Assembly (NCBI GenBank): GCA_964393205.1
Contig: CAYMSV010000002.1
Coordinates: 28,078 to 92,077, forward strand
DNA from: an uncultured Pseudomonadales bacterium
Lineage (GTDB): Bacteria > Patescibacteriota > Microgenomatia > UBA1400 > PJMF01
Length of the DNA stretch: 64,000 nucleotides
Direction of reading: 5' to 3'
The notes below the pieces were generated by a model, which was not told the origin of the DNA, did no database searches, and saw only the letters and a list, made by a program, of their open reading frames with translations. Below, piece by piece: positions 1 through 64,000 of this stretch. Both the position numbers and the translations under genes were made by a program. Every line of letters starts with the position of its first letter. Position 1 is the stretch's first letter.

Positions 1-281
1 ACCACACTATGTTCTGCCAAATTATGACCTTCTCCTGGAATATAAGCTGTCACTTCAACCTTATTTGACAAACGCACCCTTGCTACTTTTCGCAAAGCTG
101 AGTTAGGCTTTTTTGGCGTCATGGTTTTAACAACAGTACACACACCTCGTTTTTGAGGATTAGTTGTTTTAGTTGGACGGTTAGTGTTTGAATTGAAACT
201 GCGACGCAGTGCTGTAGCTTTAACACGTTTAGTTCTCTTCTTTCTTCCGCCTTTTCTGATTAGTTGATTAATGGTTGGCAT
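1..281 (-). CDS. rpsL: 30S ribosomal protein S12, partial (C-terminus beyond window start)
   Basis: Minus-strand translation from ATG at 279-281 gives [25 protein letters not shown]...VCTVV...[18 protein letters not shown], the classic S12 N-terminus. Not in the ORF track because it is truncated by the window edge. Confidence 0.85.
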
Positions 282-350
282 AAATATTTTTATTTTCTAT
301 AACTTGAAGGGCAATTTTAACATAAGAGTTAAAGATTATCCAGATTGTTT

Positions 351-3300
351 CTAGTCTAATCGCGCCCTTTCTTCACTAGTAGGAATTAATCGTCCAATGA
401 TGACATTTTCTTTCAAACCCTTTAAGTAATCAATTGATCCCTCAGCAGCAGCATCGGTTAAAACATGCTTTGTATGTTGGAAAGAAGCCGCTGATAACCA
501 AGAGTCGGTAAACAAAGAAGAACGAGTGATGCCCAATAAAAGTACTCTTGCAGTGGCGGGGTCACCACCAGCTGCCATGGCATCTTCATTTGCATCAACA
601 AAACGACTGCGTTCCACTACTTCACCAACCAAGAAATCTGTGTCTCCTGGCATATCAATCTGCAATTTATCACCCATTTTTCTGGCTATAACCTCAAAAT
701 GCTTATCATTAATGGTAATACCTTGAGATTCATAAACTGCCTGAACTTGATCCACTATATATTGTTGGGTGGCCAATAATCCAGAAAGTTGCAATAATTC
801 TTGGATATTAATTCCACCAGCTGTCAAAGCTTGTCCTGTGGAAACCAATTCTTTATCTGATACTTTAAGAGTGACAGAATTGGAGAAGGTGTAACTTTCT
901 TCTTCCCCATTATCACCTTTGATGGTGACTTCTTGATCATTTTCTTTTTGCTTAATTCTAACTTTACCAGGAAAATGAGCAATAATTGCTTGAAGTTTTG
1001 GATTACGAGCTTCTAATAACTCTTCAACACGAGGTAAACCCTGAGTCACGTCTAAACCAACAATACCACCGGAGTGCTTAACCCGCATTGTCAATTGTGT
1101 ACCAGGCTCTCCAATTGATTGAGCTGCTAGTACTCCAACTGGAACACCAATTTTCACCACACTACGGTTAGAAAAATCCCAACCATAACATTTAGCACAT
1201 AAGCCATGTTTTGAACGACAAGTGAGGGCGGATTTTACCCAAACCGAATCAATAGCACTTTGATCTATTTTTTCAGCTAAATCTGGAGTGATTAATTCAC
1301 CGGCTTTCAATAAAATTTTATTTCCCTCTTTAACATCCTTGTTCACATATCGACCAATAATTCTAGCCATAAACACATCTTTTCTTGGCAACCTAACAAT
1401 CTCAATTCCCTCTTCGGTGCCACAATCTTCAGAACGAATAATGGCATCATGAGATACATCAACAAGTCGACGTGTCAAATAACCAGCATCAGCAGTTTTA
1501 ATAGCCGAGTCAGTTAAACCTTTTCTAGAACCACGAGCTGAAGTAACATATTCAAAAATACTTAAACCCTGCCTAAAATTAGACTTGGTAGGCATTTCTA
1601 CAATATTACCCAAAGGATCAACCACTAAACCACGCATTGCTGCTAATTGTTTTACTTGATCTTTAGAGGCACGAGTACCACCAGAATCAATAATGGTTTT
1701 AACACTATTGCTATCGTCATAAGTGGCCCAAGTTTTCTCTGCTAATTCTTCTGTAGTCTTAACCCAAACATCTAGTGATTGACGACGACGTTCTTCATCA
1801 GCAATTAGACCTTGCATATAATAGTCTTGAATTTTTTCTACTGCCTTGTTAGCCTTATCCACAATTTGATCTTTTTCTTCGATCATTCCACAATCACTTA
1901 CACCTACTGATAAACCAGATTTAGTAGCTGCTTTAAAACCCAGATCTTTGATATCATCAATCATGGTGGCTACAACAGATTCTGGTTCAGTTTCAATAGC
2001 TTTAGTCACAATTTTTTTGATTTTTTTAGAATCAACATTTTCATTGATAAAGCGTAAGCTCACAGGTAAGACGCTGTTAAATAATAGACGTCCAACAGTA
2101 GTTTCAACCAACTGAGTTTCGCCTTTAATCTTAAGTTTAACCTTGATCTTTTGACGAAGTGATAAACGACCTATTTGATAAAGATGATAAGCTTCATTCT
2201 TGCTACTTAAAATAGCAGGAAAATCTTCTAAATTATCATCAAAAGCAGTGTAATAATAAACACCCATGGCCATTTCTTTATTTGGTAAAGTAACTGGTTC
2301 ACCGTTTGCTGGTTTAAGCAAATTATGATCAGCCATCATTAACTCAATAGCTTCTTTTTGAGCTTCTTTGGTTAGGGGGACATGAACAGCCATTTGGTCG
2401 CCATCAAAGTCAGCATTGTAACCAGCACAGACACAAGGGTGAAGTGAAATTGCACTACCCTCAATCAAAACTGGGAAAAAGGCCTGAATACCAAGCTTAT
2501 GTAGCGTTGGAGCTCGGTTTAATAAAACCGGGTGATTTTCAATTACTTTTTCTAAAACTGCATAAACGTCTGCTTCTCGACGATCTACTAAGTGACGAGC
2601 ACTTTTTACATTTGGAGCAATACCTCGAACAATTAATTCTCGTAAAACGTAAGGTTTAAACATTTCTAATGCCATATCCTTAGGTAAACCACATTGATTA
2701 AGCTTTAATTCTGGACCAACAATAATTACACTACGTCCAGAGTAGTCAACTCTTTTGCCCAATAAATTTTGGCGGAAACGACCAGTTTTACCACGCAACA
2801 TCTCGGAGAGTGAGCGTAGTGGTCGACGGTTGGAACGACGGCGAGTTTGCTTGGCTTGAGAACTATCAATTAAAGAATCAACAGCCTCCTGCAACATACG
2901 TTTTTCATTACGTAAAATAATTTCTGGAGCACCCAAATTAATTAAGTGAGCCAAACGATTATTGCGGTTAATCACTCGACGATATAAGTCATTTAAATCA
3001 GAAGCAGCAAAACGGCCACCTGATAATTGAACCATTGGTCTTAGATCTGGAGGTAAAACAGGTAAAATAGATAAAAACATCCAGCTTGGACTAATTTCAG
3101 ATTTTTTTAAACCTTCAAAAACTCGTAAGCGTTTAATAATTTTAGTTTTTTTAGCCCCTTTGCTCTCAACCAAATCATCACGCAAAGAAACAATTTCTTT
3201 ATCAAGATCTATCTCTTTAACTAACTCTAAAATGGCTTCTGCTCCCATCCCCACTCTTAAGTGTGAGTTAGCATTATATTCATCGAGTTTTAAGTATTCA

Positions 3301-4070
3301 TCTTCTGTTAAAACTACTTTTTTCTTTATTTTTTTAACCATTTGTTTAATGGTTTTATAAATTTCTTCAGTTTGCTCAGTTTGTACCTCTAATTGTTGTT
3401 TAGCTGCCACAATTTTATTTTTAGTCTTCAAATCCAGCTCAGTTAATTTAAGTTGTAGAGTTTCCTTGCTTTTAACTTTATCTTTTAAAGCCTGAGTTTC
3501 ATTTTTAAAATCTTCCTTAATTTTTAAAATTGCTTGTTCAGTGCTATCTTTAAGCTCATCTATAGCTGCTACACTGTCAACTTCTAATTGTTGTAAAACA
3601 GCTTTCTTTTCCTCACTATCAACTCCCAAAACAATATACTGGGAAAAATACATAATAGAATTTAGATTACGAGGTGAAAGATTTAACAAAAGAGATAACT
3701 TTGAAGGAGCTCCCTTAAAGAACCAAATATGAGCAACAGGAGCGGCCAATTGAATGTGCCCCATTCTTTCACGACGCACTCTTGATTCAGTTACTTCTAC
3801 ACCACACTTGTCACAAATAATTCCTTTGTAACGGATGCGTTTGTATTTACCACAATGACACTCATAATCTTTAACTGGTCCAAAGATTTTCTCATCAAAT
3901 AAGCCATCTTTTTCTGGTTTAAGTGATCGATAATTAATGGTTTCTGGCTTTTTGACTTCACCATAAGACCAATCTTTAATTTCTTCAGAGGAAGCAATTT
4001 TAATTTGCAGAGCACTAAAATCAATAATGTCTTTAGTTTTTTTGACAGGCTGGTTAAAAAATTTTGGCAT
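351..4070 (-). CDS. rpoC: DNA-directed RNA polymerase subunit beta'
   Basis: 1239 aa with Zn-finger CHCGKY...[22 protein letters not shown] catalytic motif, and conserved C-terminal trigger loop/jaw segments. Lies immediately downstream of rpoB. Confidence 0.95.
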
Positions 4071-4107
4071 AAGTTTTTCTGATTATTCTTACTAAGAAAT
4101 TTAGTTT

Positions 4108-7100
4108 TTAATCTTCGTCCTTTCCTTCTTCTTCAATTGTTGCTTCATCCTCTTCTGCTAGATCATCTTCTTCATCTTCGTCTGCTTGATCTATGTTTTC
4201 TTCATCTGGTTCCTCATCACCAATCTCATCTTCTTCTTTATCAGCTGTTTTTTCAGAATCTAGGTCTTCTAAGATTAATAACTCTTCCTGATCTTTTTCA
4301 GCAGTTGGTTCTTCATCGCTAAGTACTACTTCTTCGAGTGGATCAATATTTAATGCTAAAGAATTTAATTCTTTACATAAAACCTTAAATGATTCTGGAA
4401 CTGTAGGAGCTGGAATTTCTTCACCTTTAACAATAGCTTCGAAAGCTTTAGCTCTCCCTCGTACATCATCTGACTTAATGGTCAACATTTCTTGCAAGAC
4501 ATAAGCAGCTCGATGTGCTTCTAGTGCCCAAACTTCCATTTCACCCATTCTTTGACCACCCATTTGAGCTTTACCTCCTAATGGCTGTTGCGTCACTAGT
4601 GAATAAGGACCAGTTGAACGAGCATGAGTTTTATCCTCAACCATGTGACTAAGTTTCAAAATGTAGTTAATTCCAACTACCGATTTTTCATGGTAAGGTT
4701 CACCAGTTAAACCGTCATAAAGCTGAGCTTTACCAGATACAGGTAAACCCGCTTTTTCTAATTCTTGCCAAATTTTATCTTCATCAAATACCTCAAAAGC
4801 TGGTGTAGCTACACTGTAACCCAATTTGTCTGCAGCCCAGCCTAAATGAGCTTCTAACAATTGACCAAGATTCATACGAGCCAAAACTGATAAAGGAGAA
4901 ACAATAATGTCTACTGGAGTTCCATCTTCTAAATGAGGCATATCAGCCTGTGGCACTATTTTAGAAATTACACCTTTATTACCATGACGACCAGCCAATT
5001 TATCTCCTACCACAATCTTTCGTAACTGAGCAACCTTCACTATCACTTCCTTAATTGTGCCTGGATCTAATTCATCACCTAAGTCACGATCTAAAATTTG
5101 CACATCAATTACCGTTCCTTCATCACCATGAGGCATACGTAGTGAAGTATCTCTAATTTCTTTAGATTTTTCACCAAAAATAGCTCTTAATAAACGCTCC
5201 TCAGGAGAAAGTTCTGTTTCACCTTTAGGAGCAACTTTACCAACCAAGATGTCTCCAGATTTAACGTGACTACCAACCTGGATAATTCCATCAATGTTTA
5301 AATTAGCCAAAAAGGTTTCGCTCACGTTTGGAATATCGTTGGTCAATTCTTCAGGACCCAAACGAGTATCCATAACTTTTGCTTTATGTTCACTAATTTG
5401 AATCGAACTCAAAGTATCTTCTTTTACTAATCGATCAGAAATGACAATAGCGTCCTCGTAACCCAAACCATTATATAAAGTATAAGCTATTAAAAGATTT
5501 GTACCCAAAGCCAGCTCTCCTTTATCAGTGGCTGGACCATCAATTAGTACATCACCTTTTTTCAGTTTATCTCCAACTTTAACCTCTGGAGTCTGATTGT
5601 AACAAGTGCTTTGAGCAGTACGAGCAAATTTATTTAAGGTATAAACAAGAGTACCTTGCTGATAACTAATGTGCTCATTTTTGTTTGTTTCTACCCAATT
5701 TTTTGCCTTATCATAGTGCTTGGGATCAATTTTTAAAATTATTTGACTAGCGTCAACACTCTGAACTTCCCCAGGAAATTCTGCTAATACTGTCCAACCC
5801 ATAGCTGAAGCTATTTCTTTTTCCATACCTGTGCCAATCACTGGGGCCTGAGTTTTAAGCAAAGGAACCGCCTGACACTGCATGTGAGAACCCATTAAAG
5901 CTCGATTAGCTTCATCATGAGCAATAAAAGGAATAAGTGAAGCACTGCTGCCCACCACTTGACGAGGTACCACATCAATATACTCAACTTTTTTCACCGA
6001 ACCTTCAATAAATTCATTGGCATGACGCATTGCTACCCAATCCTGAGTAATATATCCTTTGTCATCAATTTCCACGCCAGCATGAGTAATATGATAATCT
6101 TCTTCTTCATCAGCACTGAGATAAACAATTTCATCAGTAACTTTCATTTTTCCTCTAAAATCAATTACCTTGAGGTAAGGAGCTTCCAAAAATCCATATT
6201 TATTAACCCTGGTGTAAAGTGCTAAATAAGTAACCAAACCAATATTTGGTCCTTCTGGAGAACGAATTGGACAAATTCTAGAATATTGAGAAGCATTAAT
6301 ATCACGCATAGAAAATGATGCACGATCACGAGTAACTCCCCCTGTTCCCATCACTGATAAACGACGTAAATTGTCAATTTCTGATAGAGGATTTGTTTGA
6401 TCTAAAATAGTTGATAAACGATTACGACGGAAGAACTCAGCAATCGAAGCAATCAAAGGTCGAGCATTTACTAAAGCTGAAGGAGTTAAAACTTCATCGG
6501 TTTTAGTCAAAGACATTTTTTCACGAATTGAACGCTCTAAACGAATTAAGCCAATACGAAAAGCGCTAATTAAAACTAGCTCTCCAACTTGGCGCACTCG
6601 ACGATTTGATAAATGATCAATGCCGTCAACTTTTCCTTCTCCATTTTGTAACTTTATCAAATATTTGATGCTGGCTAAAACATCATCTTTGGCTAAAACT
6701 GTCAACTTCTCATCTAAGCTAATGCCTAAACGACGATTCATTTTATAACGACCAACCTCACCCAAGTCATAGCGACGTGGATTAAAAAACATATTTTTCA
6801 AAAATTCGCGAGCAGTTTCTAGCACTGCCGGTTCACCGGGTCGCATTTTTTCATAAAGTTCAATCAAAGCTTCCGCTTGATTGGTGGTTGAGTCTTTTCT
6901 TAAAGTATTATTAATGAGATCTAATTTGTCTTTTTCTAAGACCTCACCTAAAGCGTTGGCTATATCCTCATTAGTTTCCCAACCCAGAGCTCTCAATAGC
7001 ACGGTAGCTGGCATTTTGCGTCGACGGTCAATTTTAATTGTTAAAATATGGCGACGACTAACATTAATCTCTAGCCAAGAACCACGCATAGGTCGCAGTT

Positions 7101-7575
7101 CTGCTTTATAAAGTAATTCCTTAGAACTCTGATCTTCTTCTCCTGAAAAAAATACTCCTGGTGAACGCACTAATTGTGTAACAATGCCTCGCTCTATACC
7201 ATTAATAACAAAAGTTCCAGTATTGGTCATCGCTGGAATATCACCTAAAAATACTTCTTGAGTTCTTTCTTCACCAGTCTTTTTGTTTAAAAGTGTTGCT
7301 TCAACATAGAGTGGTTGATCATAAGAAACACTTTTGGTTTTAGCTTCAGTAGGAGTATATTTAGCTTGACCAAAACGATATTGACCAAATTTTAAAGACC
7401 AGTTTTTACCGGTAAAATCTTCAATGCCTTTGTCAGAATTAATTTCTTTCAATGATTCTTTAATACCATTATTCAAAAAATCTTGATAGCTATTGATTTG
7501 TAATTCAATTAAATCCAGTTTGGGTAAAACCTGATGATTTTGCCCCCAGTTCTGACGATTCATTGTTTGTGGCAT
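4108..7575 (-). CDS. rpoB: DNA-directed RNA polymerase subunit beta, with a very acidic C-terminal tail
   Basis: 1155 aa with rifampicin-cluster and catalytic regions recognisable (e.g. GGQRMGEMEVWALEAHRAAYVLQEMLT near the C-terminus). The last ~75 residues are almost entirely D/E. Confidence 0.95.
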   Translation of the reverse strand: MPQTMNRQNWGQNHQVLPKLDLIELQINSYQDFLNNGIKESLKEINSDKGIEDFTGKNWSLKFGQYRFGQAKYTPTEAKTKSVSYDQPLYVEATLLNKKTGEERTQEVFLGDIPAMTNTGTFVINGIERGIVTQLVRSPGVFFSGEEDQSSKELLYKAELRPMRGSWLEINVSRRHILTIKIDRRRKMPATVLLRALGWETNEDIANALGEVLEKDKLDLINNTLRKDSTTNQAEALIELYEKMRPGEPAVLETAREFLKNMFFNPRRYDLGEVGRYKMNRRLGISLDEKLTVLAKDDVLASIKYLIKLQNGEGKVDGIDHLSNRRVRQVGELVLISAFRIGLIRLERSIREKMSLTKTDEVLTPSALVNARPLIASIAEFFRRNRLSTILDQTNPLSEIDNLRRLSVMGTGGVTRDRASFSMRDINASQYSRICPIRSPEGPNIGLVTYLALYTRVNKYGFLEAPYLKVIDFRGKMKVTDEIVYLSADEEEDYHITHAGVEIDDKGYITQDWVAMRHANEFIEGSVKKVEYIDVVPRQVVGSSASLIPFIAHDEANRALMGSHMQCQAVPLLKTQAPVIGTGMEKEIASAMGWTVLAEFPGEVQSVDASQIILKIDPKHYDKAKNWVETNKNEHISYQQGTLVYTLNKFARTAQSTCYNQTPEVKVGDKLKKGDVLIDGPATDKGELALGTNLLIAYTLYNGLGYEDAIVISDRLVKEDTLSSIQISEHKAKVMDTRLGPEELTNDIPNVSETFLANLNIDGIIQVGSHVKSGDILVGKVAPKGETELSPEERLLRAIFGEKSKEIRDTSLRMPHGDEGTVIDVQILDRDLGDELDPGTIKEVIVKVAQLRKIVVGDKLAGRHGNKGVISKIVPQADMPHLEDGTPVDIIVSPLSVLARMNLGQLLEAHLGWAADKLGYSVATPAFEVFDEDKIWQELEKAGLPVSGKAQLYDGLTGEPYHEKSVVGINYILKLSHMVEDKTHARSTGPYSLVTQQPLGGKAQMGGQRMGEMEVWALEAHRAAYVLQEMLTIKSDDVRGRAKAFEAIVKGEEIPAPTVPESFKVLCKELNSLALNIDPLEEVVLSDEEPTAEKDQEELLILEDLDSEKTADKEEDEIGDEEPDEENIDQADEDEEDDLAEEDEATIEEEGKDED

Positions 7576-7807
7576 GAAGATCCTTGCTAATTTTTTTATT
7601 TATTTAATTAATTTTTATTCAGATGTGTTAATTTAAGAGCAATAGTAAAAAACACAGCCAAGATTCTGATTACTTGCTGTGGTGAATTTAATTAGTTTTT
7701 TTGTTGTGTTCTTAGAACAAAGTTCACAAATTAATTCTGCTACTTGCTATTGTTTCGGGCTAAAAGTCTCTTTTTAGACAATCGCACATTGTAACAGTAA
7801 ATCAAGA

Positions 7808-8803
7808 TCAACGCAAGTATTGATTTACATTAGCATTATGAACTTCAAGAGTGTTAGCTGTATGGATCTTCCCAGATAAGTCATGAATGTAATAAAAGGC
7901 GCTGGTTGACTGAGGATTAAGCACAGCTCTAATTGCACTTAGACCAGGGTTACAAATTGGCGAAGGAGGTAAACCAACTTCCTGATAAGTATTAAAAGGA
8001 GAATCTAGGTTTTTGTCCACTGCCAAAGGAGTTGGCCACCAAGTTTGTTCAGCCGCGCTATAGCCCCTTATATATTGCAGAGTTGCATCAACCTGCAAAG
8101 GCATGCCAATATCTAAACGATTGAATAAAATACCAGCTATTAAAGGCATTTCAGCCTCACTAGCACTTTCCCTTTGCACCAATGACGCGAGAGTTAGTAC
8201 TTGCTTTAAACTTAATTCTTCATCTTCTAAATCATCCTCCAAAGCTAAAACAATTTTACTTTCAAAGGTATTTTGTAAAAGATTAAGCAAGGCTTGAGTA
8301 TCAATACTCTTTGATACTAGATAAGTATCTGGAAACAGTTGTCCCTCTAAACCACTACTTAGCTCTAAAAAAACTTGCTCATCAAAAGCATTTAAATCTT
8401 GCTTAGAAAGACTAGCTGCTATTTCCTCGCGCCGCCAACCCTCTGGTAAAGTAATCCATAAATCATCAGTCCCTCTGGTTAAAGCTTGTGCTAATTCCCA
8501 AACTGATAAACTAGGTGATAGCTTGAATGAACCAGCCTGAATTTTGCTTTGTAAGCCTCTTTGATAAACTATTACCCTAAAAGCTAAACTAGAACGGATC
8601 AAACCTGCTTGACGAAGCCGCTGAGCAATTTGTTGGGTTGATTGTCCCTTAGGAATAACAAATGTAACAGTCATTTGATTACTAGTATCTACTGGCCTCA
8701 ATAAAGAAATAGCGATTATAACAATTGAAATAAAAGCGATTAAAACAGGCAATAGAACTAGACTGAGAACTTTGGTTTTTTTGGGAGATTGAGAACTTGG
8801 CAT
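7808..8803 (-). CDS. mltG: Endolytic murein transglycosylase MltG (YceG-like)
   Basis: N-terminal TM helix, then a YceG-like domain. Typical alaS-ruvX-mltG neighbourhood. Confidence 0.7.
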   Translation of the reverse strand: MPSSQSPKKTKVLSLVLLPVLIAFISIVIIAISLLRPVDTSNQMTVTFVIPKGQSTQQIAQRLRQAGLIRSSLAFRVIVYQRGLQSKIQAGSFKLSPSLSVWELAQALTRGTDDLWITLPEGWRREEIAASLSKQDLNAFDEQVFLELSSGLEGQLFPDTYLVSKSIDTQALLNLLQNTFESKIVLALEDDLEDEELSLKQVLTLASLVQRESASEAEMPLIAGILFNRLDIGMPLQVDATLQYIRGYSAAEQTWWPTPLAVDKNLDSPFNTYQEVGLPPSPICNPGLSAIRAVLNPQSTSAFYYIHDLSGKIHTANTLEVHNANVNQYLR

Positions 8804-8816
8804 GGAGAAACCTAGT

Positions 8817-9218
8817 CTAGCATAAATCTAAGTAGTTTTCGAGAATAAGTGCAGCAGCATAGTGATCAATAGCTTGACGTCTAATTTTCTTTGGTAATTC
8901 TCTAAGTCTCTGCTCAACTTCATAAGAAGAGAGTGTTTCGTCTATCATAATAATTTCCAAATCTAACAGAGATTTTAAATGATTAAAAAATTCAATTGTT
9001 TTTTTTGCCATTTTAGATTCAGAAACTCCAATGACAATTTTTTCTACTTTCTCTTCTTGAATAATTGCTTGAATTTCCTTTAAAGCTTGAGGTCCAATAG
9101 GCAAATCATTATCAATTAAATCATTTTTTACCACTTTTAGTGGTTCAGCTAAACCAACAAAAGAAATAGCTAGACCAATTCTTGCTAAACCATAATCAAT
9201 TGCTAAAACTATTGGCAT
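8817..9218 (-). CDS. ruvX: Putative pre-16S rRNA nuclease / Holliday-junction resolvase-like RuvX (YqgF)
   Basis: N-terminus MPIVLAIDYGLARIGLAIS matches the YqgF/RuvX RNase H-like motif. 133 aa. Confidence 0.8.
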   Translation of the reverse strand: MPIVLAIDYGLARIGLAISFVGLAEPLKVVKNDLIDNDLPIGPQALKEIQAIIQEEKVEKIVIGVSESKMAKKTIEFFNHLKSLLDLEIIMIDETLSSYEVEQRLRELPKKIRRQAIDHYAAALILENYLDLC

Positions 9219-9233
9219 TTCTAGTAGATTATA

Positions 9234-10190
9234 CTAGTCTTTTACTAATTGTGCTGTAATTATACCGCGGCGTAAAGTTGTACCCTCTGGGGTACAGGTA
9301 ACCAACTTTAACTGACGTACATCATATCGTTGAGCTAAAATAAAGGTATCGTCTGGTTTAACCTCTGTCTTGCTCTGCACAATATAAGTATATTTAACAT
9401 TGTCATGGGTTAAATATATTTTTTCCCCTCTTTCAAGCAACATTATCTTGCTAAAAATGGAAGCATAACGACGAGGATTATTTTCACTAGGATTATAAAA
9501 CTGGCGCAACACTGAGTGACCAAAAAGAACTGGTGCACCTAATTGCCCAGGTAAAGCAGTGCCGGGATAGTGAATTAAGCTTTGATTAAGATCTGTACCA
9601 CCCACTCTTACTTTAGCATTAATCACATTTAAACTAGGAATATCTAAAGTGTATTCAACGAATTGACTTTTATTTAACTCTGGTACTTCAAGATCACTGC
9701 TAAACCAATTACTTAAATCGGTGAAATCAAGTGCTTGATCTAAAATAACTGGGCCAAGATTAGCATTGTTATTTTCTTGCTCATCTTCAAAATCAACTCG
9801 TGCTTGAGCAGAAATAAGAGGTGTACTTAATAAGAGCTGGGAATGTGGAATTGGCGACAACAAAGCTAATTCTTCTTGTTTTTTCCAAGGCAAATAATAA
9901 TCTATTAATGGCCAAAGTGCAGATAAAGCCAAAATTAAACCAGTAACTATCAAGGCCAAAGGCAATAGAGTTGCTCCAACCCGAATTTTTTTTGGTAAGC
10001 GCTGCCAAAAACTTAATTTAATTTGTTTGTCTAAAACTTGCTCCTCTTTACGACTAACGGCATCCTGTCTTAAAAAATAATTAATTTTTTTATTTAAATC
10101 TTGGATCGCTACTCCATCTTTTAAAGCTTGGCGATAAAGCTTTAATAACTGTTTTTTTTGTAGAGTTGATTGAGAATTTTTCTTAGCCAT
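9234..10190 (-). CDS. Sortase-family transpeptidase (membrane-anchored)
   Basis: C-terminal catalytic triad signatures: GH in VLFGHSVL, Cys in KLVTCTP (TLxTC motif), then Arg (TLRRG). N-terminal TM segment LLPLALIVTGLILALSALW. Confidence 0.7.
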   Translation of the reverse strand: MAKKNSQSTLQKKQLLKLYRQALKDGVAIQDLNKKINYFLRQDAVSRKEEQVLDKQIKLSFWQRLPKKIRVGATLLPLALIVTGLILALSALWPLIDYYLPWKKQEELALLSPIPHSQLLLSTPLISAQARVDFEDEQENNNANLGPVILDQALDFTDLSNWFSSDLEVPELNKSQFVEYTLDIPSLNVINAKVRVGGTDLNQSLIHYPGTALPGQLGAPVLFGHSVLRQFYNPSENNPRRYASIFSKIMLLERGEKIYLTHDNVKYTYIVQSKTEVKPDDTFILAQRYDVRQLKLVTCTPEGTTLRRGIITAQLVKD

Positions 10191-10191
10191 A

Positions 10192-12432
10192 CTAATCTAT
10201 AATAAAGTTAAATCGAGAAGAATTTTTTGGTAAGCGCTGTATAAATTGAGTCAAAAAAGCTGGTTGATAGACTATTTTCACTTGGTTTATCAATTCTTTA
10301 TCTTCTAAATTATTCCTCGCTTCTTCTATATTTTTACCAAGCAATAAATCCAATAATGATTCTTCATCAATATTTGCTCTAGATCTAGCAGATAATTCTG
10401 TGCTCAAAATTAAACGATTACTATCATCTTCAGCTGGAACAGGCTGATCACTTAACAATGATGGTTCTTCGTCAACAAATTCATAATTTTCTGGTAAATC
10501 CATAAGTAAAACTGCCTGCGCTAACTGCTTCAAATCACTAGATAAATATTTAATAGCTTCAACCTCTAAGGTCATTTCTAAAGAAAGAGTTTCCACCTCA
10601 TCTCCCTCTTCATGATCATATTCAAAAGAGCTAATACGGCTGTTATTGCTTGGCACAAAATAAACCCCATCTCTAGATTCTTCAGTAAATTCATTGATAG
10701 CAATTTCGTTTAGACTCGTTCTCAACTGACTCAGTAAAGTTTCAAGATCCTCTTTGGAAACTACTCTCACTTCTCTACTAGAACCGCCAGAAAAATTATC
10801 AATAACTGTAGCTGAATAAGTATCTTCACTAAAATCACCTATTTTTAACTTACTATTTTTATCAATGTTCGCTTCTGCTCCAATATCTTTAGCAAGCAAT
10901 GTTGCCTCCCCACTTCCATAATCCATTCCACTACCACCTTCTTCTTCCTCAGCAGCTGCCACCGTTACCTCATCTTCCAATTCAAACGTTATGTCTTCAT
11001 ACTCAAAAATCGTACCAGCAGCAAAAGTCTTTTCACTAGAAGTTTTATTAAACAAATTAACATTCCCTCTAGCTTTATCTCCAACCAAACTAATACCAGT
11101 TGTACTTAATGTATCTTCACCACTAATTTCCTTTTTTACCAAAGATGCTTTTAGTAGATTTTGATCATAATTAGATTCAGTTACTTCTGGATCAAGAATA
11201 ATATCTAAATTCTTTTGTAAAACTTGTCTGTCTGCCTTAATTTCTATTCTCACCTTTGATAGAAAAAAACTAAAAACAATTAAAATAACTATCAAAGACA
11301 ATAATCCACTAATAATACCGATTATTAGAGATTTACGATTTTTTCTTAGGAAACGAGCTAAAGGAGTCATTTTCTTAAATTTTTCTGGTGTACTTATTGG
11401 TACTGGATTAGTTTTTTTGACAGGCTGCTCAGGCTTGAATTCTTTCAATTCTTCAGACTTAAAGTTGGTAAATTGAGATTTCTTATCTTCTTCTTTTTCC
11501 TTGATTTTATCTGAGGCTAAATCAATACCAAAACTACTAATCTTTTGCTTTTCGACTCCAATCTCTGTTTGATCTGACAAATTTTTTTCGAAATTAGTGC
11601 TTTGCTTGGCGTTTTCAAAAGCCGGCAAATCCTGATCAAGCTTAGATTCAAAGCTGCTTGATAACATATGGCCTGCTGCTAAACTTAAAGATTTAATTAA
11701 AAAATCTGTTTCCAAAACTATAAATTGTGGTGATTGTAAAAAGCCATCTACTTCTTTCCAATCAAAAGTTTGTAGCTGTGACTGTTCTTTTTTCAAAGAT
11801 TTTTGACTAAGATTTAGTGAAGTAAGAAAAAGTCTATTGGGAAAATATTTTCCTTGATCACCCAACTCTTGACTTACTCTAGCCAAACCTTCTCTTAAAT
11901 CATCGGTTAATTTGGCTGATCTGCCAATTTGTAAATTCAACAATAACTGACCGTGCTTAATTAAGATTAAATCAAAGTCTTTCTCTCTTAAATATACTGT
12001 CAAAGAAGAGTCACGAGGATCATTCATTGTTCTAGATTTATGAATACCTTCAACCACACTCATTTGCCCCAAAGCAGATAAACTCAAGCTTTCTGATAAT
12101 TCTTGAATTATCACTTTTTTACTATCTAACAACTCACCATCTTTTAACCAAGATTCGTCAAAAATAAAAACACAATCCGCTACATCATCGGCCAATAAAC
12201 CCAAATCCTGAAGTGATTGATCAAGTTGAACTAGTAGATCTTGGCGATCAAAATAAGTTTTTATAGAAGAATACTCTTTGATTTCTTGTTTTTTATTAAC
12301 CAAAGCGCTTTGTAGCTCTTGATCACTCAAAACTATGGAAATAAACAATTCTTCCTGATTTAAGTCCTCATCTAGACCTTGATTACGATTTTCTTTTGTT
12401 TTTTTGGTAAATTTTTTCAATAAGTTGGGCAT
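10192..12432 (-). CDS. Hypothetical bitopic membrane protein (cytoplasmic ~370 aa, one TM helix, acidic extracytoplasmic ~350 aa); stop/start-adjacent to the sortase
   Basis: 746-aa ORF with a single strong TM helix (LIIGIISGLLSLIVILIVFSFFL) in the middle. No recognisable catalytic motifs. Separated from the sortase gene by a 1-nt gap, suggesting translational coupling. Confidence 0.5.
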   Translation of the reverse strand: MPNLLKKFTKKTKENRNQGLDEDLNQEELFISIVLSDQELQSALVNKKQEIKEYSSIKTYFDRQDLLVQLDQSLQDLGLLADDVADCVFIFDESWLKDGELLDSKKVIIQELSESLSLSALGQMSVVEGIHKSRTMNDPRDSSLTVYLREKDFDLILIKHGQLLLNLQIGRSAKLTDDLREGLARVSQELGDQGKYFPNRLFLTSLNLSQKSLKKEQSQLQTFDWKEVDGFLQSPQFIVLETDFLIKSLSLAAGHMLSSSFESKLDQDLPAFENAKQSTNFEKNLSDQTEIGVEKQKISSFGIDLASDKIKEKEEDKKSQFTNFKSEELKEFKPEQPVKKTNPVPISTPEKFKKMTPLARFLRKNRKSLIIGIISGLLSLIVILIVFSFFLSKVRIEIKADRQVLQKNLDIILDPEVTESNYDQNLLKASLVKKEISGEDTLSTTGISLVGDKARGNVNLFNKTSSEKTFAAGTIFEYEDITFELEDEVTVAAAEEEEGGSGMDYGSGEATLLAKDIGAEANIDKNSKLKIGDFSEDTYSATVIDNFSGGSSREVRVVSKEDLETLLSQLRTSLNEIAINEFTEESRDGVYFVPSNNSRISSFEYDHEEGDEVETLSLEMTLEVEAIKYLSSDLKQLAQAVLLMDLPENYEFVDEEPSLLSDQPVPAEDDSNRLILSTELSARSRANIDEESLLDLLLGKNIEEARNNLEDKELINQVKIVYQPAFLTQFIQRLPKNSSRFNFIID

Positions 12433-12525
12433 ATTTTTTGAATAATAAAAAACTGGGTTTAGATTAACCCCTCAATTACATTAAAGCAGAGTTTTGCTTA
12501 ATTTTAAAGAACTGAGTATCTCTTT

Positions 12526-14430
12526 TTACCTAAAACGAATGTAAATTCTTCTGATTCCTTGTGCAACAGCTTTTTCTTTAAAAATCTCTAGTTCTCCAAA
12601 ACGCGCTATTTGCGAGGTTCTTTCCACATGAGGTCCACCACACAGTTCCTTAGATATCCAATCTTGTTCGTCACCTATAGTGTAAACTTTTACTCTCTCC
12701 GGATAGCGTTCAACAAAGAAAGCAATTGCTCCAGACTCCAGAGCTTTTTCTTTAGACATTGTTTCACTAGAAACCTCTAAATCAGCTTTAAGCCAATCAT
12801 TTAACAATTCTTCTATTGATTGAAGTTGCTCCTTCGTTAAGGCTTGATCATAGCTAAAATCGAAACGCAAACGATCCTTATTAATGTTTGAGCCCTTTTG
12901 CTCAAGCTCATCACCTAAAATTTTTCGCAGCGCAGCTTGCAACAAATGAGTGGCTGTATGAAATGCTGTATTTTTAACATCTTGATTTGCCAAACCTCCC
13001 TTAAATTTTTCCTGAGTAGTTTGACGAGATAGTTGCGCGTGTCGATTCTGAGCCTCAATAATTTTACTTTCAATTTCTTCTTCAATTGTTATGTTCCTAG
13101 ATTTTGCTTCCTCAATAGATAATTCAAAAGGAAAACCATAACTCTCATAAAGCTTAAAAGCTAGCTCAGCTGTCAGCTGATCTTTCTTAACTATTAAACG
13201 ATTAAATTCTTTTAAACCTCTCAACAAAGTCCTGTTAAATTTCTCTTCTTCAGTTTTTAAAACTCTATTGATTAAATCTTTTTTCTTTAACAAATCTGTA
13301 TAAAAATCCTGATAAAGCTTCAAAACTTCCGGCACAACTTCTATTAAAAAATTTTCTTTCAATTCTAAATACCTGGCTTGTCTTAATGATCGCCTAATTA
13401 AACGGCGTAATAAATACCCCTGCTCCTTGTTGCTGGGTAAAACCCCATCACTAATTAACATGACACTGGCTCGAATATGATCAGCAATAATACGAAAAGC
13501 TGGTTTAAATTTTGGATCTTGATAATCTTTAGCGCTCAATTCGACTAACTTATTAATAATACCCAAAAAAGCACTGCTTTGAAAAACATCCATTTGATTT
13601 TCTACTGCCGCTAATAATCGCCCCAACCCTCCACCAAAATCAATATTTTTTTGGTTTAATTCTTTAAAACCATTTTGAGTGAGTTGATATTGCATAAACA
13701 CACTGTTACCAATTTCCAAAAAACGCCCACAATCACAATTAATGTGACAAGCTTGTTTGGCAAAAACAGATTGTTGATGTATGTCAAAATCAGTTTCAGA
13801 AGCTGCAAAATCATAGAAAACCTCACTATCCGGACCACCCAATTCACCAACAGGCATTTTAGCCGGCACCCCAGACCTCGACCACCAATTTTTTTCTTCA
13901 CCATAAAAGAATATTCGACCCTCCTGCAAACCCAGTTGAGGATTATCAATGATTTTTGCTTTAACTCCTCTTTTTTCAAATAATTTTTGCCAAATATTAG
14001 CTGCTTCATTATCCTTAGGAATATTAAGCTTTTTATTACCTGCAAAAACTGATATGTAAAGACGTTCTGGTTTTAACTTTAAAACATCAACTAAGAATTC
14101 AAAACAAAAATTGATTTGTTCTTCTTTAAAATAGTCACCAAATGACCAATTTCCCAACATTTCAAAAAAAGTTGTATGGCGATTATCACCCACTTCTTCA
14201 ATATCTTCGCTACGAAAACATTTTTGTGAATTAACTATTCTTTTTCCATAAGGATGTTTCTGTCCAAAAAAATAAGGAATCATCGCCTGCATTCCGGCAC
14301 TAGTAAATAAAGTTGTAGGATCATTTTCAGGAACCAAACTTGCTGAAGGAACAACTGCATGATCTTTGGCAATAAAAAAATCCAAATATAAACGACGCAA
14401 ACTAGATAAGGTTAAAGAAGGTTTAGACAT
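12526..14430 (-). CDS. alaS: Alanine--tRNA ligase, short form lacking the C-terminal C-Ala domain
   Basis: Class II AlaRS N-terminal motifs (FTSAGMQ, KCFRSEDIE, FFEMLGNWSFGDYFK) and editing domain (HTATHLL...CGGPHV). Only 634 aa. Confidence 0.9.
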   Translation of the reverse strand: MSKPSLTLSSLRRLYLDFFIAKDHAVVPSASLVPENDPTTLFTSAGMQAMIPYFFGQKHPYGKRIVNSQKCFRSEDIEEVGDNRHTTFFEMLGNWSFGDYFKEEQINFCFEFLVDVLKLKPERLYISVFAGNKKLNIPKDNEAANIWQKLFEKRGVKAKIIDNPQLGLQEGRIFFYGEEKNWWSRSGVPAKMPVGELGGPDSEVFYDFAASETDFDIHQQSVFAKQACHINCDCGRFLEIGNSVFMQYQLTQNGFKELNQKNIDFGGGLGRLLAAVENQMDVFQSSAFLGIINKLVELSAKDYQDPKFKPAFRIIADHIRASVMLISDGVLPSNKEQGYLLRRLIRRSLRQARYLELKENFLIEVVPEVLKLYQDFYTDLLKKKDLINRVLKTEEEKFNRTLLRGLKEFNRLIVKKDQLTAELAFKLYESYGFPFELSIEEAKSRNITIEEEIESKIIEAQNRHAQLSRQTTQEKFKGGLANQDVKNTAFHTATHLLQAALRKILGDELEQKGSNINKDRLRFDFSYDQALTKEQLQSIEELLNDWLKADLEVSSETMSKEKALESGAIAFFVERYPERVKVYTIGDEQDWISKELCGGPHVERTSQIARFGELEIFKEKAVAQGIRRIYIRFR

Positions 14431-14452
14431 GAAATTATTATAACAGCCAAAA

Positions 14453-14809
14453 CTAAATACCTTTGAATTGATTCTTTTTTTTCTGTCTACGTAATCGCTT
14501 ACGAGTTTTTTCTTTATCTTTAGATCGCTCTAATTTTGCTAAGACCAGAGTTAAATTATCTTTAAATTCAAATAAGGAGTGTTTGAGCTGTAAAAAATAT
14601 TTATCTTTTATTTCTTCTAATGTTAGTTCTGGACTATCTATTAAATTTTTTTTGTATAAATCTGAGCGAGCAGACTCCCAATCCTTTGCCAACTTTTTCC
14701 AAGTTTGCTGACCCTGCTCACTGGAAAAATAAGTGATAGCAGTACCCAGAGAAAATCCTATAGCCAAACCCGATAAAAAGCCATTAGCTTGTTGCTTATC
14801 TTCAACCAT
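14453..14809 (-). CDS. Hypothetical protein, possibly YtxH-like (glycine-zipper N-terminus, lysine-rich C-terminus)
   Basis: 118 aa with GFLSGLAIGFSLGTAITY hydrophobic glycine-zipper segment followed by a charged coiled-coil-like region. Weak resemblance only. Confidence 0.35.
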   Translation of the reverse strand: MVEDKQQANGFLSGLAIGFSLGTAITYFSSEQGQQTWKKLAKDWESARSDLYKKNLIDSPELTLEEIKDKYFLQLKHSLFEFKDNLTLVLAKLERSKDKEKTRKRLRRQKKKNQFKGI

Positions 14810-14812
14810 TTT

Positions 14813-15148
14813 TTAAATTTTCTTTTTACTTGACTGATTTAAGTCTTTTGTCTTCAAATCATCCTCACGGTGACGATTTAACCAAGTCATAAAACCTTCT
14901 GTCACTTTTAAACCAGCAGTAAAATTAGTAATAAAAGCACTCAAGCTATGAAAGGGGTTGAGAATCCCTTCAATTTTATTTTGAGTTGTATCAACTACTT
15001 GATTGGCCTTATCAATAACTTGATTAAATTTTTGTAAAGATTGTTTGATTTGTCCCAACACCATAATTAATTTAATGGCTAGTGCAACCAGCACCAAGGT
15101 TAAACTAGCAACGGAAATGGTTAAAACTAAAGGTAAAAACTCTGACAT
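14813..15148 (-). CDS. Hypothetical small membrane protein (DUF948-like architecture: N-terminal TM plus coiled coil)
   Basis: 111 aa with N-terminal TM helix LPLVLTISVASLTLVLVALAI. Pairs with the downstream YtxH-like ORF as in Firmicutes ytxG/ytxH pairs. Weak. Confidence 0.35.
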   Translation of the reverse strand: MSEFLPLVLTISVASLTLVLVALAIKLIMVLGQIKQSLQKFNQVIDKANQVVDTTQNKIEGILNPFHSLSAFITNFTAGLKVTEGFMTWLNRHREDDLKTKDLNQSSKKKI

Positions 15149-15217
15149 AATTGGCTTTCTTGTTAATTACAATCATTTTACGACAGGGGCAAATAATTTA
15201 CCAGTTCCACTCGAAAA

Positions 15218-15901
15218 TCAGTAATTTACTTGAATAGTTCGCTGAACCACACTTGTCTTGCCTCGTTCATCTGTGGCTTTAATTGTAATCGTGGCTGGTC
15301 CTTCAATATCATAATAAAGTTCAGTGTTAAAAAAACCACCAGCTTGAAGAGCCACTGGTTGTGCATTGACTAGAACAGTGGCATTCATTATTGTCTGACC
15401 TTCAACTACTACCCTAGCTGCGGTAAGATCTCCATCACTTGGTTGAAAAACTTCTAAACGTGGAGGTCTGTTCAGAGAAAACCATTGCCAAGTAGCGTAA
15501 CTCAGAAAAATTAAAAACACACTTGCAATAAATAGAAGAGTTAAGCGTACTGGAGAAAATAAATTTGCTTTTCTAAAAGAATCTCGCAAAAATTCTCTAG
15601 GTAATAAACGTCCCTTAGCGCTTTCTTGGTAATCTCTTCGCAAAATTGCCAATAGGGGACGTGGATTAACTCCAAGTAATTTAGCGTAGTTGCTGATATA
15701 AGCTTTAGCGTAACTAGCATTGGGTAAAACAGCAAAATTATTTTTTTCAATTGCCTCAAGATAATTAAGTTTAATAAAAGTTTTCTCAGCAATATCTTTA
15801 AGTTCTAAACCGGCTGCTTTTCGATGTTTAATTAACAAGTCACCCACAGTTTGTGTTTTAATCGTTTGGTTCATTAGGGCAATTCTAGAAAGAATTCTCA
15901 A
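15218..15901 (-). CDS. RodZ-like HTH (XRE-type) membrane protein
   Basis: N-terminal HTH (VGDLLIKHRKAAGLELKDIAEKT), central TM helix, C-terminal beta-rich domain. RodZ-like architecture. Confidence 0.55.
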   Translation of the reverse strand: MRILSRIALMNQTIKTQTVGDLLIKHRKAAGLELKDIAEKTFIKLNYLEAIEKNNFAVLPNASYAKAYISNYAKLLGVNPRPLLAILRRDYQESAKGRLLPREFLRDSFRKANLFSPVRLTLLFIASVFLIFLSYATWQWFSLNRPPRLEVFQPSDGDLTAARVVVEGQTIMNATVLVNAQPVALQAGGFFNTELYYDIEGPATITIKATDERGKTSVVQRTIQVNY

Positions 15902-15920
15902 TCAAAGCAAGTTCTAAACC

Positions 15921-16355
15921 TTAATCACTCAGTGCTTTTTTGAGAGCACTAGCAATTCGAGCTCCATCAGCCCTAGAAGCTAGCTCTTTGGTAATCCGAC
16001 CCATTAAGGGGCCAAAATCCTTTAAATCACTCTGAGAAACAAATTTCTCAACAAATTTTTCTAAATCTTCATCGCTCATTTGTTCAGGTAGATAGCTTTT
16101 CAGAATCTTAATTTTACTTTCAGTCTCACTAACTAAATCTTGACGGTCGGCTTTCTTAAAGTCTTCAAGCGCATCTAATTGTTGATTAAGCATTTTTTTA
16201 ATTATTTTTTGCACAGCTGCATCATCAGCAAGCCCATGATCAATTTCAAAATTTTTAATTTCACTACGAATCAGGCGAATAGTACCTAAACGCTCCGTAT
16301 CTTTAGCCCTCATTGCAGTTTTCATTTCTTCCATTAGTTGTTCTTGCAGTGTCAT
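15921..16355 (-). CDS. GatB/YqeY domain protein
   Basis: MTLQEQLMEEMKTAMRAKD... matches the YqeY family N-terminus. The longer ORF (to 16409) runs into the tRNA-Val gene, so the internal ATG at 16353-16355 is taken as the start. Confidence 0.75.
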   Translation of the reverse strand: MTLQEQLMEEMKTAMRAKDTERLGTIRLIRSEIKNFEIDHGLADDAAVQKIIKKMLNQQLDALEDFKKADRQDLVSETESKIKILKSYLPEQMSDEDLEKFVEKFVSQSDLKDFGPLMGRITKELASRADGARIASALKKALSD

Positions 16356-16376
16356 AAATTCCTTTTTTTTAATTAG

Positions 16377-16450
16377 TGGACAATACTGGACTCGAACCAG
16401 TGACCTCACGAATGTGAATCGTGCGCTCTAACCAGCTGAGCTAATTGTCC
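16377..16450 (-). tRNA. tRNA-Val (anticodon CAC)
   Basis: Reverse complement GGACAAT-TA-GCTC-AGCTGGTTA-GAGC-G-CACGA-TTCACAT-TCGTG-AGGTC-ACTGG-TTCGAGT-CCAGT-ATTGTCC-A. All four stems are perfect, with U33, A37 and a TTCGAGT T-loop. CCA is not encoded. Confidence 0.85.
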
Positions 16451-16451
16451 G

Positions 16452-17219
16452 TTGACTGGTAGCCTGTATTATAAAACAAAGCCTGACTTTTTAAAAAAGC
16501 AAAGTCAGTTGGCTGTCAATTTAAAAAACTACAATGCTTTGGTGAACAACTTTTCATTTTTTCACTGTTGGCAAGCTTATTTACTACCAGATTTTTGTCA
16601 AAACTGTCAAAGATTGGGACCAATGCTTTGTGAAAGTTGCTATCAATTAGTTGAATTTTTTTGGCAAGAAGATCTAGCAGCGTTTTTTGCCAAAAATTTT
16701 GATAAAAATTATTTTGACCAAATAAGAGTGATGGCTCGTTTTAAATCTCCAATTAGCTCCTTAATTAAATCATTAAAATATCAACATCATAGCCGAGCAG
16801 CTAAGTTTCTAGCTCAAATGTTGTTTTTCCACCTAAATATTAGTTACGAAAAATTTGACTTAATAACCTTTGTTCCTATTCATAATCAAAAAATTAAAAA
16901 AAGAGGATACAATCAAAGTCAACTTATCGCTGAGGAACTAGCTGTTTGGACTAAAAAGCCTTGTTTAAATTTACTAAAAAAAACTGTCAACAATACTGCT
17001 CAAGCACAAATTAGTGACAAACAACAACGCTTGCAACGACTCAATAATACTTTTGAAATTTCTCATCCTTATTCTCAACACCGACCCTTAAAAAATAAAA
17101 ATATTTTAATAATTGATGATGTAATTACTACTGGCGCCACTATAAATAGCGCCAGTCGTGTATTAAAAAAATATGGGGTTGAGTGGGTTTCAGTTTTAAC
17201 TTTAGCAGCTAATCTATAA
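16452..17219 (+). CDS. ComF-family phosphoribosyltransferase-domain protein (ComFC-like)
   Basis: N-terminal Cys-rich Zn-finger (C..CxxC...CxxC) and C-terminal PRTase motif ILIIDDVITTGATI. The ORF begins 1 nt after the tRNA-Val gene on the opposite strand, so the true start is uncertain. Confidence 0.65.
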   Translation: MTGSLYYKTKPDFLKKQSQLAVNLKNYNALVNNFSFFHCWQAYLLPDFCQNCQRLGPMLCESCYQLVEFFWQEDLAAFFAKNFDKNYFDQIRVMARFKSPISSLIKSLKYQHHSRAAKFLAQMLFFHLNISYEKFDLITFVPIHNQKIKKRGYNQSQLIAEELAVWTKKPCLNLLKKTVNNTAQAQISDKQQRLQRLNNTFEISHPYSQHRPLKNKNILIIDDVITTGATINSASRVLKKYGVEWVSVLTLAANL

Positions 17220-17244
17220 ATTAAAAAAGATCAAACAAATATTA

Positions 17245-17273
17245 TTGATTTTCTCGAGTAAAAATGTTATAAT
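17245..17273 (+). promoter_or_regulatory. Candidate sigma70-type promoter for ssrA (-35 TTGATT, 17-nt spacer, -10 TATAAT)
   Basis: TTGATT at 17245-17250 and TATAAT at 17268-17273, about 17 nt upstream of the tmRNA 5' end. Confidence 0.4.
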
Positions 17274-17289
17274 AACTTGTTCTTTAACA

Positions 17290-17691
17290 GGGGATGTATT
17301 GTATTGACGTCAGTCAACTTTAATCATTGCAGATCATCTTTGGTGAAAAGATGTTAAACAACACTAAAAAATAACTGTCAAAAACAGTTTTAAAACAGCA
17401 GTTAATAAAGTCGCCAGTCTTTTTGACTTTGGCTTCGTAGCTGCTCCTGCTTTTGCTTAATTGTAAAAGTAGGCATCTAGTGTTGAACTCTTATCGACGG
17501 TTCACATTAGGTGAAAACCTAGTCGATTAGCAGAAATAAAGAATCAGGTCACTTTATTTCCAAGAATTAGGCCTGGATGAAGCAAAAAAAGTTTGTCTAT
17601 TTACTTCTTGCTTCAAATCGAAAATAAACTAAATCTGTAGATATCGTTAAAGTCAGATTAGCGGACGCGGGAGCAAAACCCGCCATCTCCA
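17290..17691 (+). ncRNA. ssrA: tmRNA (transfer-messenger RNA, SsrA)
   Basis: 5' GGGGATG... pairs with 3' ...CATCTCC-A, forming an acceptor stem with a G3.U70 wobble (the alanine identity element). T-arm GCGGG-AGCAAAA-CCCGC sits at the 3' end. An internal tag frame GUC|GCC AGU ... GCU UUU GCU UAA (17413-17460) is preceded by an in-frame TAA and encodes ASLFDFGFVAAPAFA. The AAGUCGCC context resembles E. coli UAGUCGCA. About 402 nt; CCA is not encoded. Confidence 0.75.
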
Positions 17692-17770
17692 CAACAGCAG
17701 ATCCTTATCTAAAAAATCAGCACTATATTAAAAATAGTGATTTTCTATATCAAAAAATCTATGAAGTTGC

Positions 17771-18268
17771 TTAATTCTTGGATTTAAGTGTCAAACCTAG
17801 ACCAAACACCAATATTCCAAAAGCAAAAATTATAATTGTGTTCTCTAAAGCGCCTGATTCTGGCAAAGTTTCTTCGGTGGCTGTCTCAGCAGAAGGCGTA
17901 CTAAGGCTGGCAACTTCCGCTACATTTATAACTAAGTCTAAAGTTTCTCCACCAGAACTAACTACCAAATCATTTTCACCATAAGAAACTTCCCTAAAAT
18001 TAACTCCCCAATTTCCCTCAACGTCAGCAACAGTATCATTGTTTAAATCAGCAAGTGCTATCTGCACTTCAGCTGAAGGAGAGGCAGTTCCTGTTACTGT
18101 GAAAGTCGTTAAGGTAGTTTCATAAACTTTAACTGTAGACCCCAAACCAACAATAGAATCATTACCTCCTATAGCATCAATCGTAAGAGCACTGGCCAAT
18201 GCTGGCTTAATTAAAAAAATAAGTAAAAATAAAAAAAGTAATTGAAAAGTTTTTATCATTTTTTTCAT
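17771..18268 (-). CDS. Small secreted protein with C-terminal LPESG sorting signal (putative sortase substrate)
   Basis: Signal peptide (MKKMIKTFQLLFLFLLIFLIKPALA). C-terminal LPESG, then hydrophobic helix ALENTIIIFAFGILVFGLGLTL, then basic tail KSKN. Paralog of 24028..24537. Confidence 0.6.
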   Translation of the reverse strand: MKKMIKTFQLLFLFLLIFLIKPALASALTIDAIGGNDSIVGLGSTVKVYETTLTTFTVTGTASPSAEVQIALADLNNDTVADVEGNWGVNFREVSYGENDLVVSSGGETLDLVINVAEVASLSTPSAETATEETLPESGALENTIIIFAFGILVFGLGLTLKSKN

Positions 18269-18331
18269 ACAAGATTTAGCTTAACATTTTTTTAAACATA
18301 AAATCAACTAATTTTAAAAATCTAAAATTAT

Positions 18332-20521
18332 TTATGAAAAACTTTTACTAGCTAAATATTCTTGAATCTTAACTCTAAAAACTTCTCTAGCCTTGCTACC
18401 CTGAGCAGGTCCGACAAAACCAGCCTCTTCTAGTTGGTCCAAAATACGAGCTGCCCGAGCATAACCCACAGACAAGTGACGCTGAATAGCACTAGAAGAA
18501 GCACTATCACTAGTACTAAATAACTGTGCTGCTTCATCAAATCTCTCATCTCGATCAGCCTCTCCCTCTACACTAACGCTAACGGAGCCTCCTACCCTGC
18601 TAACCTGATATTTATTAGTAATTTCTTCCTCATAATTTGGTTTTTTACCTCTAGATTTAAGAAAATCAATCAGTTGATCAATTTCTCTAGCATCAACGTA
18701 AGTGCCTTGAATACGTTGTGGTTTAGCTCTATTTGGAGATAAATAAAGCATATCTCCCTTACCTAAAAGTTTCTCTGCGCCAGGAGTATCTAAAATTACT
18801 CGACTATCAGTCACGCTCGAAACATTGAAGGCAATTCTGGTGGGCATGTTAGCCTTAATTAAGCCAGTGATTACATCAACAGATGGTCGCTGGGTAGCTA
18901 AAACCAAATGAATTCCTACCGCTCTAGCCATTTGAGCAATCCTAGTAACATTGTCTTCCACCTCTTTGGGAGCGAAAAGCATAATGTCTGCCATTTCATC
19001 AATAACAATCACAATATTTGGCATAGTGGCCAAACCAGCTAGCTCATTATAATCTCGAATACTTCTCACTCCAACATCTTCAAGCATTTTATAGCGCTTA
19101 GACATTAGCTCCGAAGCCCATTTAAGAGCCGACACCACTTTATCTGGATCAACAATGACTGGCGTTAACAAATGAGGAATATCTTTATATTTGGTCAACT
19201 CTACTCGTTTAGGATCAACCAAAATTAATTTAACCTCCTCTGGAGTGGCACGAAACAAAATGGAACACAAAAATGAATTAACACAAACAGATTTACCCGA
19301 ACCTGTGGCTCCAGCAATTAATAAATGGGGCATTTCGGCAATGTCTGCCACAATTGGTTTACCAGCTACATCAACTCCTAAACTAACTGCCAATTTTGAA
19401 GGATGTTTTTTTACCACTGGTGAAGATAGCATTGTCTTTAAGGGCACTATTTCAGCACTATGATTTGGTACCTCTACTCCTACCAAATTACGACCAGGAA
19501 TTGGTGCTTCAATTCTTACTTGTCCAGTCGGTGCTGCTAAAGCTAGAGCTAAATCAGTTGACAGCGCTGTAATTTTTGATAAACGAGTTCCTTTACTGAT
19601 ATCTAAAGCATACTGAGTAACTGCCGGACCAGGATTATATTCTGCAACCTTGGCGTTAATGCCAAAAGAATCTAGAGTATTTTCAATAACCTGAGCATTG
19701 GCTTTGACATCACCACGATCAGCTTTTGCTCCTCTCTCTACAGATAATAAAGACAGGGGAGGATAATCCCAAACCATTGGCATAGAAGAAGCATTGAGAG
19801 CTTCTTCTCCTTCTAAACCACCTGAAGATTTGGCAGCTTGAGTTTCTGCCTTGGTCAAAACAGCAGTACTACTAGTTTCATCAAGTTCGATTTCTTCATT
19901 AAAATCGGCTCCTCTCTTGAGAGTTTTCTTAGTAAAAGCTAATTTAGGAATTGAAAAGTGACGAGATTTTTTTATTTCTTTATCAGTTACATCTTCATCA
20001 ACAGATTTCAAACCTTTTTTAGCTAATTTCGCCTTACGACGATTGGCAATTATTTTGCTTAAACCATTAACTAAATCAGTCAAAGAACTCTGGGAAAGAA
20101 TTAAAAAACCAATTAAAGATAAGGAAGCAAACACTATATAAGCACCTATTGTGCTGATTAGTCTTGATAAATTATTGAAAATATTAATCCCAATTTCACC
20201 AGATCGAGATACTCCCATCACCCCAATCATCATTAAAATCACTCCGAGCAAAATTGTTGGCTTAGACCAAGCATGCTTGCTACGAATCATTACTAAACCT
20301 GAAGCAATAAAAACAAATGGTAAAAATAACATGGATAAGCCAAGTTTATCTGCTAAAAAATTGTTAAGAGCAATCAACCATTGTCCTTGTCCACTGAAAG
20401 AGACCAGCACCAAGCTACCAAACATAATTAGCAACACTGCTATTATTGAATAAGTGGTATCGGCTCGCATTTTTAAACGAATTGCTTTACGTTTTTTGCG
20501 ACGAGACTTTCTTTTTGCCAT
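18332..20521 (-). CDS. ftsK: DNA translocase FtsK
   Basis: N-terminal multi-TM region, Walker A GATGSGKSV, Walker B IVIVIDEMAD, and a C-terminal gamma (winged-helix) domain IQRHLSVGYARAARILDQLEEAGFVGP. Confidence 0.9.
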   Translation of the reverse strand: MAKRKSRRKKRKAIRLKMRADTTYSIIAVLLIMFGSLVLVSFSGQGQWLIALNNFLADKLGLSMLFLPFVFIASGLVMIRSKHAWSKPTILLGVILMMIGVMGVSRSGEIGINIFNNLSRLISTIGAYIVFASLSLIGFLILSQSSLTDLVNGLSKIIANRRKAKLAKKGLKSVDEDVTDKEIKKSRHFSIPKLAFTKKTLKRGADFNEEIELDETSSTAVLTKAETQAAKSSGGLEGEEALNASSMPMVWDYPPLSLLSVERGAKADRGDVKANAQVIENTLDSFGINAKVAEYNPGPAVTQYALDISKGTRLSKITALSTDLALALAAPTGQVRIEAPIPGRNLVGVEVPNHSAEIVPLKTMLSSPVVKKHPSKLAVSLGVDVAGKPIVADIAEMPHLLIAGATGSGKSVCVNSFLCSILFRATPEEVKLILVDPKRVELTKYKDIPHLLTPVIVDPDKVVSALKWASELMSKRYKMLEDVGVRSIRDYNELAGLATMPNIVIVIDEMADIMLFAPKEVEDNVTRIAQMARAVGIHLVLATQRPSVDVITGLIKANMPTRIAFNVSSVTDSRVILDTPGAEKLLGKGDMLYLSPNRAKPQRIQGTYVDAREIDQLIDFLKSRGKKPNYEEEITNKYQVSRVGGSVSVSVEGEADRDERFDEAAQLFSTSDSASSSAIQRHLSVGYARAARILDQLEEAGFVGPAQGSKAREVFRVKIQEYLASKSFS

Positions 20522-20609
20522 ATTTTGATCAGATTAGTTAACTCTATTTAAAAGCAAAACTCTTAAAACTGCAAGCAGCAAGGCTAAAAGAACAGTAATT
20601 TAGATAAAA

Positions 20610-22274
20610 CTAAAAATCCCAAATTACCGGTAAAATCATAGGTTCACGACGAATAATTTTGAATAAACGACGCGCTAAACGCTTTTCTAAGCGACGTTTT
20701 AATTCTTCATCTTTGACTTTTCTTCCCAAATCCTGAATGATAGCTACTGTTTCTTTTTCAATATATTTGACTACCTCATCAGCTTCTTTCATGAAAACAA
20801 AACCTCGTGAAATAACTTGCATTTTATTAAAATCGAACTGATTTTTAAATCTAGGTAACAATAAAACAATAATCCCAGCTTTAGATAAATTTAAACGATC
20901 AGATAAAACAACTGGACCAACATCACCTATACCTAAACCATCAATGGTTTTTGCAGACAGAGGAATTTCTTTAGCCACCGACACTCCTTGTTGATCAATT
21001 TGTAAGAGCTCTCCACTCTTAGGTATTAAAATTTGCCAATCTTTATAATCCAAAGGCTTGGCTACCGTTTTCTTAAATAGAGTTCGATGACGATCAGCAC
21101 CTCCAATAGGCATAATAAACTTAGGTTTGAGCAGTTTTAGCATTAATTCCTGCTCACTACGACTAGCATGACCAGAACGATGAATATCAGGACGAATGTC
21201 TGGATAAACAACCTCCACATCATCAGCTGCTAATTGATCAATAGCTGTGTAATAAGGAATTTCGTTACCTGGAATTACATCGGCTGAAAAAATCACTTTA
21301 TCACGATTACTAATCTGGACTATTTGGTGGTCGCCGTAAACAGCTCTGACTAAAGAAGAGCCTTCTTGACCCTGACTACCAGCTATAATTACACAGAGCT
21401 TATTATCTGGCAATTGATTAATTTTCTTCTTGTCTAAAAGTAAACCTTTTGGAATATTCAAACTTTTAGATTGAGCAGCACTTTTTACATTTTGTTCTAC
21501 GCTGCGACCAACAAAAACCACTTTTCTACCCAATTTACTACAGGCATCAACCGTTTGTTGAATACGATGTAAGTGAGAACTCATTAAAGTTACTAAAATC
21601 TTACCTTCAACACCTTGCATTTCTCTAAATAAAGCAGGACCAACTGTAGATTCAGAGGGAGTCCAATCATCTCTTTCAACTCGTAAACAATCTAAAGAGG
21701 CCATTAATAAGTCACCATCTTGACCAATTTTCTCAACAAAATCCATATCACTAAGCCGCCCATCAACAGGTTGTTTATCTAATTTAAAATCACTACCGTG
21801 GTAAATTTTACCCACAGGTGTCTCTAATAAAATATGTTTTGAATCGGGTACGGAATGAGTAACAGCAATCAATTGAAATTTAAAAGATTGACTTAAATTT
21901 AATTGTTGTCGATCATTTAAAACCTGAATTTTCCGATCAAGCTTCTTATCCCGTAAGCGATCATGAGCAAATTGAGCTGTCAATAGAGAAGCATAAATTG
22001 GAAAATCTGGCAAATTCGGCAATAGATAGGGTAAGGCTCCAATATGGTCGTCATGACCATGACTCAAGATCATACCAACTATCTTTGCTCCTGACTCTAA
22101 TTGATTTAATAAATAACTAATATCTGGAATAAGGGCATCTACCCCAGGCATATACATATCAGGGAAACCGATACCACAATCAATCAGCAATATTTCTTGT
22201 TGATATTGATATAAATAAAGGTTTTGGGTAACCCTACCCATACCTCCTAAAGCTAAAAAGTTAAGTTTTGACAT
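20610..22274 (-). CDS. rnj: Ribonuclease J (metallo-beta-lactamase/beta-CASP family)
   Basis: HxHxDH motif (ILSHGHDDHIGALP), beta-CASP region, and C-terminal RNase J domain. Start taken at ATG 22272-22274 (MSKLNFLALGG), which abuts the stop of the upstream UDG gene. Confidence 0.85.
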   Translation of the reverse strand: MSKLNFLALGGMGRVTQNLYLYQYQQEILLIDCGIGFPDMYMPGVDALIPDISYLLNQLESGAKIVGMILSHGHDDHIGALPYLLPNLPDFPIYASLLTAQFAHDRLRDKKLDRKIQVLNDRQQLNLSQSFKFQLIAVTHSVPDSKHILLETPVGKIYHGSDFKLDKQPVDGRLSDMDFVEKIGQDGDLLMASLDCLRVERDDWTPSESTVGPALFREMQGVEGKILVTLMSSHLHRIQQTVDACSKLGRKVVFVGRSVEQNVKSAAQSKSLNIPKGLLLDKKKINQLPDNKLCVIIAGSQGQEGSSLVRAVYGDHQIVQISNRDKVIFSADVIPGNEIPYYTAIDQLAADDVEVVYPDIRPDIHRSGHASRSEQELMLKLLKPKFIMPIGGADRHRTLFKKTVAKPLDYKDWQILIPKSGELLQIDQQGVSVAKEIPLSAKTIDGLGIGDVGPVVLSDRLNLSKAGIIVLLLPRFKNQFDFNKMQVISRGFVFMKEADEVVKYIEKETVAIIQDLGRKVKDEELKRRLEKRLARRLFKIIRREPMILPVIWDF

Positions 22275-22276
22275 AT

Positions 22277-22936
22277 TTAAAATAATTCCTCTCTCAATTG
22301 TTCTTTTAATTTCAAAGTTTCTTGTTGTGAATCTATCCACTTTATAATTTTTTTAATTTTTTTGAAGTCTTCAATAAATGATTTTTTAACCCGACCAGAC
22401 CTCAGAGCTGCTGCTGGATGATACATTGGTAAAACAAATAAATCTTGATTTTGCCACCTCAACTTATGTAATCGACCGTGTATTTGTGAAATTTTAACAT
22501 CTTCTAAAAATTTGGCCATACTAAAACGTCCTAAGGTAACAATTAATTTAGGTTGAATTAGTTCAATCTCTTTATCTAAAAAAGGTTTAAAAGCTAAAAT
22601 TTCTTTAGGTGAAGGGTCTCGATTATTTGGTGGACGCACCTTTACAATGTTGCTAATAAAAACTGTTTCGGCTGGTAAATCAATTTCTAAAAGAGTTTTA
22701 CGCAATAATTGTCCTGAACGACCAACAAAAGGACGTCTTTCCAAAGCCTCATGATAACCAGGAGCCTCACCAATCAGCATAATTTCAGCATCTTGTTTGC
22801 CTTCACCATGAACTATATCCTCAGCTCGATTAGCTAAAGGAAGTATATTTACATTTTTTTCAAGTAAAGATTCTAATTTAGATAAATTTTTAAGTTCAAT
22901 TAATAGTTTCTCCACTGATAAATCAGTCTTTGACAT
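22277..22936 (-). CDS. Uracil-DNA glycosylase, family 4
   Basis: GEAPG...E...PFVGRSGQLL motif typical of family-4 UDG. HPAA near the C-terminus. Confidence 0.8.
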   Translation of the reverse strand: MSKTDLSVEKLLIELKNLSKLESLLEKNVNILPLANRAEDIVHGEGKQDAEIMLIGEAPGYHEALERRPFVGRSGQLLRKTLLEIDLPAETVFISNIVKVRPPNNRDPSPKEILAFKPFLDKEIELIQPKLIVTLGRFSMAKFLEDVKISQIHGRLHKLRWQNQDLFVLPMYHPAAALRSGRVKKSFIEDFKKIKKIIKWIDSQQETLKLKEQLREELF

Positions 22937-22955
22937 ATCCCAATTCTAACACAAA

Positions 22956-24020
22956 CTAATAGCTAGGTAGAAAAATCTTAACATTATCCGGACCTATAAT
23001 CACTTCTTTAAAACCTCTTTCTACAATAATTCGCGCGGCTTTACGCACCGCACCTTTAAGAGTGCGCTGCAATGTTCTCACTCCGGCATCAAAACCTAAA
23101 GGACGTACTAGCGTTGGCCAAATAGCCTCATCAATCTTAAACTGATTTTCTTTTAAGCCAGCTTCTTTCATAACACCTGGCAAAATATACTTTTTTGCAA
23201 TCACAATTTTCTCTTCGTCACTATAAGAAGGCATATCAATTCGCTCCATACGATCAATTACTGCTGTTGCAATACGTCTAGTATTATTACAAGTAGCAAT
23301 AAAAATAGCCTGACTTAAATTAACTGGATAATTAATATAGTTGTCTACAAAGGCATGGTTCTGAGCAGGATCTAATAGTTCTACTAAAACCCCCATAATG
23401 TCATTGTTAGCTTCATCAGCAGCTCGATCAATTTCATCTAGTAAAATTACGGGATTCATTGTCTTAGCTTCACACAAACCCTGAATAATTGCCCCTGGTT
23501 GAGCTTCTAAAATTAATCTTGATTCTCCACGTAATTCTTTAGCAGATACCATACCACCAATAGGAATACGCAATATCTGTCGTCCCAATGCTTCTGCTAA
23601 AGAATAAGCAAAAGTGGTTTTTCCAGTTCCCACTAAACCAACTAAAAGTAATATTGGAGCAGAAAATTCTTGATTGGTAAAATTTTGTTTTTGTAAATTA
23701 AGAATTGCTAAATATTCTAAAAAACGATCTTTAACCTCTTTTAAACCATAATGATGTTTATCAAAAATCGCTTTAGCCGCCTGAATATCCAGTGTATCTT
23801 CACTCTTTTGAGCAAAAGGGATTTTGATCACCCAATCTAAATAACGAGAAACTTTGTCATATTTTTCATCATAATTTCCCAACTTAACGCTACGTTCTAG
23901 AGAAACTAATTCTTTTTTTAGTTTTAATAACAGTTCTTCTGGTAATTGAATCTGTTCAATTTTAGCTCTTAACTCGTCAAGTTCCTGATTTAAAATTTCT
24001 TCAGAATTAATTTGAGACAT
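22956..24020 (-). CDS. Lon-like AAA+ ATPase module lacking the N-terminal (LAN) and C-terminal protease domains
   Basis: Collinear with LonA residues ~230-590: coiled-coil, then HYGLKEVKDRFLEYLAI, Walker A GLVGTGKTT, Walker B ILLDEIDR, sensor-2 region DAGVRTLQRTLKGAVRKAARIIV. The ORF ends where the S16 protease domain would begin. Start taken at the internal ATG (MSQINSEE) to avoid overlap with the upstream gene. Confidence 0.7.
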   Translation of the reverse strand: MSQINSEEILNQELDELRAKIEQIQLPEELLLKLKKELVSLERSVKLGNYDEKYDKVSRYLDWVIKIPFAQKSEDTLDIQAAKAIFDKHHYGLKEVKDRFLEYLAILNLQKQNFTNQEFSAPILLLVGLVGTGKTTFAYSLAEALGRQILRIPIGGMVSAKELRGESRLILEAQPGAIIQGLCEAKTMNPVILLDEIDRAADEANNDIMGVLVELLDPAQNHAFVDNYINYPVNLSQAIFIATCNNTRRIATAVIDRMERIDMPSYSDEEKIVIAKKYILPGVMKEAGLKENQFKIDEAIWPTLVRPLGFDAGVRTLQRTLKGAVRKAARIIVERGFKEVIIGPDNVKIFLPSY

Positions 24021-24027
24021 AAAAAGA

Positions 24028-24537
24028 TTAAAATTGCTTTGCTTGAAGTGTAAATCCCAGTCCAATGCTTAACATTGCTAAGGCCAAAAACAAAATAGTA
24101 GTAGTAGTTGAACCAGCTTCCGGCAAAGTATCTTCAGTACTACTAATCGTAGCTTCTTCAGATTCTGTTGCTTCAGCAACCTCACCAATAGTTAAAACGA
24201 AATCTAATGTTTCATCTCCAGATTCTAAATTAAATTGATGATCACCTTCAGCCAAAGATGAAACCAAGTTTGTCCAACCCCCTTCTGCATCAGCTGTCGC
24301 TGTTTGAGTTGAATCGTTAATCAAGATAGATATGGTAGCAGAGGGAGAAGCTAAACCAGTTAATTCGAAAGTTCCACCAGAATAAGTATAACTTTTCAAG
24401 CTTCCTCCCAGATCTAAATCAGACACATCCATAGCTCCTAAACCAGTGATTTGCAAAGAAGAAGCTAAAACCTTTTGAAAAAAAAGCAAGGGAAAAGCGA
24501 GTAATAACAATGTAGTAACAATTAAAATTTTTCTCAT
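24028..24537 (-). CDS. Small secreted protein with C-terminal LPEAG sorting signal (paralog of 17771..18268)
   Basis: Signal peptide. Shares SGG..L.G.ASPSA...I...D...AD.EG.W and G.ETLD.V..I.EVA blocks with the LPESG protein. C-terminal LPEAG, then hydrophobic segment STTTTILFLALAMLSIGLGFTL, then QAKQF. Confidence 0.6.
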   Translation of the reverse strand: MRKILIVTTLLLLAFPLLFFQKVLASSLQITGLGAMDVSDLDLGGSLKSYTYSGGTFELTGLASPSATISILINDSTQTATADAEGGWTNLVSSLAEGDHQFNLESGDETLDFVLTIGEVAEATESEEATISSTEDTLPEAGSTTTTILFLALAMLSIGLGFTLQAKQF

Positions 24538-24560
24538 ATATCCTATTCAGTCTAGCATTT

Positions 24561-25499
24561 TTATTTTTTTTGCACAGCTAGTAATTCCAACATTTGATTA
24601 CGACGTAATAAACCAGTTTTACCTCCGTAAAACCTCACAACACTGCTTGCATTACGAACTCCCCAAACAATTGCCTCCTCCACCTTTCGATTATCCAATA
24701 GAGCAGCAATATAGGCAGCAGCAAAAGAGTCGCCAGCACCTGTATTGTCTACAGCACTACCAGATTGCCCCTCATAAATAAATTTCTTTTTACCATACAA
24801 GTAGACTTCTCCACCTTTCTTACCCATAGTCACAATTACTTGTGGAAAATGAGCTAGAATTTCTTCCTGAACTTCAGCTAACAACAACCATTCCTGTTGA
24901 TTAACAAAAAATACTTCACAGGGAATTTTATCTAAATCAAAAGTTCTATTTACCAATAGCTCTATTTCACTTTTACCAGGATTCCATGATAACTTAGTGT
25001 CTTGGTCTTTGATTAAACTATTAAAAATTTTCAACAAAGTATTTTTTTGACCAGCAATACTAGATAAGTGAACCCAACTGGCTTGAGTTAACCAAAAAGA
25101 GGGAATGTCATAAGGGTCAAGCATTGAAGCTGCACCTCGATGAGTCATGGCTACTCGATCTCCACCTTTAGTTACTAATAGCACACTTCCTCCAGTTCTT
25201 TCTAATTTTTCTCTAATCAGTAACTGTGTACTGACACCCTCTCGTTCAAAATCTCTCACTATTAAATCAGAAAATTCGTCATGACCAGTTTCAGAAATAA
25301 CTGCCGTTTTATAACCCAAACGAGCTAAAGCTACTGAAGTATTACTGGCTCCACCACCAGTGAAAATGTGGAAATCATTTAAATCTAATTTGTCTCCATA
25401 AGTCAAAACATGTTGTTGTTTGTTACGATCAGTCTCTAGATCTTTAGAGCTAATAAAAATGTCAACTAGTGAAGATCCAATGCTAATACAATCGTACAT
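24561..25499 (-). CDS. PfkB-family carbohydrate kinase (ribokinase-like)
   Basis: GGGASNTSVALARLG and C-terminal DNTGAGDSFAAAYIAAL (anion-hole/GAGD) motifs. Confidence 0.8.
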   Translation of the reverse strand: MYDCISIGSSLVDIFISSKDLETDRNKQQHVLTYGDKLDLNDFHIFTGGGASNTSVALARLGYKTAVISETGHDEFSDLIVRDFEREGVSTQLLIREKLERTGGSVLLVTKGGDRVAMTHRGAASMLDPYDIPSFWLTQASWVHLSSIAGQKNTLLKIFNSLIKDQDTKLSWNPGKSEIELLVNRTFDLDKIPCEVFFVNQQEWLLLAEVQEEILAHFPQVIVTMGKKGGEVYLYGKKKFIYEGQSGSAVDNTGAGDSFAAAYIAALLDNRKVEEAIVWGVRNASSVVRFYGGKTGLLRRNQMLELLAVQKK

Positions 25500-25563
25500 A
25501 GGCAGTTAAAACATTGTACAAGATAAAGAAGTCAGTTTGCAAGACTTGAGATTATTTTTGATC

Positions 25564-26184
25564 TTATTCTAAACGTTTTTCCATTTCTTCTTCAAATAAA
25601 TGAAGAGCTATTTTAAACTCTTCTAAATTATCAACAATTCGATATACTTTTGATTCTTTATAACCAATTAAAAAATGTTTGTGAATGACATCCATCACTT
25701 CATGCCAAAAATGACCATATAAAATCATTGGCTTATGATTACCATAATAAAGATGAGCCAAAAGCCAAGCAGTAGCCCATTCACTTAAAGTACCAGTTCC
25801 ACCTTGAAAACAAACAAAAAGATCAGAATTGTCCATTAAACCAAACATCCGTTCTATATAATTACTGGTTTTAATTTCCCGGTCAACTATATTATCTCCA
25901 TCACGACCCTCAAACTCTGGCATATTAACTGGATTAAAAGTAACTGCCATTGTCTTGCCATTTGTGGATTGAGCTCCTTTGGTAGCAGCTCCCATGACTC
26001 CTGGACCCCCACCGTTAACTACAATTTTCTTTTGACTGGCCACATAGGCAGCTATTTCAAAAGCAGCTTGACAAACTGGATGGTCATCATCTAGATCTGC
26101 GCCTCCATAAAAAGCAATTTTTTCTACCTTACACAAGCGATTCGCTCCCGGAACCACTATTTTTTTTCGTTCTTCTTTGGTCAT
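25564..26184 (-). CDS. LOG-family protein (TIGR00730; cytokinin riboside 5'-monophosphate phosphoribohydrolase-like)
   Basis: NGGGPGVMGA and FQGGTGTLSE motifs characteristic of the LOG/lysine-decarboxylase-like family. Confidence 0.75.
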   Translation of the reverse strand: MTKEERKKIVVPGANRLCKVEKIAFYGGADLDDDHPVCQAAFEIAAYVASQKKIVVNGGGPGVMGAATKGAQSTNGKTMAVTFNPVNMPEFEGRDGDNIVDREIKTSNYIERMFGLMDNSDLFVCFQGGTGTLSEWATAWLLAHLYYGNHKPMILYGHFWHEVMDVIHKHFLIGYKESKVYRIVDNLEEFKIALHLFEEEMEKRLE

Positions 26185-26852
26185 AAAAGCTCCTTTTTCA
26201 AATTATTAAAAGCCAAATCAAAATTTTGAGCATTAAATAGTGCTGATCCAATAGCTACCTGATCAACCCCAGATTTTTCTAAAATTTTGAGATATTCAGC
26301 TTTAACTCCGCCATCCACACTAATTCTTAAGCGCTTGTCTATTTTCCCTGACAGAGTTTTTAGTTCTTTAATTTTATCAAGCACCAACTTATTAAAAAAT
26401 TGACCCTGTTGACCAGCTTCAACTGCCATCAACAATACCTGGTCCAAATTTTCCCAAGAAGAATCCTCTATATTCTCAAGAGGAGTAAAAAGGTCTAGTG
26501 CTAAACCTGTTTGCCAACCGGATTTTTTAACTTCTTCTAAAAAATCTGATTGTTGAGACATCTTTTCAATCTGACCTATCACCGACCTAGTTGGCAATCG
26601 CTTACCACATTCAATTAACTCCCAAACATAATCCATTGGCTCTTCCGTCATTAAATGAAAGTCAATTGATAATTGAGCAAAATCAAAATCTATTAAGTCA
26701 CTTGGACTGACAGTAACATTATCGGCAAACAAAGCATCAATAATATCTATTTGCACAACTTTAATGTCCGATTGTTGTTTTACTAAATCCAACTGCTGGG
26801 CAAAAGTAGCAAGACTGTCAGTTAAAATAGCTGGGTTAATTTGCATTAGCAA
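26181..26852 (-). CDS. Ribulose-phosphate 3-epimerase-like (divergent)
   Basis: TIM-barrel-like pattern with IDFHLM (His-x-Met), MAVEAGQQGQ(F), and ISVDGGV (DGG) matching Rpe landmarks. Divergent. Confidence 0.55.
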   Translation of the reverse strand: MLMQINPAILTDSLATFAQQLDLVKQQSDIKVVQIDIIDALFADNVTVSPSDLIDFDFAQLSIDFHLMTEEPMDYVWELIECGKRLPTRSVIGQIEKMSQQSDFLEEVKKSGWQTGLALDLFTPLENIEDSSWENLDQVLLMAVEAGQQGQFFNKLVLDKIKELKTLSGKIDKRLRISVDGGVKAEYLKILEKSGVDQVAIGSALFNAQNFDLAFNNLKKELL

Positions 26853-27297
26853 TCCTTACTTGTTCTTCATAATCAGTAATTTGCTTAATTCTTCTTAGGT
26901 GTCTTGTTTCTTTACTGGGATTTGTTTTCATAATTGTTAACAAACAATCTAAAACTTTCTGCTTAGTCAAAAAATCAGCTCCAAAAGCAAAAACATTGGC
27001 ATGATTATCTTCAACAGCATGTTTTGCAATTTTTTCATCATAAACATCCACTGCTCGAATACCCTTGACCTTGTTAGCCGCTATCACCATCCCCGATCCA
27101 GAACGACAAAACAACAGACCAATACTGTCATCATTGTCTTGAGTAATTCTTTCTGCTAATTTGAAAGCAAATTGTGGATAATCGTCATCTGGATCAAGTT
27201 CACTGGGACCCAAGTCAATAACTTGGTCTTTTAAAAAAAGTTTAATTTCTTCTTTGAGTTTAAATCCTCCATGATCACTAGCAATATAAATTTTCAT
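26836..27297 (-). CDS. rpiB: Ribose-5-phosphate isomerase B
   Basis: MKIYIASDHGGFKLKEEI... matches the RpiB/LacAB N-terminus. Start taken at the internal ATG (27295-27297); the longer ORF adds a hydrophobic leader. Confidence 0.8.
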   Translation of the reverse strand: MKIYIASDHGGFKLKEEIKLFLKDQVIDLGPSELDPDDDYPQFAFKLAERITQDNDDSIGLLFCRSGSGMVIAANKVKGIRAVDVYDEKIAKHAVEDNHANVFAFGADFLTKQKVLDCLLTIMKTNPSKETRHLRRIKQITDYEEQVRIANAN

Positions 27298-27335
27298 AAA
27301 CTTATCATAACAAATAAATAACAAAACCAATAAAG

Positions 27336-27369
27336 AAAAACCCCGCATTAATAAAAAGGCGGGGTTTTA
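27336..27369. terminator. Bidirectional rho-independent terminator hairpin
   Basis: aaaaaCCCCGC-attaataaaaag-GCGGGGtttt: GC-rich stem flanked by an A-run and a T-run. Downstream of the minus-strand 66-aa ORF. Confidence 0.6.
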
Positions 27370-27387
27370 ATTGACAAATGAGAAAAA

Positions 27388-27588
27388 TTATTTTTTCTTC
27401 AAAACTGGCATGCCAGTGCGAGATGTCTCAACAACCATATAACCGGCTGGGACTTCGCTCAGGGAACCATCACGAATGTCACGTGCAAAAAAGTAAATGG
27501 TTTGCACACGACCATTTTTTAAGGTCACATCACGAGTGTGAAGATAATAAGTTTGACCCTTTTTATTGGTGTAGCTAAAAGCTGCCAT
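27388..27588 (-). CDS. Hypothetical small protein (66 aa)
   Basis: Intact ORF followed by a strong terminator. No recognisable motif. Confidence 0.4.
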   Translation of the reverse strand: MAAFSYTNKKGQTYYLHTRDVTLKNGRVQTIYFFARDIRDGSLSEVPAGYMVVETSRTGMPVLKKK

Positions 27589-27716
27589 ACTATTCTCCTT
27601 CTTCCTGACTCCTGGCCAGGATAATTGTTAATTACTAATTCCTAGAGTAGCATACTTGACTAGTATATCAAGAAGCAATTTTAATTTTTAACTATCAAAA
27701 TATATCAATGTATATC

Positions 27717-28229
27717 TTAATTTTCGATAATTCCTCGCAAGAGAGCATCCTCAAGGAGTAAATCCGACTCTGTGCTGACTATTACTTCTATAGGTAAAAC
27801 TTCAGCAGGCACTGAAGCTGAGCCAATAAAGCCAGCCTTAGAATAACTAAGCGTGAAAACTTTTTTCTTAGCATCGCCATCGATTTCTTTAAGCCAAACT
27901 GCAAATGCTTCATTACTGTCTGGTAAATTAGCAGTTACTGTAAAATTGAGTTTATCTTCTACTAGTTGGTAACGAATTTCACCACTAGCTTCTCCTACAG
28001 CCATCATTTCAGCCGTGGAAAAATCAGTTGTTCCTCTAATAATACTTTCTTCTTCTTCTTGAGTAAGAGTTGTAATTTCTAGGTCATTACTTAACAAACT
28101 AGCTCCTTCTTCCGCCACCCTAGTGGAGTACCAGCGAACAAACATAAAAACGACAAAAGCAAAAGCTAATAGTGGGAAGATATAAGGGGAAACTTTTTTA
28201 AATTTTTCTTGCATGAGACCTTCGGCCAA
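27717..28229 (-). CDS. Hypothetical membrane-anchored protein
   Basis: N-terminal TM helix (YIFPLLAFAFVVFMFV), then a soluble ~130-aa domain. Confidence 0.45.
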   Translation of the reverse strand: MAEGLMQEKFKKVSPYIFPLLAFAFVVFMFVRWYSTRVAEEGASLLSNDLEITTLTQEEEESIIRGTTDFSTAEMMAVGEASGEIRYQLVEDKLNFTVTANLPDSNEAFAVWLKEIDGDAKKKVFTLSYSKAGFIGSASVPAEVLPIEVIVSTESDLLLEDALLRGIIEN

Positions 28230-28330
28230 AGCCAGTAACTGCTATATTGTGATACTATTTTGAAGTATAAATAACAAGCTGTCAAGATCAGTTAATTTTA
28301 ATATTATGGGATTAAATTTTACTCAAAGTT

Positions 28331-28897
28331 TTAGCTTTTTTGCCAATCCCTACCATACCATAAACCAATTGCTAATTTAGCAATGGCCACGTATTCCTCA
28401 GTGCGATCAATAAAACCCTTAGTTAGAATTCCAATTGCTCCACTTTTACGTTTAAGGTCAAGATCGTTAAATAAATCACCAATTACATGTCCTAATTCTT
28501 GACCAGCTAAAATTCCATCAGCCAAAACCTGTGGCAAACGAAATCTAGCACCACTGGCAGAATAAATATCTCCTTTTTGATCTAGAACACTGATCCAAAC
28601 CGTAGACCACAGTTCTTGATCATTTTTAGCAAATTTTGGACAATAAACTCCACCTTCCGCACCAACAAACAAAACTTCTTCGTCTGGTAGACATAAAGAT
28701 TTTGCCAAAACTATTTTTTTTAAGGCTTTGGCTCGATTAATTGAGCCTTCTAGGGTTTCTTGATCGGTCATTGGTTGCTCCGACACTCCACTAGAAACCG
28801 CTAGTCCGTGCACTTCGATATCAGGATAACTTTCACTAGATGCAATAGTAACAGCATTAATTTTAACTGGATTTTTTGAAGCTACAAAAATTCTCAT
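28331..28897 (-). CDS. Inosine/xanthosine triphosphatase-like, YjjX family (DUF84)
   Basis: MRIFVASKNPVKINAV...SGVSEQP matches the YjjX/non-canonical NTPase family N-terminus. Confidence 0.65.
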   Translation of the reverse strand: MRIFVASKNPVKINAVTIASSESYPDIEVHGLAVSSGVSEQPMTDQETLEGSINRAKALKKIVLAKSLCLPDEEVLFVGAEGGVYCPKFAKNDQELWSTVWISVLDQKGDIYSASGARFRLPQVLADGILAGQELGHVIGDLFNDLDLKRKSGAIGILTKGFIDRTEEYVAIAKLAIGLWYGRDWQKS

Positions 28898-28958
28898 TAT
28901 TTGTCTCCATTGATCACAATTATTTTAAATAAGTTGTTTAATGCTTGTTTCTTTGACA

Positions 28959-29894
28959 TTATTCACTTAAAAAACCTCGCAAAATTAAATCTTCAGCTTC
29001 TCCGGCACTTAAACCTCGACTTCGCAGGTAAAGAATTTGCTCTGCCGACAATTTACCAATTGAAGCCTCATGAGTCAATTGAGCATTAGGGTTTTCCACC
29101 AGTAGTTCAGGAATCAATTCTAACTTAGCACTTTTATCCAACATCAAACCACCACAATCAAGATGACCCTTAGCAGCAGCTTTAGCTATAATTCTGGAGC
29201 GCGCTTTAACTTCAGCACCTTTTCGACCAACTAAACGTAAAGTGGAAATAGCATTGGCGCCCGCCCCATTTAAATAGGCAATATCTGTTAAATTCATTTT
29301 GGTATCTTGACAATTAGCTAATATTTTTAAATCAGAGCGGGCGCCCTTTGCTAAATGAATTTGCGCTTTCAATTGCATTGCCCTGGCTGCTGATTCAATT
29401 TTATAGGTATATTCTAGACTAGCTCCTTGTTCTAAAAAGAATTCATAATTAGTACTAACCTGGTCGTTTTTATCCCAATCATGAACATGCTGATAATATA
29501 AACTAGCTCCCTGGCGCAATAATAATTTGCCTTTAGCCTGATGAGAACGACTTTTTCCTATCACCTTTTCACTAAGCAAGCTGGCCGACTCACAAGTACC
29601 AGTTAAGTCAACATACAATCCAGCTTCTATGACAATAAGATTGTTTAGTTGTTGTTTAGTGCCTGGTTTATCTAGAGAAACGCAACCTAAAAAAGAACAA
29701 TTGGGTTGTTCTTTAATCCAAACAAAATATCCTTCTTTGGGCTTATCAACAAAATACTCTCTAGTCCAAGGGAACTTATCCCAAGCTTCTACCGAACTCA
29801 ACACCTCTGACCCAGACATACTAAGAATCTCTTCAATATGGTGGTCTAGTTGTTTATAAGCAGTTTTTACAGCTTTCGCATTTTTGGTAGCCAT
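28959..29894 (-). CDS. sufD: Fe-S cluster assembly protein, SufB/SufD family
   Basis: C-terminal LSAEQILYLRSRGLSAGEAEDLILRGF is the SufBD signature. The N-terminus overlaps the sufC 3' end by 41 nt; an internal start is possible. Confidence 0.7.
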   Translation of the reverse strand: MATKNAKAVKTAYKQLDHHIEEILSMSGSEVLSSVEAWDKFPWTREYFVDKPKEGYFVWIKEQPNCSFLGCVSLDKPGTKQQLNNLIVIEAGLYVDLTGTCESASLLSEKVIGKSRSHQAKGKLLLRQGASLYYQHVHDWDKNDQVSTNYEFFLEQGASLEYTYKIESAARAMQLKAQIHLAKGARSDLKILANCQDTKMNLTDIAYLNGAGANAISTLRLVGRKGAEVKARSRIIAKAAAKGHLDCGGLMLDKSAKLELIPELLVENPNAQLTHEASIGKLSAEQILYLRSRGLSAGEAEDLILRGFLSE

Positions 29895-30570
29895 ATTTTT
29901 TAATGGTGTTTAATACTTTCTTAACATCTCGACTTTGACAAACTAATTCTCCTTGGCGCAAAATAGCAATGCGATCCGGCTTAATTTCATCTAAAACTGC
30001 TCCAGAGTGAGTAATGATTAATAAAGCTATTTTTCTCTTTTTTAATTCTTTCTTGAGGGCAGTTAGAACTTTTCCTAAATTCTCAATGTCCAAACCGGAA
30101 TCCAACTCATCAATAACTAACAACTTAGGGTTTTGATTCAAGACTTGAACTAATTCGGCAATTTTCTTTTCCCCACCAGAGAAATTACTATTAATTTCTC
30201 TAAATAAAAGAGAATCTGCTAGCTCATAATCATAGTCACCGTCGTGAATTTCTTGGATTAAATTTAGTAGAGTAAATAGTTCAACTCCCTTAATTGCTGG
30301 AGCTTGTTGCCAAACAAAAGCTAAACCTGATTTGGCACGTTCTTCTGGTTTAAGAGCAATTAAATCTTGATCAGCAAATTTAATTGAACCAGCACTCACT
30401 TGATAATTGTCATCACCTAGCAAAACCCTAACCAAAGTTGATTTGCCAGCTCCATTAGCACCCATTAAAGCAACTAGTTCTCCACTATTAATAGACAAAG
30501 AAATATTTTTGAGAATTAATTTCTTATCAGCCTCTACATTTAGATTATTAATTTTAAGTAAATTTTTCAT
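29854..30570 (-). CDS. sufC: Fe-S cluster assembly ATPase SufC
   Basis: ABC ATPase with Walker A GANGAGKST, signature FSGGEKK, Walker B LLVIDELDSG. Unusual Cys-rich C-terminal tail QKCESCKNCL. Confidence 0.85.
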   Translation of the reverse strand: MKNLLKINNLNVEADKKLILKNISLSINSGELVALMGANGAGKSTLVRVLLGDDNYQVSAGSIKFADQDLIALKPEERAKSGLAFVWQQAPAIKGVELFTLLNLIQEIHDGDYDYELADSLLFREINSNFSGGEKKIAELVQVLNQNPKLLVIDELDSGLDIENLGKVLTALKKELKKRKIALLIITHSGAVLDEIKPDRIAILRQGELVCQSRDVKKVLNTIKKYGYQKCESCKNCL

Positions 30571-31058
30571 TATTTATTAAAAGCTTTATTTAAAATATTT
30601 TTAACAAACTGACCTCTTTCACCACCAAAATCATAACTGTTTAGATCATTTAAATTGACCCATGCAAAATCCTGATGTTCTGTTGAAGTTTTGATTTCTG
30701 CCCGATCGCTTTCTGAAAAATCTAAATACCAACCACAATTAATGCTATAAAGATCTCGATCAGCTTCAAAGTAACTAGCAAAATAAATAAGATGCTCAAA
30801 ATCAAAAAGACCTGGTTCAACTAATAAGTTACTCTCTTCTTTGACTTCTCTAGCAATATCTAATTGATGTAGATTAGCAACACTGTCTTGTTCTAGACTG
30901 GGCCACTCGGCGTTGCCTCCTGGTAAATCCCAGGCATTGGGACGAGAAATTGAATCACTACTGCGTTTTAAAATTAAAGCCTCTTTTTGATCCTGATTAA
31001 CTCTTACTATTGCTACCTTGTGCAAAAATTTAACCTTCTGAGTTAGTTGTTGCTTCAT
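30570..31058 (-). CDS. NUDIX hydrolase
   Basis: Nudix box LPGGNAEWPS...REVKEESNL. Confidence 0.65.
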   Translation of the reverse strand: MKQQLTQKVKFLHKVAIVRVNQDQKEALILKRSSDSISRPNAWDLPGGNAEWPSLEQDSVANLHQLDIAREVKEESNLLVEPGLFDFEHLIYFASYFEADRDLYSINCGWYLDFSESDRAEIKTSTEHQDFAWVNLNDLNSYDFGGERGQFVKNILNKAFNK

Positions 31059-31086
31059 AAAAACTTTCTGTCACTGATTATAACAG

Positions 31087-31626
31087 TTAAATGTTCAGTA
31101 ATTTAAAAGCCAAAATTAATTCACATCTAACTTGTTCAAAGATTTCTTTTTGCGACATTTTTTTAATTTGACCTAAAGTAAACCAAGCAATCTCTTCTGA
31201 TTCGTCATTCTGCTGTAAGGTAGATAAATCAACTTCACTAGCTAATAAATATTGAAAATCTAGGTGTTGTTCACAACCTTTTAACCAATCCTTTTCTCTT
31301 TTCTTTTGACCAGCTAAGCGATATTGATAGTTTTTTTTTGAAATCCAATGCAAGTTAATACTAATCGGCACAGGATGGAAAGAAATATTTTTATCTTGTT
31401 GATCAAAATTTAAATCAAAATTAGGTGGACTAATAGCTTTCACTTTTAATCCGGTCTCTTCAAAAAATTCTCTTTCAGCTGCTTGATGTAAAAATTCTCC
31501 TTCTTCTAAATGACCGCCCGGAGTTAACCATGTTTTTAATTTTTTATGTTTTAACAACAAAACTCGCTGATCAATAATTAACACTCCAGAGGCAGTGTAA
31601 CAAAATTGAGGTTTAGCTTTATTCAT
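31087..31626 (-). CDS. NUDIX hydrolase
   Basis: Nudix box TPGGHLEEGEFLHQAAEREFFEETGL. Confidence 0.75.
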   Translation of the reverse strand: MNKAKPQFCYTASGVLIIDQRVLLLKHKKLKTWLTPGGHLEEGEFLHQAAEREFFEETGLKVKAISPPNFDLNFDQQDKNISFHPVPISINLHWISKKNYQYRLAGQKKREKDWLKGCEQHLDFQYLLASEVDLSTLQQNDESEEIAWFTLGQIKKMSQKEIFEQVRCELILAFKLLNI

Positions 31627-31633
31627 AATTTTT

Positions 31634-32218
31634 TTAAATTAAACTCATTTGTGTACCACTAGCCTTTTTCGCTACAAAAGAGAAATCAACAGGGGCTTTG
31701 ATTAATCGATTCCATTTATTGCGAAATTTGACCTCGCCATTCCTTAATCCATAATCATAAACATCTCTAGTCACTTTGACATCCTCTAAACAATATTTTT
31801 CAAGAGCTTTTAGATCACCAATTTGGTAATAACGAATAGCGTCAAGTCCATCTCCAATTTTACCGGAGCCCAAAGTTTCTTGAGCAACAGCGTCTAAGGC
31901 AATGCGATGACCAACGCTGTCTTTAATACGTGTTAATAAATCAAGAGTGGGAATTTTTTTAATATCTGCTTGATAATAAGGAATTAGAGTGGGCATGTCA
32001 AAATTATCTAAATTAAAACCAATCACTACGTCTGCCCTTTCTAACAAAGGAAAGAGTTTTTTTAAATCTTTTTCAAAAAAAGAAAGAAATTGACCTTTTT
32101 TATCGCCATTTTCTCTTAAACACAAACCAACAAAAGAAATACCTAATTTTTCTGGAAAGTAACCTCCAACATCATCGAAACTTTGCTTAGTTTCTACATC
32201 CAAAATCACTTCTAACAT
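31634..32218 (-). CDS. Predicted 3'-5' exonuclease, RNase H-like (PolB-exonuclease-related, DEDDy)
   Basis: ILDVET (Exo I), GFNLDNFDMP (Exo II), HRIALDAVAQET and YCLEDVKVTRDVY (Exo III YxxxD). Confidence 0.6.
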   Translation of the reverse strand: MLEVILDVETKQSFDDVGGYFPEKLGISFVGLCLRENGDKKGQFLSFFEKDLKKLFPLLERADVVIGFNLDNFDMPTLIPYYQADIKKIPTLDLLTRIKDSVGHRIALDAVAQETLGSGKIGDGLDAIRYYQIGDLKALEKYCLEDVKVTRDVYDYGLRNGEVKFRNKWNRLIKAPVDFSFVAKKASGTQMSLI

Positions 32219-32265
32219 AGGAAACTATCCTAAAACAAGTTTCTGTTGACTGCAAGCTCAAACTC

Positions 32266-32898
32266 TTAAGAATGGTTTTTTGTTAAAGCAGTTTGATAAC
32301 GCTTTTCTGCAGCAGCAAAATCAACTACTTGCCACCAAGCGTCCACATAGTCAGCGCGACGGTTTTGGTATTTTAAATAGTAAGCATGTTCCCACACATC
32401 AACACCTAGTAGTGGTTGATGATGTAAGGTTAGAGGCGAATCTTGATTGGGCAAATTATACATTTCAAGTTTTTTATCTTGATTAAGCACTAACCAAGCC
32501 CAGCCAGAACCAAACTGACTCATTGCTAAATCACTAAATTGCTGCCTAAACTTGTCAAAACCACCGAGATCTTCAATTAAATTTTTAAGATCTCCGACTG
32601 GCTCTCTTGCTCCTTTAGGAGACATGATTTCCCAAAAAATATTATGATGAGCAAAACCTCCACCATGATTTTTTAAAACCATCCAAGTTTTGGAGTCAAG
32701 CTTCTCTTTTAAATCTGCTAAACGCCACAGAACTTCGTCAACTGGCAAATCTTTTAAATCTGGCAAATCTTGAAGTGCTAATTTAAATTTATCTAAATAA
32801 GCTTGATGATGTTTATCGTGATGAATCCTCATTGTTTCTTCATCAATATGGGGTTCAAGAGCATCATAAGCATAGGCTAATGGTTTGAGTTCTAACAT
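32266..32898 (-). CDS. sodA: Superoxide dismutase (Fe/Mn family)
   Basis: HHDKHHQAYL...metal ligands...DVWEHAYYLKYQNRRADY. Textbook Fe/Mn-SOD. Confidence 0.9.
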   Translation of the reverse strand: MLELKPLAYAYDALEPHIDEETMRIHHDKHHQAYLDKFKLALQDLPDLKDLPVDEVLWRLADLKEKLDSKTWMVLKNHGGGFAHHNIFWEIMSPKGAREPVGDLKNLIEDLGGFDKFRQQFSDLAMSQFGSGWAWLVLNQDKKLEMYNLPNQDSPLTLHHQPLLGVDVWEHAYYLKYQNRRADYVDAWWQVVDFAAAEKRYQTALTKNHS

Positions 32899-33031
32899 AG
32901 GTCTCCTTTTTTAATTATCAATTAAATACTGTACTGATATTATAGCAGAAAAGTCACTAATAATCAATTATAAAAAAGATTGATATATAAATAAAAAATA
33001 TTTATAGCAAACAATAATTTTACCCAAATAT

Positions 33032-33859
33032 TTAAAGAGTTAATTCCTCAGCTATACGATTAAGTTCAATTAAACGATCTCGCAAAGTAGTGCGTACAAA
33101 ATTTTGCATGGCTGACCAATTAAACTCTTGATCATTTTGACGGTATTGAGCCAATTCTCGCCACAAAAAATTTCCTAAATAAAAACCTTTTGCTCCATTT
33201 TCCATCGCTATTCTGAAATTATCCTTAAACTTTTCATAACTTAAATTTTTTTGATTATCAGCACTTAACAACCAAGGAATATCTAATTCGCTACTAATAG
33301 TAGCTGCCAATAGGGGTTGAGCAACTCCCTCCAAAACTAAAACATCAACAAAAGGATGAAGCTCTTGAATGCTATTTAATAAAATTTCTTCATTGTCAAA
33401 ATTGGTTTGGAGTTTAAGTAAAAAGTCAATTTTTAAACTTTGACTATAATCTCTAATTTCAGCTAACAATTGTTTTTTAACCATGGCTTGCTCTTCGTGA
33501 GACTGATAATTAAGGCTTAATTTCGCCAAAGCATAATTGTTTTGAATTTCTAAAAGTGAAAAATTAGGAAAAAGTTGAGGGATATCTTGAGCCTCTATTA
33601 ATTGGTGTTGTTCTAAGCGAATAAGCGCCCCTACATTCTTGGGTTTGGAACTTAATAAAGCTAAGCTATAAATTGGATCTACAACTATTCCAGTTACTTC
33701 TTTGGACAATTCCATTAATAAAAGGAGAACCTGTTCCAAAAAAGATAGGTTATCAGTTAAACTTAAATCTAAAGATAAAACTTCACTTAAAGATAGAGCA
33801 TCGTCTAAGGCCAGGATGCCAAATAATTGGCGTTGATTGCTAATTGCGGGCAGTTGCAT
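33032..33859 (-). CDS. Class I aldolase, LacD/DeoC-like (tagatose-bisphosphate aldolase family)
   Basis: Collinear blocks resembling LacD: ALDD-type N-terminal, GIVVDPIYSL, VDVLVLEGV, ENGAKGFYLGNFLW. Moderate. Confidence 0.5.
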   Translation of the reverse strand: MQLPAISNQRQLFGILALDDALSLSEVLSLDLSLTDNLSFLEQVLLLLMELSKEVTGIVVDPIYSLALLSSKPKNVGALIRLEQHQLIEAQDIPQLFPNFSLLEIQNNYALAKLSLNYQSHEEQAMVKKQLLAEIRDYSQSLKIDFLLKLQTNFDNEEILLNSIQELHPFVDVLVLEGVAQPLLAATISSELDIPWLLSADNQKNLSYEKFKDNFRIAMENGAKGFYLGNFLWRELAQYRQNDQEFNWSAMQNFVRTTLRDRLIELNRIAEELTL

Positions 33860-33901
33860 CTTTTTAGTATAGCAAAAAAACCCTGGTTACGCTCAATTTA
33901 A

Positions 33902-36181
33902 TTAAGAACGGCGTCTGTTGTTTTGATTATTATTCGAACGATAGTTACGATTACTACTTCGACCCTGATCAAAACGTCTTTGACCTCCGCCACGTGTTGA
34001 ATTAGAACGAGCTTCTTTTTGAGCAGCTTCTTCCTCTGGAGTAAGAGCTGTTAAAGCTATTTTACCATCTGGACCTATTTCTTTAATACGTATCTTTAAA
34101 TGATCGCCCAGTTTAACTTTTTCATGAGCGTCCCTCACATAATCAGTATACATATTAGATACATGAAGCAGACCATCTCGTCCCGGCAAATATTCAACAA
34201 AAGCACCATAGTTTTCAACTCTAGTAACTTCGCCTTCAAATTCATCACCAACTTCTACTTCTCTAACTAAGCCATCTATCATTTCCAAAGCTTGATCTAT
34301 TGCTTCTTGATCCGGAGAAGAAATATTAATAACGCCCTGTTTCTTTTCTTTATCTTCAACTACGTTGACCTCTGCTCCAGTTTTTTCAATAATATCCTTA
34401 ATAACACTACCGCCACTACCAATCACTGTACCAATCTTTTCTGCAGGGATAACTAATTGAGATACTTTTGGCGCATATTGGCTTAATTCTTCTCGTGAAC
34501 TAGTAATATTTTTAAGCATTTCTTGCATAATATGCATGCGACCCTTATGAGCTTGAGAAAGAGCTTTGACTAAGATGTCTTTGTCTATACCTTTTAGTTT
34601 AATATCCATCTGAATAGCTGTAATTCCTTTTTCACTACCAGCTACTTTAAAATCCATGTCACCGACGTGGTCTTCTAAGCCCTGAATATCCGAAAGAATT
34701 ATAAACTTGTCTTTACCGTCACTCATCAATCCCATGGCAATACCTGAAACAGGTCGCTTAAGAGCCACACCAGCTGCCATTAAAGACAGAGTGGAACCAC
34801 AAACAGCAGCTTGAGAGGTTGAGCCATTAGAACTCATGATCTCAGTTACCACTCGAATCGCATAAGGAAATTCTTCTTGTGAAGGTAACATTGGCCTCAG
34901 CGCTCTTTCAGCAAGAGCTCCATGACCAATTTCTCGTCTCTTAGGATAAGCAATGCGTCCAGCTTCTCCAGAAGCATAGGGAGGCATGTTGTAATGATGC
35001 ATGTAATGTCTCACTCTCTCACCAGTAATATCTTCAACTGTTTGACCCAAAGAAGGATCGGCTAAAGTTACTACAGTCAAAGCTTGAGTTGCACCTCTTT
35101 TAAACATAGCGCTGCCGTGAGCCCTAGGTAAAACATCAATTTCTGTCCAAATTTGTCTAATTTCATCAGTTTTTCGACCATCCGGACGAACTCCATCTTC
35201 AAGAATCATTCTTCGAGCTTCATCTTTTTCTAATTGATAAATGATATCTGCTACCATAGCAACACTAACTTCTTTATCACTCTCTTTGGCCTGATCAGTT
35301 TTTTCAGCAACAATCTTTTCAATTAATTCGCTGATGCCAGAATCTTCCAGTTGTGCTTTCTTAAGCACAGCCTGATTAATTTCTGGACCATACTTTTGAT
35401 CAATTTCTGACTTCAATTCGCTGATAAATGATTGCTCATCTTCGCTGATTTCCTCAGTCAAAACTGCTTTTTCTTTGCCAATTTCTTTGGCAATCTTTTC
35501 AATTTCTCCACAAACTCCAGATAAAACTTCTTGAGCTTTAACTAAAGCATCGACAATAATTGACTCTTTAACCTCGTTTGCTCCAGCTTCTACCATCACA
35601 ATTGAAGTTTTAGAAGCTGACACAATTAGATCAAGATCGTTTTCTTCGATTTCACTTTTTAGAGGGTTAAAGATAAATTGCTCTTTTGAACCATCTTTGG
35701 CTAAAGCTAATCTAGCTCCGGCAATAGGCCCATCAAAAGGAATTTCACTAATTTGTAGCGCTAAACCAGCAGACAATAGAGCCATCATATCTGGCTCATT
35801 TTCACCATCATAAGATAGAACTGTGCTGATTATTTGTACTTCATGTTTAATTCCATCTGGAAATAAAGGACGCATGGTGCGATCTATCACTCTAGCTCGC
35901 AAAATTGCATCATCCGTAGGACGACCCTCTCTTTTTACCCAACGAGAACCTTTAATCATACCGCTTGAATAGAGTTTTTCCTCGAATTCAACTGATAAAG
36001 GAAAGTAACCGAGATTAACTTTACGACCAAGTGCTACTGTAGTGTGTACAACAGTGTCACCACATTGTGCTAATACTGCAGCACTAACTTGTTCACTAAA
36101 TTTACCAACTGTAAATTTAATGGTTTTATCACCAATGACCACATCACGATGATATTGCTTTTCATAACTTGGATAAGACAT
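33902..36181 (-). CDS. pnp: Polyribonucleotide nucleotidyltransferase (PNPase) with an Arg/Asn-rich C-terminal tail
   Basis: Two RNase PH domains, KH, and S1 (GEVTRVENYGAFVEY). The extra ~40-aa tail is RSNSTRGGGQRRFDQGRSSNRNYRSNNNQNNRRRS. Confidence 0.95.
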   Translation of the reverse strand: MSYPSYEKQYHRDVVIGDKTIKFTVGKFSEQVSAAVLAQCGDTVVHTTVALGRKVNLGYFPLSVEFEEKLYSSGMIKGSRWVKREGRPTDDAILRARVIDRTMRPLFPDGIKHEVQIISTVLSYDGENEPDMMALLSAGLALQISEIPFDGPIAGARLALAKDGSKEQFIFNPLKSEIEENDLDLIVSASKTSIVMVEAGANEVKESIIVDALVKAQEVLSGVCGEIEKIAKEIGKEKAVLTEEISEDEQSFISELKSEIDQKYGPEINQAVLKKAQLEDSGISELIEKIVAEKTDQAKESDKEVSVAMVADIIYQLEKDEARRMILEDGVRPDGRKTDEIRQIWTEIDVLPRAHGSAMFKRGATQALTVVTLADPSLGQTVEDITGERVRHYMHHYNMPPYASGEAGRIAYPKRREIGHGALAERALRPMLPSQEEFPYAIRVVTEIMSSNGSTSQAAVCGSTLSLMAAGVALKRPVSGIAMGLMSDGKDKFIILSDIQGLEDHVGDMDFKVAGSEKGITAIQMDIKLKGIDKDILVKALSQAHKGRMHIMQEMLKNITSSREELSQYAPKVSQLVIPAEKIGTVIGSGGSVIKDIIEKTGAEVNVVEDKEKKQGVINISSPDQEAIDQALEMIDGLVREVEVGDEFEGEVTRVENYGAFVEYLPGRDGLLHVSNMYTDYVRDAHEKVKLGDHLKIRIKEIGPDGKIALTALTPEEEAAQKEARSNSTRGGGQRRFDQGRSSNRNYRSNNNQNNRRRS

Positions 36182-36358
36182 ATTATCCTTCTTTCTTTTA
36201 GCTCAATAGAGCCTTCAACAAAATTTGGGGAAATGAGTATTCTGAAAAATCGATAAAATTTATCAACTTTTTGGAATCCTCACCTAACATTCCCAAACCC
36301 TGTTTATATTAATAACAGACTAGTATTATAACAAATTTAAGAGAATTTATCACTAGGC

Positions 36359-36628
36359 TTACTTGCTTAGACCTAATTTATCGATCAGCTTACGATAACG
36401 TTCTTCGCTACGACCTAAAAGAAAATTAAGTAAACGACGACGTTTAGAAACTTGTTTCAATAAACCTTTGCGGGAATGATTATCTTTTTTATGAGTTTTG
36501 AGGTGCTCACTTAACTCTTGAATTGAAGCAGTTAAAAGGGCAATTTGTACCTCTGGCGATCCGGTATCACCTTCGAATAAAGCAAAATCTTTAATAATTT
36601 GAGATTTTTGTTTACTAGTTAATGCCAT
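36359..36628 (-). CDS. rpsO: 30S ribosomal protein S15
   Basis: 89 aa. [26 protein letters not shown]...RRRLLNFL is the S15 signature. Confidence 0.9.
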
Positions 36629-36740
36629 AGATCCTTTCGATTGTTACCTTTAACCAACAAGCCTTAGCCTGTTTAGCAAAGTAAGCATTATTATTTTTTA
36701 ACCTGGATATTATATCACAGCTTTTTATTTTAATTTAAAA

Positions 36741-38231
36741 TTAATCTTCTTGAGTATAAGCAATTACTAAATCGCCCACCCCAAAATCTAATTTTTTGTT
36801 TTTAAAAGTCAAGCCAGCCTCGTTTTTAGTTTTAACCACTTTAATCTCTTCTTTACCATGCATCATTTTTTTAATCACTGGATTAGCGATGATCTCTTCA
36901 GCGCGTTTAAGATGTAGCAAATCATTTTGTTTGATTTCACCAGTCTTAACCCTCACTCCAGCAATTCGCTCACCCTTCATCTCGAAAACTTCTAAAATCT
37001 CTGCCTCTCCAGTCACTACTTCATCTATAGTTGAATCCATTAGTTTTAACATTTGTTTCTGTAAGTCTTCAATTAAATGATGAATTACATCATATTCTTT
37101 GATTTTTGCTCCCAATGTTTTTGCAATTTTTTTAGTTTTATTAGATACCTTAATATTGAAAGCAATTAACAACACTTTTTCACCAGTAGCTAATTCCAAA
37201 TCTTCTTCAGTAATCTGACCCACTCCACAACGCAAAACTTCAACGCTGTCTTTGTCTAAACTCTGTAAAATGGCTTCAAGGGTACCCTTAACATCTGCCT
37301 TTACAATTAATTTAATTTTTTCTTTTTGGCCCAAAATATAATCTAAATCTAATTTATCCCAATCGACGTTTTCTTCAGCACTAGTAAAACTTTTTTCTAA
37401 GTCTCCAGTTTGGCTAAAATCACTCTCGGCAACTGCACTATAATCAATGCCTGCTTCTCTCACAATTTCACCCACTTCTGGAACTTCTTTTAAACCAATA
37501 ATTTCTGTAGGTGAACCAGGTAAAACTTCTTCTAAAAGCTCTCCCTTTTCATTGATTAAACCACGCACTTTACCAGCAATATCTCCAACCAATAAATCTT
37601 GACGGATTTTTAAACTTCCTTGTTTAACGACAACTCTTGCTACTGGACCCTTATTTTTATCCTTAGTTGACTCAATAACTACTGCTTCAAGAGGTGCACT
37701 GAGATCAGCTTTGAGTTCCAATAAATCAGTTAAAAGAATAATAGTTTCCAAAAGCTTATCAACTCCCTTGCCTGTCTTGGCAGAAATTTCTACCACCTCC
37801 ACATCGCCACCATATTCCTGAACTAAAAGTTCATGCTCAGCTAATTGACTCTTAACATTGTCTGGACGGACATCTGGTAAATCAATTTTGTTAATAGCTA
37901 CTAATACTGGCACTTTTGCTTCTTTAATGTGACGAATAGACTCTATAGTTTGAGGCTTAACACCATCATTAGCTGCCACCACCAAAACCACCAAGTCAGT
38001 TACTTGAGCTCCTCGTTGGCGCATTTTATTGAAAGCTGCATGACCAGGAGTATCAATAAAAGTAATTTTCTGATCTTTAAAATCAATTTGATAAGCCCCA
38101 ATGTGCTGAGTCATTCCTCCAGCCTCACCAGCCTGAATTCTACTTTGACGAATATAATCCAACAATGTAGTTTTACCGTGGTCAACATGACCCATGATTG
38201 TGATAACTGGACAGCGTTTAATTAAAGCCAT
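36741..38231 (-). CDS. infB: Translation initiation factor IF-2, short form (G domain at the extreme N-terminus)
   Basis: PVITIMGHVDHGKTTLLD (G1), DTPGH (G3), NKID (G4), then IF2 domains C1/C2. Only 496 aa; no N-terminal region. Confidence 0.9.
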   Translation of the reverse strand: MALIKRCPVITIMGHVDHGKTTLLDYIRQSRIQAGEAGGMTQHIGAYQIDFKDQKITFIDTPGHAAFNKMRQRGAQVTDLVVLVVAANDGVKPQTIESIRHIKEAKVPVLVAINKIDLPDVRPDNVKSQLAEHELLVQEYGGDVEVVEISAKTGKGVDKLLETIILLTDLLELKADLSAPLEAVVIESTKDKNKGPVARVVVKQGSLKIRQDLLVGDIAGKVRGLINEKGELLEEVLPGSPTEIIGLKEVPEVGEIVREAGIDYSAVAESDFSQTGDLEKSFTSAEENVDWDKLDLDYILGQKEKIKLIVKADVKGTLEAILQSLDKDSVEVLRCGVGQITEEDLELATGEKVLLIAFNIKVSNKTKKIAKTLGAKIKEYDVIHHLIEDLQKQMLKLMDSTIDEVVTGEAEILEVFEMKGERIAGVRVKTGEIKQNDLLHLKRAEEIIANPVIKKMMHGKEEIKVVKTKNEAGLTFKNKKLDFGVGDLVIAYTQED

Positions 38232-38235
38232 GGTT

Positions 38236-39468
38236 TTATTCTATTTCCTTTAAATACTCTGCTACTCTATCTAATAGAATTTGTCGATCATTATCGGCAA
38301 TTTCTTCCATATCAACCCACTTGTCACGAAAACGCACAAGATCATTGAGTGTGGTTAATTTATACTGAATTAAAATTTCTCTAGTATCATCACTAATACC
38401 AAAAGTATCAATTTCATGTTCTTCTTCACCCGTCACTGCTGACTCAACTTTACCAGTGGCTGATTTAACAGTAATCTGATAACCAGTTAATTTAGCTGCT
38501 AGGCGAACATTTTGACCACCACGACCAATAACCAAAGATAATTGATCATCGGGAGCAGTGACAGTCACCATTTTTTTCTTTTCATCAATATCTATAACCA
38601 GACTTTCTGCTGGAGCCAAAGTGGCTTTTAGTAATTGCACTTTATCTTCGGCAAAAGGAATAATGTCAATTTTTTCATTATTTAATTCTTCGATCACCTT
38701 TTGGACTCTCACTCCTCGCTGGCCAACACAAGATCCAACCGGATCAACACCACTCTGAGCAGAACGAACAATGAGTTTGGTACGCACGCCTGCTTCACGG
38801 GCTATTGAAACAATTTCTACCGCTTCTGTTGCTATCTCAGGCACTTCTCTTTCAAATAGTTGTTCCACTAGACGAGAATCTGATCTAGATACAATAATTT
38901 GTTGACCTCTGGCACTTTCTTGAATATCCTTAACTAAAACTGCCATACGCTGATTAAGTCTATAAAACTCTCCACGCATTTGTTCTTCCGGAGGCATAAA
39001 TCCTTGACCACGACCGATATCAACAATGACATTAGGACCCTGCATACGCAACACCTGACCAGTGATCACCTCGCCAAGTCTTTCACGATAGGCGGCAATA
39101 ACTGTATCTCTTTCAGTAACTCTAATTTTTTGTAAAATTACCTGCTTAGCAGTTTGTGCCGCAATTCGGCCAAAACCAGCTGGTGTCACCTCTTCTGCCT
39201 TACTCTCATCCCACTCTAAAACTTCTTCAGTTTCTTCATCTACTTTTGTAACTGGAGCTTGGAAAATTTTGGCAGCGCCACTTTCTTTATTTAACTCAAC
39301 AAAGTAATGAAAAGATTCATCTAATTCTCCCATTTGTTTACGATAAGCAGATACTAGAGCCTGACGAATTGCTTCGTAGATATCTTCTGCTTCAATTTTT
39401 CGTTCTTCAGCGATTTGTACTACTGCTGCCGCAAAATCTGTGCGAACAATTGATTGGGTACTTGGCAT
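38236..39468 (-). CDS. nusA: Transcription termination/antitermination factor NusA
   Basis: N-terminal RNAP-binding domain, S1, and two KH domains (GRGGQNVRLAAKLTG). Confidence 0.9.
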   Translation of the reverse strand: MPSTQSIVRTDFAAAVVQIAEERKIEAEDIYEAIRQALVSAYRKQMGELDESFHYFVELNKESGAAKIFQAPVTKVDEETEEVLEWDESKAEEVTPAGFGRIAAQTAKQVILQKIRVTERDTVIAAYRERLGEVITGQVLRMQGPNVIVDIGRGQGFMPPEEQMRGEFYRLNQRMAVLVKDIQESARGQQIIVSRSDSRLVEQLFEREVPEIATEAVEIVSIAREAGVRTKLIVRSAQSGVDPVGSCVGQRGVRVQKVIEELNNEKIDIIPFAEDKVQLLKATLAPAESLVIDIDEKKKMVTVTAPDDQLSLVIGRGGQNVRLAAKLTGYQITVKSATGKVESAVTGEEEHEIDTFGISDDTREILIQYKLTTLNDLVRFRDKWVDMEEIADNDRQILLDRVAEYLKEIE

Positions 39469-39517
39469 AATATTCTTTCTTTATAAATGTTTGCAATTAA
39501 GAAATTAAGCTAATTAA

Positions 39518-39549
39518 CAAAAAAGGACTTATCGTCAAGATCAGTCCTT
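39518..39549 (-). terminator. Rho-independent terminator downstream of dnaJ
   Basis: Minus-strand hairpin AGGACT-gatcttgacgata-AGTCCT followed by TTTTTTT. Confidence 0.55.
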
Positions 39550-39617
39550 CAAAAAAACCACCTTAATCTCAAGTTTGGATTATAACAGCAATCTATTTAT
39601 TTGTAAATTCACTAAGA

Positions 39618-40511
39618 CTATTCTTGATCCAATTTTTTCCACTCTTCCAATAAGCGTTTTTGCTCACGACTTAGTTTTTCTGGTATTTTAACAATTAAAC
39701 GAACATATAGGTCCCCAACTCCTCGACCTCTTAAGTGTTTAATTCCTTCTCCTCTGAGACGAATTAAAGTATGTGACTGAGTACCAGGACGAATTTTTAT
39801 TTTCAATTCATCGTTGAGAGTTTCTACTTTTAATTCCCCACCCAAGGCTGCCAAGGTAAATGGAATGTATTCATCAACAAAAACATCAGAATTATCTCGT
39901 TTAAATCGAGGGTGAACACCAACATCAATACTCACATCAAAATCATCAAAACGGATTCTGGTGCCATTACTAACACCCGCCGGAATTTTAATTTTCTTTT
40001 TCTTACCATCTTGAAGCGTAATTTCTTTTTCGCTGCCACGAACTGCCTCCATAAAACTAATATTTACTCCGTAACGAGGACGGCGAGCGCGAGCGAAGCC
40101 GCCACCAAAGAACTGTTCAAAAATTTCAAAAGGATCAGAAAAGTCAAAACCTCCGCCAGCATCACTACCCCTAGTAGAAGACCAAGTAAATGGACCTTGC
40201 TGACCAGCTCCACCAAAACCAGAAAAATCAAAACCAGAGAAAGGTCCAGCTCCTCCACCCATACCACTAGAAGGATCAAAAGCTGCGTGACCAAATTGAT
40301 CATAAGTTTGACGCTTTTGCTTGTCTGAAAGCACCTGATAAGCTTCGTTAATTTCCTTAAACTTAGCTTCTGCATCTTTTTCTTTATTGCGATCTGGATG
40401 ATATTTTAGAGCCGCTTTACGATAAGCAGACTTAATATCCGCTTGAGTAGCATTTTTATCTAAACCTAAAACTTCGTAATAATCTCGTTTTGCTGACATA
40501 AGACTGATCAA
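39618..40511 (-). CDS. dnaJ: DnaJ-family co-chaperone lacking the Cys-rich zinc-finger domain
   Basis: J-domain with HPD (YHPDRNKE), G/F-rich region, C-terminal substrate-binding domains. No CxxCxGxG repeats. Confidence 0.8.
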
Positions 40512-40575
40512 TTGTACAATAAATAACCCACTCTGTTTAGCAAAACAAGTGGGCTATTTATATCTAAACCATTTT

Positions 40576-42510
40576 TTAATTAACTACTTCACCTTCTTCC
40601 GCATCCTTTTTTTCATCTTTTTTATTTTTTGCCGTAGTTTTTTTTGCTTTTCCAGCATCTTTTTTCTCATCAGTTGGAGTCTTTTTTGCGGCCTCCTCTG
40701 CTTGAGCTTTTTGCATGACTTCTCCCATTTTTTGAGCACTGCTAAAAGTAGCTTCAATAGCTTTCTCAAGTTCTTCTTTACTTGATTCTTCTTTAGCAGC
40801 TAAGTCTTTGAGTGCCTTGACATCGGCTTCAATTTTTTCTTTATCAGCTTTGTCTAATTTATCACCATAATCTTTTAGCTGTTTTTCAATTTCAAAAGCA
40901 ACGCTATTAGCCTTGTTTTTAGCTTCAATTAGTTCACGCTTGGCCTTATCAGCCTCAGCAAATTTTTCAGCTTCATTTTTCATTCTTTCAACTTCATCAT
41001 CAGCTAAATTAGTACTATTTTGAATGGTAATTTTTTGTTCCTTACCCGAATTCTTGTCTTTAGCACTAACGTTTAAAATTCCATTGCTATCAATGTCAAA
41101 AGTCACTTCAATTTGAGGCATGCCTCTAGGAGCTGGTGGAATCCCATCCAAGATAAAACGACCAAGACTTTTATTGTCAGCTGCCATTTCACGTTCTCCT
41201 TGAAGAACATTAATTTCAACTTGCGTTTGATTATCAGCCGCCGTTGAAAAAATTTGACTCTTACTAGTTGGAATAGTGGTATTACGATCGATCAAGGGCG
41301 TACGAATTCCGCCCAAAGTCTCTAATCCTAGAGTTAAAGGTGTAACGTCCAGTAAAACAACATCACTTACATCACCGGCAATCACTCCGGCTTGAACAGC
41401 TGCTCCAACTGCCACTACTTCATCTGGATTAACTCCTTTATGAGGTTCCTTGCCAAAAAAGTCTTTAACGACTTCTTGAACTTTTGGCATACGAGTCATA
41501 CCACCAACCAAAATCACTTCGTCAATATCTTTGACATCAATTTTGGCATCTTTCATGGCTTTTTTAACTGGATCAATTGATCTTTGAATCAAATCATCAA
41601 CCAATTCCTCCATTTTAGCTCTACTTAAATTCAAACTTAGATGTAAAGGTTGACCTTCATCACCCTGAGTAATAAAGGGTTGATTGATCTCAGTTTGTTG
41701 AGAACTAGATAGTTCAATTTTAGCTTTTTCCGCAGCATCTTTAATTCGCTGCATAGCTTGTGAATCTTTACTCAAATCTTTGCCAGTTTCTTTTTTAAAC
41801 TCAGCCACGATCCACTCAATAATGGCATTATCAAAATCATCTCCACCCAAAAAGGTGTCACCATTAGTTGACTTAACCTCAAAAACACCATCACCAATTT
41901 CTAGAATAGAAATATCAAAAGTACCACCACCCAAATCATAAACAGCAATAGTTTCTCCAGCTTTTTTGTTTAAACCATAGGCTAGAGCTGCTGCTGTTGG
42001 CTCATTAACAATACGCTCAACTTTTAAACCAGCAATTTCACCAGCTTGTTTGGTAGCTTGACGTTGTGAATCATCAAAATAAGCGGGAACAGTAATTACT
42101 GCTGATTCCACTTTTTCTCCCAAATAACTTTCAGCATCTGCCTTAGCTTTAGCTAAAATTTTGGCTGAAATTTCTTGAGGAGTATATTCTCTGTTGCCAA
42201 TCTTAACTACTGTCATGCCGTCTTTACCTTCGGCAATATCGTAAGCAACATGTTTAACTGCTTTTTGCACTGCGCTATCCTTGAATTTACGACCCATAAA
42301 GCGCTTAACCGAATAAACTGTAGTTTTAGGATTAAGCACCATTTGTCGCTTAGCGGGATCACCCACCACAACATCTTTGTTCTTTAAAGCAACAATTGAA
42401 GGAAAAGTATTACGACCTTCCGCACTGGGAATAATAGTTGGCTGACCACCTTGCATCACAGCAATAGCACTGTTAGTTGTTCCCAAATCAATTCCAATAG
42501 TTTTTGACAT
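40576..42510 (-). CDS. dnaK: Chaperone DnaK (Hsp70)
   Basis: [18 protein letters not shown], and full Hsp70 architecture. Lysine-rich C-terminal tail. Confidence 0.95.
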
Positions 42511-42587
42511 AATTAATAACCTTTCTTTATATTTTTTATTTAATTTCTCTTTATTTAATCTTTAGTTGTCTGTAACTATCATAGATT

Positions 42588-42614
42588 TTAGCAGACAAAC
42601 GCTTCGACTGCTAG
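42588..42614. promoter_or_regulatory. CIRCE-like inverted repeat (HrcA operator) upstream of dnaK
   Basis: TTAGCAGAC-N9-GACTGCTAG in the grpE-dnaK intergenic region. 9-nt spacer as in the CIRCE consensus TTAGCACTC-N9-GAGTGCTAA. Confidence 0.5.
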
Positions 42615-42621
42615 TAGCAAT

Positions 42622-43086
42622 TTAAGCTAAAACAACCTGTGCGTATTGAATTATTTCACCATTAAGTCGGTAACCTTTACGCAAAACTTTGACAACTTTT
42701 TCTCCATCTCCCTTTTTCTCTACCACCTCCATTGTTTCAACATTAAATTTTTTGTTTAATACTTCAATTTCTTCTAAACCCATATCGCTTAAGCGCTTCC
42801 AAATTTGCTTCACTATCATATTTAAAGCCTCATCCTGTAATTGTTCATTAGCTACAGATAAGTGTTCTAGTGGTTCTAAAATCGCCAACAACAAGTCTGC
42901 ATTAGCTAATTTAATTAAGTTAGCTCGCTGATTTTGACTTTGTCTGAGTAGATTTTGATAATCGGCTAGAGCCCTGCGTTCACGTTCTTGACATTGAGAT
43001 AGAGCTAGTTCTAAAGCCTGTACTTTAGCTGTTAAAGTTTTTAAATCTGAAGATAAACCAAGCTTTGATTTTTGCTTTTTTACCAT
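42622..43086 (-). CDS. grpE: Nucleotide exchange factor GrpE
   Basis: Coiled-coil N-terminal half, C-terminal beta domain, within the hrcA-grpE-dnaK context. Confidence 0.8.
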   Translation of the reverse strand: MVKKQKSKLGLSSDLKTLTAKVQALELALSQCQERERRALADYQNLLRQSQNQRANLIKLANADLLLAILEPLEHLSVANEQLQDEALNMIVKQIWKRLSDMGLEEIEVLNKKFNVETMEVVEKKGDGEKVVKVLRKGYRLNGEIIQYAQVVLA

Positions 43087-43094
43087 GATGTCTC

Positions 43095-43817
43095 CTAATC
43101 AACCATACTTTCAATCAAGCCTTTAAAATATTTCATCATCGGTAAAATATAAGGATAGTCAAAACGTTTGGAACCAAGTACCGCGAAACGACAAGGATGC
43201 TCTGGTAAATCTAACTCAACAAACATAATTCCAATAGGATCAAGCTCACTGTTGCCTAATTCTTGGCCAAAAACAACTTTAACCGCATTTTCACTTTGAG
43301 ATTTTTGAAAGATTTCATCCATAACCGCTCGCTCTTCAATCATCTGCAAAACTCGACGAGTCAAGTTGATGTCGTAAAATTCTGGCATTTGCAACAAATT
43401 CGCATAACCAGAATGGACTAGGTGTCCCTCAGGAGTGATGGCTAAGCCCAAAGCTTGAGATTTTTCTGCTAAAACCTTAGCTGTTTCCTGAAGCAAATCT
43501 TCCATTTGATTGCGATAGCGCCAAATTTTTTCTTTAACTCCAACCTCATCAGCCACAGATAATTCTTTTTCTTTAACTAGCTCATTAATATAAAGCTTCA
43601 TGGCTAAAGCCGTAGGTACACGGCCAGCACTAATATGAGACTTGATCAAATAACCTTGTTTGGTTAAATAAGCCATTTCATTACGAATAGTAGCTGGAGA
43701 AACACCAATATTGTATTTTTTATCGACAGTTTCTGAACCAACCGGTTCACCTGTTTCAATAAACTCTTCAATAATGGCTCTTAAGATTTGGATTTGTCTG
43801 GCAACTAAATCAATCAT
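43095..43817 (-). CDS. hrcA: Heat-inducible transcription repressor HrcA (short form)
   Basis: N-terminal winged-helix LTARQ/ILRAII..GEPVGS motif, first gene of the hrcA-grpE-dnaK-dnaJ operon. 240 aa. Confidence 0.75.
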   Translation of the reverse strand: MIDLVARQIQILRAIIEEFIETGEPVGSETVDKKYNIGVSPATIRNEMAYLTKQGYLIKSHISAGRVPTALAMKLYINELVKEKELSVADEVGVKEKIWRYRNQMEDLLQETAKVLAEKSQALGLAITPEGHLVHSGYANLLQMPEFYDINLTRRVLQMIEERAVMDEIFQKSQSENAVKVVFGQELGNSELDPIGIMFVELDLPEHPCRFAVLGSKRFDYPYILPMMKYFKGLIESMVD

Positions 43818-43820
43818 ATA

Positions 43821-43847
43821 TTAGCAATCATAGAAACTTATTGCTAA
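43821..43847. promoter_or_regulatory. CIRCE-like operator immediately upstream of hrcA
   Basis: Perfect inverted repeat TTAGCAATC-ATAGAAACT-TATTGCTAA (9-nt spacer), 3 nt upstream of the hrcA start codon. Confidence 0.65.
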
Positions 43848-43851
43848 TTTG

Positions 43852-44964
43852 TCAAGCTAGAACCAACTCTTTAATCTTTTTGCGAAAAACCGAGGGTGCA
43901 TATTTTAGGCTAGAGCGATGAATTTCTTGAAGATTAAAATCCATTTTTTCAAAATCAAATATAGCTTGCTTGAGCGCTTCAACACTTAAATCATTAAAAA
44001 ACACTCCGGTTTTTCCAATTTCAAGGGTTTCTTTAGGACCTCCAGAATAATGCGCTAAAACTGGTGTACCCCAAGCCATAGCCTCAATTGGCACTATGCC
44101 AAAATCCTCATCTTCAACTGGATAAATTAAAGCCTTAGCTCCTCGATATAGTTCAGCTAACAATTGATCATTAACTGTACCTAAAAATTCTACTGATTCG
44201 CCCGCTATTTTCTTCAGCTTAGGCAACATTCCTCCCTCACCAACTACTTTAAGCGCCAAATTAAGATCGCTAGCTGCTTGAACGGCTATCTCTGGATGCT
44301 TAGCTAAAGCTAGACGATTAACATATAGATAATATCCCTGTTTTTTGAATTTTTTTTCTTTTGTTAAATACTCAATGGCTTGATCAACCATTGTTACCGG
44401 AGGATGAATTACCACTGATTGTCGATGATAAAATTTTTTTATTCTCGCTTGAGTTTCTAGCGAATTAGCAATAAAAACCCCTACTTTCTGAGCTGTTTTA
44501 AAATCAACAAGACGCATATAGTGATTAATTATTTCACCAAAAAAACGAGTTATGAATCGCTCTCGCCAATGACTTTTAGCACTATATCCATATAAAACTC
44601 GTGGAGGGGTGTGGCAGTAACAAAAATGCTTGGCATTTGTTTTTGTGGCGCGCGCCGCCTTAGCCATATAGGCATTAGAGGAAGAAATAATAATATCGAA
44701 ATCACTCAGGTCCAATTGAGCAAAGGCGCGCGCCGCCAATACTCTCAGTGGAGAAAAGGTTTTTTTAATTAAGGGTATTTTTCCTAAAAAAGTTTGACGA
44801 ATTTCCCAATCAGAAAAACGCTGCCAATTACTGCCCAAAGATTTTTTATCTACAAAAGCTGTATAAACAGGCGCTTCCGGAAACATCTCATGCAACTCCT
44901 CCAAAACTCTCTCCGCTCCACCATATTCTCTTAAATAATCGTGAATTAAAGCAATTTTTGGCAT
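43852..44964 (-). CDS. Glycosyltransferase, family 1 (GT4-type)
   Basis: GT-B fold. C-terminal E-x7-E-like region with GTPV..HYSGGPKE..G.TGVF typical of GT1. Confidence 0.75.
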   Translation of the reverse strand: MPKIALIHDYLREYGGAERVLEELHEMFPEAPVYTAFVDKKSLGSNWQRFSDWEIRQTFLGKIPLIKKTFSPLRVLAARAFAQLDLSDFDIIISSSNAYMAKAARATKTNAKHFCYCHTPPRVLYGYSAKSHWRERFITRFFGEIINHYMRLVDFKTAQKVGVFIANSLETQARIKKFYHRQSVVIHPPVTMVDQAIEYLTKEKKFKKQGYYLYVNRLALAKHPEIAVQAASDLNLALKVVGEGGMLPKLKKIAGESVEFLGTVNDQLLAELYRGAKALIYPVEDEDFGIVPIEAMAWGTPVLAHYSGGPKETLEIGKTGVFFNDLSVEALKQAIFDFEKMDFNLQEIHRSSLKYAPSVFRKKIKELVLA

Positions 44965-44979
44965 AATTTATTTTAAACC

Positions 44980-45909
44980 TTAAAATAAAGCTTCTTGCAC
45001 AGAACTTTCAAAAGCATCTGTGGGTAATAATTTAATTAAAGATTTGAATCCTAATTTATTCAATAATTCAATAGTTTTCGTTTTGTCATAAGCTGTCACC
45101 CGACAAGCTTCAAGTTCAAAATCTACAGCTACCTGAGTATCAATAGTAGCCAATCCTTGACTTAAAAAGGCAGACTCTTTGCCTTCTTTGAGCCTTTTTA
45201 ATAAAGCTCCTTTAATCAAATCATCACCATCTGGATTCTTTTCTAAAAATTGATAGATTGCCTCTAAATTATTAAAACGCTTAATTAATTTAGTAGCAGT
45301 TTTTTTACCAATACCTTTAATTCCGGGAATATTGTCAGAAGCATCTCCACTCAAAGCCTTTAGATCAATAATTTGATCAGGCGTAATATCCATTTTCTTT
45401 TCCACCAAAACTCTGTCATATTCCATATCCCCTTGTTGACGACCACGAGCTGGCATCCAAACATGGGTATCATTATCAACCAACTGAAACATATCTTGAT
45501 CACCTGTCACAATGACTGTTAGTAAACTATTATCTAAATGCTCAACTTTTCGATTGACCGTACCAATCAAATCATCAGCTTCAAAACCTTCTATTTCAAA
45601 ACGTGGCACACTTAATACATCTACTAAGTCTTTAACTATTTCTATTTGGGGAATTAAATCGTCAGGCATTTTTGCTCGTTGAGCCTTGTACTCTTTATAC
45701 TTCTTTTTTCTCAAAGTTTCACCTTTGTGATCAAAACAAACCGCACTATATTCTGGCTCAAAATGATTTAGAGCAGTTAAAAACATCTTGGTAAAACCAT
45801 AAACAGCATTAACTAAACGTCCTTGAGGATCAGTTAGATTGGGAAGTGCATAGTAAGCTCGATAAATTAAAGCATGGGCATCGACTAAGAGAAAAGTATG
45901 ACGAGACAT
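44980..45909 (-). CDS. 5'-3' exonuclease (FEN-like, Pol I N-terminal-domain homolog)
   Basis: LLVDAHALIYRAYYA, FDHKGETLRKK, SGDASDNIPGIKGIGKKTA (H3TH). Stand-alone at 309 aa. Confidence 0.85.
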   Translation of the reverse strand: MSRHTFLLVDAHALIYRAYYALPNLTDPQGRLVNAVYGFTKMFLTALNHFEPEYSAVCFDHKGETLRKKKYKEYKAQRAKMPDDLIPQIEIVKDLVDVLSVPRFEIEGFEADDLIGTVNRKVEHLDNSLLTVIVTGDQDMFQLVDNDTHVWMPARGRQQGDMEYDRVLVEKKMDITPDQIIDLKALSGDASDNIPGIKGIGKKTATKLIKRFNNLEAIYQFLEKNPDGDDLIKGALLKRLKEGKESAFLSQGLATIDTQVAVDFELEACRVTAYDKTKTIELLNKLGFKSLIKLLPTDAFESSVQEALF

Positions 45910-45937
45910 GAGCCTATTGTAACAAAGGCTTTAATTT

Positions 45938-47962
45938 TTATCTTCTGGCTTTTTTCATTCCCATGACTTTTGTGAACTCATCTGCGTCTAAAGTTTCTTT
46001 ATCTAAAAGAGCTTCTGCCACTTTATCAAGTTGGGGTCGATATTGTTTTAGTAGTTCATTAGCTCTTTTTTCAGCTTCAGATATAAAAGCTAAGATTTCT
46101 TCATCAACTGTCTCAGATATTTTATCTGAAGGTCTCTCTGGCTCTCCCCAAACTCGATTGTAATCATTATCTGCATATTCTGGTCCAAAATACATCGGCC
46201 CCAATTTACTCATACCATAACGAACGACCATCGCTCTAGCAATTCTGGTTGCTTGAGCAATATCATTGGAGGCTCCTGCTGTTTGTTCATCAAAAACCAA
46301 CATTTCTGCTGCTCGACCACCAAACATCACTATCATGTTTTCTAATAATTCAGATTTGAGAATCTGTAATTTGTCTTTTTCTGGCGGGGTAAAAGTGTAA
46401 CCTAAAGCCTGTCCACGAGACACAATTGAAATTCGGTGCACTGGATCGGTATAAGGTAAAACATGAGTCAAAACTGCATGTCCAGCTTCATGATAAGCAG
46501 TCATTTTTTTCTCTAATTCATCTTGAAGACGTTTTTTACTTGGTCCATATTTGACCTTCATCGATGCTTCTTCGATGTCTTCCATATTAATTTTTTGACG
46601 ATTTTCTCTAGCTGAAGAAATGGCTGCTTCATTTAACATGTTCTCTAAATCAGCTCCAGAAAATCCCACTGTTCTTTTAGCCACTTTTTCCCAAGAAACA
46701 TCGCTATTAAAAGTTTTATTTCGAGCGTGAATTTTTAAAATAAACTTTCTCTCTTTAAGATCTGGTAAATTCACCTGTACGCGACGATCAAAACGTCCTG
46801 GTCGAACTAAAGCTGGATCTAACATGTCGCCGCGGTTAGTAGCAGCCATGACGATCACATTATCATTTTTGGTAAAACCATCCATTTCCACTAAAATTTG
46901 ATTAAGTGTTTGCTCTCTTTCATCGTGTGAACTCATGCTATTTCGACCACGTGCCCTACCTATAGCATCAATCTCATCAATAAAAATAATTGCAGGAGCC
47001 AAGCGTTTAGCAGTTTCAAATAAATCTCTAACTCGAGAAGCACCCACTCCCACTAACATTTCCATAAATTCACTACCCGCGATTGAGAGAAACTGTACAT
47101 TAGCTTCTCCAGCTACGGCTCTAGCTAAAAGAGTTTTACCTGTTCCAGCTGGACCAATTAACAATACTCCCTTTGGAGTTCTGGCTCCAACTTTTTGATA
47201 TTTTTTTGGATGTTTTAAGAAATCGACAATTTCTTCCAACTCTTGTTTCGCCTCATCCATGCCACCCACATCTTTAAAACTAATGTCTTGCTTACCTTTG
47301 ATAAAAACTTTGGCTTTGCTTTTACCAATACCTAAAATTCCATCTTGACCGCCTTTTGCCTGTTTAAATATAAACATGAAAAAGACGAACATTAAAATAA
47401 TTGGTAAAAAGTTAATAACCAATTCCCAAAAAAGTTGACCAAAGCTGGCATCTCGCACTTCTAAATCTAATTCTGCTAAATCAATGTCGCTAGCAAAAAG
47501 AATTTCTAATGCTTGCTGTCCCTCTTCTTTTTTAGTAACTTTTTGACTACCATCTTCATAATCCAATCTTAGTTCTTGACCAAGAACTTCAATCTCAGAA
47601 ACTTCTCCTTCCCGCACGTCTCTAACCATTTGACTAACAGAAATTTGCTCCCTAGCTTGTCCCAAACCAAATAAGCTTAAAATTGAAGGTAAAAATAAGA
47701 ATAAAATTACCAAGTAGATGATTGATCGAGAAATTAGACGATTTAGATTAATTTTAATAACCTTTTTTTTACGACTTTTAATCATCGGCATACGCAATTG
47801 TACCTGCTTAACTCTATCGGCCAATTCCCGAGCAGCTTTTTCTTTAGCTTTCTGTTCTTCGGTCTTTTTACTATTTTGACCCTCAACAGCAGTCTTTTGT
47901 TTTTTAACATTTACTGTATCTGAGAGAGATTCTTGTTTCTTTTCTTTATTTTTCTTAAACAT
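45938..47962 (-). CDS. ftsH: ATP-dependent zinc metalloprotease FtsH
   Basis: Two TM helices, AAA+ ([27 protein letters not shown]), HEAGHAV zinc-binding motif. ~70-aa basic N-terminal extension. Confidence 0.95.
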
Positions 47963-48015
47963 GAGTCCTTATTTAATTGTATTAAACTGATTTATATAGG
48001 AGCATTATTGTATCA

Positions 48016-49074
48016 TTAAGCAACAGTACTTAAACCAAATTTGTCTTTAACTTCGGTGACTGTTTCCTGAGCCACATTTCTGGCTTTTTGATTACCATCT
48101 TCAATAATAGTTTTTACATAATCTGATTTTTTAGCCAATTTTGCTCTTTTTTCTTGAATTGGTAACAATTCTTTATAAATCAACTTTGCCAAATTTTTCT
48201 TAATTTCTGCATAACGCAGACCCTGTTTTTGATAACTAGCCTCGTACTCTTTTCTTAACGAGGAACCAGCAAACAACTCAACTAAAATCATCAAAGTTTT
48301 CACTCCCTTAGATTCTTGATCATTATCATCAAAATAAACCATGTCTTGATGACTATCACTTTCCGCTTCTAACTCCCTCACCTCACCCTTGCCGGAATCG
48401 GTAGGAATTTTAGCAATCTTTTTTTCAATAGTTGCTAAATCATCACTTAGATTGATATAACTACCCTCAACTGATTTGCTCATCTTACCTTCACCAGTTA
48501 AAGAAGGTATGTATTCACCACTAATATTAAAAAACTTTGGTAAAGGAAATTGGGTGCCATAAAGATTATTGCACTTGCGAGCAATTTCTCTTGCTACCTC
48601 AACATGAGGTTTTTGATCAAGGCCTACTGGCACCTGATTGGCTTGATAAAGCAGAATGTCTGCCGCCATTAAAACTGGATAACTTAATAAAGCCATCGTT
48701 ACATTTTCTGGATGTTGTTTAACTTTATCTTTAAAAGTAGGCATATGTTGCATTTTAGCTACAGATATTAAGCTAGAAAAATAAAAAGCTAGTTCAACAT
48801 GTTGTGGCACTGCAGACTGTAAAAATAAAACGCTTTTTTCAGGATCTAAGCCAACTGCCAAATAGTCTAAAATCACTTCCAAGCGACTAGAGCGTAGGTT
48901 TTCTACTTGATAAGGAGTAGTTATTGAATGAGTATCTGCCACCATATAAAAAGTTTCAAATTTAGAATCATCTTGCAGAGCCAACATGCCCTTGATAGCA
49001 CCAAAATAATTGCCTAAATGTAATTGGCCGGTGGCACGAATACCAGATAAAACTCTTTGTTTATTTTTTGACAT
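48016..49074 (-). CDS. trpS: Tryptophan--tRNA ligase
   Basis: Class I HIGH-like motif (TGQLHLGNY) and KMSKS. Start taken at ATG 49072-49074 (MSKNKQRVLSGIRATG). Confidence 0.9.
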   Translation of the reverse strand: MSKNKQRVLSGIRATGQLHLGNYFGAIKGMLALQDDSKFETFYMVADTHSITTPYQVENLRSSRLEVILDYLAVGLDPEKSVLFLQSAVPQHVELAFYFSSLISVAKMQHMPTFKDKVKQHPENVTMALLSYPVLMAADILLYQANQVPVGLDQKPHVEVAREIARKCNNLYGTQFPLPKFFNISGEYIPSLTGEGKMSKSVEGSYINLSDDLATIEKKIAKIPTDSGKGEVRELEAESDSHQDMVYFDDNDQESKGVKTLMILVELFAGSSLRKEYEASYQKQGLRYAEIKKNLAKLIYKELLPIQEKRAKLAKKSDYVKTIIEDGNQKARNVAQETVTEVKDKFGLSTVA

Positions 49075-49127
49075 AGCACCTCTAATCTTAACACAAGCCA
49101 AGAACTAATTGGAATTAATTATTAAAA

Positions 49128-49994
49128 TTAAAGCTCTTCAATTTTAACATTGGGTTGCATGTCTGGAGCTTCAATCAATTTGAGATACTTTTCAGTAGTA
49201 GTAATGCGCTTATGACCCACTAATTGTGAAACATAAACTAATGGTGTGCCTGCCTTCAACTGTTCTACTATAAATGTATGTCGTAGATCATTTACCTTCG
49301 CATCTTTAATGCCAGCTAAACGAAAAAATCGATCGATAGCTGTTCTAATATTGCGCACTAAAAAAGGGCGACAAGTTTTAGTTAAAAATAAGGTTTTTTC
49401 TTTGGCTCTAGGACGAACTTTTAAATAATCTAAGATGGCACTTTTGGCGGCACTATTCATTGGTACACGTCTGGCATCACGAGAATTCTGTGCTTGAATA
49501 TGTATCAGCTCTCGATCCATATCTAAATCAGTAACTGTTAAAGCAGCTAGCTCACTAATGCGCATTCCTGTCTGCAATAAAAGCTCGACAATAGCATACA
49601 TACGTGCATCACTGCGACAAGCATCCCTAAGAGCTCTATACTCTAAACGAGATAAAACCCGAGGCGGATTGTGTTCAATTTTTGGATGACTAATTTCGAC
49701 AGTGGGATTTTTTTCTATTAAATTTTCACTAATTAGAAAACGAAAAAAAGCTTTAATTGAGTTAATTTTTCTAGAAATGGATTTACTCGTGTAACGTTGT
49801 CTGTTTAATAAGTCTTTAAACTCATTAATGTCTTCAGCTAAAATTTCATTAATGGTAGTCTTACCTTTTTTAGAAATAAAATCTAATAACTGCTCTACAT
49901 CTTTGCTATAGGCAATTACAGTTGCTTCCGCTTTACCACTAGAACTTAAATGCTCTGTAAATTTAACTTGCGCATCACTTAGGTTTATGGGCAT
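49128..49994 (-). CDS. Tyrosine site-specific recombinase, XerD/XerC-like
   Basis: N-terminal core-binding (SAM-like) domain. Catalytic R...HxxR...Y (RHTFIV...GHKRITTTEKY) near the C-terminus. Confidence 0.8.
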   Translation of the reverse strand: MPINLSDAQVKFTEHLSSSGKAEATVIAYSKDVEQLLDFISKKGKTTINEILAEDINEFKDLLNRQRYTSKSISRKINSIKAFFRFLISENLIEKNPTVEISHPKIEHNPPRVLSRLEYRALRDACRSDARMYAIVELLLQTGMRISELAALTVTDLDMDRELIHIQAQNSRDARRVPMNSAAKSAILDYLKVRPRAKEKTLFLTKTCRPFLVRNIRTAIDRFFRLAGIKDAKVNDLRHTFIVEQLKAGTPLVYVSQLVGHKRITTTEKYLKLIEAPDMQPNVKIEEL

Positions 49995-50106
49995 AATATC
50001 TCTGATCTAGGACAGTTCAATATAATTTAATAATTAAAAACAATTTATATTAGAGTCTTATAATAACATAAATCAGGATTTTTTTCAATCAAGCTTAAAA
50101 CATAAA

Positions 50107-50496
50107 ATGACAAAAAATATTCAGAAAATTTTTGAACTACCATTAGTGATAGTACTCATTAGTTTTTTAGCTATTCTTTTAATTTTATCTCTACAAGAAA
50201 ATAAAAAAAAATCACTAATTGATACTAAAAATCTTGAACAAAACCAAAAAAGCGTTGAACTTTTTGAGAAGAAAGTCGAAGAAAAAGAAGAATTTCTACA
50301 ACAAGCTCAAGATGACCTATATAAAGAAAAACTAATCAGAGATGAACTCGTAAAAAGCAAAGATGAAGAAATTGTTGTACAAATACCAGTAAATGACTCT
50401 GACCATGCAAAAGAAAATAATCAAGAAACACTAGACAAAAGTGACTATAGAGTGCAGAATTGGAGGGCTTGGTGGAAGTTACTTACCAAACGGTAA
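50107..50496 (+). CDS. Hypothetical membrane-anchored coiled-coil protein (FtsB/DivIC-like architecture)
   Basis: N-terminal TM helix, then charged coiled-coil. No specific motif. Confidence 0.35.
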   Translation: MTKNIQKIFELPLVIVLISFLAILLILSLQENKKKSLIDTKNLEQNQKSVELFEKKVEEKEEFLQQAQDDLYKEKLIRDELVKSKDEEIVVQIPVNDSDHAKENNQETLDKSDYRVQNWRAWWKLLTKR

Positions 50497-50512
50497 GAGA
50501 AAGGTCCAAGTC

Positions 50513-51277
50513 ATGCAATATTTCAATTTTCAAGGTAAAAAAGCTCTCGTAACTGGTGCATCTAGTGGTCTCGGCAGACGTTTTGCCCTTGTTTTGGCTA
50601 AAGCTGGCGCCGATGTGGCACTAGCTGCTCGCCGAGAAGACAAACTCAAAGAGGTAGCAAAAGAGATTGAAGATCTGGGCCAAAAAGCTTTGGTTTTAAA
50701 AATGGATGTAACTAAAGAAGAAGAAATCAAAAATGGCGTAGCAAAAATTAAAAAGGAGTGGCAAACTCTGGACATTTTAGTTAATAACGCTGGCACCTCA
50801 ACCATGGCTCCAGCAGAAGAAATGCCTCTTGAAGATTGGCAAAAGGTAGTTGACGTCAATTTAACTGGCGTTTTCTTGGTAGCTAAACATGCCGGCGCTT
50901 TAATGAAAGAGAAACAATTTGGTAGAGTAATTAATATTGCCTCTATGTACGGTTTGGTGGCTAATAGCGCTTTTAATGTCGCTAATTATCATGCTAGCAA
51001 AGGTGCAGTAGTAAATCTAACGCGTGCTCTAGCAGCTGAATGGGCAAAATATAATATTACGGTCAACGCTATTGGGCCAGGATTTTTTGAATCTGAAATG
51101 ACTGGTGATTTCATTAATACTGATGATTTTAAACAATATGTAACAATTAGCTGTCCCATGAAAAGAGTAGGCAAAAAGGAAGAATTAGATACCACTCTAC
51201 TTTTTTTAGCAGCTGAAGCCAGTAGCTACGTTACCGGTCAAACAATCGCAGTTGACGGAGGCTGGACGGCTATCTGA
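50513..51277 (+). CDS. Short-chain dehydrogenase/reductase (SDR) family oxidoreductase
   Basis: TGASSGLG cofactor motif, NNAG, catalytic YHASKGAV (YxxxK). Start taken at the internal ATG (MQYFNFQGKKALVTGA). Confidence 0.8.
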   Translation: MQYFNFQGKKALVTGASSGLGRRFALVLAKAGADVALAARREDKLKEVAKEIEDLGQKALVLKMDVTKEEEIKNGVAKIKKEWQTLDILVNNAGTSTMAPAEEMPLEDWQKVVDVNLTGVFLVAKHAGALMKEKQFGRVINIASMYGLVANSAFNVANYHASKGAVVNLTRALAAEWAKYNITVNAIGPGFFESEMTGDFINTDDFKQYVTISCPMKRVGKKEELDTTLLFLAAEASSYVTGQTIAVDGGWTAI

Positions 51278-51300
51278 TAAATGCGCTAGAATAGCGCTAT

Positions 51301-51786
51301 ATGAAAAAAATTAATTGGAAAAGGCTAATAATTGCCTTAGTTTTACCTCAATTGGCCGGCCTCATTGGTTCATTATTTACCACTCAAGCAATTCCAACCT
51401 GGTACGCCACTCTTAATAGACCTAGTTTTGCACCACCAAACTGGTTGTTTGCTCCAGCCTGGACGCTGTTATTCATCTTAATGGGGATTGCCTTCTATTT
51501 AGTTTGGCAAAGTCCGGTTAAAGGATCACAAGAAAAAATAAAGCGTCAAGCCATCAAATTTTTTCTTATTCAACTGGTATTTAATACCTTATGGAGCATC
51601 ATTTTCTTTGGTCAGCAATTACTCTATTTAGCTTTTGTAGAAATTGTCATTTTGTGGATCTTGATTTTATTAACTATTTTACGCTTCAACAAAATTAAAC
51701 CATTAGCTGCCTATTTAATGATTCCTTATTTACTGTGGGTAACTTTTGCCAGTGTTTTAAACCTGGGCTTCGCGCTACTTAATTAA
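51301..51786 (+). CDS. tspO: TspO/MBR family protein (tryptophan-rich sensory protein)
   Basis: Five TM helices. WYATLNRPSFAPPNWLFAPAWTLLF matches the TspO signature. Confidence 0.8.
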   Translation: MKKINWKRLIIALVLPQLAGLIGSLFTTQAIPTWYATLNRPSFAPPNWLFAPAWTLLFILMGIAFYLVWQSPVKGSQEKIKRQAIKFFLIQLVFNTLWSIIFFGQQLLYLAFVEIVILWILILLTILRFNKIKPLAAYLMIPYLLWVTFASVLNLGFALLN

Positions 51787-51825
51787 AAATCTGATTTAAA
51801 AGTTAAAAAGTTTGTTAAAGGAACT

Positions 51826-52221
51826 ATGCTCTATTATTTCAAGCTATATTTATTAAGCTTCATCGCTTTTTTGGCCATTGATGCAGTCTGGCTAGGCTTA
51901 GTTGCCAAAAATTTTTATGCCAAACACTTAGGATATCTAATGGCTGAACAGCCTAATTTAGTTGCTGCTTTAATTTTTTATTTAATTTTTGTAGTAGCCA
52001 TTTTGGTTTTAATTGTGATTCCTACACTCCAATCTCCACTTTGGAAAACTCTACTAATGGCAGCTCTTTTTGGTTTTGCCAGTTACGCTACCTATGATTT
52101 AACTAATTTAGCTACCGTTAAAGACTGGCCTCTGATAGTTACTATTGTTGATTTAATCTGGGGAACTAGCATTGCCACCATTACAGCCTTTATTGCTCGA
52201 TTAATTGCTGAGCGCCTATGA
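51826..52221 (+). CDS. DUF2177-like integral membrane protein
   Basis: 131 aa, four predicted TM helices. Overlaps the next ORF by 4 nt. Confidence 0.5.
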   Translation: MLYYFKLYLLSFIAFLAIDAVWLGLVAKNFYAKHLGYLMAEQPNLVAALIFYLIFVVAILVLIVIPTLQSPLWKTLLMAALFGFASYATYDLTNLATVKDWPLIVTIVDLIWGTSIATITAFIARLIAERL

Positions 52222-52733
52222 AAAAAAAGCCAGTAGTAGTCAAAGTTAATGATAAGTTTCAAAAAAATTACCATTATTTATTGATCGAAGAAGAAGGTAA
52301 AAACTTCGACGAAGAATTCCAGCCAGAATTAACTCCAGCAGAAATGCTAAAGCTTGGAGTCTTTGGTGGTCGTTACTTAAATGACTGTCAAGACGAATTT
52401 CCTCAGTCTTGGTTTAAAAAAGCTAAATTATCTCCTGATAAAAAAATGGCTAAATTAAATTTTTTTAATGTCAATGCTAGTCAATCTCTAGCTACTTGGC
52501 AGAAGAAGGGATGGATTTATCATGAAGACCCACGCGGTTGGTTTCAGTGGTATTGTCGCTATTTTATGGGTCGACGCTTGCCTGAGGACGACCAGCGACA
52601 AATTAAGCGCTGGAAGGCAATGAAGCGCCACCTCGCTCAAATTAAAAACAATTGTCTTAAGGGTGATTTAAATTGTCGAACCAAACAACGTCAGGCCCTG
52701 CTGCATTGGGCTTACGACTCAAGAAAGATTTAA
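52218..52733 (+). CDS. Conserved hypothetical protein (Trp/Arg-rich; WFQWYCRYFMGRR motif)
   Basis: 171-aa soluble protein. No family recognised with confidence. Confidence 0.45.
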   Translation: MKKKPVVVKVNDKFQKNYHYLLIEEEGKNFDEEFQPELTPAEMLKLGVFGGRYLNDCQDEFPQSWFKKAKLSPDKKMAKLNFFNVNASQSLATWQKKGWIYHEDPRGWFQWYCRYFMGRRLPEDDQRQIKRWKAMKRHLAQIKNNCLKGDLNCRTKQRQALLHWAYDSRKI

Positions 52734-52734
52734 A

Positions 52735-52932
52735 TCAAAAATAAACATCCTCTAATTCTTTTGCAAGAACTTGTCTTGGTTGAGAATGATCATGTCTTTC
52801 AAGCATATAAAATAATTTGTCGTCTTGAGGAGAGTAGCCAATCGAAAAAATCTTCCAAGTTAGACCTTCGAAATAAACTGAATCACCTTTTTTAAACCTC
52901 GCTCGCGACCGAATTATTTGATCAGTATTCAT
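52735..52932 (-). CDS. Hypothetical small protein
   Basis: 65-aa ORF, no motif. Confidence 0.3.
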   Translation of the reverse strand: MNTDQIIRSRARFKKGDSVYFEGLTWKIFSIGYSPQDDKLFYMLERHDHSQPRQVLAKELEDVYF

Positions 52933-52989
52933 ATTGATAGTTACATTCTATCAAAACAATTTTTAACTACAAAACTACTTCTAAAATTA

Positions 52990-53250
52990 TTATTTAGAAC
53001 GAGAATTCTGTATGATTCTTAGACCAGATATACGATATGATTCTATTTGGGTTTCTTGTAAAATTTCAATCAATGCTGAACTAACTTCTTTAGCTTTCTC
53101 GGAATCAATTGTAGCTAATAAATTAATTAAATATGGAAGCCTTCTGGACAAAGACTCAAGCTCACTCACAATATCTTTTTCTTCTTCCAGCGGATCTTTT
53201 CCATCACAACCTTCTTTTATACAATCACCTAAAAATTGTTCTTTAGGCAT
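52990..53250 (-). CDS. Hypothetical small acidic protein
   Basis: 86-aa ORF, no motif. Confidence 0.3.
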   Translation of the reverse strand: MPKEQFLGDCIKEGCDGKDPLEEEKDIVSELESLSRRLPYLINLLATIDSEKAKEVSSALIEILQETQIESYRISGLRIIQNSRSK

Positions 53251-53302
53251 AAAAACCTTTCAAAAAACCACCAATCAAGGTGGCAGTTAATAATCACTAA
53301 TT

Positions 53303-53320
53303 TATTGTTGCGGGACTAGG
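53303..53320. repeat. Direct repeat copy of the tRNA-fMet 3' end (TATTGTTGCGGGACTAGG); second copy at 53447-53464
   Basis: 18-nt near-identical direct repeat (one mismatch) 144 bp apart. Between the copies lies a tRNA T-arm-like remnant (CCAG-TTCGAAT-CTGAC on the minus strand, ~53360-53385) with no matching 5' half. Confidence 0.5.
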
Positions 53321-53413
53321 TCCTCCGCCCATGCTCCGGACATTCCCTCGCTAGAAGCTCGGTCAGATTCGAACTGGCTTTGCCAAACAACTCAAAGTTA
53401 ATCACAGAATAAA

Positions 53414-53446
53414 TAAAAAAAGACGACCTACGTCGTCCTTTTTTAT
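53414..53446. terminator. Bidirectional hairpin terminator just 3' of the tRNA-fMet gene
   Basis: aaaaaaa-GACGAC-ctac-GTCGTC-cttttttattt. Confidence 0.5.
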
Positions 53447-53451
53447 TTATG

Positions 53452-53520
53452 TTGCGGGACTAGGAGTCGAACCTAGCCTGTGGGATTATGAGCCCCACGT
53501 GCACCGTACACTATCCCGCG
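53452..53520 (-). tRNA. Initiator tRNA-fMet (anticodon CAT), compact 69-nt form
   Basis: Reverse complement CGCGGGA-TA-GTGT-ACGGT-GCAC-G-TGGGG-CTCATAA-TCCCA-CAGG-CTAGG-TTCGACT-CCTAG-TCCCGCA-A. C1.A72 mismatch and three consecutive G-C pairs in the anticodon stem are initiator hallmarks (cf. E. coli CGCGGGG...CCCCGCAACCA). 5-nt D-loop. Confidence 0.7.
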
Positions 53521-53602
53521 TTTTGATAAGCGCTATTATAGCTTAAGCTCTGCTTGTTTTTCAAGAGAAAAAATCTTAAAATATGCCTTGATCAACATAA
53601 TC

Positions 53603-53676
53603 GGCGAGGTAGCTCAGTTGGTTAGAGCATCGGATTCATAAACCGAAGGTCGTGAGTTCAAGTCTCACCCTCGCTA
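53603..53676 (+). tRNA. tRNA with CAT anticodon (elongator Met or Ile2-lysidine type)
   Basis: GGCGAGG-TA-GCTC-AGTTGGTTA-GAGC-A-TCGGA-TTCATAA-ACCGA-AGGTC-GTGAG-TTCAAGT-CTCAC-CCTCGCT-A. Good cloverleaf with G1.U72 wobble and A31.A39. Confidence 0.8.
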
Positions 53677-53680
53677 CAAC

Positions 53681-53716
53681 AAAAAAAGGAGGTCACTACA
53701 ACCTCCTTTTTATTTT
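53681..53716. terminator. Bidirectional rho-independent terminator (tRNA on plus, groEL on minus)
   Basis: aaaaaaa-GGAGGT-cactaca-ACCTCC-ttttt. Confidence 0.6.
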
Positions 53717-53734
53717 CAGCGGTAACAAAATGCT

Positions 53735-55384
<1,650 letters not shown>

Positions 55385-55404
55385 TTAATTAATTTATCTT
55401 TTAA

Positions 55405-55710
55405 CTATTTTATAATTGCTAAAATATCTTCAAATTTTAAAAATTGATATTCTATTTCATCAATGGTGACATCATTGCCGCCCCATTTTTTATAGACGAC
55501 TTTATCAGCAATTTTAACAGGCGCCTTAATTTCCTTAACTCCACTTTCCCAAACCGAATCTCCAACTGCCAAAACCGTACCATATTGTGGTTTCTCGCTG
55601 TCATCGACAGCCAAAATAATCCCCGACGCTGTTTGTTTTTCTTTTTCAGCGGGTTCAACTAATACATAACCGGCGGTGGGTTTGAGTTTTTTAACATCCA
55701 ACTTTGACAT
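55405..55710 (-). CDS. groES: Co-chaperonin GroES
   Basis: MSKLDVKKLKPTAGYVLVEP... Start taken at the internal ATG (55708-55710); the longer ORF adds a non-homologous leader. Confidence 0.9.
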   Translation of the reverse strand: MSKLDVKKLKPTAGYVLVEPAEKEKQTASGIILAVDDSEKPQYGTVLAVGDSVWESGVKEIKAPVKIADKVVYKKWGGNDVTIDEIEYQFLKFEDILAIIK

Positions 55711-55803
55711 AAAAAACCTTTCTGTTTTATTTATTCTTAAATTTAAGAACTTAATAAGTAAATGCTCATTGGAGCTTTTAAAAAATATCACAAAATTAAA
55801 TTT

Positions 55804-55830
55804 TTAGCAACTGCCGAATTTGACTGCTAA
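55804..55830. promoter_or_regulatory. CIRCE-like inverted repeat upstream of groES
   Basis: TTAGCAACT-GCCGAATTT-GACTGCTAA. 9-nt spacer. Shares the GACTGCTA half-site with the dnaK element. Confidence 0.5.
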
Positions 55831-56256
55831 TTAACCATCTATGACTTGTTTATCATAAAAAATCGTATTCATCAATGAAATTGCCTTTTTCAACTCTTCA
55901 GCTAAATCCAAAGAAAGCTTAGAATTATCATTGCCACCTCTAAGAGCAATTAGAGACAAGTTGGAATCATGAATAATTAATTGAGTTAATTGAGTAAAAA
56001 GCTGTTGGTTGCTACTTAACCACCTATTTCTCTCTTTTTCCGTTTTCAGTGAAACGTTTTCTAAAAAATCCGTTAATCTTTTCAGTTCAAAAATTTTAAG
56101 TTGTAGAGTAAATTCTAGCTGATTGTGGTCGATAATATCTTCAAATTGATGACTAATTGATAAAGGGCTCAGTTCATCATCAAAATCTTCTTCGTCTAAT
56201 TGATAACGTAATTTAATTTCATTTAATAAATCTTGTAAATTATCGTTTTTTGCCAT
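55831..56256 (-). CDS. Hypothetical protein
   Basis: 141-aa acidic, coiled-coil-like ORF. No motif. Confidence 0.4.
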   Translation of the reverse strand: MAKNDNLQDLLNEIKLRYQLDEEDFDDELSPLSISHQFEDIIDHNQLEFTLQLKIFELKRLTDFLENVSLKTEKERNRWLSSNQQLFTQLTQLIIHDSNLSLIALRGGNDNSKLSLDLAEELKKAISLMNTIFYDKQVIDG

Positions 56257-56305
56257 ATTTCAGGTTATAATATCCACCTTAAGAAGCATTATCATACAAG
56301 AGAGC

Positions 56306-57397
56306 ATGAAAATTTTAAAGCTTAATTTAACACAAAATAGTGAGAAAAAAATCAAGGATTGTATTGGTCTAGTTATTAGTACTATCAAAGCCGGTGGTTT
56401 AGTGATTTACCCAACTGAAACCACTTATGGTATTGGTGCTGATCCTGAAAACAAACAGGCCATAGATAAATTATTAAAATATAAAAGTCGCCGAGAAGGT
56501 AAGCCTCTATCTGTCGCTGTTAGCGATCAAAAAATGGCTGAGCGCTATGTCTTGATTAACCAACAAGCACAAAATTTTTATCAACGTTTTTTGCCAGGAC
56601 CATATACCGTCATCTCTAATTTAAAAAGCAATAGTCAAATTGATCAACGAGTAGCCAGTGAGTTTAATACTCTAGGAATTCGCATCCCCGACTACCCATT
56701 AATTTTAAAAATCCTCAATCAATTAGATCGAGGGATAACAGCCACTAGTGCCAACGCTTCAGATAAAAAACGCCCTTATCAAATCAGTGACATTTTAGAT
56801 AATCTCAGTGAAAAACAAAAAAGCTTAATTGACTTAATTGTTGATGTTGGTGAGCTACCCAGAAATGAACCGTCTGTGGTGATTGATACAACTCTTTCAA
56901 CACCAATTGCTTTGCGTGGCCAATTAAAAAAAACAGATAATTTCATTGAGTTTAAATCTAAAAGCGAAACTGAAACTCAAGAATTAGCCAAGCGTTTAAT
57001 GCTAAAAAATTGGAAAAGCTTAAAAAAACGGGGGCTAATTTTTGGCTTAAATGGCGAACTAGGCATGGGAAAAACTATTTTTGCTAAAGGGGTAGCTCAA
57101 TTCTTACAAATAGAAGAAGAAATTACTTCCCCAACCTACAGCTATCTTAATGAGTACAGTTACGAACGACAAGCTTGTACGGGATTTTTTTACCATCTAG
57201 ATGCTTGGAAAATTGATCAAAAAGAAGAGTTTCTATTATTAGAAGTTGAAAAGTTGTTATCAGCCCACAACGTCTTAGTGATCGAATGGTGGGATAAAAT
57301 AGCTGGTTTTTTGACAGAAGATTTTAAACAACAAGCAATCATCTTAGAATTGAGTGGACAAGATAATTGGCGAACGATTAAATTATGGGAAAAGTAA
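56306..57397 (+). CDS. Fused t6A-synthesis protein: TsaC/YrdC domain (N) + TsaE/YjeE P-loop domain (C)
   Basis: N-terminal YPTETTYGIGAD (YrdC/Sua5 signature) and SANASDK. C-terminal FGLNGELGMGKTIFAKGVA (TsaE Walker A) and SPTYSYLNEY (SPTF-type motif). Confidence 0.75.
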   Translation: MKILKLNLTQNSEKKIKDCIGLVISTIKAGGLVIYPTETTYGIGADPENKQAIDKLLKYKSRREGKPLSVAVSDQKMAERYVLINQQAQNFYQRFLPGPYTVISNLKSNSQIDQRVASEFNTLGIRIPDYPLILKILNQLDRGITATSANASDKKRPYQISDILDNLSEKQKSLIDLIVDVGELPRNEPSVVIDTTLSTPIALRGQLKKTDNFIEFKSKSETETQELAKRLMLKNWKSLKKRGLIFGLNGELGMGKTIFAKGVAQFLQIEEEITSPTYSYLNEYSYERQACTGFFYHLDAWKIDQKEEFLLLEVEKLLSAHNVLVIEWWDKIAGFLTEDFKQQAIILELSGQDNWRTIKLWEK

Positions 57398-58563
57398 AAA
57401 AAATAATTCTAGCTATCGATACCAGTTGTGATGATACTAGTGTAGCTGTAGTTCAAGGAACTCAAGTTTTAGCTAATATAGTTGCTTCACAAGCAATAAT
57501 TCACCAACAATATGGGGGTGTTTTTCCTACTCTGGCTAAACAAGCTCATCAAGAAAATATTGAAGCTTGTGTCAATTTAGCACTAAAAAGAGCTGGTCTG
57601 ATTAAAAACAAAAAGATTAATTATCAAAAACTATCAGCTTTAGCTGTTACTATTGGCCCCGGTTTAGCTCCAGCGCTAGAAGTTGGCATCCAACATGCTA
57701 AAAAATTAGCAAAATTATGGAATTTACCAATCATTACTGTCAATCATATAGAGGCACATGCTCTATCCCCCTTACTTGTTCCAAAAAACAATGATCAAAG
57801 AAGAAAAATTAATTTTCCAGTTTTAGCTATAGTCATTTCTGGAGGTCATAGTGAATTTATTTTAATTGAAGACATTGGTCAGTATCAGCGCTTGGGTTGG
57901 ACCGTTGACGATAGTGCTGGAGAATGCTTGGATAAGATTGGTCGCATGATCGATTTAGGCTATCCAGCTGGTCCAATTTTGGAAAAATTAGCTAAACAAG
58001 GAAATGCTGAGCGCTGGCAATTACCATTAGCCATGACAGCTGTTAGTAATTTTAATTTAAGTTTTTCTGGATTAAAAACAGCTGCCGGTCAACTCGTCAA
58101 TCAACTAAATAAAAATCAGGAATTAAATGCTCAGGCAGTTTGTGATTTGGCCGCCTGTGTTCAAAAACAAGTTTTTGCTCAAATTAATTATAAATTGGAG
58201 AAAATTCTACTAAGTTCAAATTTAGCAGAAAAAAAATATCCAAATGCTCAATTTTGCAAAAAAATTAAAAAAGGTGTAATAAAAGCACCCGTGACTAAAA
58301 TTAATGAAGTTTGGTTAGGAGGTGGAGTGAGTGCCAATATTGCTTTGCGTAGTAGCATTAGAAAAACTCTAAAAAACTATCAAAAATTATCTGGTAAAAA
58401 AATTAAACTTTACCTGCCCTATCACAAAAAATTTTGCGCTGATAATGCAGCCATGATTGGTCTAAGCGCGGGATTTTTAATTGATCGAAAAAAATCTAGT
58501 AATCCACAATCGCTAGATCGCCAACCAAATCTAAAAATCAATGACTTTTGTCAAGCGTGTTAA
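57385..58563 (+). CDS. tsaD: tRNA N6-adenosine threonylcarbamoyltransferase TsaD (Kae1/Gcp family)
   Basis: ILAIDTSCDDTSVAVV, HIEAHAL, GGVSAN. Overlaps the tsaC-tsaE fusion by 13 nt. Confidence 0.9.
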   Translation: MGKVKKIILAIDTSCDDTSVAVVQGTQVLANIVASQAIIHQQYGGVFPTLAKQAHQENIEACVNLALKRAGLIKNKKINYQKLSALAVTIGPGLAPALEVGIQHAKKLAKLWNLPIITVNHIEAHALSPLLVPKNNDQRRKINFPVLAIVISGGHSEFILIEDIGQYQRLGWTVDDSAGECLDKIGRMIDLGYPAGPILEKLAKQGNAERWQLPLAMTAVSNFNLSFSGLKTAAGQLVNQLNKNQELNAQAVCDLAACVQKQVFAQINYKLEKILLSSNLAEKKYPNAQFCKKIKKGVIKAPVTKINEVWLGGGVSANIALRSSIRKTLKNYQKLSGKKIKLYLPYHKKFCADNAAMIGLSAGFLIDRKKSSNPQSLDRQPNLKINDFCQAC

Positions 58564-58572
58564 AATAAGACA

Positions 58573-60333
58573 GTGCAAGAACTTGTCTTGTCACCTCTAC
58601 TTTCAAAATCTCAAGCCCACCATTTTGTGGCTTTTCTCAACAATCGCCAAGAAAACTTAATCATTGCCTTTAGTCTTGAGGGGCCAGACGCTCATTTTTT
58701 TGGTAAAGACCTACAACTAAAAATGGCTAATTGGCAGTTTAAAAAAGCCCAAGAGCTTCATCTAGCTCTACTAGATCTTAATAAAGAATGTCGTCTAAGA
58801 AAATTACAATTAAGTTTTGCCATTACTCTAAAAATCGATCAGCAATTAATTTTAAGCTGTCAGGGTGGTAGCATCCTGCTCAAACGTCAAAATCAAGTTA
58901 AAGAATTACTTGCTAGTCAAGCTGAAATTCTCATGTTAGTGGGGCAATATTTTGAAGGTGATCAGTTGCTACTAATAGCCGGAAATTTAGAACTAGGTCA
59001 AGTAATTGTCGAAAAAAGTCGTAGTCAAACTCTAAAAACAATTCTTGAACAAAAGCTAGATGATTATTTAAATAAAAATTCAAATACAGCTCTTGTTTTG
59101 TGGCATTTTCAAAAAAAAGAAAAAATTATTTGGAGAAAAAAATTAATTAATATTAAAAATTATTTAAGAAAAATTAAAAAATTCTTTAAAAAAATTCCTT
59201 TGTGGTGGAAAAAAATTAAAAATCTTAGACAAGAGCAAAAAAAATATTATCAAAAATTATTTATCACTATTTTTTTCATTATTTTTTTAACAATTGGTTT
59301 TTTAGTACTCGGACAACGACAACAAGAAAAAACACTAGATAGAGTTAATAAAGAAGTTTCGGCACTGGTTCTCAATGAACAAGAATTGGAAACACTTAGC
59401 ACTACTCAACCAGTCTTAGCCAGAGAAAAAATCGATCAGAGTCAACAAGATTTAAACGAACTTTTGAATAATACTAACTCTCTTGCTGCTAAAAAATATA
59501 TTGAACAAGAGATAAATAGATTGAATTTACAGTCAGAAAAATTAGCTAGTGAAAATAGCCTTGATCGTTTGCTTATCTATAGCAATTGGTATGATGATTA
59601 TCCAGATTTTTTAGGAACTAAGCTAATTGCTAGCGAACATGGTATTTTGATAGCCAATGACCAACAAAACCAACTCTTATTAATAAAAGAAAAAAATATT
59701 TTTGATATTTGGGACATCAATTATCAAGATTTTACACTTGATCAAAGTCGCTCTGAACAATTAGGAGTCTTCATAAAAGACCAAGGTGTCAAATACCTAG
59801 ATTGGCAAAATAAAACAGTTACAGAGCTTAAATCTGAAGGTGACTCAGATAGAGATGGACAATTACTAGAAAGTTACCAAAATTACCTTTATTTATTAAA
59901 CCCAGAAAAACGCAATATTTATCGCTATACCTTGAGAAATGAGGAACTCAGTGAAGCAATCGGCTGGTTAGTCGAAAAACAAGGTATAAGTTTTAATAAT
60001 GTCAGTGATATGAGTGTTGATGGCAACTTATGGTTAAGTTTTAAAGATGGAAACGTCCTGAAATTTGATCGAGGCTATCAAGAAGAATTTAGCTTAACTG
60101 GGCTTAATCAAGTTCCAGATGACACCTTACTTATGGCAAGTAGAGAAAATTCAGAAAAATTAGTCTTCTTAGACAAGAGCAATAGACGTTTAATCCTTAC
60201 TACCAGAGACGGTCAATTAATTAATGAAATAAAAAGCAATGAGCTGGCTGGAGTCAGCGATATCACTTTAGCAATTGATGGAGAAAGTTGTTTTGCCTTA
60301 AGTGGATCAGTCATTTATCAAATCCAGCTTTAA
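58573..60333 (+). CDS. Hypothetical membrane protein (N-terminal cytoplasmic domain, Lys-rich linker, one TM, large C-terminal extracytoplasmic domain)
   Basis: 586 aa. TM helix LFITIFFIIFLTIGFLVLG near the middle. No catalytic motif. Confidence 0.45.
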   Translation: MQELVLSPLLSKSQAHHFVAFLNNRQENLIIAFSLEGPDAHFFGKDLQLKMANWQFKKAQELHLALLDLNKECRLRKLQLSFAITLKIDQQLILSCQGGSILLKRQNQVKELLASQAEILMLVGQYFEGDQLLLIAGNLELGQVIVEKSRSQTLKTILEQKLDDYLNKNSNTALVLWHFQKKEKIIWRKKLINIKNYLRKIKKFFKKIPLWWKKIKNLRQEQKKYYQKLFITIFFIIFLTIGFLVLGQRQQEKTLDRVNKEVSALVLNEQELETLSTTQPVLAREKIDQSQQDLNELLNNTNSLAAKKYIEQEINRLNLQSEKLASENSLDRLLIYSNWYDDYPDFLGTKLIASEHGILIANDQQNQLLLIKEKNIFDIWDINYQDFTLDQSRSEQLGVFIKDQGVKYLDWQNKTVTELKSEGDSDRDGQLLESYQNYLYLLNPEKRNIYRYTLRNEELSEAIGWLVEKQGISFNNVSDMSVDGNLWLSFKDGNVLKFDRGYQEEFSLTGLNQVPDDTLLMASRENSEKLVFLDKSNRRLILTTRDGQLINEIKSNELAGVSDITLAIDGESCFALSGSVIYQIQL

Positions 60334-60351
60334 AACTGTTACAATAACGGC

Positions 60352-60822
60352 ATGCTGTTATTGAAGAATAAAAAAGCTTATTACGATTACCAACTAGACC
60401 AAAAATACAAAGCGGGTATTGTTTTAAGTGGAGCTGAAGTAAAAAGTCTAAGGTTAAAACATGGAAGTTTGGCTGGAAGCTACATCAAAGCCATGTCTGG
60501 AAAAAGTGGAAAAACAGAATTGTTTTTAATTAATGCTCAAGTTAATGCTTATCGCTTTGCTGCACAAAATAAAGATTATGATCCAAAAAGAAGTCGTAAA
60601 CTACTACTTAAACGTAAAGAAATTGAACAATTAGTAATAGCCAGTGAACAAAAATCTTATAGCATTGTGCCTTTAGCTTTTTTATTAGAACATAATAAAA
60701 TCAAGCTTGAACTGGCCTTAGGTAGAGGTAAAAAAAGTTTTGAAAAAAGAGAAGACATTAAAAAAAGAGATTTAAAAAGAGAATTAAATAAAAAACTTAA
60801 ACAAAGTCAAATTAAAATCTAA
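60352..60822 (+). CDS. smpB: SsrA-binding protein SmpB
   Basis: NKKAYYDYQL...AGIVLSGAEVKSLR signature with a basic C-terminal tail. Partner of the tmRNA at 17290-17691. Confidence 0.9.
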   Translation: MLLLKNKKAYYDYQLDQKYKAGIVLSGAEVKSLRLKHGSLAGSYIKAMSGKSGKTELFLINAQVNAYRFAAQNKDYDPKRSRKLLLKRKEIEQLVIASEQKSYSIVPLAFLLEHNKIKLELALGRGKKSFEKREDIKKRDLKRELNKKLKQSQIKI

Positions 60823-60892
60823 ATCCACTCTTGCTTAGAGAGCAAATTTGCTTTTTAATGGAATATAACAATTTAATTTAAAAAAGGAATTT

Positions 60893-61120
60893 ATGCCTAA
60901 AAAAGTTTTTTGGCCAGCCACCTTAGTCGTTATGGGTTTAATTTTTATGGCCTCAAATATGGGTCTTTTACCTCTAGCCTTTTGGAATCTTTGGCCCTTA
61001 ATTTTGGTCATTGTTGGTTTAGGGGGTTTAATCACCGCAGATCAAGATGAGTGGATAGTTAATAGTAAAAATAAAAAAACGACAAAGAAAAAGAAAAAGA
61101 GAACTGCCCGTAAAAAATAA
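60893..61120 (+). CDS. Hypothetical small membrane protein with a poly-Lys C-terminus
   Basis: Two TM helices, then KKTTKKKKKRTARKK. Confidence 0.35.
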   Translation: MPKKVFWPATLVVMGLIFMASNMGLLPLAFWNLWPLILVIVGLGGLITADQDEWIVNSKNKKTTKKKKKRTARKK

Positions 61121-61152
61121 GGTTTAATATTGTTTATTTTAGAAAGCTCTTT

Positions 61153-61869
61153 ATGAGTCAATCTTCTGATTTTTTTCAAATTGCTATTGATGGTCCAGTT
61201 GCAGCTGGTAAAGGCACTGCTTCTCGCTTATTAGCCGAAAAATTAAACTTTTTATACGTCGATACTGGAGCAATGTATCGAGCAGCTGCATTACTAGCTA
61301 TACAAAACCAACTAGACTTTGATCAAGAAGATGCAATTGTTTCTCTAATAGCTGAAAGCGAATTAAAGATGCGCAATCCAGAGGGAGATAAAGAAGCCGA
61401 CGGTCGACTAACCACTCTTATTCTCAACGGTAAAGATGTGTCTTGGGCCATTCGTACTGCCAAATGTAGTGACGGTTCTTCAAAAGTAGCTGTTTTACCA
61501 AAAGTTAGAAAAGTTTTAGTTGAAAAACAAAAGAAAATCGCTCAAACACAAAACGTAGTAATGGAAGGTCGTGATATCACCTTCAAGGTTTTACCAGAAG
61601 CAGATTTAAAAATATTTTTGACTGCAGACCTAGCAGTTCGTGCAAAAAGACGTCATTTACAGTATTTAACTAAAGGTGTTAATAAAAGTTTAAAGGAAGT
61701 TGCAGCTGAGGTCAAAGAAAGGGATGACAGAGACATGAGTCGTCAAATTGACCCACTACATCCAACTTCCGATTCTTGGGTTCTAGATTCTACTAATCTT
61801 AGTATTAGAGAAGTAGTCTCTCTAATTGCAGATAAGGTTCAATTGATGATGAAAGAAAAAACTAAGTAA
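61153..61869 (+). CDS. cmk: Cytidylate kinase
   Basis: IAIDGPVAAGKGTASRLLAEKL P-loop and YVDTGAMYRA. Confidence 0.9.
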   Translation: MSQSSDFFQIAIDGPVAAGKGTASRLLAEKLNFLYVDTGAMYRAAALLAIQNQLDFDQEDAIVSLIAESELKMRNPEGDKEADGRLTTLILNGKDVSWAIRTAKCSDGSSKVAVLPKVRKVLVEKQKKIAQTQNVVMEGRDITFKVLPEADLKIFLTADLAVRAKRRHLQYLTKGVNKSLKEVAAEVKERDDRDMSRQIDPLHPTSDSWVLDSTNLSIREVVSLIADKVQLMMKEKTK

Positions 61870-61872
61870 TTT

Positions 61873-62073
61873 ATGAGAAAACATCAAGCTGATGAACAAC
61901 TAGTACTTGATTTAAAAAAAGATACACAAAAAATCGAAAAAGCTTATCGCAAAAAACAAAGCAATCGAAAAAAGGCCAAAAAAGCTCAAGAAGATTTGTC
62001 TCAACAATGGCTAGCTCCATTACTATTAATGATTACTCTAGTTATTGGCTATTTACTATATTTATTTTATTAA
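61873..62073 (+). CDS. Hypothetical small protein with C-terminal TM helix
   Basis: 66 aa. Charged N-terminus, C-terminal hydrophobic segment. Confidence 0.3.
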   Translation: MRKHQADEQLVLDLKKDTQKIEKAYRKKQSNRKKAKKAQEDLSQQWLAPLLLMITLVIGYLLYLFY

Positions 62074-62075
62074 TT

Positions 62076-64000
62076 TTATAAAACCTGACCCCCTTGATGA
62101 GAAGCTTGCTCTAAAGCTTGCCGTTCCTGTTCTTTTGCCAAATCAATAAAATATTGATTACTACAATAAGTAGTTGGTTCTGTGCCAGAAACAAAGATTT
62201 CTTCCACTACTTTTGGACAAGCACTACAAGGTAAAGTGCCAGTCGCAGCACAAATCTTAAGCTTAATCAAATTACTAGGAATTACAAAACGATGGGGGTT
62301 GAAATTGTCTAGAAGTAATAAGAAGATCTTATTCCAGATTGGCGAAGCTCCTGTAATACCAGAGGCAACATAGCTCATTGGTGTATTATCATTATTGCCA
62401 ACCCAAGTAGCAACAAGCCGGTCTGTTGTATAGCCGATAGTCCAATTGTCTTTCATACTATTAGTGGTTCCGGTCTTAACTGCCACCTGCTGATTGGGAA
62501 TATTTAGCACTGAGTACCAACCGAAAGTCCCTGCCCTAGCCTGGTTATCAGACAAAATATCGGAGATAGTATAAGCAACTTTCGGACTTAATTTAAGCGA
62601 TGTATAACAGTTATCTTCTTCTATAGCACAATGGTTACGATATAAAAGTTGACCTTTAGAGTTTCTTATTTCTAAAAAAGCATTAGCTTGAACTGGATAA
62701 CCTAAATTAGCAAAAGCACTAAAAAGCTCAGCCATATCTAGCATCAAAACCTCACCAGCACCCAAAGTTAAAGATAAACCAAAACGATTACGATCAGTCC
62801 AGGTACTAATTCCTAATTCTTGACCCTTATCAATTAAATTATGTACACCAAGTTCTGCCAATAATTTAACTGCTGGTATGTTGTAAGACGAAGCTAATGC
62901 TTCTCGCAAAGTAACACTTCCACGAAAACGACCATCATAATTACGAGGAGTGTAAGGGCGACTACCAATTATTTGATAAGTAATGCTACTGTCTTCAATA
63001 ACATCACTAGGTCTTCTACCTTGTTCAAAAGCTAAAGCATAAGTTAGGGGTTTTATGGAAGAACCTGGCTGACGCGGTCTAAGCACCACATTGACTTGAC
63101 CATCGTGAGCAAAATCAAAATAGTTGGCACCACCCACCATTGCCAAAATCTCCCCGGTTTTAGGATTAGTAACTAATGCCGCACCATTAGTTATTTTTAG
63201 ATTTCTCAAACGGCTAATTTCTTCACTAATAATTTCTTGAGCCTCGTCCTGTAAATTTAAATCTAGAGTAGTTCTAACTTCCAATCCCCCCTTGGCCACC
63301 AAGTCTTCACCATACATATCTGCTAACAATTTCTTAACGTACATTACAAAATGAGGAGCTTTAATATCAACCACATCTTCCCTAAAAATTAATTTTTCCG
63401 CCTGAGCCTCATCAGCCTGTATTTGAGTAATATAGCCGTCTTCCACCATTCTCCTGAGGACATCAGCTTGACGTGATCTAGCTATTTCTGGATTTCCTCC
63501 AAAGGGTGAATATAAACTTGGAGCTTGAGGTAAACCAGCCAACAACGCACTTTCAGCTAACGTTAGGTTTATGGCTTTTTTATTAAAATATCGCCAAGCA
63601 GCTTCTTCAATTCCATAAGTAGAACCACCATAAGGCACAGTGTTTAAATACATTTCTAAAATTTCATTTTTTTCATAGGCTCCTTCAACAACTAAAGCTA
63701 ACAATATCTCTCTTAACTTTCTTTGTAAGGTGCGTTCGCTACTTAACAAACGACTTTTAACTAACTGCTGAGTGATAGTAGAACCACCCTGTGTTTTCTC
63801 ACTAACCATATTGCTTGCAAAAGCTCTTAAAATACCTGTAGGAGAAAAACCAAAATGTTGGTAAAAATTTTTATCTTCAATAGCAATAGTGGCATTAATT
63901 AGGTGCTCAGAAACACGATCAAGCGGCACTAAGGTTCTATTTTCATCTTCATATATACGATACAAGAGTTGACCATTTCGATCTAAAATACGAGTGGTTA
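62076..64000 (-). CDS. Class A penicillin-binding protein (PBP1A-type), 5'-truncated by window end
   Basis: GT51 motifs (EDKNFYQHFG, GGSTITQQL) and transpeptidase motifs (SSIKP, SYN, KTGT). The reading frame stays open upstream to position 64000 (…TTRILDRNGQLLYRIYED). The 'M' in the ORF track is a TTG. Confidence 0.85.
   Translation of the reverse strand, partial: TTRILDRNGQLLYRIYEDENRTLVPLDRVSEHLINATIAIEDKNFYQHFGFSPTGILRAFASNMVSEKTQGGSTITQQLVKSRLLSSERTLQRKLREILLALVVEGAYEKNEILEMYLNTVPYGGSTYGIEEAAWRYFNKKAINLTLAESALLAGLPQAPSLYSPFGGNPEIARSRQADVLRRMVEDGYITQIQADEAQAEKLIFREDVVDIKAPHFVMYVKKLLADMYGEDLVAKGGLEVRTTLDLNLQDEAQEIISEEISRLRNLKITNGAALVTNPKTGEILAMVGGANYFDFAHDGQVNVVLRPRQPGSSIKPLTYALAFEQGRRPSDVIEDSSITYQIIGSRPYTPRNYDGRFRGSVTLREALASSYNIPAVKLLAELGVHNLIDKGQELGISTWTDRNRFGLSLTLGAGEVLMLDMAELFSAFANLGYPVQANAFLEIRNSKGQLLYRNHCAIEEDNCYTSLKLSPKVAYTISDILSDNQARAGTFGWYSVLNIPNQQVAVKTGTTNSMKDNWTIGYTTDRLVATWVGNNDNTPMSYVASGITGASPIWNKIFLLLLDNFNPHRFVIPSNLIKLKICAATGTLPCSACPKVVEEIFVSGTEPTTYCSNQYFIDLAKEQERQALEQASHQGGQVL

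Follow-up and report, generated by a model that had tools for sequence, protein, structure and literature searches.

A TsaC-TsaE fusion encoded beside tsaD is common in several Patescibacteria classes and may bring the source of threonylcarbamoyl-AMP to TsaD

How labile threonylcarbamoyl-AMP (TC-AMP) travels from TsaC to TsaD without an isolable TsaC-TsaBDE complex is a question in the structural literature on the pathway to t6A, a universal tRNA modification, and how TsaC is linked to the TsaE-driven reset step is a second. Missoury 2018 suggested that TsaD accepts TC-AMP from TsaC while TsaE is bound to it, and noted that no stable complex of the four proteins could be obtained. Luthra 2019 (PMC6614819) listed the role of TsaC in the reset step among open questions, and a 2022 review described as tempting the hypothesis that TsaC contacts TsaD to deliver TC-AMP. 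The hand-over model has thus been proposed in structural papers and never demonstrated. Here, we consider what a locus from an uncultured member of the Patescibacteriota, contained in a 64-kb stretch of DNA (the window), contributes to both questions. A preliminary description had read one open reading frame (ORF) as a fusion of TsaC to TsaE followed by an overlapping tsaD, an arrangement that matches the model. The fusion gene and its parts are as follows.

56257 to 56305, + strand: upstream intergenic region, 49 nt, common to the fusion gene and a divergent 141-aa ORF
56306 to 57397, + strand: tsaC-tsaE fusion ORF, 363 aa, ATG start, zero internal stops
56306 to 56917, + strand: TsaC (YrdC-type threonylcarbamoyl-AMP synthase) domain, aa 1-204, complete
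56918 to 56959, + strand: inter-domain spacer between the two Pfam envelopes, aa 205-218, about 14 aa, QLKKTDNFIEFKSK
56960 to 57397, + strand: TsaE (YjeE) P-loop ATPase domain, aa 219-363 plus the stop codon, complete

The two alternative frames of the fusion ORF contain 38 and 42 stops. Direct reading of the intergenic region shows a TTATAAT box and, directly 5' of the fusion ATG, a Shine-Dalgarno-like stretch (AGAGAG). A scan for promoter consensus sequences gave 16 sites versus 19.4 expected and was uninformative, and promoter and terminator consensus scans together gave no useful signal.

The N-terminal half resembles TsaC in sequence and predicted fold. PF01300 (Sua5_yciO_yrdC) covers aa 26-204 (E 3.3e-44; 150.9 bits against a cut-off of 25.1), the NCBIfam model TIGR00057 scores 158.6 bits (cut-off 123.2), and the motif YPTETTYGIGAD quoted in the preliminary description is present. 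Sequence matches in the PDB include MTH1692 (3.5e-27) and Thermotoga maritima TsaC2 (5.6e-26), and fold matches of the AF2 model include Escherichia coli YrdC (1hru, TMt 0.79) and YciO (1k7j, TMt 0.86). YciO is a non-isofunctional paralogue distinguished from TsaC by the KRSN tetrad (PMC4615747). The tetrad is intact in the fusion (K60-x-R62 ... S148-x-N150), aligns with that of solved TsaC/Sua5 proteins, and is invariant or at least 90% conserved across 91 fusions. Because the tetrad is present, a YciO identity is ruled out. We conclude from sequence and model that the N-terminal half is a TsaC with the YrdC alpha/beta fold and is predicted to synthesize TC-AMP.

The C-terminal half resembles TsaE by the same approaches. 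PF02367 covers aa 219-348 (E 1.2e-25; 90.4 bits against a cut-off of 26.6), and the NCBIfam model TIGR00150 (T6A_YjeE) scores 75 bits (cut-off 60.1). The GELGMGKT and SPTY motifs noted earlier are both in place, within a Walker A (G250-x-LG-x-GK256T257) and a Switch I (S275PTY278), and are followed by a Switch II (H297-x-D299-x-W301K302) and an E327W328 motif. Mutagenesis has shown that Walker A, the SPT(F/Y) of Switch I, the D-x-Y-R of Switch II, and the catalytic Glu of TsaE are all required, for either ATPase or multi-turnover activity (PMC6614819). In alignment, T42, S61, T63, F64, D80, Y82, R83, and E108 of T. maritima TsaE (6n9a_E) correspond to T257, S275, T277, Y278, D299, W301, K302, and E327 of the fusion, with conservative changes only, and the functionally tested residues are conserved across the 91 diverged fusions as well. 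By fold, the half matches HI0065 (1htw; TMt 0.80, rmsd 2.1 A) and 6n9a_E (TMt 0.69). That it is instead some other P-loop NTPase, as weak secondary matches to NPHP3_N (E 7.8e-5, under its cut-off) and PRK08116 might suggest, is ruled out beyond serious doubt: the TsaE models exceed curated cut-offs, all PDB sequence and fold matches are to TsaE/YjeE/YdiB/HI0065, and the TsaE-specific Switch I, D-x-(Y/W)-(R/K) Switch II, and E-W motif are kept. Thus, what is elsewhere a single-domain protein of about 150 aa appears here as the C-terminal domain of a 363-aa protein, with predicted ATPase activity.

A merger of adjacent tsaC and tsaE genes by a sequencing or assembly frameshift, or by a missed stop, is likewise so improbable that we discard it. 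An A8 homopolymer does lie in the spacer at 56926, and in one relative, L200, two overlapping genes are called, apparently a frame-split fusion. The identical 363-aa protein, however, is encoded on at least 24 contigs assembled independently (JGI, ENA, and Logan), both domains occupy one ORF in 98 of 99 complete related loci, and at least 240 diverged clusters hold them together. No stop or frameshift separates the domains, and the fusion described from the window is a single polypeptide.

The fusion is not peculiar to this genome. All 120 best matches to the window protein carry both PF01300 and PF02367, as do all 120 best matches to a profile of divergent fusions, giving 240 fusion clusters (at 90% identity) among the matches listed. 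The architecture persists down to about 35% identity among these clusters, their source names span several Patescibacteria classes, and the divergent-fusion profile returns 5238 matches at E<=1e-10. From the other direction, 39 of the 150 best TsaE-domain representatives (50% identity) are at least 350 aa long with TsaE starting after about residue 195, and several "short TsaE" representatives proved to be fragments or frame-split fusions. We conclude that the TsaC-TsaE fusion is a common state across several Patescibacteria classes. It is not obligatory, however, as close relatives lack it while sharing the synteny (L199; the cultivated strain OT8, which has a separate Sua5), and further unfused relatives occur in the same gene neighborhood or class (L019 and L194-L198).

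The claim that the arrangement is unusual therefore needs dividing. With respect to the literature it stands: the fusion is absent from the t6A reviews and structural papers searched, including by explicit fusion names, and its architecture was not found among solved structures. With respect to the organisms it does not, as the fusion is common in bacteria of the candidate phyla radiation (CPR). Databases name such fusions merely "threonylcarbamoyl-AMP synthase" or "L-threonylcarbamoyladenylate synthase," and because thousands of entries under the latter name alone hide the TsaE domain, genomes may be scored as lacking tsaE.

The fusion gene is closely tied to tsaD, the gene for the protein on which TsaE acts.

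57385 to 57397, + strand: overlap of the fusion gene and tsaD, exactly 13 nt, ATGGGAAAAGTAA
57385 to 58563, + strand: tsaD (tRNA N6-adenosine threonylcarbamoyltransferase), 392 aa

The TsaD protein scores 309.9 bits with TIGR03723 (cut-off 296.1) and 5.8e-66 with PF00814, carries the HxxxH metal site, and has an insert of about 30 aa near aa 274-302. Its best PDB matches are bacterial TsaDs (8iey, 2.6e-56; those of E. coli and T. maritima, about 1e-50 to 1e-53). The 13-nt overlap agrees with the length first described and probably couples tsaD translationally to the fusion gene, and therefore both proteins are probably made together in matched amounts. Where enough downstream sequence was available, the gene directly 3' of the fusion is tsaD in 51 of 53 loci from metagenomes and in 14 of 16 from genomes, and for most of those 51 the stop-to-stop gap falls between about -109 and +31 nt. 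The fusion ORF itself has no match to PF00814; TsaD is encoded separately, in the overlapping ORF.

Why TsaC and TsaE should be joined might be explained by where TsaE docks. We propose, with a probability of roughly 0.7, that the fusion is a bifunctional t6A-pathway protein whose TC-AMP synthase is carried to TsaD whenever TsaE docks. The TsaC domain would convert threonine, bicarbonate, and ATP to labile TC-AMP, and the TsaE domain would dock on TsaD and, by hydrolyzing ATP, reset it for the next turnover. Because the docking site of TsaE is expected to be the mouth of the TsaD active site, where it would compete with tRNA, a tethered TsaC would place a source of TC-AMP beside TsaD at every reset. 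Reset and reloading of TsaD would then be coupled, the short-lived TC-AMP would be spared diffusion, and once ATP was hydrolyzed the fusion protein would leave TsaD and tRNA would bind. Substrate channeling, as suggested in the preliminary description, or co-delivery is plausible and in line with the published hypothesis. Moreover, conservation of the fusion over much of the bacterial tree counts as "Rosetta-stone" evidence for both domains acting on TsaD at the same step.

Alternatively, the fusion might only ensure that the genes are expressed together in a small genome poor in regulators, with the two domains working independently and without kinetic coupling. The unfused relatives and the frame-split version in L200 are compatible with such an economy of stoichiometry, as is linker length, which varies from 12 to about 110 aa, and fusions of genes from the same pathway are common, with YeaZ::RimI::YgjD and Alr::YjeE as t6A examples. 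Retention of the fusion to about 35% identity, in several classes and thousands of clusters, however, suggests a selective advantage beyond chance; TC-AMP is unstable, and the literature notes an unmet need for a delivery mechanism. The predicted structure also speaks against independent domains, as the AF2 model of the whole fusion (pLDDT 92.4, pTM 0.85) is a compact two-domain unit in which the spacer (pLDDT 74-84) is ordered rather than disordered. We therefore regard mere co-expression as possible but doubtful. The spacer has a median length of about 16 aa in 98 related fusions (range, 12-39), but one family member (P0138) has a very long, low-complexity linker of about 110 aa, and because some linkers are of this kind a fixed geometry is unlikely to be essential. 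In TobZ, the TsaE binding site and the TsaC-like module are on opposite faces of the TsaD-like module (Missoury 2018), and thus a spacer of 12-20 aa may not permit a TobZ-like channel while TsaE is docked.

The TsaC-TsaE protein can be set against known systems. Compared with TsaBCDE of E. coli and T. maritima, the folds and catalytic residues of TsaC and TsaE are the same, as is the partner TsaD, which is adjacent here; there, TsaC and TsaE are separate and TsaC forms no stable complex with TsaBDE, whereas here they are one polypeptide. Sua5/TsaC2 likewise begins with a YrdC-type domain that synthesizes TC-AMP, followed, after a linker, by a C-terminal domain comparable in size, and T. maritima TsaC2 and Pyrococcus abyssi Sua5 are the top whole-chain fold matches of the fusion. 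Their C-terminal domain, however, is SUA5, and the fusion has a TsaE P-loop ATPase in its place with no match to PF03481, in keeping with the original distinction between the two. Only the N-terminal domain fits Sua5, as whole-chain superposition gives an rmsd of 13-15 A. TobZ, HypF, and Pandoravirus TsaN also tie an adenylate-forming YrdC module to transfer machinery, and in TobZ and HypF the labile adenylate is given a channel by the fusion. The partner of YrdC there is a Kae1/TsaD-like transferase, whereas here it is an accessory ATPase, TsaD is separate, and a channel is hypothetical. Other t6A fusions (YeaZ::RimI::YgjD, Alr::YjeE, hydrolase::YeaZ, Kae1-Bud32, and TsaC/HemK) have likewise served as "Rosetta-stone" cases for inferring association, but none joins TsaC to TsaE, and they come from Gram-positive bacteria, Archaea, and Mycoplasma rather than Patescibacteria. 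Also comparable are Southlakia epibionticum and OT8, of the same superphylum, in which tsaE or tsaC adjoins tsaD and the accessory set is reduced. In both, TsaC (or Sua5) and TsaE are unfused, unlike in the window. In Southlakia, all four t6A genes were non-essential in Tn-seq.

Whether the fusion works with TsaB is a further matter. The observation that no tsaB lies nearby holds for the 64-kb window: no TsaB-like ORF was found by phmmer (queried with the window TsaD and an E. coli YeaZ sequence), by a custom TsaB HMM of 54 sequences, by an HMM of the N-domain only, or by hhalign of unannotated small ORFs, for which the TsaD N-domain served as a positive control (98.7% probability). The sole match in these local searches was TsaD itself. 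Two neighboring ORFs were considered as cryptic TsaB substitutes and rejected, the conserved 141-aa upstream ORF and a 586-aa downstream ORF, each with an hhalign probability of 0.1% against the TsaB N-domain. Scans of viral contigs with TsaB and fusion profiles returned giant-virus TsaC-like genes only, and literature searches on TIGR03725 and on TsaB with CPR yielded nothing relevant.

TsaD might thus work with the TsaC-TsaE protein alone, either as a homodimer resembling mitochondrial Qri7 or with TsaC replacing the scaffolding contact of TsaB with TsaE. No TsaB-like ORF, full length or N-domain only, occurs in 115 related loci totaling 1.41 Mb; all of this DNA was sampled no further than about 10 kb from the fusion, however, and so is hardly informative about the remainder of each genome. 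Elsewhere, tsaB is the usual gene after tsaE, and TsaB is present in 58 of 60 stand-alone-tsaE loci of other phyla versus 0 of 19 fusion loci. Stand-alone CPR tsaE genes also precede tsaD and not tsaB, as the fusion does. No mini-TsaB was found beside eight short or stand-alone TsaE representatives (P0135, P0136, P0139, P0150, P0151, P0260, P0264, and P0355); in their contexts tsaE or the fusion adjoins tsaD, sometimes with a HIT gene between, with one exception (L193). OT8, a member of class Microgenomatia with a PacBio hybrid assembly, possesses TsaD, TsaE, and Sua5 (one COG0533, one COG0802, and one COG0009), and its annotation has no COG1214, yeaZ, or K14742 entry and no second Peptidase_M22, in a table of eggNOG matches only that could miss a mini-TsaB.

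Such a protein does exist. The complete genome of Southlakia (Saccharibacteria) retains a 130-aa mini-TsaB, SEML1_0713, that adjoins TsaE and is separated from tsaD by about 635 kb; neither Pfam nor KO annotation matches it, and it is recognized by PGAP and structure only. Because of that distance, the lack of a nearby tsaB does not imply the TsaB-independent complex once suggested for the window. Moreover, the window TsaD is far closer to TsaB-dependent bacterial TsaDs than to Qri7 (4e-30), and TsaE touches both TsaB and TsaD in solved complexes. We consider it rather unlikely, then, that TsaD dispenses with TsaB here. Only tentatively would we extend the idea to many Patescibacteria, which on this reading would make t6A with two polypeptides, TsaC-TsaE and TsaD, the latter as a homodimer or scaffolded by TsaC, and with the TsaE cycle delivering TC-AMP. 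If TsaB were truly absent, this would be a new minimal bacterial t6A machinery and the first bacterial system to keep the TsaE ATPase after losing its TsaB platform. TsaB is a GTDB bac120 marker, and completeness estimates that use it would in that case be affected in these lineages.

With or without TsaB, the TsaC-TsaE protein and TsaD, two proteins from one operon, are a ready-made reagent for cryo-EM and for kinetic tests of whether TsaC is brought to TsaD. Finally, we note two features of the surrounding genes. In L193, the next gene, an ORF of 124 aa, looks membrane protein-like by eye, and the 586-aa ORF downstream in the window is conserved in just 2 of about 20 loci.

A single gene encodes both TsaC (YrdC) and TsaE (YjeE). 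The ORF runs uninterrupted from its ATG start, with 38 and 42 stops in the two alternative frames of the same stretch, and the start of tsaD overlaps its end by 13 nt, within ...AAATTATGGGAAAAGTAA. The features discussed are as follows.

56306..57397, plus strand: tsaCE fusion, 363 aa
57385..58563, plus strand: tsaD, the next ORF after the fusion (TIGR03723, 309.9 bits against a cut-off of 296.1)
55831..56256, minus strand: 141-aa acidic ORF without a family match, between groES and the fusion and divergent from the fusion
58573..60333, plus strand: 586-aa ORF starting 9 nt past tsaD, without a Pfam or NCBIfam match
36741..38231, minus strand: translation initiation factor IF-2, only 496 aa, GTPase domain from residue 5

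Pfam places PF01300 (Sua5_yciO_yrdC) at residues 26 to 204 of the fusion (E, 3.3e-44) and PF02367 (TsaE) at residues 219 to 348 (E, 1.2e-25). The NCBIfam models TIGR00057 (L-threonylcarbamoyladenylate synthase; 158.6 bits) and TIGR00150 (T6A_YjeE; 75 bits) likewise exceed their cut-offs of 123.2 and 60.1. The preliminary description had reported a TsaC-TsaE ORF, a tsaD overlapping it by 13 nt, and no tsaB nearby, and that observation is correct in every element.

The fusion is not an assembly artifact. No stop or frameshift separates the domains: the identical 363-aa protein occurs on at least 24 contigs from independent JGI, ENA, and Logan assemblies, the longest being 311 kb, and the arrangement is conserved in relatives. 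Both Pfam domains are present in 120/120 best database matches (94% to 53% identity, about 350 to 385 aa). The suggested survey of related genomes bore the fusion out, as both domains lie in one ORF in 98 of 99 related loci from species-representative genomes and metagenomes, the lone exception being truncated by a contig end. Moreover, a second profile, built from the most divergent fusions (35 to 48% identical to the window protein), gave 5,238 matches at E<=1e-10 among 8,000 candidates scored, and all 120 further clusters listed carried both domains. An exhaustive search with the TsaE domain alone covered 1.84 billion 50%-identity representatives. Among the best 150 matches, 39 were at least 350 aa with the TsaE match beginning after about residue 195, most of these being putative fusions by length and match position. 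Several shorter "TsaE" representatives, once inspected, turned out to be fusion fragments, because their N termini are the last strands of the YrdC domain; representatives of 190 to 200 aa that begin with such a tail are P0135, P0136, P0167, P0194, P0260, and P0264. At L200:3872-4976 (GCA_021208155.1, JAJOJZ010000009.1), the gene appears as two overlapping ORFs in different frames, a 187-aa TsaC and a 199-aa "TsaE" that share 59 nt, followed by tsaD. Real fission, a sequencing frameshift, or a contig end could each account for the split and for the YrdC-tailed proteins. We note that P0138, P0133, and P0143 are fusion variants of 434 to 444 aa, the first with a low-complexity interdomain linker of ~110 aa and the other two with large inserts within the TsaC domain.

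The source names under which fusion proteins are recorded include Patescibacteria group, Candidatus Pacebacteria, Woesebacteria, Beckwithbacteria, Dojkabacteria, Paceibacteria/Paceibacterota, and Saccharimonadia. Several species-representative genomes with clear CPR gene content and synteny (L001, L003, L004, L006, L012, L015, and others) are also titled "uncultured Pseudomonadales," "Vitreimonas sp.," "Gammaproteobacteria," or "Clostridia bacterium." Those titles are evidently unreliable and the labels look wrong, as the contigs under them show typical CPR synteny.

Both halves of the protein look functional, judging from their residues. Across two alignments, of 20 and of 91 fusions, K60 and R62 (K-x-R) and S148 and N150 (S-x-N) of the TsaC half are conserved either without exception or in at least 90% of the sequences. 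This KRSN tetrad sets TsaC apart from the nonisofunctional paralogue YciO (PMC4615747), and its presence leads us to reject YciO as the identity of the N-terminal half. Conserved in the TsaE half are Walker A (G250/G253/G255/K256/T257), S275-P-T-Y278, H297/D299/W301/K302, and E327/W328, and its residues align onto T42, S61, T63, F64, D80, Y82, R83, and E108 of Thermotoga maritima TsaE (6n9a_E), mutation of which abolishes ATPase activity or multiturnover t6A synthesis (PMC6614819). The 91-sequence alignment yielded a confident AlphaFold2 model (mean pLDDT, 92.4; pTM, 0.85), in which the interdomain spacer, at pLDDT 74 to 84, is not predicted to be disordered. Foldseek against the PDB matched the N-terminal half to YrdC, YciO, and the Sua5 N domain (TMt, 0.79 to 0.86) and the C-terminal half to TsaE (HI0065; TMt, 0.80; rmsd, 2.1 Å). 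Thus, residues and predicted fold identify the C-terminal domain as TsaE. Another P-loop family, which the preliminary description had raised, is rejected by these matches, as is a SUA5 domain, whole-chain superposition on Sua5 giving an rmsd of 13 to 15 Å. Sequence and fold searches of the PDB found no solved chain with both TsaC and TsaE domains.

The gene neighborhood is also conserved. The order groEL-groES-small acidic ORF, then divergent tsaCE and tsaD, recurs in relatives, with tsaD directly downstream of the fusion in 51/53 metagenome and 14/16 genome loci with enough downstream sequence, the frames usually overlapping or a few nucleotides apart. The contrast with other phyla in tsaB content is sharp: in one scan, tsaB was found in 0/19 fusion loci but in 58/60 loci with a stand-alone tsaE (E-B-D in 40, E-B in 16, and B-E-D and E-B-C-D in 1 each). 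The other two had tsaE alone or tsaE directly followed by tsaD, the latter probably being L019, labeled Saccharibacteria. The nearest stand-alone TsaEs, on CPR-like contigs, adjoin tsaD and not tsaB (L019, L194 to L199, and L201). L199 is a natural unfused comparator within the same neighborhood: at L199:1795-3500, groEL-groES-small ORF is followed by divergent TsaE-TsaD with no TsaC domain, TsaE being a stand-alone 175-aa protein preceded by only 47 nt. TsaD of the window is 392 aa, as is that of L199, versus ~330 to 345 aa in solved bacterial TsaDs, and has an insert of ~30 aa around residues 274 to 302 in its C-terminal half.

Searches for TsaB with phmmer, a 54-sequence TsaB HMM, an HMM of its N domain only, and hhalign comparisons of unannotated small ORFs turned up no TsaB-like ORF, either in the 64-kb window or among 115 related loci (1.41 Mb, all of it no more than about 10 kb from the fusion); the TsaD N domain, as positive control, scored 98.7%. 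The 141-aa acidic ORF, the position of which is conserved in L001 to L004, L009, and L199, is not TsaB-like (hhalign probability, 0.1%). In the cultivated Saccharibacterium Southlakia epibionticum, a 196-aa TsaC adjoins TsaD. TsaE, likewise 196 aa, is encoded some 635 kb from there beside a 130-aa TsaB, which lacks Pfam and KO matches and was recognized only by PGAP and structure; all four are nonessential by Tn-seq (PMC10633639, supplementary tables S1 and S2). The Microgenomatia, the class to which the names of the window protein's nearest matches point, have their first cultivated member in strain OT8. This strain has a PacBio hybrid assembly, and its eggNOG table lists one COG0533 (TsaD) adjoining COG0802 (TsaE) and one Sua5; COG1214, yeaZ, K14742, and a second Peptidase_M22 are absent from that table, which holds eggNOG matches only (bioRxiv 10.64898/2026.06.21.733656). 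With these genome tables and no TsaB-like ORF near the fusion, TsaB loss in Microgenomatia is plausible but unproven. Such annotation would likewise miss the mini-TsaB of Southlakia, and we doubt that the fusion-bearing genomes truly lack TsaB. Among the bacteria described by Thiaville et al., some have lost TsaE and others both TsaB and TsaE, but none keeps TsaE without TsaB.

Fusions of t6A proteins are not new in themselves. Sua5 joins YrdC to SUA5, whereas here a YrdC-type TsaC is joined to TsaE; TobZ, HypF, and TsaN join YrdC to a Kae1-like domain, whereas here TsaD is a separate ORF. Also described are Kae1-Bud32, TsaC/HemK, YeaZ::RimI::YgjD, Alr::YjeE, and hydrolase::YeaZ. In the searchable literature, "TsaC-TsaE," "YrdC-YjeE," and "Sua5-TsaE" occur in no paper, "TsaE-TsaC" strings occur only in one archaeal KEOPS paper, and none makes a relevant connection between CPR bacteria and TsaB or t6A. 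Fusion proteins are abundant in public databases, named only threonylcarbamoyl-AMP synthase. Components and pathway are known; what appears to be undescribed is the fused architecture, how widely it occurs, and what it implies for the mechanism.

How the fusion most likely acts is suggested by the established cycle, in which TsaC makes TC-AMP and TsaD, on a TsaB platform, puts the threonylcarbamoyl group onto A37. TsaE with ATP competes with tRNA by binding at the TsaB/TsaD interface, and once the ATP is hydrolyzed, TsaD is reset for another turnover. In the proposal of Missoury et al., it is TsaE-bound TsaD that receives TC-AMP from TsaC; by their account, a four-protein complex was seen in gel shifts only. 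The part of TsaC in the reset step is listed as unknown by Luthra et al., and a 2022 review regards TC-AMP delivery through an interaction of TsaC with TsaD as a "tempting hypothesis." We infer that a covalent TsaC-TsaE fits the hand-over model directly, as the tether would place the TC-AMP source at the opening of the TsaD active site whenever TsaE docks. A simpler but less probable alternative is that the fusion only secures coexpression. A strict TC-AMP channel is weakened by the geometry of TobZ, whose YrdC-like module lies on the transferase face opposite TsaE (Missoury et al.), by linkers that span 12 aa to about 110 low-complexity residues, and by unfused relatives (L199 and OT8).

The 586-aa ORF may be cotranscribed with tsaCE and tsaD, as no terminator-like site occurs on the plus strand until past smpB (60949). 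It has a hydrophobic segment at about residues 225 to 245, and only L001 and L002 have a homolog downstream of tsaD. Elsewhere in the window, IF-2 lacks the long N-terminal region present in many bacterial IF-2 proteins, as its GTPase domain begins almost at once. Finally, GC skew is consistently negative over the first 50 kb or so, whereas past about 56 kb it is near zero or positive. Of the long ORFs, nearly all of those before about 50 kb are on the minus strand, and most of the later ones are on the plus strand. Perhaps the change near 50000 to 56000 marks a replication origin or terminus near the tsaCE locus.
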